Made by a program: the position numbers and the translations under genes | Assembly: GCA_943704425.1 (NCBI GenBank) | Contig: CALSCP010001980.1 | Span: 12,306 to 76,305 of the forward strand | DNA from: Ministeria vibrans ATCC 50519 | Taxonomy: Eukaryota; Protista; Filasterea | Direction of reading: 5' to 3' | Length of the DNA: 64,000 nucleotides | Part shown: in pieces, positions 1-64,000 of the stretch | Position numbering within the stretch: the stretch's first letter is position 1 | How the letters are laid out: each line of letters begins with the position of its first letter | Notes under the pieces: generated by a model | What the model was told of the DNA's origin: nothing | Seen by the model: the letters and a program-made list of their open reading frames with translations, nothing else | Database searches by the model: none

Positions 1-1
1 T

Positions 2-43
<42 letters not shown>

Positions 44-240
44 TTCTCCTCTCTCTCTATTTCCTCTCTCTCTCTCTCTCTATTTCTCCTCTCTCTCTAT
101 TTCTCCTCTCTCTTTCTATTTCTCCTCTCTCTCTCTCTATTTCTCCTCTCTCTCTCTGTCTCTCTGTCTCTTTATCACTTTGTTTCTTTCTCCCTCCCTC
201 CCTCCTTTCTCTCTCTCTCTCTCTCTCTGTTTTTTCTCAT
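1..240. repeat. CT-rich intronic microsatellite/minisatellite
   Basis: (CT)n interrupted by TATTTCTC units, plus one ATCACTTTGTTTCTTTC motif at about 172-190; lies upstream of an AG acceptor at 263-264. Confidence 0.9.
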
Positions 241-264
241 TTTCCCGTCGTTATGTACGTGTAG

Positions 265-754
265 AGAACTCATGCGCGTGTTTGTTGAGCCCGAAATTGG
301 AGTATGAACTCTTCTCTTTTTTGGGTTTCTCTTTTTTTTACTTACTCAGCTGTGTTGTATTCGCCCCCCAGACAACCGGGTTTGTATTGCGCACGTCCAA
401 CGCAGAGGCGCTGTCGGCGCGCATTGATTTCTTCACGCCCCACAATTGGATTGACACCATGACAATGCACTTCTTCCAGCGCTACGACGGAGGCTGTGCC
501 GCCCGCATCTCTTCCGTCTCCACCGGTTTCCTTCCGGCCTCCGTTCCCCTCAGTCCTCTCCTTAATGCATTTTTCTTCTTTGTACCTTTCAGTGACAATG
601 GCCAAAATGGTACCTCCCAACACACTCTTGTTGTCTTCTTGCATGATACTTCTCACTTGTAGTGATGCACATTAACGCGATTGTGACGGCCTTTTCGCGT
701 GATCTCAGTGGTACCGGTGACTTTCAATGGATCTCGCGCGGTTCAGGAGGCTAG
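265..754 (+). CDS. 3' exons of an uncharacterised protein; 5' end lies outside the window
   Basis: GT-AG spliced frame ...RIDFFTPHNWIDTMTMHF...SVSTGFLPASVPLSPLLNAFFFFVPFSDNGQN|VMHINAIV...GG*, stop TAG at 752-754. Confidence 0.65.
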
Positions 755-877
755 ACCCAACCCTCGACGCTGTATCATAGTCAGTCATAATTATCATAAT
801 AAATAAATTTATAGACTTTAAATTTTTGTACAATAATCAAAATAATAAACTACAATGAAGCGAGTAGGGACGATCAA

Positions 878-2190
878 TCAGGCCGAAGAGTCCAAGGAGA
901 GGGCGCCAAGAGCGCACGCGAGCTCGGCGTGAACGGCGTGTAGGCGGACGGGGGCGCCGAGGCTCAAGAGGGCGGACAGGGCGGCGCTGCTGGTCCCGTT
1001 GCGCACAACGCAATCCGCATGCGCCACCGGCATCCCGTCAACAGCAACAATTTCCATGCCCTGTGCTAGCCCCAGCCGCCCCGCCGGTGACTCGGCGTCC
1101 ACTTTGTCGATGAGGAAGCGTCCATCGTGTGTTGCGGTCACGTGCAGTCCTGTGTAGCCCGTCTCGTCCGCACGCACTGTTCCGTCCACATGCACCGGCG
1201 CCCGCCGCAGAACTTGCACGTGCAGCACTCGCTCACGTGCGTCCGTCTTGGTGTGCATGTACTGTGACAGTGTCTGCACGCGCTTCAGCAGCTCCGTCCG
1301 ATCCGTTGGCCCGTACACCGGTCCACTGTTAATCGTGGCAATTCGGTCTCCTCGTTGCAGCCCCGCCACCTCCGCCAGCGACCCGGGAAGCACTCGACGC
1401 ACATAGATTCCATCGAGCTACACATGCAGACGAACAGAGAAAGTTGAGTGGAAGTCGTCGCGCGTGCAATTAACCCCGTTTACCTTCTTATCGGGCGTCG
1501 GTGCGCCATCGGGGCCGTCCAATTTGCGGTGAAACCGGACGCCACGCAGAGTGAGGCCTAGAGGAGTGGGCTTTTGCGGGATTTGGACGCATATTTGAAG
1601 GGGGAGTTGGAGTTTTCCACTTTCGACGGCCGTCAGCATTTGCGATATGTCTCGTGATACGCGTCTCGGCGGCACAATCTGCTTTTCCGGCATCAGCATG
1701 TTGGGTTCGGCAATGGAGGGTGTGGCCGAAAGCGTCTTGTCCTCCCGTGCGGACGTCGTTGCCTCGGTTGCGTGCGACGGGCCCTTTGACTGCAACAATT
1801 CGAGAAAGTCACAGAAATTCGCTCCCTGCGACACGCTCGAGACGAGCGAGAAGGTGTGACTGCTCTGTCGACCTGTGCGCGCGAGCAAATCCTTCAGCGA
1901 CGACGAGTCTGCGATGGGCAGAACAAGCACAGCGTGAGGAAGATAAGAGAAGAGCGCAATGAATTATCTGTACCGCGCTTCATAAGCCGCGGAGAGGCAC
2001 TTCCTGCGTCTGCAGGCAGTCTCTTGTTATCACCACGCGCCGGCTGCGCGGCAACCGGCTGCGCGGCAACCGGCTGCGGCGGAGTCACTCCTTCGCTTGC
2101 CACGGTCGATTTTTTGCCGCCCTTGATCACGCGTCGCATCAGACGGCGGACTTGACCGCCGTCTTTGCCCTCTTTGGATGAGGATGTCAT
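878..2190 (-). CDS. Tandem PDZ-domain protein (3 exons)
   Basis: PLGLTLRG...LDGIYVRRVLPGSLAEVAGLQRGDRIATIN and TGLHV...FLIDKVDAESPAGRLGLAQGMEIVAVDG are PDZ signatures; exons splice in frame through GT-AG introns. Confidence 0.85.
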
Positions 2191-2438
2191 CTGAACAGTA
2201 CTTCAAGCGGAAAAAAAAAGAAGAAAAAAATGGATTAATGGAAGTTGGGATATGTTCAATTGGGATTTGGGAATTCAATTTGCTTTCAATTCAAAAGCGA
2301 AAAGTCAAAGGCAAAACTCAATTCTAATCACTCAAAAGTTCTCGAATCTCGACTCTCTCATCTCTGCGTATTTCTTTGATTCATACTAATTGTACATTTT
2401 ACACGTTCCACACGACACACCGGCCGTGTCAGAGCCTC

Positions 2439-3303
2439 TTACGAGGAGGTGCCGCTCTCTAAAAAATCCTTTGCTTCGTTGATCTTCGACGCCAAATAAG
2501 GGCTACCACCACGGTCCTATGAAGCACAAAGACCATACAAAAGAGAATGAGCGAAAGTAAAGATGGAATGGGTGGGAATTCAGAAATTCAGAATGGAGAT
2601 GGGGTACCGGGTGATTCAAAAGCATGATCCGTCGGTGCGCCTCGCGCACTTTGGCTGGCGGAGCAGTCATGCTTGTGCCAAGAATCTTGGATGCTTCGCC
2701 GCGGGTCATTTTCGGCTCAAATCCGCCCTTGTTGAAGTTCTGTCGTGGGAACACGCACAATACGTTGAAACGAACAAAATGATGGATAATGAAGAAAGGC
2801 AAACAACGTTGTCTTACACGAAACATCGTCTTGGGAAGATCTGCAAACTTCTTTTGATACATCTCAAAGGCACGGGCACCTGCGAGAAAAGCTGTGAGTG
2901 GAGAGAGAGAGGGAAGCGAAAATGTGGAAATCGACCCATTGGACAACACGAGTGATTCTGGGCGCAAGTAGGGGCGCCAACGGGGCCACCTGCATGCATT
3001 CACCCACGCACATGCCATACAGCCGACAGCGCGTCACCGCACGAGGGCAGAAACAACTCGTTCATGAGAATGCGAGAAATTTCTGTCAGCACTCTGCCAC
3101 AACGCACTTGCGGCGCACGCCATCGACCCAATACAACCCAGATGTACACCACACAGCCAGACAAACAAGTTGGCGTACCGTAGCGAGCGCCATAGCCGGC
3201 GGCTGCGAGTCCAAGGCCAAAGAGAATTGCGGAGGACTGGACGAGACAATAATCATCAGGAACACAGGGCATTTGCATGCTATGTTAGTCGACAGCGTAC
3301 CAT
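2439..3303 (-). CDS. PAM18: Mitochondrial import motor J-protein PAM18/TIM14 (DNAJC19/15 family)
   Basis: [18 protein letters not shown]...[14 protein letters not shown]|[19 protein letters not shown]; N-terminal TM segment; first coding exon is the ATG alone (3301-3303). Confidence 0.93.
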
Positions 3304-3480
3304 TGATGACTGTTGAGAATATGGAACAACAAAAAAAGATTATTAAAAAAATTTAATCTGTTAAGTGTTAAACATGTTGTCTGGTGTATCATTGATCACT
3401 CACACTTTCACACTTTCACACTTTCTTTACGCTCCTCTTTGCCTCTAGTGGGGGGAAATACTGATTACTTCGTAGTGATT

Positions 3481-5874
3481 ATGACTCACGCCGTGTCTGA
3501 AGGGAGTTCTCCTTTCTCCTCGACAGTGGTACAACACAGGAACTCTTGACTCACTTAACCTCACAAATTTCCCAGATCCCCTCGCGAAAAGAACTGTGGG
3601 CGTCATTGTCTCAACTCCTGCAACTGAAGCAGACACATCGAGAGGTACCTTCACTGGCTGATGCTGCTTGGAGATGTTAAAGTGTCTGCCGTCTTTTCTG
3701 CGGTTGCTATGCTGTGGAATGTTAAAACTGCTCTCTGTCTCACTCTGTCTCTCTTCTCCCCAACACACAGTCGCCCGACATTGCTGTCGGCATACACCTG
3801 GTCTCGTCTCTTCCCCTCGCCCATCCTCCGCAAGCCGTTGTGTGCAATCCATTGCACTCTTCCATTGTGGCCGTCGACGGAAAATCCTTCACAACATGGC
3901 AACCACAGTACGAGACTGAACAATACTGTGTGTCCATGCTCACCACCGCAGCATACTCAATCGGATGACGTCTCTTTGACTACGTACCTATGCACAGATT
4001 AAACGCACGCACTGAGCTACCGTCCACACATCCCTTTCGGTTTCTTGTCTTTGCGCGAGATGCTCGGTTCGATGCTTGCAATGATAATAATATTATTGTT
4101 GTTGTTGTCCATTCTCAATACGAATTTGAATGAATTATGACGTAGAATCTACCTGGGCTACACTCAAGATCTCAACTTGCATATTTTCAATGTGCAGCTT
4201 CAGATATTGCATCGCCAGCCCATCAGTGCGCCGGTGCACTCGTTTGAGTGGAACGAGACCACCTCAACACTCATTTGTGGCTCTGTTGGACAAATTCTCT
4301 TCTTCAAACTTGGGTAATTCTTATAAGAAACCATCAGAATTCTTTATAATACAATAATATAATAATAGTACAATTATAATACTTTATTATTAGTATTATT
4401 ATTATTATTGGTATTAGTGTTGTTGTTGTTGTTGTTGTTGTTGTTTACCTATTTGTATTCTTTTACTTATTATATTTATATTTGTCCAAATCTTCTCCCT
4501 ACTTAGTTTGGGAACCACTCAGAGTGATGATCCAGTGCTTCCACCACAAACTCTGACAACAGGCACGGCACAGCAGACGGGCGCGCGCATGGCATTGGTC
4601 ACCGCGCGCACCATCAAGCTCGCGTCGACTGACGAGTGGGTCACACGCACGCTCCTCATTGCCTCGGCAAACATTCTCATTTCCGTGGTCTCCAGCACTG
4701 ACCTAATCTTCCACAGTACCCTCAATACAGGCGCACTCATCTCCGAGCTGCGCGGCGTCCACTCCTCCAGCATCACCGGTCTCACCCTGACCGGCGACAG
4801 CCAGCCCGCAACCACTCGCGTTGTCACCGCCACTGCCCTGGGCCGCATTCGCGTCTTCCATGCTCCCAACCTAGCATCTCTTGCCTCGGCCTCTACCACC
4901 ACTCGCTCCGCCTTCCTCTCATTTCGTCTTCTCTTCTCCTTTGCCTGTTCCACAGCCGCCATCTCCGCCATTCTTCCCCACCCGAGCCCCTCCCAATCGG
5001 TAGGTTGATCACACAACTATTATTATTCTCATAACTGTCGTATTTGACGTCATTTTGTCTTAATTATATGTGTTAGAACCTCATTGTCATGTTCTCGTCG
5101 GACCGCACAGTGCGCGTCGTCAACATTGAGTCGGGCGAGGAAGTGTCGCGACTGGCACTGGTGGACGACGAGGTCGGCGGCGAGCACTGCGGCACCCTCC
5201 TTCCCGCCGACCACTACCCACGCGACTCTCGTCACATTATCGCGGGCGACCGTCGAGTCTTCTGCAGTGCCCGTGACGCCGTGCGCGTTTACTCTCTTGC
5301 ACACCCGCATCGCCTTGCCACTCGCATCCTCTCCCCCGTCACACACCTCTGGCTTGCCTCTCCCACTCCCAGTGCTGCGGCCATTGCCAATGCTTCCATC
5401 AATAATCCGTCCCCGTGTCCCGCTCGTCTGGTCGCCGTCGCCCACGACGGTGCCGTCCGTCTCATCTCGCCCGTCTCAGGCAACATCCTCACCTCTGCTC
5501 TCCCCGCCATCACCTATCGTGTCACGGTTGTAGCCGTTGCTTATGATCGCCAAAGGTGCCCAAAAAGAACTAGTGCACATGCAAACGGCGCTTGCGTAAA
5601 CGTATACGCGGTATACTGATGCTCTTTGTGTACTTTGTAGTGATCGACTATATACATTGATGAGCGACGGGACAGTGCAGCTGACACGCACCACCACCAA
5701 CCCGGCGACGCACGAGGGTGTCTGGCCCACCACGCGCCACCCCGGCACTGGCGACGGCCTCTATCTTGCCCTCACTGCAGGGCACGCCGTCACATCACCC
5801 CAACTGCAGGTGCACAAACATAACACAAATACTATCATAGTTTTATTTTAATGCTTCTGCATTTACACACACAC

Positions 5875-5917
<43 letters not shown>

Positions 5918-5937
5918 NNNNNNNNNNACACACACAC

Positions 5938-5982
<45 letters not shown>

Positions 5983-7069
5983 TTTCACACGTGACACACA
6001 CACGATCCGTACTTTTTAAATTTGCCTTGGTATAGTTTGATTCTAGCCAGGGCAACACACGAAGGGCCACCATTGTCCTAGACCCCACCACCTACACCCG
6101 CACTCCTGCAAGCAGTCTGCCGCCCACCACCACGTTCACCACTACCGCGTCACATGTACAGGGCGACCGTGATCACGATGGCAAGAACGGCACCAGTACG
6201 GCCGTCTCTGCCGACAGTACTGTTCATGGGCCCCCAACCTCTTCCATCGCCTCCGCTGATTATGATGCACCGACACTGGTGCGCAGCTCGACACGACGTA
6301 GCTCATTGGCCTTTGTGGTGGCGGGTCCGACTGAAAATTGCATTGCTGAAGAGGCGGACGAAGTGTTTGAAGACTGCATGCCGCCGGAGGAGTCGCAGAG
6401 GGTGGGCGATCATGATGGACAATATCGGGATGATGTTTTTGCGGTGGTCATTGCGGGAACAGATACAGGTCAGCTGTGCTCCCTTCATCCTAGTCGTGGC
6501 AACGTTGTCTACCGCATCCAAGCGCACTCGGCTCGCATTGTGTCGGTCTCGCTTGCTGCCTCGCACACACGCCTCGTCTCACTCGCCGCCGACCATGGTA
6601 TTCGCACGTGGTCTTTCCGTCCCTTTGCGGTCGCCCACTCCCCTTTCTCCGTTGCTCTCGTGCCCCATCTCAAATTTGGCATGGCCGCCCTCCACGTTGC
6701 CTTACTCTCAGCCCACCTTGTGCTTGTGGGCGCTGATGGCCGTGTGCGCTCCTGTGCCTTGGGCCATACCGGCAGCACCCACAACAACCCCAAAATAAAT
6801 GACAATGACGACGGCGTCGATGACATGGACGTGCTCGACGACGATTTTCTGATTGACTCGCGTGTCCGTGAAGCAGTTCACGCTGACTCAGAGGCGACAT
6901 CATCAACGCACACCATTGTTGCGCTAGCCACGTGCGACACTCTCAACATGTTTGCCACAGCCACACGCAATGGGTAAAGCATTGAAGTTTATTAAAATAA
7001 TTTAACATAATCAATCACGTCATAATAATAATAATAAAATTAATAATAATAATGATTAAAATTATTTAA

Positions 7070-7153
<84 letters not shown>

Positions 7154-10100
7154 TATTATTATTATTATTATTATTAATATTTTTGTTGTTTTCATAGACT
7201 GGTGCGCATTTATGAAGCGCACTCGTGTACTCTGGTGCGCCAGATTACGTTTGAACGCCCAACAACTGCCACACTGGCCATGAAAGGCACGGATCTGATT
7301 GAATCGATGTGCTTTGTACATGAGCATCTCATGGTGGCTATGAACAGCTGTGTGTATACTGTTACCGTCAACGAGTGGGCGCCATTGCGCGTGCTTAGTG
7401 CAATCCACTCGACCCCCACACCCGTCGTCGACATTCCGCTTGAGTTTCCCATTGGTTTTCACGATGAAGTAGGCGATAATGAAGGCGATCAGGACGACGG
7501 GGGGGACGCAGGCGAAGGCGTTGATGGTGACGAGCATGGCGGTGATGCAGGTGGTCCAACGCGCCACGCAGCTCGTGAACGCCGTCGCTCGTCCACACTA
7601 GCACGCGAACTGCAAGAGCAACAGGAGCAGACGCACGCAGCGTTGGTACGCCAGGCCACACTGGAGCAACTGCTCTCCCGCATTGCCGAGACACGCGCTG
7701 AGCTGGACGCTGCCAAGGCGCGTTTGGACGAGGAGGAGGGCGGAGAGGAGGCTAAGGCGGCTCTCGAAGTGTTCTCGTTGAGCGACGAAACACGCGCCAT
7801 GTTTGACAAGTTGCTTATGTGTCTGCGCGGCGAACAGTTGCTACTTCACGTGCACGTGGAGACACTACGCTTGAACCGACAGGAGAGCCTGGCCTCCAAG
7901 CAGAATGCAGGTCCGACACGTCGCCGACGGCCGGGCGAGACGGTCGCGGTGGACACGCGCGAGACTGACCCCGACGCACTTGCGCTGATGGTACAGGTTG
8001 ATGGCATCCTTGCTGAGTATCTTCCTGCCGTGCCCGACGGACACATTCCCAATTCGGTGGTGCGTCAGCGCATTGCCACGCCGCCCATACCACCCGAGGC
8101 GCTGCGCTGGCGACCGCGGGACTTGAGCGACAGTGCCCAGCAGGAACTGGAGCGAGCACGCGAAGAGGAAGAGGCTCGCCTTGCCTTTGAAAGGGATCAG
8201 GAGGCGCTCGACCTGCAAGCGCTGCTCGAAGATCAATCGGAGTCGGAGTTTGATGAGGAGGACGCGTGGCGCGAGGCCATGCTCGACGAAATGGGCAATA
8301 ATTCGGATCAGCTTGGCATGGACGGTCTGCTCGACACGAATGCCTCGCTCGACGCCAGTGGCCATCGTCTGGTGTCACTCAGCGAAGAGGACCAATTCCG
8401 TCAGCGACTGGAAAGCGAGAAATTGCGACGCGAACGTGAGCGCATTGCGGCACTCATGGCTGACGAAGAGAATGCCATGTACACGCTGAGTGGAGATGCA
8501 CAGCGATTACGCTCGCGCGATTCATCACGAGCACCAGAGACGCCACTGGTTGTACGCGACAAAGCCATCACAGAGGAGGCTGTTGGGACGGCACTAGCGG
8601 CGGGGGAGTCGACTTTGGCCAAGTCGACGACCGACACGTGTAAAGCAGCAGCCATTCAGGAACATGCAACCAGTGGCTCAGGTGAACAGGTGACGACCAC
8701 CAATACTAGTGTGGGCAACAATGTACTCGTTGAGAATGCGGTGCTCAAGCGTGTCGCGTCGGCCGGTCTCACCGTGGGCTCCCCTCCTCGCTCGGCAGCA
8801 GCACGTCGCTCTGCAAACATGCGTGAGACTCCTCAAGGGATCAACACTCCGCCACCAATGGTCGTGCTCCACCCGACCCCCGTGCTGCAAGTCGAGACGT
8901 CCCCGGACTCAGCCTCTCACCCTAACGGCGACCACGCTGATCACACTGCCGCCAACACGCAGTCTCCGCACTTGCTGATGGCGCTGTCTCCGGCGCAATC
9001 ACGTCCCATTAGTGGCCGAGAGATCCGTCCCCTCTCGGCGGTCGAGCAGACGGCCATCATTCAGCAGCTTGCGTTGCGCGAGTGGTGTGCAACGGTCATT
9101 GAGAAGCCCGTCACATCGGCCAAGATTGCTCGCGTTGCGTGCGACGTGATCCTGCGCCCAACCAGCTCAGTGGAGAACATCGACAGCGCAGCAGATGCGC
9201 TCGATTCGCTGCTGCATCACGTTGATCTGCCCTCCGAGACACGCACCGAAGTCGTAGCACTTATTGCCCAGCAACGTCAGCAGCAAAAGTCGTCGGCGAT
9301 GTCGTCGGCTGTCTCCAGTGCCGCCGAGCGCAATACCCTTTCGGCGGACCCCTCAACCAGCATGACTTCAAATGGCACCCTCACCTGTAGTGCGGGCAGT
9401 GTGCGCGATGCGGCTCTCTCGAGCTCGTCGGCTACGCGTAGTGGCGATCACGAGCCACCTCGCTCCCACCAGAGCACGGCACACACACGCGGCCTGTCCG
9501 ACACACCGGACCGGCAGGGGGAAGCATTTACAGATGTAGAGGCTGAAACTGCCTGTACGAGCTTGCGCTCAGGGGTCACATCCGGATCATCGACTCATGT
9601 GGCGCCGAGTGGAGCGGGAGAGCTGAACACGGACAGCAACAACAACGCCTCTGTAGCTGACTCGCCCGCCCAAAGTGCATCGTCCATGCGGGCGCGTCTG
9701 TGCGGGGTCATGGGCACCGTGGGTCTTGAGTGCGATACGGAGAACATGATGCGCGAGGCGCTGGTGCGCGCGCTGCTCGACGACGATCCCTGCGTGTACG
9801 CAGCGGGCCGACAGGCGCTGTTGTCGAGCGGCATTGAGACGCGCGAGGGCCTGGCTGAGCTCATTGTTGCACTGGGCTGGAGCATGGACGACCGAGTGCG
9901 CGCTGTCATTGCCTCGGCGATACCGCTGGTCGCCCCTGTGCCCCGTTCGCGTGGCCAATCGGCACGCGAGCGCCTGCAAGAGCAGGGGGCGTACATGGCG
10001 GAAGTGGCTGCTCTGGCGCGTCTACCGCAGCGACGTCGTTGCAAGCTGGTGCGTGTTGGTCCTCACATGTTGATGAGTGTCGCGGGTGTGGCCGAGCTCG

Positions 10101-10426
10101 ACGACGAGGGCGATTTCGACGTTCGCAGCGACATTGTAGACGACTCGGGCGGTCTCATGTCGGCCATGGCACAGCTCAATGTGCACGAGTGGCTGCGAGG
10201 CGAGTCGCTCGATCCGGATGTTGCACAGCGCGAGGCACACGAACTCGAGCGGATTCGCTCACAGATGCTTGCCAGCACGGATCATTACATGAATCGATTT
10301 CGCTTGCTCTGTGCGCTCTCACCACAGGCAAACAAGCGCATTGCTCCCTCTGGTCGGTCTGTTGACAAGTTTCTGTCGGCACGCCGTCGTAGTCAGCCGC
10401 TCCCGCCTCTTCAAGCGTCCCAATAA
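3481..10426 (+). CDS. Large WD40-repeat protein, WDR87/WDR97-like; 5' exon structure uncertain
   Basis: WD-like segments (LRGVHSSSITGL, RIQAHSARIVSVSL..LVSLAADHGIRTWS, MFATATRNG|VRIYE); LPAVPDGHIPNSVVR resembles the PDGYIPNSV motif I recall from WDR87/97; 1074-aa last exon. Confidence 0.6.
5918..5927. other. Assembly gap with duplicated (AC)n(AT)n flanks
   Basis: 10 N; the same ACACACATATAATATAT sequence occurs on both sides. Confidence 0.95.
7073..7175. repeat. (TAT)n intronic microsatellite
   Basis: About 100 bp of TTA/TAT triplets. Confidence 0.95.
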
Positions 10427-10524
10427 AGAGGCACTAAAGATGTTGCGGGCGAGCCTGTCCACTGTACAAATTGAAATGACATTGACTCAAATCAGATCGA
10501 TTTATTTATTCGATCCGCTAAGAT

Positions 10525-10634
10525 TTACCTCGGCCCTTCTGGACACAGTGGACACTCTTGTTGATTTGACGGGAACAGCGGTGGTGGCCACGTTTGACAT
10601 TGCTAAGTGCTTTGACCGCATCCGTCATGAGACG
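10525..10634 (+). mobile_element. Reverse-transcriptase fragment, probably a 5'-truncated non-LTR retrotransposon, running into a gap
   Basis: SALLDTVDTL...AVVATFDIAKCFDRIRHE matches the RT motif A pattern hDhxK[AC]FDxhxH. Confidence 0.6.
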
Positions 10635-11461
10635 NNNNNNNNNNNNNNNNNNNNNNNNNNNNNNNNNNNNNNNNNNNNNNNNNNNNNNNNNNNNNNNNNN
10701 NNNNNNNNNNNNNNNNNNNNNNNNNNNNNNNNNNNNNNNNNNNNNNNNNNNNNNNNNNNNNNNNNNNNNNNNNNNNNNNNNNNNNNNNNNNNNNNNNNNN
10801 NNNNNNNNNNNNNNNNNNNNNNNNNNNNNNNNNNNNNNNNNNNNNNNNNNNNNNNNNNNNNNNNNNNNNNNNNNNNNNNNNNNNNNNNNNNNNNNNNNNN
10901 NNNNNNNNNNNNNNNNNNNNNNNNNNNNNNNNNNNNNNNNNNNNNNNNNNNNNNNNNNNNNNNNNNNNNNNNNNNNNNNNNNNNNNNNNNNNNNNNNNNN
11001 NNNNNNNNNNNNNNNNNNNNNNNNNNNNNNNNNNNNNNNNNNNNNNNNNNNNNNNNNNNNNNNNNNNNNNNNNNNNNNNNNNNNNNNNNNNNNNNNNNNN
11101 NNNNNNNNNNNNNNNNNNNNNNNNNNNNNNNNNNNNNNNNNNNNNNNNNNNNNNNNNNNNNNNNNNNNNNNNNNNNNNNNNNNNNNNNNNNNNNNNNNNN
11201 NNNNNNNNNNNNNNNNNNNNNNNNNNNNNNNNNNNNNNNNNNNNNNNNNNNNNNNNNNNNNNNNNNNNNNNNNNNNNNNNNNNNNNNNNNNNNNNNNNNN
11301 NNNNNNNNNNNNNNNNNNNNNNNNNNNNNNNNNNNNNNNNNNNNNNNNNNNNNNNNNNNNNNNNNNNNNNNNNNNNNNNNNNNNNNNNNNNNNNNNNNNN
11401 NNNNNNNNNNNNNNNNNNNNNNNNNNNNNNNNNNNNNNNNNNNNNNNNNNNNNNNNNNNNN
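10635..11461. other. Assembly gap (827 N)
   Basis: Run of N. Confidence 1.
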
Positions 11462-11530
<69 letters not shown>

Positions 11531-11985
11531 TGTGTGTGTGAATGTGTGTGTGTGTGTGTGAGTCTGTGCATGTGGGTGTGCATGTGGGTGTGTGCATGTG
11601 TGTGAGAGATAGAGAGAGTGAGAGAGAGAGAGAGCGGGAGAGGAGAAAGAAACAAAGCGATCGATAGAGAGAGGGGATAAAAAGAAACAAAGTGATAGAG
11701 GGGAGAAAGAAAGAAAATGAGAGAGGGGAGAAAGAAACATAGTGATAGAGGAGATAAAGAAAGAAAATGATAGAGAGGAGAAAGAAACATAGTGATAGAG
11801 GAGATAAAGAAAGAAAATGATAGAGGAGAAAGAAACAAAGTGATAGAGAGAGAGGGAGTGAGAGACAAAGTAAAAGAAAGACAAAGTAAAAGAGAGACAA
11901 AGTAAAAGAGATACAAAGTAAAAGAGAGACTAATGGAAAGAGCACGTTAGACAAAGTGATAGATCGGGCGACAAAGTGATTGAGT
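11462..11985. repeat. (GT)n followed by GA-rich minisatellite containing GAAACAAAGTGATAG/GACAAAGT units
   Basis: Directly visible tandem units. Confidence 0.9.
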
Positions 11986-12569
11986 GAGAGACTATTTTTT
12001 TTTGGAAGATGCATTGTACAAGACAATTTCACCACCCGGAGCGACTACTTCACCCTCACAGGAGCCGAAGCGGTCAAGCGGACATTCCGAGAGACTTGCA
12101 TACAGAGCCGTTCACCCAAGCAAGTGAACAGCCGCAGCTGGAGACGCCTCCTGATTTTAACTAAAAATTCACGCACGTGAAAAGGAAAGGATAAAGTTCG
12201 GCAAATGTGAAATGAGCCTGGACTTCATCATCTTCCCTTGGATCTCTCCTGAGACGAAGAAGAAAAACAAAATGACAATGAATAATGATAATAAGAAGCC
12301 TAAAGTCTTAGTCGTTTGAGAGAAAACAAAAGAAGCCTAGTTTTCTGTCCACGGCAACCCATAGCCACACTCTAACTCTTGGATTAGTCATCATGGAGAA
12401 TGCAGGGCCTAAGAAAGTAGTGCAGTAACTTAAGGAGTTACCCAAAACCATAATATGCATGATTGATATTGTAATTATTAATCATGATGAGGATTAATTA
12501 ATTGATTACAATCAACAAAATAACAATCTTACTACAAGTTTTTTTTATTGCTTCGACTTGAATCAATCA

Positions 12570-13143
12570 ATGAGCGGCGCCCTGGGGATTCGCAAGAATC
12601 TGTTCGAGAGTGCCAAGTCCATTCCGGAGCTGTCGCGCATGGTCTTCCGGCTGCTCGACACCACTGTCCCCCAAGCGAAGCGAAGCAGTCGAAAGGTCCT
12701 GCAGGCGCCCTTGCCCCGTACGTCCATCATCCATGGTGCCTCTTGCGTGGCCTCTCTTGCGCGAGCGGTCGCGCTGTTCGCGTGTGTGGGGGAAACAAAA
12801 GACAAGAATTCGTTTTCGCTTCTGCCCGATGTTTTACGCCACTTGCACGCTTGCAAGCGTGTGCGTGTGGTCCCTGGTCGTTGTTGTGGGGGGGATTGAG
12901 AGCATGCTGCTGCGCTTGGTCGCTGACACCCGTTTCTTTCGCTTGATTCTCGCAGCACCCTATTCGCTCGTTGAAAAGGACGAGCATGACGCCATTGCGG
13001 CCATGCACACGCGCTTTCACCACCTCGGCTTGATCGAAGACTCGGAAATTGACCGGCAGGAGCGCAATGTGTTCCGTAACAGAAGAAAGGGCCACGGTCC
13101 GTCGATCAACAAAGTGCCCGGACGTACCAAGCGCCGCAAGTAG
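12570..13143 (+). CDS. MRPS33: Mitochondrial ribosomal protein mS33/RSM27 family (2 exons, intron 12718-12955)
   Basis: LSRMVF...RSSRKVLQAPL, then FHHLGLIED and a basic C-terminus RRKGHGP...KRRK; size and layout fit mS33. Confidence 0.65.
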
Positions 13144-13272
13144 AGCCTCCTCGCGTCCATGTGTCTGTAGCGAATGAACCCACCGCGGTGTGTGATTGTA
13201 TACAAGAATGTGTGCGTCTGGCTCGTCTATATATAGAGATTCTTGAACAAAAGGAAGGATTTTATTTGAAGT

Positions 13273-13850
13273 TTAGCGAACAGCGTGCACAATGTCGTCG
13301 ATCTTGAGAATGCTTCGGACGGTCTCGGTGGCAAGCTACAGGAGAGAAAAAGAGAGAAAGAGAGAGAGGCAAAGAGAGAGATGAGTAAATAATGGAATTG
13401 CAATAACCAAAGCGAGAGCACGTACAGTGAGGGCAGAGAGGGAGACAAGGAGTGGCTGGACAACGTTCTCCTCGAGGATGTCGGTGATGCAGCCCTTGCG
13501 GACGTTGATGCCCGCCGTGCGCTCGCCTGCCTTGTGGCGGTTGCGCAGCTCAGTCACCACGCTGATCGCGTTCAGCCCGGCGTTCTCGGCCAACGTCGAT
13601 GGAATGACCTAGGACAACAAGGATTAGTGACTTGAGTGTGCTGACGCTAATTTTTTTTTCTTTTTGTTCCTTTCATACCTCGAGACTCTCGGCAAAGGCG
13701 CGGACAACGTACGCATCGAGCCCCTTGAGAGTGAAGGAGTACTCGGTGAGCTTCTGCGCAACCTCAATCTCCGGCGCACCACCGCCAGCAATGAGAAACT
13801 ACAAGACGGGCGGGAGTGAGTCAGGGGCCAAGTCCATCGGTCAGCACACA

Positions 13851-13887
<37 letters not shown>

Positions 13888-13956
13888 TTTGAGAGAGAGA
13901 GAGAGTTTGAGAGTTTGAGAGTTTGAGAGTTTGAGAGTTTGAGAGTTTGAGAGTTT

Positions 13957-14048
<92 letters not shown>

Positions 14049-15009
14049 GAGGGAGGGAGGGAGGGAGAGAGACACACGCACACAAGGCACTACCTTCTTC
14101 TTGACGAGACAGCGGATGACGCAGAGAGCGTCGTGGATGGAGCGGTCGGCCTCCTCGAGAACGAGCATGTTGCTTCCGCGTACCAGCACCGAGACGGTCT
14201 TGCCCGTGTTGGGCACCCCTGTGATCTTGACCACCTTGGCCTCGCCGTCCTCCTCAACCAAGTCCGCCGTACCAAGTCGGTCCGCCGTGAAGTGGTCCAC
14301 CGATGCAATCGGCTTGCAGTTGATCGTCTACATCCCCATCTCCGTCAGTGCTAACATCTTTAAACCCCCTGTCACTCTTTGTTTGTATACCTTGCACACA
14401 AACTCGACCTCAGAGCGCTCAATGTCCGTCACAACCATAATCTTCATCTTGGCCAGAAAGTGCAGAGCAAGATCATTCACTGCGTCCCGCAGAATCGACT
14501 GTGTATGTGTGGTGTTCGGTGTGTCAGATTTTGTTACTCTCTTATCATTATGACTTTTGTACCTTTTGAATGAGGAGCACATTGCAACCGGACTTTTTGA
14601 TTTTCTTGCAAATGTCAAGAATGTATTGACGTTCCTCGCGCAACACACGGTCCATTTGCGAGTAGTCTATGCGCAGGCAAAACAGACTCAGCGACGAGAA
14701 AAGGTGCGTGCTTATATGTCGTACCGCTGACAATGACTTGGTTCTCCATGTCCGTTTTGGGAGGGGACAGACAGAACTGCGCCAGACCAATCTTGGCCTT
14801 CTCCACACGTGACACACCGCCCGCCTGTGAGCAATCAGAAACGGTTAGTAGCACGTCAAACAGTGTCTCCCATTAGTGTACCGAGTGCGACGCCTTGTGC
14901 GCAAAGACCACTCCGTCAATAAGCTCGCAGTCCTCAACTGTGCCTCCAGGTCGCTTCACAATGTGAATGTCACGCAGATCTACGCATTTCACACAGCATG
15001 GTAAGTGTC

Positions 15010-15062
<53 letters not shown>

Positions 15063-16778
15063 ACTCACTCTCGACCACTTGGTTCTTGTTCTTTCACTCT
15101 ATATCACTTTTTCTGTCACGTACCAACATTGTCTGCTGTCTTAGGGTCGATGACTCGCATCACTGCATCCACCGCAATCGGCGAAATCGTATCCGAAAAC
15201 TGTGACACAACCTAAACAACAATTCGTCAGCCCCCCTTTCCCTATTTCTTTCTCCTGTGCGCTCACTGCCTCCCGTCTACCTTTGAGTTAAGCGAAGTGT
15301 TTGCGCTCTTGAGAAGCGACTCACGGTCACTCAGCTCCACAGGCGTCGCCATGCCCTCCAGGATCTCCTTGGCCTTATCCACTGCCACCTGGAACCCGTC
15401 CGAAATGACAGTCGGGTGGATTCCACGCTATCGAATTGCCGCACACGAAAAAACAAAAACAAAACAACAAAAAAAAAAACAAGAAAAAAAAAAAAAAANN
15501 NNNNNNNNCATTGATTGTGGTGTGAATTGTAGGGAGTAAGTTGAGAAAAGAGAAGAATGGAAGGGAGAATTAAAAAAAAAAAGACTTCCCTACGTTATTT
15601 CCGTTCTCGATGACTTACGCGGAGAAGCTTCTCGCAGGCGCTCAGAAGACCGCCAGCAATGACGCACACCGATGTGGTACCGTCGCCGGCCTCAATGTCC
15701 TGTGCCTTGGACAGCTCCACAAGCATCTTGGCTGCCGGATGCTGCACAAGAGTCAATGAACCGTTCAAGCACGCACACAACGACAGCCGGTTACAATACA
15801 TGACATGTTAACTTACGTGAACTTGCATCTTCTGCAGAATGGTGGCACCATCGTTGGTAATGGTGACGCTGCCATCTTGCAGCTGAATCATCTTGTCCAT
15901 TCCTGAACGTACAAAGAGAGGAAAAACGACACATCAGACGACAACTCATCGATTATGGCACACCATCAACACGACACACTTCACTAGATGCATGGTGATG
16001 GCCCCAAACCACAGAGAGAAGAAGAATGGGAAAGAGAGAGAGGAGATTGGGCGATGGCATGTAACGGCAAATTTCGATCTCTCATCTCTCTCTCATCTCT
16101 CTCTCGCTCCACCAATCACGCCCACGTGTCGATGCATTTGCCACAGCACACCATACACATAGTGCTCTTGCTACGTGGGCGTGCAGCAGGACATCAAAAG
16201 CGACACGCGCGAAGTAAGAGTGATTGTGTGCGGAATCGTCAAGGGCAACAGGGGAAAGAAGGAAAGAAAAACATGACTGAGCCGGAGGGCCAGGCCCACC
16301 GGCCTCGCATGCCACGAGCGGAGCCGCAGACGGAAGTGGGGACATACGGTGACATGTCAGAATCCCTTGAAAAGCATGACACGTGTGCAAAAGCAAGAGT
16401 TCAAGGCCGTTGGCGCCGAAACCACCCCAGAGCGACAGGTACAGGCAATACAGAAGATTTGACGCGCAGATGGAAAGGGGTTTCTCAGTTGCATCCGTTC
16501 CCTTTCGTCTTTTTTCATCTTTTTTTTTTTTTTTCAACATTAATTTTTACCTTTGGGTCCAAGCGACGTTCGAATGGCGTCAGCGATGGCGCGGCCGGCA
16601 ATGATGTTGGTCTGACGAACATCGTCATCTGCAGGGATGATCAGGGTGCGCGTCAGCTTCTGCGTTGCTCCGTTTCGCTTTGGGGGTTTCAAGCCCAACA
16701 GAAAACGATCGATCCATCAAGCGTACCCTTGCGACGCTCCTTGAACGCACGCTTGTGTGTTGCTGCTCCCTCCGACAT
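13273..16778 (-). CDS. CCT4: T-complex protein 1 subunit delta (chaperonin CCT4), multi-exon
   Basis: [98 protein letters not shown]. Confidence 0.98.
13844..14075. repeat. Intronic (CA)n/(GA)n with an embedded (GAGAGTTT)n 8-mer array
   Basis: About 8 GAGAGTTT units at 13883-13958. Confidence 0.9.
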
Positions 16779-16936
16779 GGTACTACTATGTTTCAATACC
16801 GGATGATTATATTAGTTTGATTATCGGTTATCCTTTGACTATTGAGTGTAGACACTGAGATTTCTATTTCAATTTTCTCTTTGTTGATACTTAGTTTCTC
16901 TTAATCCCCTCCCGTTTTTCGTTTTTGACTGTATCC

Positions 16937-18395
16937 ATGAGTACTTCCCGCTTTGAACTAAATGCAGTGGATTTGGCAGGCGCCATTGAACGGCTTGAGG
17001 CAGACAGTGCCTGGACACCCTCAAAGCCTTTTCACATCCGTCGCGTCGACACGCTCTCTTTCAACGACTTCTACTTCTCGCATATGCTTGCGAGCGTACC
17101 AGTGCTTCTCACTGACAAAGTCACGGGTAATTGAAGGCAATGCGTGTTGCTCAATTGTGCAATGTTTGCGTTCGCTCTTTCTCTTACTGTCACTTTGTCT
17201 CTCTCTCTTTATCACTTTGTCTCTCTCTCTCTATCCTCTTGTCTCTCTCTCTCTTTATCACTTTGTCTCTCTCTTTAGCACTTTGTCTCTCTCTCTTTGT
17301 CACTTTGTTTCTCTCACTCTCACTCTCACGCTCTCACTCTCACTCTCACGCTCTCTCTCTTTCTCTCTCACGCTCTCTCTCTTTCTCTCTCAGATGTCTC
17401 GTCTTGGCCGCTCTGCCGGCAATGGATTTCACATGGGTTGCTCGACACGGCTGCGCTGATGACGGCCTTTGGGGATGATGCCGTTCCTTTGATGGACCGA
17501 GTGGGCGTCAGAACACAGTCGACCTTGCGCGCATTTTTAACGTCCCTTCACAACAACGACAGAGAAGCAAACTATAGCTATCTCAAAGATTGGCACTTTT
17601 TTTTGCGAGACCCACCTACACGCACTCTGCTATACTCTCCACCCCGTCTTTTTGCCTACGATACGTTGAATCCGTTTTGGTTGGACACGCACAAGGACGA
17701 CTTTCGCTTTGTGTATCTCGGTGCGCAAGGTACTCGCACTGACTTGCACTGTGATGTTCATGGAAGCTATTCGTGGAGCGTCAACGTCTGTGGCCAAAAG
17801 ACCTGGTACCCAATTTTTCCTTTCTTTCGTTTCTCTTAATACCTTTTTCTCTATCTGACCCACGTCATGTAGGACCTTCTTTCCGCCGAGTTGCACCGCG
17901 TCGCTCGACGCGCTTGCGCACACCGACTCGTGCACGCTCTCGCTGTCGACTCTTCCGTCGTCTCTACGCGCTCAGGCAACTGTAGTCACGCAGTACGCGG
18001 GCGAAGCGGTCTTTGTGCCATCGCGTGTATACCATTGCGTTGAGAATGATGCATCAATGACCCTCTCCGTGAACCACAATTGGGCAAATCCGCTCATTGT
18101 CCGTCAAATGGCACAGCTCTTTGTTGCTGATGCACAAGCAGTTCGCATACAGCTGGCCGACTCGCGCGCCCTCTTTGATCCTTCCGAGTATGCTGAGATT
18201 GCACGACGTGTTCTTGTTAGCACTGCCGGATTCGACTTTCAATCATTCCGCGCATTCCTTGCGCACTCTCGCACGCTCTCCGAGTCGCTCTCGGTCGACC
18301 CACTTCGCATTCGATTTGAATCACTTCTACTTGACGAGGCGTGGCGTCTTGTTGCCCACGAATGGAACGCGCACTGGCAATCAAACGACGTCTGA
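16937..18395 (+). CDS. JMJD4: JmjC-domain 2-oxoglutarate oxygenase JMJD4
   Basis: YLKDWHF, DDFRFVYLGAQGTRTDLHCDVHGSYSWSVNVCGQKTW, VFVPSRVYHCVEN, SVNHNWAN (HxD...H Fe-binding triad). Confidence 0.93.
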
Positions 18396-18754
18396 CTGTA
18401 CACCATCACGAGCGCACTTGGAAGGCCATATGGATGCGACAGTGCAGTCGGTGTGAACAACTTTTCTTCGTACGATGATGGATCAAAGAGGTAATCGTCT
18501 TTTACAGTTTGAGGGTCAGAAACACTGGATGGTGTGTGTGGGAGAGGGTCGGCGGGCTGTGCTTGAGGCGGATGGGGTCGCGCAGGAGGAGTGTCAGCGC
18601 CATTTCGTTGTACTTGCTCACTTTCGCCAAATGCACACTCTCCTGTCAACATAAACCACATAAATTGCGTTGAGAGGAAGATGATGGATTTTCAAGCGTG
18701 GAATCGAGGGCCTTCAACACGCGGTGCACAATGGGAATGTCGCGNNNNNNNNNN

Positions 18755-18846
<92 letters not shown>

Positions 18847-18849
18847 TAG

Positions 18850-20232
<1,383 letters not shown>

Positions 20233-20329
20233 ACACAAATCAAAGCAAAAACTCCACAAAGTTGTCAGTTAAAAAATAGAGAACTTTACACGAAAAAAAA
20301 AAAACGAGAGAGAGAGAGAGGGGAGGGCC

Positions 20330-23300
20330 TTATACAAGTTGGTTCTCGTGTGCCTCGGCAACGCGCTGCTCGTACAGCGAGTGCAGCAGCGAATCCTGTG
20401 AGACAGCATCGGAAAGAGCAGCGGGAAGGGGAACGTGCAAGGAGGTACAGGCACGCTCAATGAGCGACAGTAAAGTAGGGTGTGTGGCAGGTGTTGTCGA
20501 TGTGGATGACGTGCGTGATCGCAAACCCACGTCACTCACATCGCTTCCTTCCTCTCCCTCCATATCTTCTTCCACCGCTTCGTTATTGTTGTTGTTGTTG
20601 TTGTTGTTGACAGTGGTGCTGGGCAGGTGCGATGATAGCGTTTCGGCACCAGCTGCTTCGTGCATAAAGGTGGGCACTGGTGATACGGTGACGCTGCGTC
20701 TTTCAAGGGGATTGGGCGAGACTGTCCCATTCGCCGACTGCTGATGGAAGCGTCCACGCAGACGGTAGTGGTGAGACGGAGCGTACGGCGCCGAAGCGCT
20801 GCTGCTGGCAACACTCACAGCATCACTGTTGTCCAAGTCGGTCAGTGACTCTGTTCGTGCCACTCCCCCCCCACCACAGCCACCGCCCACTCCAGCACCT
20901 CCCCCAGTCGACCCAAATGATACTCCAATTGTCGAAAGATCATGCGCTGGAGTAACACTGGACGTCGTTGAGAGCCCGCTGACACTACCGGCCGCTGGTC
21001 CGTCCGCCGTGCTGTCGCCGTCCTCCTCGTCGTCACTGTTGCGACTACTTGCGCAGTACGAACCAGCAGTGGCGTGCGTGCGTGCCTCGTCTGACACAGC
21101 ACCGTGTACCACACCCACAGGCACCATGTGACGCTCGACTTGGAGAGGCTGCGAGCCCGTGTCAATCATAGCATCGCGTCGCGACATTAGCATGTCCACA
21201 AACAACACCGCCAGCGACCCGTCCCCACACAGATCCGACGCAATGGCCAAGAGGAACTCTTGCATTTGCATGTCACCCGCCACAAAACAACGACTCAACA
21301 CCTCCATGGCCTCACCCACCAGCTCAATGGCCCAGTTTTTCAGATTTTGCGCAAATTGAGTGCCATCGCTCGGCGAATTGAGCAAGACGTCAAGCAGACG
21401 GCGCGCATACAGTCGGTAGACACTGCGCATGGTTAGGACAACGTCGAACTCGGGGCGGAGATGCGCCTGGTACGCATTCAGTAACTCAGCACTCACAATG
21501 GTCGACAGAGCACTCACAATCTCTTCGGTGCTCGCGCGCAACCGCTCTTCCGTAAGACCTTCGCCAACAAGAAAGGGGTCGAGTAGGTGCTCTTGCAAAA
21601 TCGACCGAAGTGCCTGAAGCGGCTCAAGGCGACCCTGATACATCTCATGGAAGTCGGCCAGCGTAAAGGCATCAACGATGCTCTCGGCAATGCGCACTTG
21701 AAGACCTAGAAGAAAGAAAATCACTTCGATTAAAAAAGAGGGGAGGGGAGAGAGTAAATGTTTCTTACTGGAGCGCTCATTGGGAGTCGGGAGCTCATCA
21801 GAAGCGTTCATCAGAGAGGACTCCCTTGAGTGAGACGGATTTGCTGACACAGTTTGGCGTCGATGCTGTTGATCACGTTGCAGAGCGAGGAAAAGGCGTT
21901 GTTCCATAAGCGTGAGCGTGTCGTGACGCTGTTGTTCTCGCAGGCGTTGCCGTTCTTCGCGGTCAATGCGTTGTGCCTGGCTTGCTGCCTGGTTGCGTAG
22001 CACCTCTTGGCGACGACGCTCCGACGCTGAGACGGCAGCGTTTGCTGACAAAGACGCGGTCGTTGTGTTGGTAGGAGTGGTAGGAGTGGTAGGAGTGGTA
22101 GGAGTGGTAGGAGTGGTGAGAGTGGTAGAAGTGGTGGGCTGTAGCGATCGATTTTCTTCTGCAGAGGAGGCTAACAAGGGCGGCGATGGAGGCGGCATCC
22201 CATTGGACGGCAAAAACATACGCATCATGCCGTCGCGAAGTTCGTCAAGAAATGACGCATTTGAAGGACGGGTGGCGTTGCTGTTGATATCGTTGTTGTT
22301 GTTGTTGCTGCTGCTGTTGTTGCTGTTGGTAGCTGTGGTGGTGGTGTCCGAGATGGTCGAAGACGGGTTTGCAGTAGAAGAGAGTGTTTCGGTGCGAGTG
22401 GTGCCGTCTGGAGCCGTGGTGGTGCGCACTGTTGTGGTTGTGGTGGTGACAGAACCAGAGGCAGGAGAGGAGTTCGATTCTGTTGTAGATGGCTGTGTAG
22501 CACCAGCAGGGGGTACAGCGGGCGGGATAAAGAGGGGGAAACTGCCGGTAAACAGTGTGAGGGGCGTTTGTGGAGGTGGGGCTGCGTGGGGCTGCTGGGG
22601 AAAAGCATCAAGCCATTGGCGTGTGACGGGAATGGGCGGGGACGCATAGGCACCGCGAGGGACGAAAAATCCAGAGTTAGGAGACCCATCGTCCAGATCG
22701 GCAATTTGAGTTGCGTTCGTGTTGATAAGCCATTGGAAATTGCGCGAGGCAAGTTCGAATGAATCGAGTTGCCGAGGCAGAGGGCCCTCATCAGTGAGCT
22801 CATCGGCGAGCTGAGAGGCGAGAGTGGCCCAAGCCGAGGCGCACTCGGCAGCGTGACGAAGCATTTGGCGCGTCTGAGGAATAAGAAGTGGACGCTCCGA
22901 CAATGATGCCGCATCGGCAGCAGGCGTATCAGTGCTGTCATCTGGTGTCGCTTCAGCAGTGCCGGTTGTGCCGTCCTCGGCGACACCATCATCATGATCA
23001 AAAAATGTGTCCTCTTGAGTGAGGGTCGCCTCTGCCTGCGCCCGAGCCTGTTCAGTTTCTGCTTGCTCAGGCCGTGCCTGTTCGGGCTCTACCCGTTCCG
23101 CCTCGGCTGGCTGCTGCTGGACGACAGTGCCCGGACGGGGTCTGCGTGGTGGGAGAGTGGCGAAAGGGCGGAACTGAGCGACACAAGTGCCACGAGTGGC
23201 ATTTTGAACCATAGCGAGGATCTGTGGGGAGTGCGCCAAGGCACGCGTAGCATTCCAGTGGAGCACCTCATGAGCGTAATTGCGATACTCCTCCGTATTC

Positions 23301-24407
23301 TCAAAAGCGGGATTCCAGAAGCTCACGAGAGACAATGGACTGGTGGGCAAACGACGACGTTCGCGCGGACTCACCATAAGATTCACGTCATCATCAAGTG
23401 TCAGTGCATAAGGCGCATAGCGACGACGAATGCGAGCAAGTGGATCGCGTTCGCGACGCTGTGGACGTGGAGGAGACGGTCCTGCTGGCGTGGGTGTCGT
23501 TGTCGTTGACGTTGTTGTGCCACTCCGTTCGTCTTCTCGCGGCCGTGCTGCACTTGTTGTGGAGGACTCTGATGTGGATGCAGTGCTGGAGTGCACATGG
23601 CTGTCGGGTGCGGCCGTGGCAGTCATTGTAGTTGTGGTAGTCGTCGTGACGGTTGCACCGGTGGTTGGGGTGGGTGTCGTTTCAGAGGGTTGTGGTGGAG
23701 GCACGCCGACAGCGGCGGCTGCTGCCGCGGCAGGAATGCCAAGTGACGTGAAAAAGTTCTGAATGGTGGCGACTGCATTGGACTGGAAAGTGAATGGCAA
23801 GGTGCCAGTTGTGGTTGTGGTCGTCGTGTTGGTGGTTGCAGATGCACTTGCTGGTGCTGCCTGAGGCGCTCCTCTCGCTCCTGAGGCACTGGCATTGGCG
23901 CCACGGCTGTTGCTATTGCGCTGGCGTCCCTCGCTTTCGACCATGTGCAGGCGGGCGAGGTCGGTGAGACCGCACTGACCCACTCGCTCAGCGTCTTGCA
24001 GTATCTTGCCTTTGAAAATGACGCGCTGTCGGCCAACGGCGACGCCAGTCGCGCTCTCAATCTGCAACAGACACCACATTAACAAAAAAAAGGCGAGAGG
24101 AGCAAAGAGGGGCTGGGCGGTCGCGCATGGGCGCAGTGAGCGGTGCAAAAAGTGTGACGCGATGTGTTTCGACCGGCACACACTGGTTCAGCGTTGCGCT
24201 CCATGCATACCGCTTTCTTCAAGGACAGAACGTTCTCCGACGCCCGCACTGTGACCCTGTGCTCGCTGGAGTCGAGCGTCAGCACCGTCAAGTGTAGTTC
24301 GTCGACTTCCGACTCCTGCAAATAATGTATACAAACCATCAACACACTCGAGCGGGCGACAAAGAACTCAAGCTGATTGGACACACATACATACACACAC
24401 GTACCAT
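20330..24407 (-). CDS. BAG6: BAG6/Scythe-like ubiquitin-like-domain protein
   Basis: N-terminal UBL (LTVLTLDSSEHRVTV...SLKKAIESATGVAVGRQRVIFKGKIL), long P/T-rich linker, helical region (FTLADF...LEPLQALRSILQEHL), degenerate C-terminal BAG-like helices. Confidence 0.75.
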
Positions 24408-24567
24408 TTGAATTAAGACAAAAAAAAAACTATTATCACAACTAATCGGGTTTGAAGTTTAAAATAATTGGAAATGCCTTCTTCTTCTTCTAATAATTAT
24501 TACGCATCTTTTGTTGTCGTTGATTCCCTGCCGGACCGTGTTTTGGGGTTGGGTCGTATGGGATACA

Positions 24568-26426
24568 ATGGATAGAATTCCTGTGCAGGATCTGTAAGTG
24601 AAAAAGTGGATGCTCTCTCTCCGTCTCTCTTTCACCGTCTCTCGCTCTCACAGAACCGACCTCAATGATCTCCTTGACATCCCCGACCTCATTTCTGCTC
24701 CCATGCCCTTTCCGTCCGTTCAAACTCGTGATCAAGATCAACGACCGTAAGTCCCCAAAAAAATAGCACGCACGACATTTGGGTCTGCCTCTGTCGTCGG
24801 CAGTGCTGCGTCCCCACGACGACCACCCGCACACCGATTCTAGTGTTGCCGACCCCCGGCACCCGCGATCTCACTGTTTCCCGCCTCTCCGCATTCAGGG
24901 TGGATCCGTTTTCGTCGGCGCTGCTCTCTTGGGCCCATTCGACCTCACCCCCCGCACCCGAGAAGGCCAGCGCGCGATCCATCGACCCCTTTGCACGAGC
25001 ATCGCCTTCCCGGATACGTCTGGCCACTGCGGACCTGAGCGATTTCCTGCGCTACAGCGACCACAGCGACGATGTGGTTCACGGTGACAGCGACGGGAGT
25101 GCTGACCGCAGCGGGGTCGCCGACTCGGACCAGCACAGGCGGCGTAAACGAGCCAAGTCGCAGAATTCTCTTGAATCGACGGCAAGTGTGTCAACCACTG
25201 CAGCAGCTGCGGCGGGTACCACAGCAGCAGCAGCAGCAGAAGCAGAAGCAGAAGCAGAAGCAGAAGCAGAAGCAGAAGCAGAAGCAGAAGCAGAAGCAGC
25301 AGAAGCAGAAGCAACAGAAGCTAAAAGACCTCCCTCGCAGTCTGTCGACCCATTTCTTGTGCCACCCGACATTTCATGGCCCACACTTCCCCTCATGCTG
25401 CCTGAACAGGGTCCTTTGCACGAAACCGTCCGCGCTTCAGCGCCCTTACAACCCGAAGAGTGTCTTGATAATCCCCAATCACGCGCTAAACGCCCACCTC
25501 TAACAGTTCCAGCGCGTAAGTCACGCGTCGACCCTTTTGCACTTTCAATATCAACCACTCGTCCACCCCCATCACCACCACCACCACCATCTCTACCACT
25601 CCCACCAATGAGTTCATCTACAGCACCTCCGTCTCTCCACGCTCCCTGTGCTCCGCCCCCGCCAGCCTATGCGTCTATGGCTGCTGCCTCTGCTGCCGCT
25701 GCTTCCGCCTCGGCTGCCACCGGCGTCCCCCCCAACATGGCACACCTCGTCAACAACACCACCGCACTGACACAGCTTATGATAAACATCATGTCACAGA
25801 ACCCCACAGCATTCATGGCCGCCTCCATCGCAGCCATGCTCTCCCGTGGCGGCTCCAACTCATCCGCCATGGCTGCGTCCCTTTTTCCTTCGCATCCCGT
25901 CTCCCCCAGTCCCACTACCTCTGTTCCCGCCACTCCTCCCGTTGTCTCCTTCAAGGTTCCTCTCTCCTCTAAGACCTCTGCAATTGGCTCCACCGCCACC
26001 ACCAACACGAGCAGCAGCAGCACTACTGCCAGTGGTACCCCTGCTGCTGTGCCCGCCCTCAACCACTTGGCCTCCATCGCTCTCGGCGGCGGTCGCACTG
26101 TCTCCTTCCCATCTCAATGCCCTCCCCCTCCTGCTGAGACATTGGAACAGCAACAGCGACGGAAGCGCTATGAGGGACTGACGGACGCTGAGATTGAGCG
26201 TCGCGAGCGCAACTCGGCTGCGGGGGCACGTTTCCGCAAACGCAAGAAACTCGAATACGAAATGGCGGAAGAGCGTACGACGCGTGCTGTCAAAGAGTGC
26301 GAGCGACTCGAAGACACTGTCAGGCACTTGCGCACACGGCGAGATGCGCTGTTGGCGCGTGCTCAAGCGCACTTGGGCTACACGCCAGCCTTGCCAGGAC
26401 TGGATGACAGCGACGACGACACCTGA
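24568..26426 (+). CDS. bZIP transcription factor (ATF4/Cys-3/Zip1-like basic region); introns 24594-24653 and 24747-24898
   Basis: RRERNSAAGARFRKRKK followed by a heptad zipper (LE..MA...V..CE.LE..V..LR...L); two GTAAGT introns splice MDRIPV... in frame onto the long ORF. Confidence 0.85.
25197..25322 (+). repeat. (GCA)n/(GCAGAA)n coding repeat (poly-A, AE repeat)
   Basis: Visible tandem hexamers. Confidence 0.9.
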
Positions 26427-26644
26427 CCAACTTGTACACTCTACGTTGTAAAAGACACATCCCATAATAAATAAAATAACAGTCAGAAGTAAGGTAAACG
26501 AGAATCGGGTTCAATAGAGAACAAAGACGAGAGAGAGATAAAGAAAGAGAGAGATAGAGAGAGGTAGAGAGAGGTAGAGAGACAGAGAGGGAGTGTGTGT
26601 GTGTGTGTGTGTGTGTGTATGGGTGTGTGTGTGCGCGTGCGTGA

Positions 26645-29600
26645 CTAGGTGAGACGGCCACCTCCCGTCGAGGGCATCGCCAGGGACTCGTAGCAGGGCT
26701 CACAGACGCGCTGTGCCTTGCGCAGATCAAATTTGGGAATGGAGATTTCCTTGCACGAGCACCTGACAGAATCAGACGCAAGGGAGAGTAAGCGAGTTAG
26801 TGAGCGGGCGAGATAGAAAGTAACTAGAGTGCGTACTTGCTGCAGAGTTGGCGTCCGCAGTGGCGACAATGATGCTTCCGCTTGGTTACCGAGAACTACA
26901 CAAGAAACGTATTAGTTGAGATTCTCGCGTTATCATTCTTGTCTTTCATTTCGCATATCGCCTTACCTTGTCTTTGCACCCTTGGCAGAGCTTGGTCTCG
27001 GCCAACCATGGAAGTTCCCTCGGAATCAATTCTACAAACAAAATTGTCAAACAAATGTCCCTTTTGCTTGGCACAGAGAGAGATAGAAGAGAAATAGAAG
27101 AAAGACAATGTGACAAAGTGATAAAGAAGAGACAAAGTGATAACGTGATAAAAGGAGAGACAAAATAACAGAGAAAAACAAACACTCACCCAAAAGCTGT
27201 CTCTGGAGTCGACCGCGGTTCTCGTTGCTCATGAGGGACTGTCCGCGGTGATTCTCGACACCCACATGGGCTCCCTGACGCACCATGGCGGCACACAGAG
27301 GCTCAAAACCAGTGCCAAACGCAAGCAGAAGCGGCGAGTTGCCCTCCGAGTCCTATACGTCAAAGCAGACGGTCGTGTTGGCATCATATACTGTCTTGTT
27401 TAGCGCATTTCGAGATGCGTTTTGCGTACGAGCAGATTAATGTCGACATTGGTTCCGTATTGCAACAGCAAATCAAAGACAGCGCATGAGTTGGGGCCCG
27501 CACCAAGCGCCATAGCGTGCAACGCAGACTGGCTTCGGTCTAGAACAAACAAACAAACAAACAAACAAAAAACACCTTGTCAGAACTTGACGTCATTGGG
27601 AAGAGCACGTACGGTTTTTGAGATTAACATCAATGACACTGTCCTGAAGAAGTCTCCTACAGCAATTAACGTTTCTGTTTTCGACAGCGACATGGAGAGC
27701 ACTGTTGCCCTCGCGATCACACGCGGCCACATTGACGCCTCGTTCAAGCAGCATCGACACCACGTTGGGTTGGTCGAGGGCTGCTGCTTGGTGTAGCACT
27801 GGAACGCCGTTGCGGTCCGTCGTGTTCACATCCGCGCCAGCCTACCCCCCCCCACACACATTCGCCCACAAGTTGTAAATCAGTCGCGGCTGATGTTTGG
27901 TATTCTCGAATATACTTACGTTCAAAAGGTGCTTTGTAATGTTCTCCAGTCCCCTTTGCACTGCGAGATAGAGCGATGTCACATTGGTCGGGTCACGCAC
28001 GCGACTCTCAACATTCACATTCAGGTTAATCAAGAACTGCAAAGAGAAAAGGAAAAGAGAAATGAGGGAAAAAGAAACAAAGTGGTAGAGAAATGAAAGA
28101 GAAAGAAACAAAGTGGTAGAGAAATGAAAGAGAAAGAAACAAAGTGAGAGAAAATTGAGGGAGAAAGACACAAACAAAGACGCAAAGAAGAGCAATTGGT
28201 GTGATCAACATGTTGCGCTTGAGCTGGGAGGACAATGCACTAACCTGCACACACGACTCATCACCCGAGTCAACGGCGCAGTGTAGGAAGTTGTAGCCGC
28301 GCTTGTCAAAGTGTTCGCTGCACTGTGGGTCTTGCTCAAGCACTCTGTACGCCAGGCCGGGATTGCGCGTCACCACAGTCACCTAAGAAAACAACACACA
28401 GACACATTAGTAATCGTCTGCGCTCTTGTGCGTTGCATTCAATCTACCGCAAAGGGTGTCTGGTCTTTGTTGTTGCGAAGGGACAGGTCGACGCCCGGAT
28501 GCTGAATGATGGTGTCGACGACGTCGGGATTGTTCTCCGCAATTGCAATGTGCAGAGCAGAGTCTCCTTCGCTCGTCACCGTGTTCACCTATACATATTT
28601 TCATTCATAGAATAAATAACCACAAATAAATAGGGGAGGGGAGATTTCTTCTCGTACTGTGGCGCCCTTTTGAAGGAGAAGTTTGATGATTTCGTTCATG
28701 CCGCACTGGGCGGCCATGTGGAGGGGAGTCATGCCATCGCAGACGGCGTTCACATCGGCGCCGTTGCCAATGAGAAACAGGCCTGAAAACTCGTCGCCGT
28801 CACGGATGGCACGGTGCAGCAGCGAGGCGCCCTCGTTGTCGCGACGGTCCACGTCGCACTTGTAACGCACCAATGTGATGGCGACAGCCTCTTCTTGACG
28901 CGACAGTGCGTGCCAAAGCGGTACGATGCCGTTGGCGTCGGCTGCGTTAACATCGGCACCGCGGTTGCACAGTGCATCGACACACGACGTCATGGCGTGG
29001 TTGATGGCCAAAATAAGAGGCGTCTCGTTAGCGTCCGTCATGGTGTTGATCGAGCATCGGTTCTCCAGCAGGAAGGTAACTCCCTTGGCGTCGCCGCGCA
29101 GAATCGCTTGGTGCAGCAACGTAAGACCCTTGGTGCTGCGTGCCTCGACATCAGCACCATTGGCGACCATGCGAGTCGCGGCTGTTGTGAGGCCCTTGAT
29201 GAGGGCCAGGCCCAGCGGTGAGTCGTCGTTGGCATTGCGCACGGCAAGATCGCACTTGTTCGAGTCGAGCAGGGCAAAAACGGCATCAATGTGCTTGCCG
29301 TCGAGTGCAACGTGCAGCGGCACGCACTTGGCCTCGTCGGCAACGTTAACATCGGCGCCCTTGGCGAGTAGTCGCTGCAGAATGATCATCTTGCCCTGTG
29401 CACACGCCAGATGCAGCGGCGTCTCGCCAGCCTTGTTCTGCACATCAATGGACGCACCATTCTCAATGAGAAACAACGCGGCCGTCTCCATCGACGGATT
29501 GCGCACGGCCAAGTGCAACAGAGTCTCCTTGTTGGCGTCGGGGGCGTCGCAGTCGACTCCGCGGTCCACGAGAGTCTTGGCGAGCGCCTCCTTGCCGGCC

Positions 29601-30253
29601 ATGAGCGCGAGCCACAGTGCTGTGCGTTCCTTGTTGTCACGCAGATTGAGTGCAATGGTGGGTCCGGCAAGGAGGAGCTCAACACATGCATCGTGCGTAT
29701 TAGAAATGGCAACATGCAATGGCGTTGACCCTTCCGCGTCTTGCGCATTCAAATCCACATTGTTTTGCATCAGCAACTCCACCAGCGTGCGCATGCCCTG
29801 TCGTGTTGCAATGTGCAGTGCAGTCAGTCGCTTCAAACTCGTTGTCGCATTCACCGACGCTCCATTCCGAATGAGAAACGCCGCCGAGTACTCATCGCCT
29901 CGCTGCAGCGCCAGATGCAAGAGCGTCTCGCCTGTCGACGTGTCCGTCAGGTTGGGGTCACACCCGTGCGAGATCAGCGTCATTGCAATGCTCTCGCGTC
30001 GTCCCTGCAGAGCAATGTCAAGTGCACCTGAACAAAATTTACAATGTGAGAAAAACATTACAATTGTCGTTGTCGAAATACATTGGGAATTTTCACTGTC
30101 GCGTTCATCAAGTTTGGTCTTGAGCTGACGATCAAACTCGACAATGAAGAGAAAGACAATGTCCTCACGGCCCTGTTTGATGGACATGTGCAGTGGGGTG
30201 TTTGTGACGCGTTTCATCAGCTCGTACATCAGTCGTGCCGGCATCACATCAAA
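26645..30253 (-). CDS. ANKFY1: Rabankyrin-5 (ankyrin repeats + FYVE); N-terminal BTB exons absent
   Basis: PLHMSIKQGREDIVFLFIVE, many ankyrin repeats, FYVE RKHHCRHCGRQLCSKCS...RVCEPC. Confidence 0.93.
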
Positions 30254-30274
30254 CTGTGTGAGAGAGAGAGAGAG

Positions 30275-30366
<92 letters not shown>

Positions 30367-30417
30367 GTGAGGGAGAGGGAAAAAGGATAACATGAAGACA
30401 GGGCGAGAATGGGTTAC
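30254..30417. repeat. (GA)n-containing intron joining the NAA35 and ANKFY1 halves
   Basis: About 100 bp GA tract between a GTAACC donor (30417) and a CAG acceptor (30254) on the minus strand. Confidence 0.85.
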
Positions 30418-32844
30418 CACTGCGTTAGGATAGGTGGTGGCCTTGAGAAAGTCGTTGTAGCTGACAAAGGCAGGGGCGGTGAGACGCAGGAAGGGAGCAA
30501 AGCGATGGGTGTAGAGAACGGACGAGTAAGAAGGTTCAACGCACTCGGAAGGGACGTGGGGCGGAAGGGGAATGCGCAGAACATGCAAGACCAAGTAGAG
30601 GGCGGTCGCCAGCTGATACTGCCCCACCGCCTCGTCCATCTCTTGCTGCTGCGTCCCCGTCACCGACAACCCGCTTTTCTCGTCGTTGCCTCCCGATGCA
30701 CCGGACGCCGTCGCCCCCTTGCCCTTCTTTTTGGCTCCTCCACCACCACCTTATCGAAAGAAGAGAAGAAAATGTTTAGAATACACTAACATAAGTTAGA
30801 AGGTACAACCGACCTTTGGACTGGAGCGCAGCGCGCATGAGCCCAATCTCTTCACCAATACTGTTGAGTCGAGTGTTGATGTATTGCAGGTACCTAAGAT
30901 ATACAAGAGGATTAATATGAAAGACACATAGGCCTGATTCACTGACCAGTAGACAGAATGATGTTCGTGAGGGAGATAGAGGTCGAGGTGGAAGCCAAGG
31001 ACGAGAAAGCGTCGCATGATGCGGGCGGTGAGGCGGAAGGCCCAGAAGCCAAAATGAGATGGGCAAGTGGGATAGGCGGCTGCGAGAGCGTCGTCGGCGG
31101 CATCGGCGTGCGTCTGGATGAGCGAAAGGTCGTCGGAGAGGTGCGCGATGGAGCGACGCTGGCGGGCCGGGTTGAGCGAGAGCATGCGCAGAATTTCCAC
31201 AAGGGGTTTGATGGCGGCACGGAGAAAGTCACGAACCAGAGCGGCGGGCGACGGCGGGTCAGTGCTGGTGGTAGGCTTGGCGGAGTCCATGGCAAGCCCG
31301 GTAAGAATGTGCGGGTTGCGCGTTGTCTCGTGCAGGTCATTGCGGATGAGCGTCGCAGGTGAGATGCGACCAAAAAAGAGACGCTCTTGCCAGATGCAGG
31401 TGAAGAGACGGGCACGCGAGAGAATACAGGGCGTCGTGTCGGAGAAGTCAATGAGAAAGTTGAAAATATGCTCGAGAGTGGAGGAGACGGGAGCAGGGGA
31501 GGGTGGAGGAGGAAGATCGGGGAATGCACCCGAAGAGGGCTGGTGGGGAGCAAGTGCTGCCAGAGGGGCCTGGAGACAAACCGAGAGGACGGTAGAGACG
31601 TGTAAGAGACGATCCAGGAGACTCGAGAAGGCGGCAAGGGAGTCAGTGCGGCTGAGGAGAGTGACGGGGCGGGGCGGGGAGGCGCCCAGAAGATGGTAGT
31701 TGATGAGCGGAAGAAAGACGCTGGGGACTAGGTGGGCACTGTAGTCGGTGTCATCGAGCAGCGCCAATTGGCTTTGGGCGTGTGAGAGCGACTTTTCCGC
31801 ACTCTTGAGACCCTTGCCTCGCTCCTTTTCAAAGTGCGTAAGTGCCGTGTAAAATGAGCGACGCGCACGCAATCGTGCAAGGACCGCGTCACACAGAACG
31901 ATCTCGTGGGCGGCGTCAGCGTGCCACAGCGGCTGAAGACGATCGACGGCAGAGCCCTCCTTGAGAAGGCGCTTGCACTGGCGCTGACGGTGCAGAATGA
32001 GCTCTTCAGCGTCTGCAAGGCATCCCATGGCACGCGCGCTCGTCAGGTCCGCACACGTGCCAAAGCCACTTGTGGTCGAGAGGAGATCTTCTTCGCGAGC
32101 GACGCCTGAACGTGAGACAACCATTCGAATCATGTCGCATGTTTTGAGCATGACAAGGGAGTAGGCGGCGAGAACCGGATCGCGCAACACATTGAGCGGA
32201 TTGCGGTGCAGGTAGACACAAGTAAAGAGGGTCTGTGCGAGCATCTCGCCCTTGAGCCACGATTGCTCCATCACCAGAAGCTCGTCCATCACAGCGAGGG
32301 TTTCTTCGGCGGTGAAGCCGTCCAATTTAATTTCGTCCTGCAGCGAGTCCAGCGAAACCGTCTGAATGCACCCGCCGTCCTCTGAGATCTGCGACATGCC
32401 TGCGTCCATTTTGGGATCCATCAGCTCCAATGCCGACATGGCTTCAAACAGCGTAAATCGCTCCGCTTCAACAAGCTCCCCCGTGTCCAGCGTCGCGGCA
32501 TGAGCGCTGTGTGTCAGAGATGAAGAGATAGAGATTGAGATTGAGAGAAAGAGAGAGAGAAAAAAAAGACCAACACATAAGGATGAGCAATATGTGAAGC
32601 ACCAAGAGAAAGAAGCACAACGAGGTCATGGACCACAGCGAGCATGAACGTCTCGCAAGGCGTGGAAGCGAACAACTCACCGAAAGTCGTCTGTGTAGTC
32701 GGTCCAAGCGGATTCGTCGTCGAAGTCGTGCCGCTCGTCAAAGAGGGCCTCAGGCTCGCCTGCGGGCACTCGATGTTCGTCTTGTGTCTCGTTGAGTGCT
32801 AGAGCAGACTCTAACAGCTGATTGAGTTGGTCCTGTTGCGACAT
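30418..32844 (-). CDS. NAA35: NatC auxiliary subunit NAA35/MAK10; C-terminal end missing
   Basis: FTLFEAMSALELMDPKMDAGM, WLKGEMLAQTLFTCVYL, NPARQRR, LGFHLDLYLPHEHHSVYWYL, HRFAPF. Confidence 0.95.
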
Positions 32845-32957
32845 GAAGAAAAGTGTGAGTAATTTTAATCATTTATCCAAAGTTTGACAGCTCCCCAATC
32901 ACAATGCAGTTATTGTACTGAATTGTCAAGAAAAACAATCAGAGTCGAATCAGTCAA

Positions 32958-32971
32958 GTGAGTCGACTCAC
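32958..32971. promoter_or_regulatory. Perfect 14-bp palindrome GTGAGTCGACTCAC in the NAA35/TBC divergent promoter
   Basis: Self-complementary; lies between divergent ATGs at 32844 and 33128. Confidence 0.35.
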
Positions 32972-33127
32972 GAGCCACGAGGAGGGATCAGGTCGTGGAT
33001 TGAATGTTTTTCTGGTCAAAAACTGATTCTGATCACTCTCACTAAGACTTGCTCACTACACTTTTTTACGCTTTTATTTTGCAATTGGCTGTGTTGACAG
33101 TGTGTGTTTGTACTGACAGAGCGGACG

Positions 33128-35009
33128 ATGAGCACGTCAAAGACTCCCGTGACGCGCGAGCAATGGGAAAGTTTCATGGATGGCGATGGGCGTGTTGTGG
33201 CCTACAAGTACGCCTGCTGGGCGCCCCGTGGCCGCCGCTCCCTCCCTCCCTCCCCTCCCCTCATTCTGGCCGGGACTTGGCTGTCTCATCCAGACTGCAT
33301 CAGTCTCGTTGAGACGTTGCTTGGCACTTTCTCCCTCTTTTTTTAATTGATAATGTTTTGCGAACTTTAGTGACTTTGCTTTCTCTCATTGACTCTCTCT
33401 CTCTCTCTCTGCTATTCTTTGACGTTGTAGTGATCTAAAGCGACTCATTTTTCGACACGGCATCGAAGGCAACGAACTGCGCCGCGAGATTTGGAAGTTT
33501 CTGTTTGGGTTCTACTCGTTCCATTCGACCTACAGTGAGCGCGAGACGATCACGCGCGAGAAGCACGCACAGTACTTTGCGCTGCGCAAACGGTGGCTCA
33601 CCGAGTACGAGCAGGGTGAGGGGCAAGTGCTTGTGCAGAGCGTCGAGCAGCAGAGTGGCCAGGCGTTCTCGGTGGATTCGGTGCTTGCCGACATCTACGC
33701 AAAGCGTCTCAAGTTTGACCTTGAAGTGTTTCGCGACAATGCCTATCAGGTACTGTGAAGTAGAACAATGTAATATCTTTGGACAACGCATTTTACGTTT
33801 GCATGTGTGTGTGTGTGTGCGTGCGTAGGTGGACAAGGATGTGCCGCGCACGGACCGCGAACTGGAGTACTTTAACACAACACTGAGACCTGAGAACACA
33901 GTAAAGCTGCGCAACATCCTCATGACGTACTCGGCATTCCATCCCGAGGTACACACATTGGCAATAAACAGTCATCGGTCAAACTGATCGAGCTATGTGT
34001 GTGTGTGTACATTGCGTGCTATACTACAGGTGGGGTACGTGCAAGGCATGAACGACGTGCTGTCAATGATGTTGGTGGTGTTGGACGACGAGGCGGACAC
34101 TTACACATGCTTTGCCTCGCACATGCTCAACGTTGCCTTTGACTTCCAACCCGTCGGAATGAAGTCAGTCGCACTCACACACAACGCGCGGACGACTCAC
34201 TTGCTCACCCACGCATTCATTCTCTCGCAGGTGGAAGCTCAAGTGTATGGGGTCGCTTCTGAAGCTGATGGACAGTGCTCTCTACTCGCACATCTCCGAA
34301 CGGGAGGCGGGTGAGCTCTTCTTCTGCCATCGATGGCTCCACGTCTCATTTAAGCGCGAGTTCTCCTTTGAAAACGTATTCATATTTTTTTTACTTCCCT
34401 CTTTGAGAATGAGATTGACTGTGTTGGTGTTGTTTGCAGGCGGTGAGATTATTTGAGACGATTGGCACTCAGTATGTGGGAAACACAGTGCCAGTACCAG
34501 CGCCAAAGTCGCAGATGGAGGTGAGACGGATCCAAGCTGACTCACTCGGCACTCATTCTTTTGCTCGTACCTGTAGAACCCGTCTCAAGAGACAGAGCAG
34601 GAAAAGGCGCGCAAGAGAGAGGACAAGCGGACGCAGAAGCGGAAGGTGTCGGAGCAAGAGGCACACAAACTGGATGTGATGGAAATGGGCTACACCTTTG
34701 AGCTGTTCTTCTCGTTGGCCATTCTCAAGCGCGAACGAGAGCGATTGCTTCAGACCGAAGACATTGCGGATATTTATGCGCTGGTGAATGGCCTTGTCGG
34801 AAAGGTAAGAGCTTTCGGATGAGTGAGTAGGACTCACTCTTTGTGTCTCGTTTGCGGCATAGCTGGATTTGGATGAGATTCTTGCGTCTGCAGAAGAGAC
34901 ATTTGCCGAGTACTGTGAACGGGTGCGCGATCGCATTGCCGTAGACGATGGACTGCCGTTGCTGGAGGGCGAGGAGGACGACGACGACCACGACCCAGCA
35001 CACGCGTAG
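33128..35009 (+). CDS. TBC-domain Rab GTPase-activating protein (TBC1D15/16/17, Gyp7-like)
   Basis: LRREIWKFLFG, VDKDVPRTDR (Arg finger), VGYVQGMNDV (Gln finger), FFCHRWLHVSFKREFSF. Confidence 0.93.
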
Positions 35010-35166
35010 CCAGACTCTTCGTAAACATTAAGTATGATTTTTGTGTACTTCTCCTTGGACTTCTCTTTCGACTCAGTCGCTTTGTTTCTTCTTCTTCTTT
35101 CTCTCGCTCTCTCCTCTCTCGGAGTCTCTCGATGTATCTCTCTCACACATAGACATAGACAGACTT

Positions 35167-37115
35167 TCAATCACTTTCTTCTTCGTCTTCTTCCTCCTCC
35201 TCCTCCTCCTCCTCCTCCTCGGGTCGTGCTGCGTCTTCCTCTTCCACTGTTGGGTCCGCACACTCCTCCATTTCGCGCGCACATTCCGTTGCAATCTCGT
35301 CGCTTAAGGTTGAAGGCGCATACTCTCCGTCGCGTGTCTTGATGCCCCACCCCACATACAAATTTGCATACTCTCGCGTCCCTCCCACCGCATACGAATG
35401 CGCTCCCTTCCATCGGTTTGACGAGACCACCACCGGCGCAAACTCCTCTCCGTTTGCCGCTCCACCCACCAGAGACCCCAGTACACTGCTGCGACGCACT
35501 GTCCACGCACTCGTCCGCCCTCCATCCAGCGGCTCGTCGTCGCTCGCCGCCGTCAGCAGCATGGGCCCTTCCTCAGGCTCCTCCTCTTCCTCCTCCTCGC
35601 CGCCCATCACCTCGCCCTCGTCTTCGTCCTCCTCCTCTTCGCCCATGTCCTCCTGCTCGTCCCGCGTGCTCACCCAGCTTGTGCGCCCTTGCTCCAACAC
35701 ATGCTGCACAATGTGCGTCCAGTTCTCCATGCGTGTGTCCGCCAGCTCGTCACCCGTCAATGGCTCCCACTCGTCGTCCTCGAGCCAGTATGTGCGTGCA
35801 GCGTCGTCCTCCTCTTCGTCCTCCTCGTCGAACATACACAGTCCGAGAGGCGCTAGGTGAGTTCCCGCCGAAATGCGCGCAATCTGCGCACGCAGCAGCT
35901 GCGCCTCGCGTCCCGGAAAGGGCGGATGTGCGGGCACGGGAGCATTGAGACGGCCCGTCAACAGACGCGTAATCTGACGTGCGCTGTGGATCTGCTGCGG
36001 CGTGACCATAGGTAGACGTGTCCATGCAGCCGACGGTGTACTCGTCACAAAGTACACGTACTTGTTCACGCCCACACCAAACTCTTCGCTCTCCGGCAAA
36101 ATCGGTTCGCGGTACTTGGATTTAGGCAGAGGTCGCCGCGTGTGGTTCGACGGCGCTGGTGCCCCCTCGAGATCGCCATCGATATTCACTTCGTTGTCGG
36201 GGTCGACTGGCTGTGAGGCCACGTGCAAATCGGGCTCCTGATCGAGTTCACTGTCATCCGGCTGCCATGCATTGCTCATTTCACACTCGGCCACGTAGTA
36301 GTTGCTCTCACGTCCAAAAATCTTCCCCCAAAAGCGCACCCTGTCCACCGGCTCGCGCTGGACAAGGAGACGCAAAGCAAGGAGCACTCGAATGCTCTCA
36401 CTTACGCCCAGTCCCACGCCACACGACTGAAAGCGTTGTGCTTGCAGCACCAAGTTGGGCATGTCAACTTGACTGAGCGAAGCCGGTGCTGCAGCTCCAC
36501 TCGCGTCGTGTAATTCGGAGTCATCACCGAGCAGCGGTCGTCCGAGTTGCGCTTGGGCGACACGGTGCGATGTGGTCACCGCGTCCATTTTAGGGCCCGG
36601 GGCGCTATTGTGGGCATCCTCCTGTGCCACACGCAGGCGTTTCACGTCGAGTGACACCTGTTCGAGTGTGTCTACAGCGTTGTCCGGTCGCTCAAGCAAC
36701 AAGCGATCCACAACATCGGTCAAATGATCGAATCTACAGGATAAAGCACGTTGCTGTTGCGTCAGAACTGTACCGTTGCTTGTCCCACTAAGGGGGTGGG
36801 GGTGCCAGTCTCGGCGACCAGCGTAAAACTCATTTTTCTTTTCATCCACTATTTTGGTTGCTAGGGGGAATGGTTGTCATGTGAAGAGAAAAAAAGTATG
36901 ACACGAGCGGCTGAACCGACGAGAAAGAGTGTACTGTGTAGGCAAGAATATTGCAGGGGGGCTTGGCATCTGCCATGCGACGTCGACAGGTGGTGGTAAA
37001 ATGCAGAGCGACATTTTAATAATTCTTTTTTGTTTCCCCTTAGTCCTTACAAGTTGAGTCCCGTCTCTGAAGACACCTGCAAACAATACGCTTGGGCACT
37101 CTCTAATGTTGCCAT
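35167..37115 (-). CDS. RSPH4A: Radial spoke head protein RSPH4/6; exon 1 37051-37115, intron 36734-37050
   Basis: MATLESAQAYCLQVSSETGLNL|FDHL..., RFWGKIFG...NYYVAE, GVGVNKYVYFV, FPGREAQLLRAQIARISAGT, SNRWKGA, ANLYVGWGIK. Confidence 0.95.
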
Positions 37116-37190
37116 TTGATCAAAGAAGGAAACAATTTGAATTTATCTACTTTCTATTACTTTTTATGAAAAAAAATCAATTTTCTCTTC

Positions 37191-40100
37191 ATGTTTCTGC
37201 TCTCATTCTCACTCCCACAACTGTCAATTGAGCGCGCTGAGCGTGTCACTGTTGCCACGGATGGCACAGCATTGATTCAGGTGGCGCCAGATAGCGAGTC
37301 TGCGACGCTCGTGGCGCTGCTGGAAGCGGTGCGCAACGCCTGGGTTGATGGGGTGGACACCGTCGAAGAAGCGACGCAGTGGCTCGACCAGGGCGCCGCA
37401 CGGGTACGAATGCACGCCCCCCGCACACTCTCCTTCGTCCTGCTCGCGTCCCCGTATGCTGCTAACCGCGCCGCCGCTGTTGTCTTTTTCTCAGGTGGTG
37501 ATGAAATCGACGGCCCATCGCGCCGCACTTCTCGAGGCTATCCCACACGATCGCCTTGCCGTGGCAGGCGCCACCGGCGATCCCCAGCTTCCGGCGGCCG
37601 TGGCTCAGATTGTGGCAGACAAGGAGGCGGCGCTGGCTTTGAAGGGGTCCTCCGAGACGGCGTTGATTGTGGTGCGCAATGGGTCCACGGCAGATGTTGC
37701 GGCGCTCGACAAGGCGGGCATTGTGTGCTGCCTTGACGTGAGCGGCGAGGACGAGGATGACAGCAAGATGCTGAGTGCGACGTATGCGTCGGTGTTGCAG
37801 AGCGACCGTGCCGATGGACTGTGGACGACAATGGTGGTGGACGAGAGAGGCGTTGCATTGGGTCTGGTCTACTCGAACGAAGCGTCGCTGTGTGAGTCGT
37901 TGCGCACCCGTCGCGGTGTGTTTCACTCGCGCAAGCGTGGATTGTGGCGCAAAGGCGAGACGAGTGGCGCCATTCAAGAGTTGCTGGGTGTGTCGGTCGA
38001 CTGCGATCGCGACTGCCTTGTGTTTCGCGTGCGTCAGCACGGCAGTGGTTTCTGCCACCTGAACACGCGCACGTGCATGGGCGACGACCGAGGACTGGGA
38101 TACCTGGAGCGCACTCTGCGTCAACGGCGTGAGAATGCTCCCTCTGGCTCCTACACGGCGCGCCTGTTTAGCTCGCCGGCGATGCTCGGCGCCAAGTTGC
38201 GCGAGGAGGCGGACGAGCTGGCGCGCGCCGAGACGCCGCGTGAAGTCGCTCTCGAGGCGGCCGACGTGCTTTTCTTTGCACTGACTCGCTGTGTTGCCGA
38301 AGGTGTTACACTTGATGACGTGGAGGCGGTGCTGGACCGACGCAGTCGCAAGCTCACGCGCCGACCCGGCAACACCAAGAAGCAGTTTGAGGCGAAGCCC
38401 AAGGTGGCTGTTGTGGACGCCGAGAAGGCCACAGAGGAAACGCCAGAGCAGGCCGAGAAGGCCACACCAGAGCAGAGTGCGACGGAAATTTTGCGACCGT
38501 ACGTTCTTGAGGATTTGAGCGAGGGCGAGCGAGCGCGGGTGTGTCAGCGACCGGCGCAGGACATGGCGTCAGCGGAGGTGGTGCGCGAGCGCACTCGGGC
38601 GATTGTGGAGCGAGTGCGGACGGAGGGGGACGAGGCGGTGATCGAGCTGACACACAAGTTTGATGGGTGTGACATGCGCGAGGAAGGGACACCCGTTGTG
38701 GACACGGCAACGGTGCTGGCGGCCGCCATGGCCAAGCTGAGTGGGTCGGTGCGCAGTGCCATTGACCTTGCCTTTGGCAACATTGAGCGTTTTCATCGGG
38801 CGCAAGTCGACAAGGACGCGACGACGCTGTGTGTCGAGACGGCCGCGGGTGTGACGTGCAGTCGACACACGCGTGCACTGCACACCGTCGGTCTGTACGT
38901 GCCCGGCGGCTCGGCGGTGCTTCCGTCGACGGCCATGATGCTGGGCATTCCGGCCATGGTCGCCGGATGTACGCGCATAGTCCTTGCGTCGCCCCCCGCC
39001 CGCGACGGCTCGCTTTGTCCCGAGATTGTCTACATTGCCAGCAAGGTTGGATGCAAGTCTATTGTGCGCGCCGGTGGTGCCCAGGCCATTGCAGGTACCC
39101 AATAATTGTGTGGTCAGCATAGTATGAATTGGTATTGAACATTGTCTCTCTGTGCACCAGCTATGGCATATGGCACGGCGACTGTGCCCAAGTGCGACAA
39201 GATCTGTGGACCGGGCAATCAGTATGTGACGGCGGCCAAGATGTTGGTGCAGACGGATACACGCGCCATGTGCAGCATCGACATGCCCGCTGGTCCTTCT
39301 GAGGTGTGTGTCCCCTCTCGCGTGCCACTCACTCACTTTTCACTTTCTTTGTCTTCTTGTTTATCTTTCTATCTCTTTGTTTTTTCTTCCTCTTCCTCCT
39401 CCTCATCCTCCTCTCTCTTCTTCTTTTAGCTGCTAGTGATTGCCGATCGATCTGCTCGTCCTGACTTTGTTGCCAGTGATCTGTTGTCGCAGGCGGAGCA
39501 TGGCCCCGACAGCCAAGTGGTGCTGGTCACCGTGTCTCTCACGCCCGATCAGGTACACAGTTGGCACGCATACACTCAGACAGTCAGATAATGCTTATTC
39601 TTTGAATGTACTGTAGATCAAAGCAATTCAGCAGGAGACACAGGCACAGCTGGAGCGCCTTCCTCGACGCGACATTGCTCGTGTCGCCCTGTCCAAGTCC
39701 TTCCTTATGCAGACCACATCTCTCTCTGATGGTACCCTTCCCACTCACTCTATTTAGACTCACTTTGCCTCACTTACACTCACATTCTCTATCATTTTGT
39801 TTATTATCTCTTTTTTGTTTCTTCTCTTCTCTCTCTCTATCACTTTGTTTCTTTCTCCCTCCTCTCTCTCTCTCACTTTGTTTCTTTCTCCCTCCTCTCT
39901 CTATCTCACTTTGTTTCTTTCTCCCTCCTCTCTCTCTCACACACTTTGTTTCTTTCTCCCTCCTCTCTCTCTCTCTCTCTGGTGATAGCTTTGGCGTTTG
40001 CCAATGAGTATGCGCCCGAGCATCTGATTGTCAATGCCGACTACGGTCCCGACGATGATCAACTCATGTCTGGCGTGCGCAATGCCGGTTCTGTCTTCCT

Positions 40101-40426
40101 TGGTCCCTTCTCCGCCGAAAGGTACCTCATGCCCACTCGAACGCACACACGCTCACACAACTCATACACATTACAGCTGCGGTGACTACGCGTCGGGTAC
40201 CAATCACACACTGCCGACGTACGGGTATGCGCGCCAGTACAGCGGCGTGTCCACATCGACTTTTCAGAAGCATATTACGTCGCAGCATTTGACCGCCGAC
40301 GGACTGCTGACCATTGGCGACGCAGTGGAGACGCTGGCGGCCGTCGAGGGTCTCGATGCCCACCGCCTGGCCGTTGTCGTGCGCCAAACCTTTATCAAGC
40401 ATGACCGGGCTATGCTCGTCGACTGA
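37191..40426 (+). CDS. HIS4: Histidine biosynthesis trifunctional protein (PR-AMP cyclohydrolase / PR-ATP pyrophosphatase / histidinol dehydrogenase)
   Basis: [23 protein letters not shown] (HisI); SYTARLF...[10 protein letters not shown] (HisE); [50 protein letters not shown] (HisD). Confidence 0.97.
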
Positions 40427-40603
40427 CCACCGTTCCCCTCGACATTTTTTTTTCTTCTCTCTCTCTCTTTCTCTCTCTCTCTCTATCTATCTCTCTCTTT
40501 GTATTCCTTTTATTTCTTTCTCCCTCCCTGAGTGCACATCTTTTTGTGTTTCTTTTTGTTTCCCTATCTTTATCGTCCGTTACATTTGGTACACAGCTTT
40601 CCA

Positions 40604-41162
40604 TCAAGACGGCTTGCCATCGAGTCGCTCGCGCAATACGCGAATTTCCTCTCGTAGACTGTCCAATTCTTCGTCGCGCCGTCGCAACGTTTCAACCAGC
40701 TCGTTTTTGTTCAGGTCAGTATACATCGCACTGGCAAACAACTGCGAAAAGCCATACGTGTCGCGCGACGCCTTCTTGCGCCTGGAGGGCCTGCCCGACG
40801 GTGACGCGACCGACACGGTGGCGGCATCGGTGTTTGTTGGTGCCGGTGTCGAGGCTGCGGCGCCTACAGCGTGCGCCTCGTCATTGTTTGCGTGACTCGG
40901 TGGTGCGCTGTCAGCAGCAACAACTGGCCCCTGCTCGGCCGTGACGTCTCCCTCAGCCAGCAGCTTGTCAAAGTCGGAAAATGACATCTCCAAGACAACA
41001 CCGTCGACCTCGATGCTGCCCTCGTTGTCGGAATCGTCGTTGTCGCTCACCGCCGGCGTCGGCTCGAGCGTGCGCTCCGCCGATGCCACCAGATAGGCAT
41101 TGTGATTCGCCGGCGCCTGAGGTCGCATCAGAGGGAACCCCCGCTTCCCCCGCTTCTTCCTG

Positions 41163-41226
<64 letters not shown>

Positions 41227-41563
41227 ACACACGCAACACAAGACACACGACACAAAGAAGGGGCACGGAAGGCACCGGGTGAGCAGATAGGCCAAGGGCG
41301 CAGTGATCGGCGAAGCGACCCAATTCGCATCGTTTCAGTTTGCTGTCTCACCTGAATGGCGCGCGCGCGGGCTCTGGCTCGGCGTCCTCCGCCAGTCTGT
41401 CTTCGTACGCCTTGCGCTCCTCCCACGTCATGTCGCTGTACGCCTTGGCTGGCGTTGCCACAGACGATTTCGATCCCGTTCGCGCTCGTTTTCTTCTTCT
41501 GCCGCCTTTCGAAGCGCTCTCGGGCGCCCCGCTTGGCATCGCCTCGTCCTTTGTATTGTTCAT
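40604..41563 (-). CDS. HEXIM: HEXIM-family P-TEFb inhibitor homologue (intron 41160-41351)
   Basis: Basic patch GRRRKRAR; KAYSDMTWEERKAYED resembles HEXIM1 KPYYKLTWEEKKKFDE; PQAPANHNAYL resembles PVAPYNTTQFL; acidic tract; C-terminal coiled coil DLNKNELVE...LREEIRVLRE resembles NMSKQELIK...MEDENNRLR. Confidence 0.75.
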
Positions 41564-41742
41564 ACGTAAAGACCCAAACGGTTCTCGTGGAAGAGAGAGA
41601 GATATTTTTGATTATTGTATTTTTATATTTTTTAATTTTTTTCTTCTTTTTTTTTCGTAAGTTGGAACAGTGAACTTGACGATTCTTTTTTGCTGTTTGT
41701 GTCTGCGTCTAGACGGGAAAAACAATTAAGCAGTGTGTGTGT

Positions 41743-44700
41743 TCACTGTACAACGAGTTCTTGATCTTCCAAGAAGCGATACTCAAAGGTGAACTCGGCC
41801 TTCTTGCGCTGACACCAGCCCTTGTCATAGTCAAAGTAGACGTAGGTGCCCTGCTCGTAGTCGTCTGTGATGGTTGAGGGCTCTTCGTGCCGCTGGAACC
41901 ACGTCAGGTACTTCTTGTGGAAGCGCCATGACTTGTTCTTGAGTTCGCGTGCCGCCAAATACTGCTGGTAGGTGCCTGAGCGACATCATTGGGAGGTGGG
42001 GTGTGAGTGCGCGTTGTTGCATTTTTGTTGTGCAACAAATTTTTTTTATACATTTATTGTGTGCATTGTACCTTGTTGGTAGTAGAAGATAAAAAAGAGT
42101 GTGTCAACGTCCATCTTCTCAAAGACAGCAACGTCACGGAAGACGGGCTGGGAGACTTGAGGATAGTAGGCGGGCGTGAAGGCAGGCGTGGCGGGCGTGT
42201 AGGTGTCAAGCCTGAACGGAGAGGGATTAGATGTTAATTGTGATGCACACGAGAACTATGGTGTGCTAACCATTGCGAGTTGACTTCGGGCATCAAATTC
42301 ATGCTGGTTTCGAGCATTGCCATTGCCTCAGCCATGTCTAAAACATGAAAATGAATATATAAAAGAAATCGGCTTGATGCGGTACCGTCTGAGAGAGGCG
42401 GGCCTGTCTGAGGCGACGTGTGAGGCAGTGGGGACGCATCGGCTGTAGGAGGAAGAGACGCTGCCACGAGAGCAGCGGCAGTAGAAGTGGATGGGGCGGG
42501 CGCAGCAGTAGGCGATGCGGCGACCGGTACAGGGGTAGACGCAGCGGAGGGGGTGTTAGTGTTGATGGTAGGCGACGCAGCAATGGGGACGGTGGGAGTG
42601 GCAGTGGAGGAAGGACTGGACGCACTCTTGCTAGAGACAATGGGTGGGAAGGCCGACGGTGTTGCGGCAGGAGTGGTCGGCTGCGACGCCGCTGCTTGCT
42701 GCTGCGAGGCATTGGCCGCGGCAAGGACGGCTGCGGCGGTAGGAGCGGGTGTGCCTGCAATAGCAGGCGACTGAGGCTGAGACCAGGCACTCGCAGCTGC
42801 AGCGTAAGCCGGCTTGGCACGCTCAGGCTCCTTGGGCGACATCACCTTCAGCGTCGTCGATGCACCCTTCTTGTTGCTACTCGCATTCTTCCCGGTGCTG
42901 CCGCTGCCGCTGTTGTTGTTGTTGCCTGCGGTGCTGCTGTTGGCCGCTGGTTGTTGCTGCTGCGGCTGTTGCGGTTGTTGTTGTGCCTTGCTTGACGCCG
43001 AGTCTATCAATGACTTGGGCGAACTCTTGCCGCTACCGGCAACCACCGACGCAACTGTAGTGGCTGCGGCTACAGCTGTCTTCTTTGAATCCTTCTTCTT
43101 ACCACCGCCGCCAGCGGATGCAGAGGCAGCTACCACAGCCGCTGCTGCCGCAGCGGCTGTCGCAGCAGCCGCTGCTGCTTCTTCTTCCGCAGCAACAGCC
43201 GCAGCGGCAGCCGCTGCCGCAGCCGCTGCCGCCTTCTTGTCCTTTTTGTTCTTTCGCCCAATATCATCATCCTTCTTCTTGGGTGCGGCAGCAGCAGCGG
43301 CAGCCGTAGCAGCAGCGGCAGCCGTAGCAGCAGCAGCAGCAGCCACTTCGGCAGCGGCCGCGGCAGCGGCCGCAACCTCCTCCTTGGTCTTGGTCGACGA
43401 GGCGGTAGCTGTGTCGCTCGTAGCTGTATCACTGGTGTGACTGGTTTTGTCGTCGTGGTGGTGATGGTGGTGGTGAAGGTCGTCAAGGTCGTCGACGCCG
43501 TCGCCATCTTCACCAAGAAGTCCTTCGTAAATGAACTCCTCGCTCATGTCCTGGTCAAACGACGGGTCGTTGTTGTTCTCAATGTAGTACATGATGTCGT
43601 CATGTCGCTCGCTGATGCTGTCCACGTCAATCAAGTCATTTGTAAGAGCACGCAACACATGCTCCAGCTTGCTCGTGTGCCATTTGTGCCGTTCAATCTT
43701 CTGATCGCATGCGCGAATCTTGGACTGATCCGACGACGATTTTTTCTTGCGCTGACTCAGTCCCTCCACTTCCGCCTCCGCCTCGTCAATCTACATCACG
43801 TATTAAAAATAATAAGCATGCCTTTGTTTTTGTTTTTCTTCTTTTTGCAACACGCAACGCACCTGGATGGAGAGGGCATCGATGCAGCTCGTGATCCACG
43901 ACATCTCTTCTTCCTTCTTCTGCTCTTCGGGGTCCACCTTTTTCGCAGCCTTCTCTAAGCCCTCTTTGGAGTACGCCTTGGTTTTCGTTTCCCTCTCAAT
44001 GGCCCGAAACCGTTCCATTTGCTACACAGGCGTCGTATGAGACGAGTGAATAGAACGCATGAAACAAAACCCCTTACCGTCTCGATGAGCTTTCTGTTCT
44101 CCATCAGACCACTCTTGTCCTTGATTTCACTGCAAAGAGAAGACAGAGCGGTGGTCAATGGAGCGTGTGGTCGGGTGCGGGCCGGTCACAAGGGGGCCCA
44201 ACGCGACGGACGACTCACCTGCTTGTGAGCCACTGTTTGATTTGGTCGCGCAGCCGCTGCAGCTTTTTGATTTCCTTCTTCAGCTCCCCCTCATGCTTCT
44301 CCTTCTGGTGGGCGTTGGTGGCAGACGCAACCCGTTCCCAAATTGCCTACAGCAGCCATGGGGGGTCAGCAGGGTGTGCACAGGGGCGCCCATCGTAAGT
44401 TGTAAGCTGACACTTCACACAGAAAAGAGCCTTTTTTTTTTCACATTGAAGAAACGCAGTTCATTGCAACGACAGCGACCCTCGCTCGCACCAGGGGGGA
44501 AATACAAGAACACGCACAAGTGCATCACACAGTGGGGTGGGCTGAACGACGCCTTGGACAGGCAAAGCGAGCGAAAAGAGCGAAAGAAAAAAATCAACAG
44601 ACGAAAGTGACTCGAAGAGTCACAAAACGACAGCAAGACAGAGGGAAGGAAGCGTGAGGGGGGACAGCAGCACAAATAGAACCCCGCAGAGAAGAAGATG

Positions 44701-44929
44701 GGTGCAACGGTGGCGACAGAGACGAGAGAGACGAGAGAGACGTGTCGAAATGCAAAACGACACGAAAAACGGACGTAAGCGAAAACGCAGTCGCGCGCGT
44801 GTGAGTGTATGTGTGTGGGGGGGGGATCGGTCGGCCCCGGCGGCGGCATACCTCGAATTCTTCGACGCCTTCAGCGACTTTCTTCTGTACGCGATCAATC
44901 TCCGCCTGGAGCTTCCGCTTGTCCGCCAT
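41743..44929 (-). CDS. CNOT3: CCR4-NOT subunit NOT3/5
   Basis: [69 protein letters not shown] box [17 protein letters not shown]...[18 protein letters not shown]. Confidence 0.98.
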
Positions 44930-45169
44930 GCTTGCAGCTCGGTCGATAAACGCAGGTTGTACAGGACGCGGTAAAGAGGTTGTCTAACACAGCGTCAAGA
45001 GTAGCAGAGTATTGTGAACCAAACAAAAGTCTTTTTTTCTAATTTTCATGGATCACATTGAGAATTTGAGATGACTGTCATTTTTTTTTCTCTCAAACTA
45101 TCCATCTCCACCAGAGTTGAAAATAGATAAACAAAAGAGTATTAATTCAATATTCATTATTCATTATTC

Positions 45170-48100
45170 ATGTTGGACGGAAGCAGTTCGGAGAGCAGCG
45201 ACGATTTGGAGGAGAGGACGAGCGACTCCATGGCAACGAAACAAAAGGAGCCTGAAGAGGACTTTGGGGACGAAGACTCGCCTCTAGAGAATGCTGCGAA
45301 AGATCTCTTGAATGAGATGCCTTTGGTAAGAAAATATTTCGTCTCTTTCGCCTTATTTTGTACATCAAAATATTAGATTTCGACTTCGAACTTTCTTATT
45401 TCGACTTCCCACAGGGATCCGAGGCTGTTCAACAGCTCATGCGGGACACAGAAGCAGCCGAGCTGGAGGATGTACTGCATTCTTACCGCGAAAACTCGCA
45501 GCACGAAAAGCTGGTTCTGCAACTGGTGGCGAACTTCCAGAGTCAATTTCGCACTCTGTTTCCCGACCGAATGCCACTCCTGCTCACGCCTCTCAACGAA
45601 TTCAACTGCCCTAAGTTTGTATGCTGCACCATTAGACCCACGGCAATGCCTTTCAGTGATCTCAATGACTTTAAATTGTGCGCAAGGTAGGAAACAGCAA
45701 AGACAACGATTCATGTGCCGGCCTAACTATTATGATTGAGTAGATTTGTCGCCGACTATTTGACATACATTGAGTTGGAGGACAACACCGAGGTGCCCAC
45801 GACGCTTGTATCGCCCACACGAACGCTCAACACGCGACGGGCCAACAGCTTTGATGCGTCAACGCTTCTCTGCTCGATGCTCATTGGCGCAGGCTACGAC
45901 GCGTGTGTTGTCAATGGCTATGCCACAAAAGAAATCACGCAAAAGAACCTCGCGCACGACCCCTGTCCGCTGTTGCAATGCAAACCGGAATGCAAAGTAG
46001 AGCAAGCGCCGGTGAAGAAGAGCGTGTACGCGCGGAGGGCGCCACCTCAACTGGTGAGTGCTTTTGAGACGCGGATGCGCGACAAGGCAGCAGCGCAGGT
46101 GCGTGCTGTCGAGGAGAAGGCGGTGGCCGAGCGCTTGGCCGAGCGCGCAGAGAAGATGCGGGCGCCTGTAGACGAGCTTGAAGGAGTGCGTGTGCACGCG
46201 TGGGTACTGGTGCGAGCGGGACGACGCGGGGTCGAGGACGACGTGTTTATCGAGGCGACGACTGGACGAGTCTTACGTGTGCGCGAGAACCCCGAGGCGT
46301 TTGCGCGCTATTTAGGCGTTGAGGCTGTGTGGAACCACGAGAACTACTGGGTGAACATGCAGGACTGCAGCGACGGCATTGGCGACATGCAGTATCGCCT
46401 AGACGAGACAGCGCACTGGGAGCACTGTCTGGCGGAAGAGGGTGATCTGTGCAACGTCGATGAGGGCGAGGATATCGATGTGGTAGAAGAGGAGGATTCC
46501 GAGGTGGAGGATGACGACGAGGACGTTGAGGACAAGGAAAAGGAGGACGAAGCAGGACCATTGCGTATAGCCACAGTTAAAGCACCAACCATGATCCGCG
46601 AGAGCACCGGCGTATACGGTACTGGGGTGCGACAAGCTGTGTCGCAGAAGATTAATGCGTCGAAGTCGAAGACGAAGAAGAAGTCGAATTTGAAGAAAGG
46701 CGCTGGGAGTGCGTTTGTGGTGCCGGGCGAAGGAGTGGTACGTGTGCCACACTCGTGGGTGAGCGCGCTGCTGCTTCCGCGTCGCTTCGTGGTGCAGGGG
46801 CGTCTCATGGCACGCGTGCGTGTGCCGGTGCACCTGAGTGAGACAGGCGAGACGACAGAGGTGACCCTGACCAACATAGGGAGTCGTCGGGTGCTGTACT
46901 GCGATGCTAAAGTAGAGGAGTACGCAGAGTACACGCGCGAAGATGGGCTAGTGCAGCGATTGACAGTGCTGAACATGGATCATGAGCGGGATGGGGGCGG
47001 GGCAGGGGATGGGACGAGCGAGCGCACCGAGGTGTACGCGCACCGGGCGGATTTGATGGTGCAGCGGTGGTGTGCAGCAGGCGGAGAGACAGTGCGTGAG
47101 CTGTTTGGAGTGGGTGCTCATGTGCGTGGGGTGCGTGAACTGGAGCGGAGGAAGAGGGGCGAGGAGGTATGGATGCGGTTTGACAGGGAGACGCGCGCGG
47201 ATGGGTTGATGGAGCGGCTGGATGCAGGGCAGTGGATGGAGGAGAAGTTTTGTGGGGCGGAGCTTGAGAAGGGGATTCGACGACTGGTGCGACGCAGGAC
47301 TGAGTTTGGGCGTGTTAACGTTGATGATGAACAGGAGCTTCGACATGATCGTCATGATGGCCAGCTGCAAGCGACGCGTCAGGGGGGCACTCTGACCGCG
47401 AGCGCAAGGCCATCGGAGACGTCGAAACACCACCAGATGAACACGAGCATGGCAGTGACGGTGGACGGGCATAGACAAGTGGAGTGCATTGAGGAGGAGT
47501 ATGAAGCGGGTGGTCATGGGGAGGGCGGGGCGGCGGTGCTGTGGCGTCGGGTGTGGGACTGGCGCGAGGGAACGGCAACGGTGGAGTATGTACCTGAGAA
47601 AGGGCGACTCACGGGTACACGTAGAGTGTACGTGCAAGACAAGGAAGGAGAGTATCGACTGAAGGAGAGCTATGAGGGACGAGAGCAGCGCGGGGTGTTG
47701 GCGCAGCGAGCGGGGACGCTGTTTGTGGGAGGCAAGCGGGCAGAAGTGGAAAGGGAGCGACGGGAACTGGGAGGGGCGAGGGAGCGCGCGGTGGGGGCGG
47801 TGGTGGGTGGAGTGCAGGAGACGATGGCGTTGGTGGAGGCACGTAATGCTGCATGGTCTCACCCTCAGCTCACGGTGTCCTTTTACGACGTTGACCAGAG
47901 CGACGCAATCAAGGTATAGATGAGGACGGTGAAAAAAACGGCTTTATTATTTTCTTCTTTAATTTACAGGAATACCGGGTGAAGGAGGCAGAGGAGGCGG
48001 CAACTGCGCTGCAGCGGGCACGACGCAAGCTGTTTGGGGCGGCGGACGACGTTGAGCCGTATCTCGTGCGCAGAGGCGTGACGGAGCGGCAGCTGACGCA

Positions 48101-48566
48101 GGAGGACTTTGTGTTGGACGAGCAGATGGCCTGCGACGTCTTTCAGGAGTGTCTTGCCGACTGCAAGCAGCGCCAGCTGGACAAGGTGCGTACAATATTT
48201 GAAAGAAGAAGATTGACATTATACTGACGTTTTATTGTACCATGCCATGGGGGGCGTGTGGGCATTCCGTGTGGGCAGGCGCGGATCATCCAGGAGCGTT
48301 TAGAAGAGGAGATTATGGCGCTTCAGCAGCAACAGACGGCGTTCAGCGCACGCACGGGAGGAGGTGTGGGCACATGTGAGGCGCTGCATGAGGACCAGGC
48401 GGATGCGAGCCGGGAGTACGTGCGCTACTGCGATGCATCCATGTTCCGTATCCAGATTCTTGAGCAGCGTCTCGTTGCACACAAGAGCGAAGCGGCACGT
48501 CGCTACACCGCCCTCGAAAGAAAGATTCAGGCTGACCCGCGCTTTGTCCATTTGTTTCAAGCATAA
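45170..48566 (+). CDS. DRC7: Dynein regulatory complex subunit 7 (CCDC135); alternative start at 45230
   Basis: KFVCCTIRPT, FVADYLTY, NSFDASTLLCSMLIGAGYDA, RVHAWVLV, FIEATTG, YLGVEAVWNHENYWVNMQ, C-terminal FRIQILEQRL. Confidence 0.93.
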
Positions 48567-48664
48567 TGCAAATCGTTTCATTTTCATTCAGATTTCAGAC
48601 TGAGCAGTCTAAATAAGCCTAATTGAATTGGTCTTATTATATTATATAGAAGTAAGTGAATTGG

Positions 48665-48686
48665 TCCAATTCTGTCCAATAACCAA
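48665..48686 (+). promoter_or_regulatory. Three clustered CCAAT boxes upstream of the NmrA-like gene
   Basis: CCAAT occurs three times within 22 bp, about 40-60 bp before the ATG at 48723. Confidence 0.35.
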
Positions 48687-48722
48687 TTCACTTACCTCTT
48701 TATATACTCTATACATTAACAC

Positions 48723-49660
48723 ATGATTGCTGCTGTTGTGACGGCGTCAAGCACGTCGGGAAAGGCGTTCATCAAGGCGCTGGCACCGAACGCTGCGGTG
48801 AAAATCCAGGCGGGATTCCGAACGGCAGAACGGGCACAGGTGGGTAGCATCGCACGCTGGAGTGGCTGCAGTGCTGCAGTGGAATGCAGCTCAACGCCGA
48901 CTGCGATGCGTAGGCGACCGAATTGGAGCTGGGGGCAGGGAAGTTCGATGTGCATGTCGGCGTGGACGCAGCCAACGCCGCATCGCTCGCCCCCGTCCTC
49001 TCTGGCGCCGACACCGCCTTGCTGGTGACTCCACTTGACCACAGTCGCGGCATGGCAACCGACGCGGAGTACACGTGCAATATGATTCGCGCTGCGGCAC
49101 ACGCCGGCGTCACACACATCTCGCTGGTCACGAGCTGGACCACCCTCTTCCCCGAACACCTTCCCGCTCTGTCGAGCCGCTTTATCGCCCAAGAGAAGCT
49201 GCTTGCCTCGCTGACTGACACGAAATGGACGATATTGCGTGGGGGCTTTTTCAGTGGAAACGTTGCAGCGAGTCTGTCTGGGAGCACACTCTCCCTTGCA
49301 CCAATGTCTGTGCCTCTCGTGGATCCGCGCGATATTGGCCGCATGGCCGCGGCGATTGCACTGGATTCAGCGTCACACCATGGCAAAGTGTACGACGTGT
49401 CGGGCGAGGAGCGTCTCACAGGCGAACAGATTGCACAGCGCATTGCACAGGCAACCAACACCTCCGTTGCCTTCAATGCTCGCTCTGTTGACGAACAATG
49501 TGCCCACCTCCCTCCCTTCTTGCAAGAACTCGTGCGTTTTCTTGCCGCCACTCCCGACGCAGTGCCACTGAGCTCGCACGTCCGAGACGTCACTGGCACT
49601 CCTGCCGCCACCTTTGAAACATTTGTGCGAGACCATCGTTCAATGTTTGTCAAGTCATGA
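48723..49660 (+). CDS. NmrA-like / atypical SDR NAD(P)-binding protein (intron 48840-48913)
   Basis: Degenerate Rossmann VTASSTSGKA, AAAHAGVTHI, WTILRGGFF, VDPRDIG, HHGKVYDVSG. Confidence 0.85.
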
Positions 49661-49797
49661 CTTGCGAGATTGAAAAAAAAGAGAGAATAGATCGATGAGA
49701 GGAGGAGGGAGGGAGGGAGAGAAAGAAACAAGGTGATAGTGAGAGGGGAGAAGGAAAGAAAGTGATCGAGAGACTCAATGTATTCACAATAATTCGT

Positions 49798-49982
49798 TTA
49801 ATTACGCTTCTTCGCGTTCGTCAAAGCATGTCCAAACGGATTCGCCTGAGCAAACCGCAGCATTGTCCAGAGAGGAACCACAATGTAAGGCCCGTAGCCG
49901 GCCCAGAAGAGCGTTGGGTTCAATGTGGGGTGGGTGCCGTAGAACTCTTCCATACAAATGATCAGCATATCCTTCAGGAGAC
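49798..49982 (-). CDS. Last exon of an EXPERA-domain (TMEM97/TM6SF/EBP-like) membrane protein; upstream exons missing
   Basis: GLLKDMLIICMEEFYG...FWAGYGPYIVVPLWTMLRF...AKKRN* (GPY..VP helix, di-lysine ER-retrieval-like tail); AG acceptor at 49983-49984. Confidence 0.55.
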
Positions 49983-49990
49983 CTAGCAAG

Positions 49991-50282
<292 letters not shown>

Positions 50283-50295
50283 TGTTTGCTCTCAG

Positions 50296-50796
50296 AGCGG
50301 TTCTCGAAGATGCGAAGATTTTGGAGGATCGAGCGAGTCTCATCACTGCAAAGTACACTGAGAACGTGACGGAAATCCGGAGTGTGTTGGCTGGAACGGC
50401 CTTTAACTACCCTCATCTGATTGATGTTGACTGGAGACTCGACTATTACATCAAAGTAGAAACAAACGAGAGGGGAAAGTGTGTGTGTCTGTGTGTGTGT
50501 GTGTGATGGAGAGAAGAAAAAGAGAGTTTTGACACTAGATTTTTTTTCTTAGAACAATCATTTGGAAAAGGTCAACGAACCAGTGTACCTGATCAAACTG
50601 AAGACAGGTACACTCATTACCAAACCCTCTTGTGTGTACTGCATTAAATTGTGTCTGTGTGTGTGTTTCAGATGTGTCTGGCTCGTCAGAGGGACCCACA
50701 GTACAGTTTACTGCGTCGCCCGAACATCTGCAGGATCTCATTAACAAACTGAAAGATGCAGCCAAGAAACTCACCCCCGATGATGGAAAGAAGTGA
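50296..50796 (+). CDS. COMMD3: COMM domain protein 3, 3' exons only
   Basis: PHLIDVDWRLDYYIK|NNHLEKVNEPVYLIKLKT...QFTASPEHLQDLINKLKDAAK. Confidence 0.9.
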
Positions 50797-51114
50797 ATAG
50801 GGATTGAGAGTGAAAAGAGAGCAGAGAGAGAGAAAAAAAAATCTGTAGAATTATTTGAAAGACATTTTTTTGAAGCAAAAGTCTGCTACTTCTCTTCTCG
50901 ATCTCTGCATGCCCCAGAAGTTACCCACTTGTCTTTCCAGGGAAGTCACTGAAGTAAGCAACACAACTGACAAGCAGTCGAGCACCGTTCAACACTCAAC
51001 GTGGGAGCATGTGGGGTATTTATTATCTTCTCCGATAAAGAAAAAGATAAGCCCCCCAGGTGACAATTATCATACTCATGACTCACTTGTGACTTGACAC
51101 TTATTTTTCTTCTG

Positions 51115-53202
51115 ATGCTGAAATCAAAGTTGCAAGAGCTGCTCAATCGCCGTCGAAGCGTTGATGTGACGCAGGGGTCGGTAATTGTGTCGACAGCGGA
51201 CGGCAAAACGGCCGTTTCGCCATCGTCTCACAAGAGACGAGTCGCCAATGGTGCCCCGGTCGCCAGCACACGCAAAGCAAGCAGCCAAGAGAACAGTCGG
51301 GCCAACACGGCCGTTGAGGAGCACGACAGGGATGGCATCGAGGCGACGGCAACCTGGCCTATCCCCGAGGGGCGCAGTGCGCGTCGGAAAAGGTTTCGGA
51401 ATGAGCTGTGTGACGTGGCTATGACATGTCAGCAATTTTTTTTTATGAAATGACCCCAATTCGCACTTGCGTAGCATGCCGATCATATATTCGCCCAGTC
51501 AAACACTCGCCAATGCGCTCAAGTCGCGGAGAGAACGCAAAAAGGCGGCAAAAGCTGCACGGGAAGCGGCGCGTTTGGAGGTAACAGGAAGAAAAAAAAA
51601 CTTTTGAGAGGTCTTTTTGACTTTTGTTTGACCCGAAAATGCAGGAAATGCGACGCGAGCTGTGGACATCGCCTATTGCAGCCGAGTTTGTGGGCATCGA
51701 CGCGCTGAGAGATGACATCGAGCGTCTGGAATTGCTGGAAGAGAAACCGCAGGCAAACCGCCAATGTTCTATTGAGTCAACTATCCACGAAGAGTCTGAC
51801 GGTGAGTGGCTTCTGCAGAAACATATATTTAGCGAGAGAGAAAGTAGGGGAAGGGGAGGAGGATAACATCTGATATTTGTTTGTAGAGCCAGTCGTGCCA
51901 ATGGATGGGTCGCAGTTGGAGCGGGCGGTCGACGAGACGTACAACATGATATTCACGAATCCCACTCGCACCAAAAGCTTTCGGTAGCACTATTTTGATA
52001 TACACACACAATTATGTCACAAATGCATCGACTGAGCATGGTGTCATTGCTGCAGGTGTCGACGACGCGTACTGACGGGACGAGCAAGCGAAGACATTGC
52101 GTCGGTGCCGGAAGAAAATTTGATTGGTGAGACGGTCGAGGTGGCGAAACTGGAGAGCATTTCGTCGTCGGATGTGAGTAGGTTTATTGCCAGAGGAGCG
52201 TCGTCGGAGTTGGAGGAGATGGAGGAAGAGGAGATGGAAAGCCAAGAATTTGAAGGAGAAGGAGAAGAAGTAAGGGAGGAGGGAGAAGGAGAAGCGGAGG
52301 AGGAGGAGGAGGAGGAGACGGAAGCAGAGCGGGAGATGCGGGAGGAGGACGAGAAGATTACCAAGTTGTTGCGGGAGGAGATGAAGGCGCTGCGGACACT
52401 GGGTCAGTTTGACGATGGAGCGAGCATCTCGATGGGACTTGATGAGAGTGTAAATTCGGAGGACGAGCGGTTTTGTGTGTTTTCGTCGACGCGCAGTATT
52501 GACTTTGTGCGAGCACACGAGGGTGTGTACGGACGGCGGTCGACCGATTATCTGGAGTGTGTGTACAGCGATGGAGAGGAGGAGGAGGAGGAGGAGGACA
52601 ACGACGATGAGAGTGTGTATACATATGCAGATGTGATGGCGGATGATGCGATGGCGAGTGACTATGTGTTCACAGTGTACTCGGACGCAGAGAACTGCGT
52701 CATGACCGTGCGCGAGCGGGGCCAGTGCAGTGCGGGTGAACATCGGAATGTTGATGATGGTGATGAAATGGAGACGGTCGTGTCGACGAGTGGGCAAACG
52801 GCGCTGTCAGGGACAAGCACACTGCCACGGGAGGTCTCGTACACGGACAAGGCACTGCGACGCGCGAGTGCGGCGCGTGCCATTGCGCAGCCGCAGTGGA
52901 TGCGCAACAACATTGCGTCGCAGAAACGCACACGGGAGGAGTCTTTGCGCGGGCAGCTAAAGATGGCGTTTAAACAGAAGCGCGAGATGCCTCAGTGGAT
53001 GAAGGACAAGGTGGAGTCCATCCGACGGAGCGGGCGGGCTGTCGAGCGGGCAGTCTCGCTGGCTGAACCCCACAAGGGCACTGTTGTCACTGTGCCGGGT
53101 GTTGTGACGCCGAATGTGCGTCGCGAAGAGTCGGTGCGGGGTGAAAATGGAGAGCGCATGCCGTTCACGTTGATTCTCCACCGGACTGCAGCGAAGTGCT
53201 AA
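51115..53202 (+). CDS. Uncharacterised multi-exon protein with an acidic region; start uncertain (possibly 50909)
   Basis: 365-aa terminal ORF with coding-like composition and plausible upstream GT-AG exons; no recognised family. Confidence 0.55.
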
Positions 53203-53708
53203 ATTATAAGCACCACGGTCTCTGTTAATTGTTATAAGTACCAGGGTCTCTGTGTGTGTTACAATGTTTCATATTATTACTATTATTATTAGTCGTACGG
53301 TTGGATTTACCGCAAATCATTTAAGTGAAGAAGAATCTTTTCATTTCCCCAAGAATACAATTGTGAAGGATTGTGTTGACAGAATAAATAATTAGTAATG
53401 ATATTAATGAGATGATCATGAGCTTTTCGTTTCTGTGTGTTTTATCATTGGGTTGTGAGAAAAGCATTCGTTTCTTTTACGTCATAAGAAATAATAATAA
53501 TAAGATACAATATATTAATGATATAGCCAGACCGTCTTGTAAACTCAACCGAAACTCTACAAGAAACCAGTGCCACTGTAGTCTGTAGCAGGTCAGAGTA
53601 CTGTGTCGTCGCTTTTAATAATACCCAGAAGAATACAACCCATTTATATGATCAGTACTTGATTAAAAAAAATAGAATAAATCAATTTTATTTATCCTTT
53701 TAATTCCA

Positions 53709-55401
53709 ATGGTCAGCGTCAAGTATCTTTCGATCGGGATTGTCGCACTACTGGTGGTGCTTATGTACAGTCTCTTTTCAACAGCATCCACCTGCAATCG
53801 TGTTGCTCGTCCCTATCGGTCTGTGGGAACTTCGTCCCAAAAACTCGGCAGAGCACTCATACGATTATTCTCTTCTCTCTCTCTATCTATCTTTCTATTT
53901 TTCGTCCCCAGCTCATGCACTGGCTCCTGTACAAACTCTGACTCTGATCTCAAGCTCTGCGAAGCGTGGGCAAAGGTAAAGAAGAGACAGCGAGCTGAGA
54001 AGTGAGACTGTTCCACTGTAGTCCAACGCAGAGCGTCGCAAAACGGCTCGCGCTTGGCTCACGCACGACCTTCCCTCGGTACAACGCATACAGTATACAT
54101 GGCAGACTCTTGCTTGGCCGTTGGCTAAGTCTCTCTTAAACGCATGTGCTCGCAGTGGGTTCTTCCGTCGCTCAATGCGGGCGACTGGCGCGCCTTCTCC
54201 ATGTTCCCCAACACGTACGCCTGCCGCGTTGGCGTGCAGCTGTTTGGCAGCGACTGGATGAAGAAGAGCGTCTGCGACGTCCCCTTAATACCCACTCCGT
54301 GCATTGTCTATTCGTTTGGCAAAACAGACTTGTCCGCTGAAGTGTCACTGCAACAAGCAACAGGTCAGGATTGTGTTCTGCTCTGCTCTGCACACACACA
54401 CACACACACAAAAAAAAAAAACAACCCTCATTGCGCCACTCACAGTCACGCATACACTGCTGTAGGGTGTCGTGTACACGTGTTTGACTCCACGGGCGTT
54501 CATGCAGCATCTCCTCACAATGGCATTTCGGTCCACAACGATTATAGCATCAGCGACTCCGTAACAATAACAATAACAATAATTATAATAATAATAATAA
54601 TAATAAGAAGAATACAACCCATTTATATAACCAATAATAATACCAATAATAATAATAATAACAATAATAATACCAATAATAATAATATTAATTATTAATA
54701 ATAAAATAATAAATTTATTAGGAGCAAAACATATAAATTATAATTATTATGAAGTGAAGAGAAATTAATAATAATAAATAAAATATATTTTTATTATTAT
54801 AATACAATATTATTATAATAATATTAATAATAAATTATTAGTATTATAATTATTATTATTTTTATTATTATGTGTATTCAATTACTAAAAATGTTGTACG
54901 CTGTAGGACGGATACAACGCAAAAACATATGTGAATGGACTTCGACTCAAATCTATTATGAAAAATCTCAATCACGATTTCACCGACATTCTCATCCTTG
55001 ACATTGAAGTGCGACTCAATAACAGTAATAATTTGTATGTTTCGCTGATCCAATTATTGGTTTGTAGGGAAAAGAATGGAACGTTCTCAATGAAATTCTT
55101 ACCAACGTTTCGGACGAAGAACTTCCAGGGCAAGTCATTGTGGACGTCCACTTGGCAATGGTATGATAAATAAAAGAACCATTCTGTGATGATTTTAAAC
55201 CTCTGTCTTTATTTTTCGGAAAAACCTTAGAAATTTCTGTCGGAAGGTGCCAAACCATTTGACAGTCTCAAAGCACTCATTGAGAAATTCGACTCCCGCG
55301 GATACCAACAGTTTGCTGTCAACGTGGACTTTCGCTTTTCAACAGCCGCCACCTTTTCCTTTGTGCTTGATTTGCCCCCAGAAACGGAAAAGACCCAATG
55401 A
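53709..55401 (+). CDS. Type II membrane methyltransferase-like protein (METTL24/Methyltransf_22 family)
   Basis: N-terminal signal anchor, CIVYSFG, GCRVHVFD, LKSIMKNLNH...DILILDIEGKEW, QVIVDVHL. Confidence 0.75.
54561..54870. repeat. (AAT)n-rich, very AT-rich intron
   Basis: AAT/TTA triplet runs. Confidence 0.9.
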
Positions 55402-55633
55402 TTTATATGAATATAAGACACGATCTCATTCACTATCAATAAGAAAAGAAGTTTAATAGAGAATAGAATACTAATGTCAATAATAAAATTTAATATTATT
55501 ACAAGGAGATGAAAATAATATACAACATTACAATACTATGGCTCATTCTCGGAATAAAATCCGACGTGACCGGTCCATTGTATTCGCTTCACTCTCATCC
55601 GGATCTTCCACAAAGCCCTAAAATATCTTACTG

Positions 55634-56512
55634 TTATGACAACAAATAAACTGATTTTGTTTGTTTGCTGTATACGTGAAGATCAGGAGCAGGAACAAAG
55701 GCAGGGGGGAGGGCGGGACGGAGGCCGTGGTGTAAGAGAGGAGGGCCGAAAAGACGGAGTGGGGGGTTGCGTGGGGAACGGAAGTCATGGTGTAAGAGAG
55801 GGGGGCCGAAGAGACGGAGAGGGGGATTGCGTGGGGGGCGGGGAGAGCGACGGAGGAGACGGTCGCGAACAGCAGCGCATTCATACTGTGCACGCGCACT
55901 GGTGTCTGGCGTGCGCTCGATGAGATGCTGGAAGGAAGCTCGTTCGAGAGCATGTTGCCAGAGAAAGGAGTCGTTGGCAAGACGACGGAAACGACGCGAG
56001 GTGGCTGCAAAAGCGCAGAGGGAACGGACGGCCGTGCTCTGCGGAGGAATGGAGAGCAGCTGATATAGAACGAGAATGACCAGCTCGTCCGGCAGACGCA
56101 TTATGCCATAGTCTGAGGCAGCGGCGGTGCCGGAAATCACGCGTGACCGGTGTAGAAGACGGTGTGTGAGGGAATCGCGCAAGTTCAGTGCGGTGGTCGT
56201 GTCGCAGAGGGACGTCGAATACACAACCGTGTCGTGCACACCGGCCACGACAGCCCTTCCATACACTGCACCATAAACAGACAAGAAATGTGAGTATGCA
56301 GCTGAGACATCGCCAGAGAGCGCGGGAAACGGACCACAGACGAGCTGGTTGAGCGGTTGAAGGAGAATGTCGACTGCGAATGTTGAGTCGCGGCTGTGCC
56401 TGGCCTCCAACGACGTCTTCCTTGCCCCCTCCAGCCTAGCAGCACTTGGGGCTTCGTATCCGACCTCCTTTAGTGCCATCACGACCATGGCATACGCAGT
56501 TTCTGGTGACAT
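55634..56512 (-). CDS. F-box protein with Pro-rich tail (FBXO7-like layout)
   Basis: IMRLPDELVILVLYQL...LCAFAATSRRFRRLANDSFLW is an F-box; duplicated PRNPPLRLFGPPLLHH tail. Confidence 0.75.
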   Translation of the reverse strand: MSPETAYAMVVMALKEVGYEAPSAARLEGARKTSLEARHSRDSTFAVDILLQPLNQLVCGPFPALSGDVSAAYSHFLSVYGAVYGRAVVAGVHDTVVYSTSLCDTTTALNLRDSLTHRLLHRSRVISGTAAASDYGIMRLPDELVILVLYQLLSIPPQSTAVRSLCAFAATSRRFRRLANDSFLWQHALERASFQHLIERTPDTSARAQYECAAVRDRLLRRSPRPPRNPPLRLFGPPLLHHDFRSPRNPPLRLFGPPLLHHGLRPALPPAFVPAPDLHVYSKQTKSVYLLS

Positions 56513-56652
56513 ATTGATGAAAATAATGTGGTGTTGATTAACTTGATTTTGACGATCATTCGATCAAAACACACATATTCGACAATTCAAATTTCAAAGT
56601 CGCAGTACACCAATTGACGGGCGTACGCGGCCGCGTATACTATACTTCCATC

Positions 56653-58695
56653 ATGCGTGAAATGGTGTTTTTTCTGTTGAAAATGGGCAGAAAGTTGGGG
56701 CGTCTTGTCTTTGAGGTATGAAACACAACTTCTCATCAGGAAACAGTCTCAATCGTCCCGTATTCATTGTGGTGTGCATAGCTGCGCAATGACAAGGCTC
56801 CCAACTTGTGTGGTACGCATTTGGATCAAGCATACTGTCAAGAAGTTGTCTATATTCGCGCTGGTTGTCGTCTCATGGCGTTTGGCTATGCTTAGAGAAC
56901 TTTGTGCGCCTCTGCGACGGCTCTGCCAAGCCCACGTTCACAGACACGAGGTTCTTTCGCATCACTGAATACGTTGCGCAAGGGGGTGACACTGTCAAGG
57001 ACGATGGAAGCAGTAAGCAGAGTCTGTTCAATGAATGCCCGAATTCCCTCGTTCATGTTATGGGTGTCACTCACATATACACAGAGTATATGATGATGTA
57101 TATTGCTATAGCACTCACCACAGACACCACAGACACACACACACAAATATACTCACTCACTCACTTACTCCCTCTCTTACTCACATCTCATTGTTTTCTG
57201 TCAGGTGGCGAATCAGCGCTTCGCAGACCACTTGCGCCCGAGTGGACCGGATTAAAGCACGTCAGTACGTGAACAACTCGAATAATGACACAAGTACCAC
57301 CACCACCCTCTGATTCTTCGTGATTTCTATGCTTTTCTTGCTTTCTCTTGCCAGAGGGATCTCTTTCCATGACAAAAGGTGAGAGTTTAACGTAGCTCGG
57401 TATAAAAAGTCGGTCTGATCAACGCCACTTCATTATAGCACCACTTCGGGAAAAGAGTATTCGATCTCAATTTTTTATTACACTCTGCGACGAGGCGCCG
57501 TGGCTTGACGGAAAGCATCCTGTGATCGGAAACCTCGTGCAAGGCCATCAATATCTTGACGAAGTACGAACGCGCATGTCATGTTCGTCTTTTGCTTTTT
57601 GTTGGCTGTTTACGATGTGTGTGTGTGTGTGTGTGTGTGTTTGTTTGCTTTTAGTTGGCCAAGTTTGCGACGGAGAAGGGGAAGCCACGAATGCCGGTGT
57701 TTATTACAATCAGTGGTATCTGTCGGTATCATCCTATTGTGTGGAAGAAGTACCCGGCGATCACTGCCGAATACGCGCGATCGCGAGTGGGCCCTGAGTT
57801 GGCGTTTATGGCGGATCGGCTTGAGGAATTGGAAAAGGACCGAGTGGAGCATGATCAGGTATAAGAGTGTTTGAAAGAGACTACGACACTATGCCCAAAC
57901 ACAAACATGATCTCTCTTTCGAATCGCTCAATACGCACACACACAGACACACACACACACTTCTTAATTCACTCACTCACTCGCTCACTCATCATCATTA
58001 TCATCTCTATCTCACACACATACTTGCCGCTGATACTTTGGTAGCTGGAAAGTCTGATGAAGCGGGGCCACCTTCAAGCGATGCAACTGCGAAACAGAAA
58101 CGGGTTGAAGCGCATGATCGAGGTACCCGAGTCGGAAGAAGAGGAGCAACTGCGGAAAAAGGTGCAGAAGAAGATGGCAGGGAGTTGGTTGTTTAAGCAG
58201 TTTGATGAGATGGAGCGCGATGAGCAGTACGAAATTCAAAAGGCAATAACGTATGTGGCCAACGACGGGCAATGGTTTTGGAATGGCGGCCGGATAGTGG
58301 AGCACGGCGAGTTTGATGAGTCGCCCGAGCTGGTACAAAAGGAGGCAAGACTGGCGCAGGAGAGATGGAAGGGGCCTGGGCTGGATACTGGAGAAGCTAA
58401 CGACGACGTTGGAAGCAGTGGGGGCACTGAAGGAACAAGTGGGAGACGTGGAAGTACTGAGGGAACAAGCGGGAGCAGAGAAAGCGCTGAGGGAACAAGC
58501 AGGAGCAGTGAGAACACTGAAAAGGCACTGGAAGGAGAGAAGAAAGGAAAGAAGAGAGGAAAAGCAGCCCCAAAGGGAAAACGAAGCGCAGCCAAGTCGA
58601 AAGAAACGGACCCGTTGACTGAGGCACCGAAGGAAGTGCCAAAGAAGCGACGCGGAAGACCTCCAAAGAAAAAACCAGATCAAGGCGTCCAATAA
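56653..58695 (+). CDS. Cyclophilin-type PPIase with C-terminal extension and AT-hook
   Basis: VFF...LGRLVFE|L..KAP.LC|ENFVRLC, FFRITEYVAQGGD, GESA, GSLSMTK, SQFFIT...WLDGKHPVIG; C-terminal KRRGRPPKK. Confidence 0.88.
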
Positions 58696-58762
58696 CACAC
58701 ACACACACACACACACATACTCACATACTCACTCACTATATAAAGAATCTTGTAATTATCCG

Positions 58763-59807
58763 TCATTTTGAATGAGAGGCAAATATGGACGCGAGGTCAT
58801 TGCTCCTGGCCTCCTCATGAGTGGGCATGACCATGGACAAGGGCCCTACGTGAGCCAGAACGGCCTCCACTGCTGTGTTAATCGCACTCCCGACGACGTG
58901 TCCACCCGATGGCGTCAGGTGCAGCCCGTCGTTGAGATACACCGATGCCCATTCGTCGTTTGAGTCCTACACACAGCGGTTGCAATAAATAATCATTAAT
59001 AATTATTATTATTTATTCTCTCATTGTGAGGGAACTTCTGCAGCTGGCTTACTTGTAATTGTTGCCAAAGGTTTACGGACAGCGTTCCTTCGCTCTGCGC
59101 CACTTCTACGCCCATTTTCGCATACTCACTAAAATAAATAATAATTAGAAGTAGACGAAGACATTACCAATATTATCAATCACACAGAAAATATAAATTG
59201 AAGTATGGAGGAGAAACTATGATTGATGCTCCTTTCTGTGTTTCTCTACCCTGTGACAGCGTTTTTGCGCCACTCTCTGCGACTGTCGTCGATGGGTGGC
59301 GGAGTGACAAGGATGATGGACTTTCGATCGATGCCCAATTTCTGAAAAAAGGCGATAATCACTCGCAGATTGTGGGCATATTCATCAAGAGGAATGTGTT
59401 GAATGGAGCCGGGAATGGCGGCGTCGTTGGCGCCGAAGAAGACCACAACGGCGACGGTGTTGCGCAGGGATCCTGGCGGAAACAGCAGAGGCAAGGAGGC
59501 GCAGGCGTTGCGCGTTGTGTAGCCCGAGAGACCGCGACGGACTATGTCGACTTCGCGTTGTCGCCCCTGCGCGATTTCTGGGGAGAATATGGAGGCAGAG
59601 AGGGACGTATGAGAAGGAGGATAGGCTGCACACGCACCACACACCGGTTGCCCAGGCCCCGTTGGCCGGCAATAGAGACTGTTGCGTGATACTATCGCCG
59701 AAGAGCAAAATTTGTTTGAACTCGTTCGACCACGATCGCGATCCTTGATGAAACGGCGCTGCGCTCTGCTCGATGAGCTTCTGAGCCACCTCGCTCACAC
59801 TAGACAT
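58763..59807 (-). CDS. IAH1: SGNH/GDSL esterase, IAH1 family
   Basis: LFGDSITQ, RRGLSGYTT, FFGANDA, ILVTPPP, DGLHL. Confidence 0.92.
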
Positions 59808-60132
59808 TGAATAAAGAGAGAAAAGATGACTAAATTTACAAATGAAGCGAAAAGTTTGCGAAAAGTTTAGACATTAGATATCGCTCTTGCTCTGTCTCCC
59901 TTTGAGACCCTTTCCTCCAACATTGCTCAAGTTGGTCTTGTCACTCTTGTCCAATCCACTTCACACCTACCCATTAACCATAAATAAGCCATAAGGCCCA
60001 ATGGGCTTGATCGATCCACGGTGGATTGGAAGGGGGTTGTCATTGATTATTCAACGGGCGTTCTATTAATAAAATATAATAATAATAATAATAATACTAA
60101 TTTTTCTTGCCGATCTGGGTGTCACAGCGTCA

Positions 60133-62521
60133 ATGGACGAGTGGCTCAAAAGCCAAAATTTGGCGGCCCACGCGGAGAAGCTCAAAGCGGCAGGCTTTGA
60201 CACGTTGGAGAAGCTTGCGAGGATAACAGCGCCCGACGCGAAAGCGGCCGGGCTGCTTGCGGGGCACGCGAAGAAAGTCAGTGTCGCTGCCAAGCAACTT
60301 TTGTCGAAAGTGGTTGTGGAGGACGACAGCGTCGAGGGGGTCGCAGTTGCGCGGGTCCCACGGGACGCTGACGCCAGTGGTGAGCCGCCCCGCGCGGTGG
60401 TGCGCGAGTCTGACGCGCTGTTTGGGCTGGATGAGCTCAACAAGATGACGTGCGACTTGGACCAACTCCAGCGCACTCTTTCAACCAACGCGCGTTTCAG
60501 CTCGGCCGAGCCCACCTTTGCGGAGATTGCCAACGAAGTGGACATCAACGCCATCATGACCGATCCGGACGCGCTCGTTGTCGACGGCGAGGCTGACTAC
60601 TTCGGAGACGATCCAGTCACCGGCCCTGCTCCACCTGACGTTGCCGCTGCTGCGCCCGACGACACCTCGCCGTCGTCGCGCGCCAGCAAGCGTCAATCTC
60701 GCAAGGCATCCACAGTTGCTGCGCGCGGCGTCAGCCCTGGTCCCATTACAGAAATCCGCCGTGCCGCACCGCAATCGCCCACTGTGGTTCCCCTCCACCA
60801 AAACTCAAAGCTCGTCATTCTGAACGGCGAATGCGGGATGGCACCGGAAGGCACCGTCTTCCACGAGGCAGCGCTTAAAAGCAAGCAGGAAAGCATCCGC
60901 GAAGCCCTGCGCAAAATGGAAGCAGCACAACGGCAGTCACTCACGATCCAAGTGCTGCGCGAGGACACCGGAGACCGCCTTGAGGAACACGAGATTGACT
61001 CTACCATGGACGCACGCGCTGCCCTGAACCACATTGTGGGTTCTAAGCGCGCCAACAGTGGCGCTGAGTGTGCTCTCGTTGAGTGTGTTCCCTCCTTGGG
61101 TTTGGGTCAGTGTGTGCACAATCAGTGGATAGGCCATTGTTTACAAAATTGTACGTGTCTGTGTGTTGCTGTGTAGAGAGGCTTTTGGAAGACTTTGAGA
61201 ACGTGTCATCGTGCCAAAAACTGTGGGGTTTAGAGGTAAAAAGAAGCAAAAATCAGCTAAGCTTAGCCCTAATCCTATTCCAACTCTGGTCACAGGTGTC
61301 GTCTACTCTGCAATGGAGTGTACGCACACACCCCTCGCGGTACAGTCTGCCAGCACCACATGCACTGCGGTTTGGCGCAACCCTTCACGACTCATTTGCG
61401 CCACAATCGCTTCCCGTTCAGGCCCGTCTGGGTGTGCGTCCCTTCTCAGCCCGCACTGCCCGCCTCAGACCCCTTTGGGTGGTCGTGCATGATTCTGCCA
61501 TTTACTGTCGCAAGGCAGAGGAAAAGGTGCCTCCCTCTCATGCGCATTCCATATTGTGTGTGTGTGTGTGTCTCTCTCTCTCTTTGTGACTTAGATAAGT
61601 TTTTCTACCGATCTATCTATCTCTATTTATCTATTTATCTCTATCTCTATTGTTTGTGATATGGTTTACAATTGATTCACTCACTCTGTGTGTGCGATTA
61701 GGGGGAGGAAGAGCTGATGTTTAATTTGGCGGATCATGAGCTCTCATTGGCACTCGATCAGTTTGATCGAAACAAAATCTTACTCAATCACTGTTTCTGG
61801 TAACAATAAGATCCTCTGAACTATCATTTAGACACACACACACACACACACTGAATCGTGCATCCTCTCCAACTCAACTTTCTCTGGCTTATGTTTAGTA
61901 TTCGTCCGACTCGTTCGTTTGATTCTTCTACAATGACTCTCTTCAAGTGTGAGTCTGAGGATATGCTCACCCTGTTTATTTTGGCAATAAGAATTGCAAA
62001 GGTATGTAAAAAAGTCTTTGATTATTGTGTCAACAACAAACTTACGCATTTGCTCATTTTTATCTCAATTACTCAGTCACTAACTCACATACCACTTCAG
62101 CTATTCAAACTACTTATTGAAACACACACACACCATTCACATATCATTTACTCTGTGTAGCACGGGATACTGCTTAAGCGTGCATGGGAGACATGGATCC
62201 CTCCTGCAGCCGTAGTCAGCACAGCGCATGAGCGCACGCTGGTCTCCGGCACACCCACTGCCACGGGAGCGACTGGCGTCCGCGCGTCGGGTACCCAGAG
62301 TGACAGTGACAGTGAGTATTCCAGTGTTTATGATGGCAGTTCGTCCGGTGGTGGTGGTGGTGGTGGTGTTCTCAGCTCATTCATCACCCACCAGAAGCTC
62401 ATGGGAATGCTCCTCAGCGAAGAAGACAACACAGCCACCACCTCAACCTCTTCTACTAGTGATACTACTACTAGTGCTACTACTACTAGTGCTACTACTA
62501 CTAGTGCTACTACTACTAGTG

Positions 62522-62555
<34 letters not shown>

Positions 62556-62853
62556 GCCTGCGCCTGTGCTTGCCCCCATCATGACTCCTCCAGCTCATTC
62601 ATCTCTCGCCCCCCTTCCTGTCAAGGTGCCCCTTCGCCCTTCGTCGACCCCTCCCGCCGCTCCTCCTCGCACCGTCATTCCTCTCCCCTCCTCCTCCATC
62701 CCTACCACCAACAAGCCCCCCACTGCCCCCCCCAAGCGACGTCCTCCTTCTTTCGTCCTTCCCCCTGTTCCCTCTCGGGCTTCTCCTCCTTCCCTAACTG
62801 ACCCCCCTGCTCCCTCCTATGTCCCTCCACCCCTCTTTGGTCCCCCCCAATAA
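60133..62853 (+). CDS. SAM + RA + PH + proline-rich adaptor of the MRL (RIAM/lamellipodin/MIG-10)-Grb7 family
   Basis: N-terminal SAM (EWLKSQNL..HAEKLKAAGFDTLEKL...GHAKKV); KQESIREALRKMEAA..SLTIQV; LVECVPSLGL|ERLLEDFENV; LFILAIRIAK|HG; Pro-rich tail, no SH2. Confidence 0.85.
62450..62555 (+). repeat. (ACT)n-based coding repeat (SATTT, poly-Thr)
   Basis: AGTGCTACTACTACT units. Confidence 0.9.
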
Positions 62854-62921
62854 TCTATGTCTCTCTTTTGCTCTTTCATGAAAACCATTTTTGTACATTC
62901 ATTTCTTCACGTCGCTCGACG

Positions 62922-63711
62922 CTACTTCTTTGACTTTTTCGACTTCTTCTTCTTGGCCGGGGTGCTCTCCTTCTCCCCCTCCTCCTCGTCGTCGTCGTCC
63001 TCCTCCCTCTCGCGCTTCTCCTTCTTCTTCTTCTTCTTCGTCTTGTCCTTCTTCTCGCCGTCGTCGCCCTCCAGCGCGTGCTTGACAAAGCGTCCTGCCG
63101 CCGCCTTGTCCACCCTGAGCGCACGCCCTTGCTCGTCCGCACTGCCGCCCGTCGCTGCTTGCTCTGCCGCCCGCAGCTTCTTCATGTACGACTGGATTCG
63201 GTCCAGCTCCGCCTTGACCGGGTGCTGCTGTGGCGTAATGCCCTGCGTGCCGAGAAGAATCGGTATGTGAAGAAAAATTGAGAGGATAAAAAACCGAAAT
63301 TCGTTCCGTACTGTCGTTGCCAGATGCATGAAGAAGAGTGCGTTGGACGTGTAGGCAAGTACAAGCTCTAGTCTCGCTCGCTCCAGCGGGGAGGGGAGTG
63401 AGGCTTTGCGCTGGGCAAGAGGAAGCTACACGCACGAGACATCAATGCGCACACTCACACACACTTCCAGACACACACACACACACACACACACGCACGC
63501 ACACACGGAGTTACATACACACACTTACATACACACTTACGCACACTTACACACACACTTACACACACATTCATACACACACACACAGACAAAACCTTAC
63601 AGAGAGGATCGGCTGGAGCGTCTCCTCCAGCGTCTGTATGGACGACTCCACATTGTCCAACTGCGCACGAACGTCACTCATGACGGCTTCAACATCTTCC
63701 TCTCCGCTCAT
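62922..63711 (-). CDS. C1D: Exosome cofactor C1D/Rrp47
   Basis: SPLERARLELVLAYTSNALFF, TQGITPQQHPVKAELDRIQSYMKK, RVDKAAAGRFVKHAL. Confidence 0.92.
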
Positions 63712-63832
63712 TTTTCAAGATGCAAAAAAAGGTTAGTGGTCGAGGAGAGTCGGGACAGAACGCGTGGGCGATCCGATCAATTGAACGAGTGATGATTGAA
63801 TACTTTTGATCTTATTAGCGACACAATTTTGA

Positions 63833-64000
<168 letters not shown>

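Follow-up and report, generated by a model that had tools for sequence, protein, structure and literature searches.

The minus strand at positions 40604-41563 of the window, by which we mean the whole 64,000-nucleotide stretch of DNA that was analysed, carries a two-exon, single-copy gene whose predicted product of ~255 residues is in all likelihood a relative of the HEXIM proteins. The kinship is suggested by a series of colinear motifs together with the result of a language-model search; none of the similarities found with the exons taken one by one was significant. The initial annotation of this region had proposed a HEXIM homologue with a rewritten PYNT motif. A HEXIM-family relative does appear very probable, but the rewriting of PYNT proved to be already typical of proteins from outside animals. 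Published HEXIM-like proteins of pre-animal lineages already show changes at key residues, and the gene described here adds a further example.

Two minus-strand open reading frames lie at the locus, one at 41563-41348 (71 aa) and one at 41323-40604 (239 aa). The first begins at position 41563 with the first ATG past an upstream stop. Joining 41563-41352 to 41159-40604 had been said to bring a set of elements into the order found in HEXIM proteins, an arrangement that no single ORF would contain. Both statements held. The join is an in-frame GT-AG splice, and all of the strings quoted in support of it (GRRRKRAR, AYSDMTWEERKAYED, (R)KKRGKR across the junction, PQAPANHNAYL, an acidic tract and a C-terminal helix) are found in the translations, while the translation of neither ORF includes the whole arrangement. 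The predicted donor (CATTCAG/GTGAGA) falls at 41352/41351 and the predicted acceptor (GTGAGCAG/G) at 41160/41159. The junction codon, AG/G, encodes Arg, and the reading frame is kept because the exons of 212 and 556 nt add up to 768 nt; unspliced, exon 1 stops at a TGA that overlaps the donor. Much of the intron is a (TG)n microsatellite (about 41165-41222). The GC3 of the exons matches that of the neighbouring radial-spoke, HIS4 and CNOT3 genes (0.64-0.76), and the GC content of the intergenic flanks (179 bp and 177 bp) is 0.33 and 0.40. The gene occurs once in the assembly, and we regard it as a real two-exon gene with a splice predicted from the DNA. A tandem acceptor (GAG/CAG) was also observed at the end of the intron, at 41160-41164 on the minus strand; use of the AG located 3 nt upstream would likewise be in frame and would add one Ser.

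Three blocks are conserved among HEXIM proteins: WKPYxx[LM][ST]WEE[KR] (block A), AP-x-N-T-x-x-[FY]-L (block B), which corresponds to the 202-PYNTTQFLM-210 segment of the human protein, and F-S-E-T-Y...[ST]-K-Q-E-L-[IV] followed by a coiled coil (block C) (PMC11482795). Patterns for the blocks were written from the HEXIM rows that Chivu et al. give in their supplement (PMC11482795) and scanned in the six-frame translation of the window. The pattern for block A, [KR]-x-Y-x-x-[LM]-[ST]-W-[EQA]-[EQ]-[KR], had a sole match in the six-frame window, KAYSDMTWEER in exon 1, and is expected to match by chance 0.07 times per six-frame genome. Strict patterns that follow the published rows for blocks B and C had no match in the six-frame window because His replaces the S/T equivalent to Thr205 and Asn replaces the S/T that precedes Lys. 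When the patterns were relaxed, APANHNAYL was the only match in the window for block B (AP.N...[FY][LIM]) and FSQLFASAMYTDLNKNELV (FSQLF...NKNELV) was the one match for block C. The three blocks, jointly and in this order, would be expected ~1e-11 times, a figure that includes patterns for B and C relaxed after the strict forms had failed.

As listed in Table 1, the elements of the predicted product follow one another in the order basic patch, KAYSDMTWEERK, second basic patch, APANHNAYL, acidic tract, FSQLF helix and C-terminal coiled coil. The acidic tract follows block B and reaches net charges of -5 and -6 in 15-residue windows over exon-2 residues 31-55. Modelling of exon 2 by AlphaFold2 from the single sequence gave a mostly disordered chain (mean pLDDT 57) with two helices, a short one on FSQLFASAM (residues 137-145) and a longer one of 30 residues (residues 151-180, pLDDT 85-94). 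The best heptad register of the latter has hydrophobic residues at 7 of 11 a/d positions. The C-terminal domain of HEXIM1 consists of a short helix and then a coiled coil, and the two helices in the exon-2 model resemble that plan. The coiled coil of human HEXIM1 has two segments, whereas one short segment of ~30 residues is predicted here.

Table 1. Coordinates (window positions) of the predicted HEXIM-like gene, its elements and its neighbours.
Feature	Position	Strand	Remarks
Exon 1	41352..41563	-	212 nt = 70 codons + 2 nt; ATG at 41563; GC3 0.71
Exon 2	40604..41159	-	556 nt = 1 nt + 184 codons + stop 40606-40604; GC3 0.70
Intron	41160..41351	-	192 nt, GT-AG; no codon-position GC bias
Basic patch 1, GGRRRKRAR	41480..41506	-	candidate RNA-binding / nuclear-localisation region; 13 residues upstream of block A
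Block A, KAYSDMTWEERKAYED	41399..41446	-	counterpart of WKPYxxLTWEEKK; regex match
Basic patch 2, (R)KKRGKR	41141..41159	-	straddles splice junction
Block B, APANHNAYL	41090..41116	-	counterpart of 201-APYNTTQFL-209; relaxed regex match
Acidic tract, SDNDDSDNEGSIEVD and onward	40943..41050	-	disordered in AlphaFold2 model
Basic patch 3, RPSRRKKASR	40763..40792	-	window net charge +5
Block C, FSQLFASAMYTDLNKNELV	40694..40750	-	counterpart of FSETY...SKQELI; relaxed regex match
C-terminal helix / short coiled coil	40619..40708	-	exon-2 residues 151-180; AlphaFold2
Trifunctional HIS4	37345..40426	+	convergent with the HEXIM-like gene; PRA-CH 84.5, PRA-PH 65.4, Histidinol_dh 168 and 88 bits
CNOT3-type gene, last exon	41743..41958	-	NOT2_3_5_C 84.6 bits; ends 179 bp upstream of the HEXIM-like ATG
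Radial spoke head 4/6-type gene	35167-36849	-	uninterrupted 560-codon ORF, 439 bits

Sequence searches were run exon by exon, each exon on its own. In a language-model feature search with exon 2 alone, the top three matches were HEXIM clusters (0.83, 0.83 and 0.81), and HEXIM accounted for 9 of the 10 best family-bearing matches. Since the best Atlas score, 0.83, lies below the tool's 0.9 line, the result is used here as a lead only; the same Atlas search with exon 1 gave no match. The Pfam HEXIM profile (PF15313, 142 positions, gathering score 29 bits) had been put forward in the initial annotation as a check on the family assignment. Run on each exon separately with E values up to 10, the Pfam search gave no match to HEXIM, and PF15313 found nothing in the six-frame translation of the whole 29.7-Mb assembly. 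This blank is a weak negative because the intron splits the domain at about position 30, and full-length choanoflagellate HEXIM orthologues themselves reach only 31 and 41 bits on the profile, so that half-domains cannot pass. Nothing was found with exon 2 in a word-index protein search, with either exon by phmmer against the PDB, or with single exons in a scan of JGI metagenomes, and Foldseek comparison of the exon-2 AlphaFold2 model to the PDB returned noise only. The exact protein is also absent from the supplement of Chivu et al. (PMC11482795). When exon 2 was compared by phmmer to 1.84 billion representative proteins, the one match was P0001 (E 1.6e-4), a repeat protein lacking a HEXIM domain that aligned in low-complexity sequence and was rejected as a HEXIM relative. 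The library thus contains no copy of the gene, nor one of the exon-2 ORF. Taken singly, then, the exons matched nothing significantly, which places their similarity to HEXIM below database-wide significance.

Animal HEXIM1 and HEXIM2 (PF15313) act as 7SK-dependent brakes on P-TEFb, a transcription kinase, and the predicted protein has its elements in the order seen in them. These are the basic region, xKxYxx[LM]TWEE[KR], AP-x-N-x-x-x-aromatic-L, the acidic region, the predicted F-S-x-x-aromatic helix and [SN]K[QN]EL[IV] entering the predicted C-terminal coiled coil. The differences lie in the blocks themselves and in their spacing. Of the residues of human HEXIM1, Pro202 and Asn204 are retained, while Tyr203 is replaced by Ala, Thr205 by His, Phe208 by Tyr and Tyr271 by Phe. 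PYNT reads PANH, and the canonical PYNT plus Phe208, the CDK9-binding peptide in HEXIM, is absent, with P-A-N-H-N-A-Y-L in its place. WKPY reads AKAY, both the Trp and the Pro being Ala. The basic patch directly adjoins block A in the animal rows but stands 13 residues away from it here.

Proteins of this kind from outside animals provide a closer standard. Chivu et al. described HEXIM orthologues in unicellular holozoans and a patchy distribution of HEXIM-like proteins in other eukaryotes (PMC11482795). The holozoan orthologues come from the choanoflagellates Microstomoeca and Barroeca, the ichthyosporeans Sphaerothecum and Creolimax and possibly Capsaspora; HEXIM-like proteins were also reported from cryptophytes, glaucophytes, Rigifila, Spironema and Malawimonas, their orthology to animal HEXIM being left open by the authors (PMC11482795). 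Thr205, Phe208 or Tyr271 is missing in many of the non-animal sequences, in which PYNT appears as PKNT, PRNT, PKLT or PRLT (PMC11482795). Thus block B is APKNTTQFL in Sphaerothecum and APRNTT in cryptophytes, a glaucophyte and Spironema, and Microstomoeca and Barroeca have APKLT and APRLT along with FEEAF instead of FSETY (PMC11482795). Because the published non-animal rows already deviate in this way (PMC11482795), PANH is one more variant and not a unique one.

The predicted protein resembles the unicellular holozoan HEXIMs, whose own Pfam scores are marginal, in its non-animal origin, an altered PYNT and long disordered acidic or low-complexity spacers. With the choanoflagellate proteins it shares F-x-x-x-F in place of FSETY, the residue at Tyr271 being Phe here too. 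It differs from the holozoan HEXIMs in that they retain WKPY, and a His in place of Thr205 does not occur among the published rows that were compared (PMC11482795). The scattered HEXIM-like proteins are of similar size (about 220-360 aa) and likewise have a basic run, a TWEE[KR] block, basic residues ahead of P-x-AP-x-N, an acidic stretch and a single short coiled coil at the C-terminus (compare ...ELVQELREEN... in a HEXIM-like row with ...ELVETLRRRDEE... here). Unlike the present protein, these rows mostly have N-T-T after the proline, as in PRNTT.

A 7SK-like RNA had been suggested as the partner of the protein in the initial annotation. Searches with two Rfam models, which scored 19-22 of the several hundred candidates from the first look, yielded none. 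The 7SK model (RF00100) had no match among the candidates scored, and Arthropod_7SK (RF01052), under the same limited candidate scoring, gave a single match of 15 bits at G000:C2169:6916-7173. This was rejected as a chance match: it lacks the whole 5' hairpin, and bacterial controls reached similar scores. The U6 snRNA model had only one match in the assembly (G000:C648:2679-2741, 63 nt, 57 bits), and from one copy no Pol III upstream element could be derived for detecting similar RNAs. In the U6 match the ACAGAGA box and AGAUUAGC are separated by ~28 additional nucleotides, and a run of N begins directly after the match.

The accompanying search for protein partners was successful in part, as Bin3/MePCE-like and LARP7-like genes were found but no gene for CDK9 or cyclin T/K was identified in the assembly. 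A Bin3/MePCE domain on contig C2292 scored 36 and 27 bits. Two genes of the La-motif/RRM/xRRM type are present in the assembly, one on C692 (64 bits) and one on C71 (26 bits). The former, with an RRM_3 score of 64 bits and an RGG tail, is probably a genuine La gene. The latter, on a contig of 3160 bp, is LARP7-like, with a La-motif tail, RRM1, a weak xRRM and a long acidic/basic tail; it is cut by the contig end inside a (GA)n run. In fission yeast the Bin3/MePCE and LARP7 families act on telomerase RNA and U6 as well (PMC8917221, PMC8881624, PMC10484740), so the existence of a 7SK RNA does not follow from finding them. Matches to a PITALRE DNA pattern were examined as CDK9 candidates and rejected, as they are not kinases. 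Exon-wise HMM search of the assembly found neither NELF-B nor Spt4. Because Spt4 is universal in eukaryotes, such blanks show that exon-wise searching is insensitive in this intron-rich genome and do not show that genes are absent.

Across the dimer of human HEXIM1, the PYNT site, the basic region and the acidic region mask each other. When 7SK binds to the basic region, PYNT is unmasked and binds CDK9, and the coiled coil binds cyclin T (PMC12901311). We expect the protein described here to be a divergent member of the HEXIM/HEXIM-like family and, by analogy with HEXIM1, probably a nuclear, dimeric RNA-binding adaptor. Inhibition of a kinase may be weak, differently wired or absent in it, because human HEXIM1 depends for CDK9 inhibition on Tyr203, Thr205 and Tyr271, the counterparts of which are substituted here. 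The family plan appears to be kept, with a basic region, a TWEE linker block, AP-x-N, an acidic region, a short F-x-x-x-F helix and a putative dimerising coiled coil. As in HEXIM1 (PMC12901311), the basic and acidic regions may mask each other until RNA binds, whereupon the helix and the coiled coil would dock on a cyclin T/K-CDK9 kinase. We propose the parts of this scheme with different degrees of assurance. Binding to a CDK9-cyclin pair is quite possible, though we advance it tentatively. Gating by a 7SK-like RNA is unlikely. The fuller arrangement, in which an unrecognised 7SK-type small RNA, held by LARP7-like and Bin3/MePCE-like proteins, gates the HEXIM-like protein, seems to us less likely again.

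It is possible, if somewhat doubtful, that the protein is a true HEXIM relative and yet not an inhibitor of P-TEFb, that is, a dimeric RNA/protein adaptor which never had the CDK9-blocking activity or has lost it and which works with no 7SK-type RNA. The replacements at Tyr203, Thr205 and Tyr271 are consistent with such a protein, PYNT being the CDK9-binding site in human HEXIM1 (PMC12901311), as is the loss of key residues from many non-animal sequences and the origin of cyclin T, which Chivu et al. placed near choanoflagellates and animals (PMC11482795). The failure of both Rfam models to yield 7SK under limited candidate scoring and a coiled coil of only about 30 residues point in the same direction. 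However, the retention of Pro202, Asn204, an aromatic residue at 208 and the basic-acidic pair suggests that the same interface is under constraint. The assembly also contains Bin3/MePCE-like and LARP7-like genes, and 7SK is notoriously hard to detect by sequence.

If the resemblance were due to chance, which we consider improbable, the product would be an unrelated nuclear protein, disordered over most of its length, that has charged patches and ends in a coiled coil. Every exon-wise database search was negative, coiled coils and charged low-complexity stretches occur commonly, and a third of shuffled proteins reach Atlas scores of 0.8 or more, but if chance were at work the top language-model match would have to have fallen on the one family that the motifs had predicted. 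The three colinear blocks fit the published rows, and block A by itself is expected only 0.07 times per six-frame genome. The failure of the strict patterns for B and C, the Ala residues at both the Trp and the Pro of WKPY and the separation of the basic patch from block A do weigh against the family assignment. An error in the gene model, in which the ORFs are not spliced as proposed (with exon 2 starting, for example, from an internal Met) or one of them is non-coding, is most improbable. The splice rests on DNA sequence, the intron is mostly (TG)n and lacks a clear pyrimidine tract, and an in-frame Met stands in exon 2 immediately ahead of the AP-x-N block. On the other hand, the splice has a strong donor and joins the exons in exact phase, both exons show a GC3 of 0.70-0.71 versus AT-rich flanks, and microsatellite-filled introns recur in the assembly; block A lies in exon 1 and the other two blocks follow in exon 2, as the order of the family would have it.

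HEXIM and 7SK set the level of active P-TEFb in the cell and hence the pausing time of RNA polymerase II, and a connection has been drawn between such control and the rise of gene regulation in animals. Should the HEXIM relative described here be gated by a 7SK-type RNA, an RNA-controlled brake on P-TEFb would predate animals, and the compact genome would be a tractable place in which to find the ancestral RNA. The gene is one more data point for the existence outside animals of the HEXIM scaffold, with its TWEE block, the Pro and Asn of PYNT, the basic-acidic pair and the terminal coiled coil, and it follows the published pattern in which the residues that inhibit in humans vary outside animals. 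Its main value is as a candidate for testing whether a non-animal HEXIM-like protein binds CDK9-cyclin, and with which RNA.

The host had been described in the initial annotation as an apparently non-animal, HIS4-containing flagellate, and the contents of the window agree with this, as trifunctional HIS4, radial-spoke and DRC7 genes were all found. The genome is not that of an animal, as marked by the trifunctional HIS4; animals are not known to have histidine biosynthesis. From the genes for a radial spoke head protein and DRC7 it follows that the organism builds a flagellum. A search of a public collection with the radial-spoke protein gave no self or near-self match, and the best matches (from sponges, molluscs, Salpingoeca and other choanoflagellate transcriptomes) were 37-46% identical, so the lineage is poorly sampled. 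Judged from these matches, the genome seems roughly equidistant from animals and choanoflagellates, and proteins of the organism are missing from the public collections that were searched. The end of HIS4 lies 178 bp from the stop of the HEXIM-like gene. Within HIS4, the gap between ORFs at 39106-40027, an apparent intron, contains CT-rich tandem repeats that translate as repeated units.
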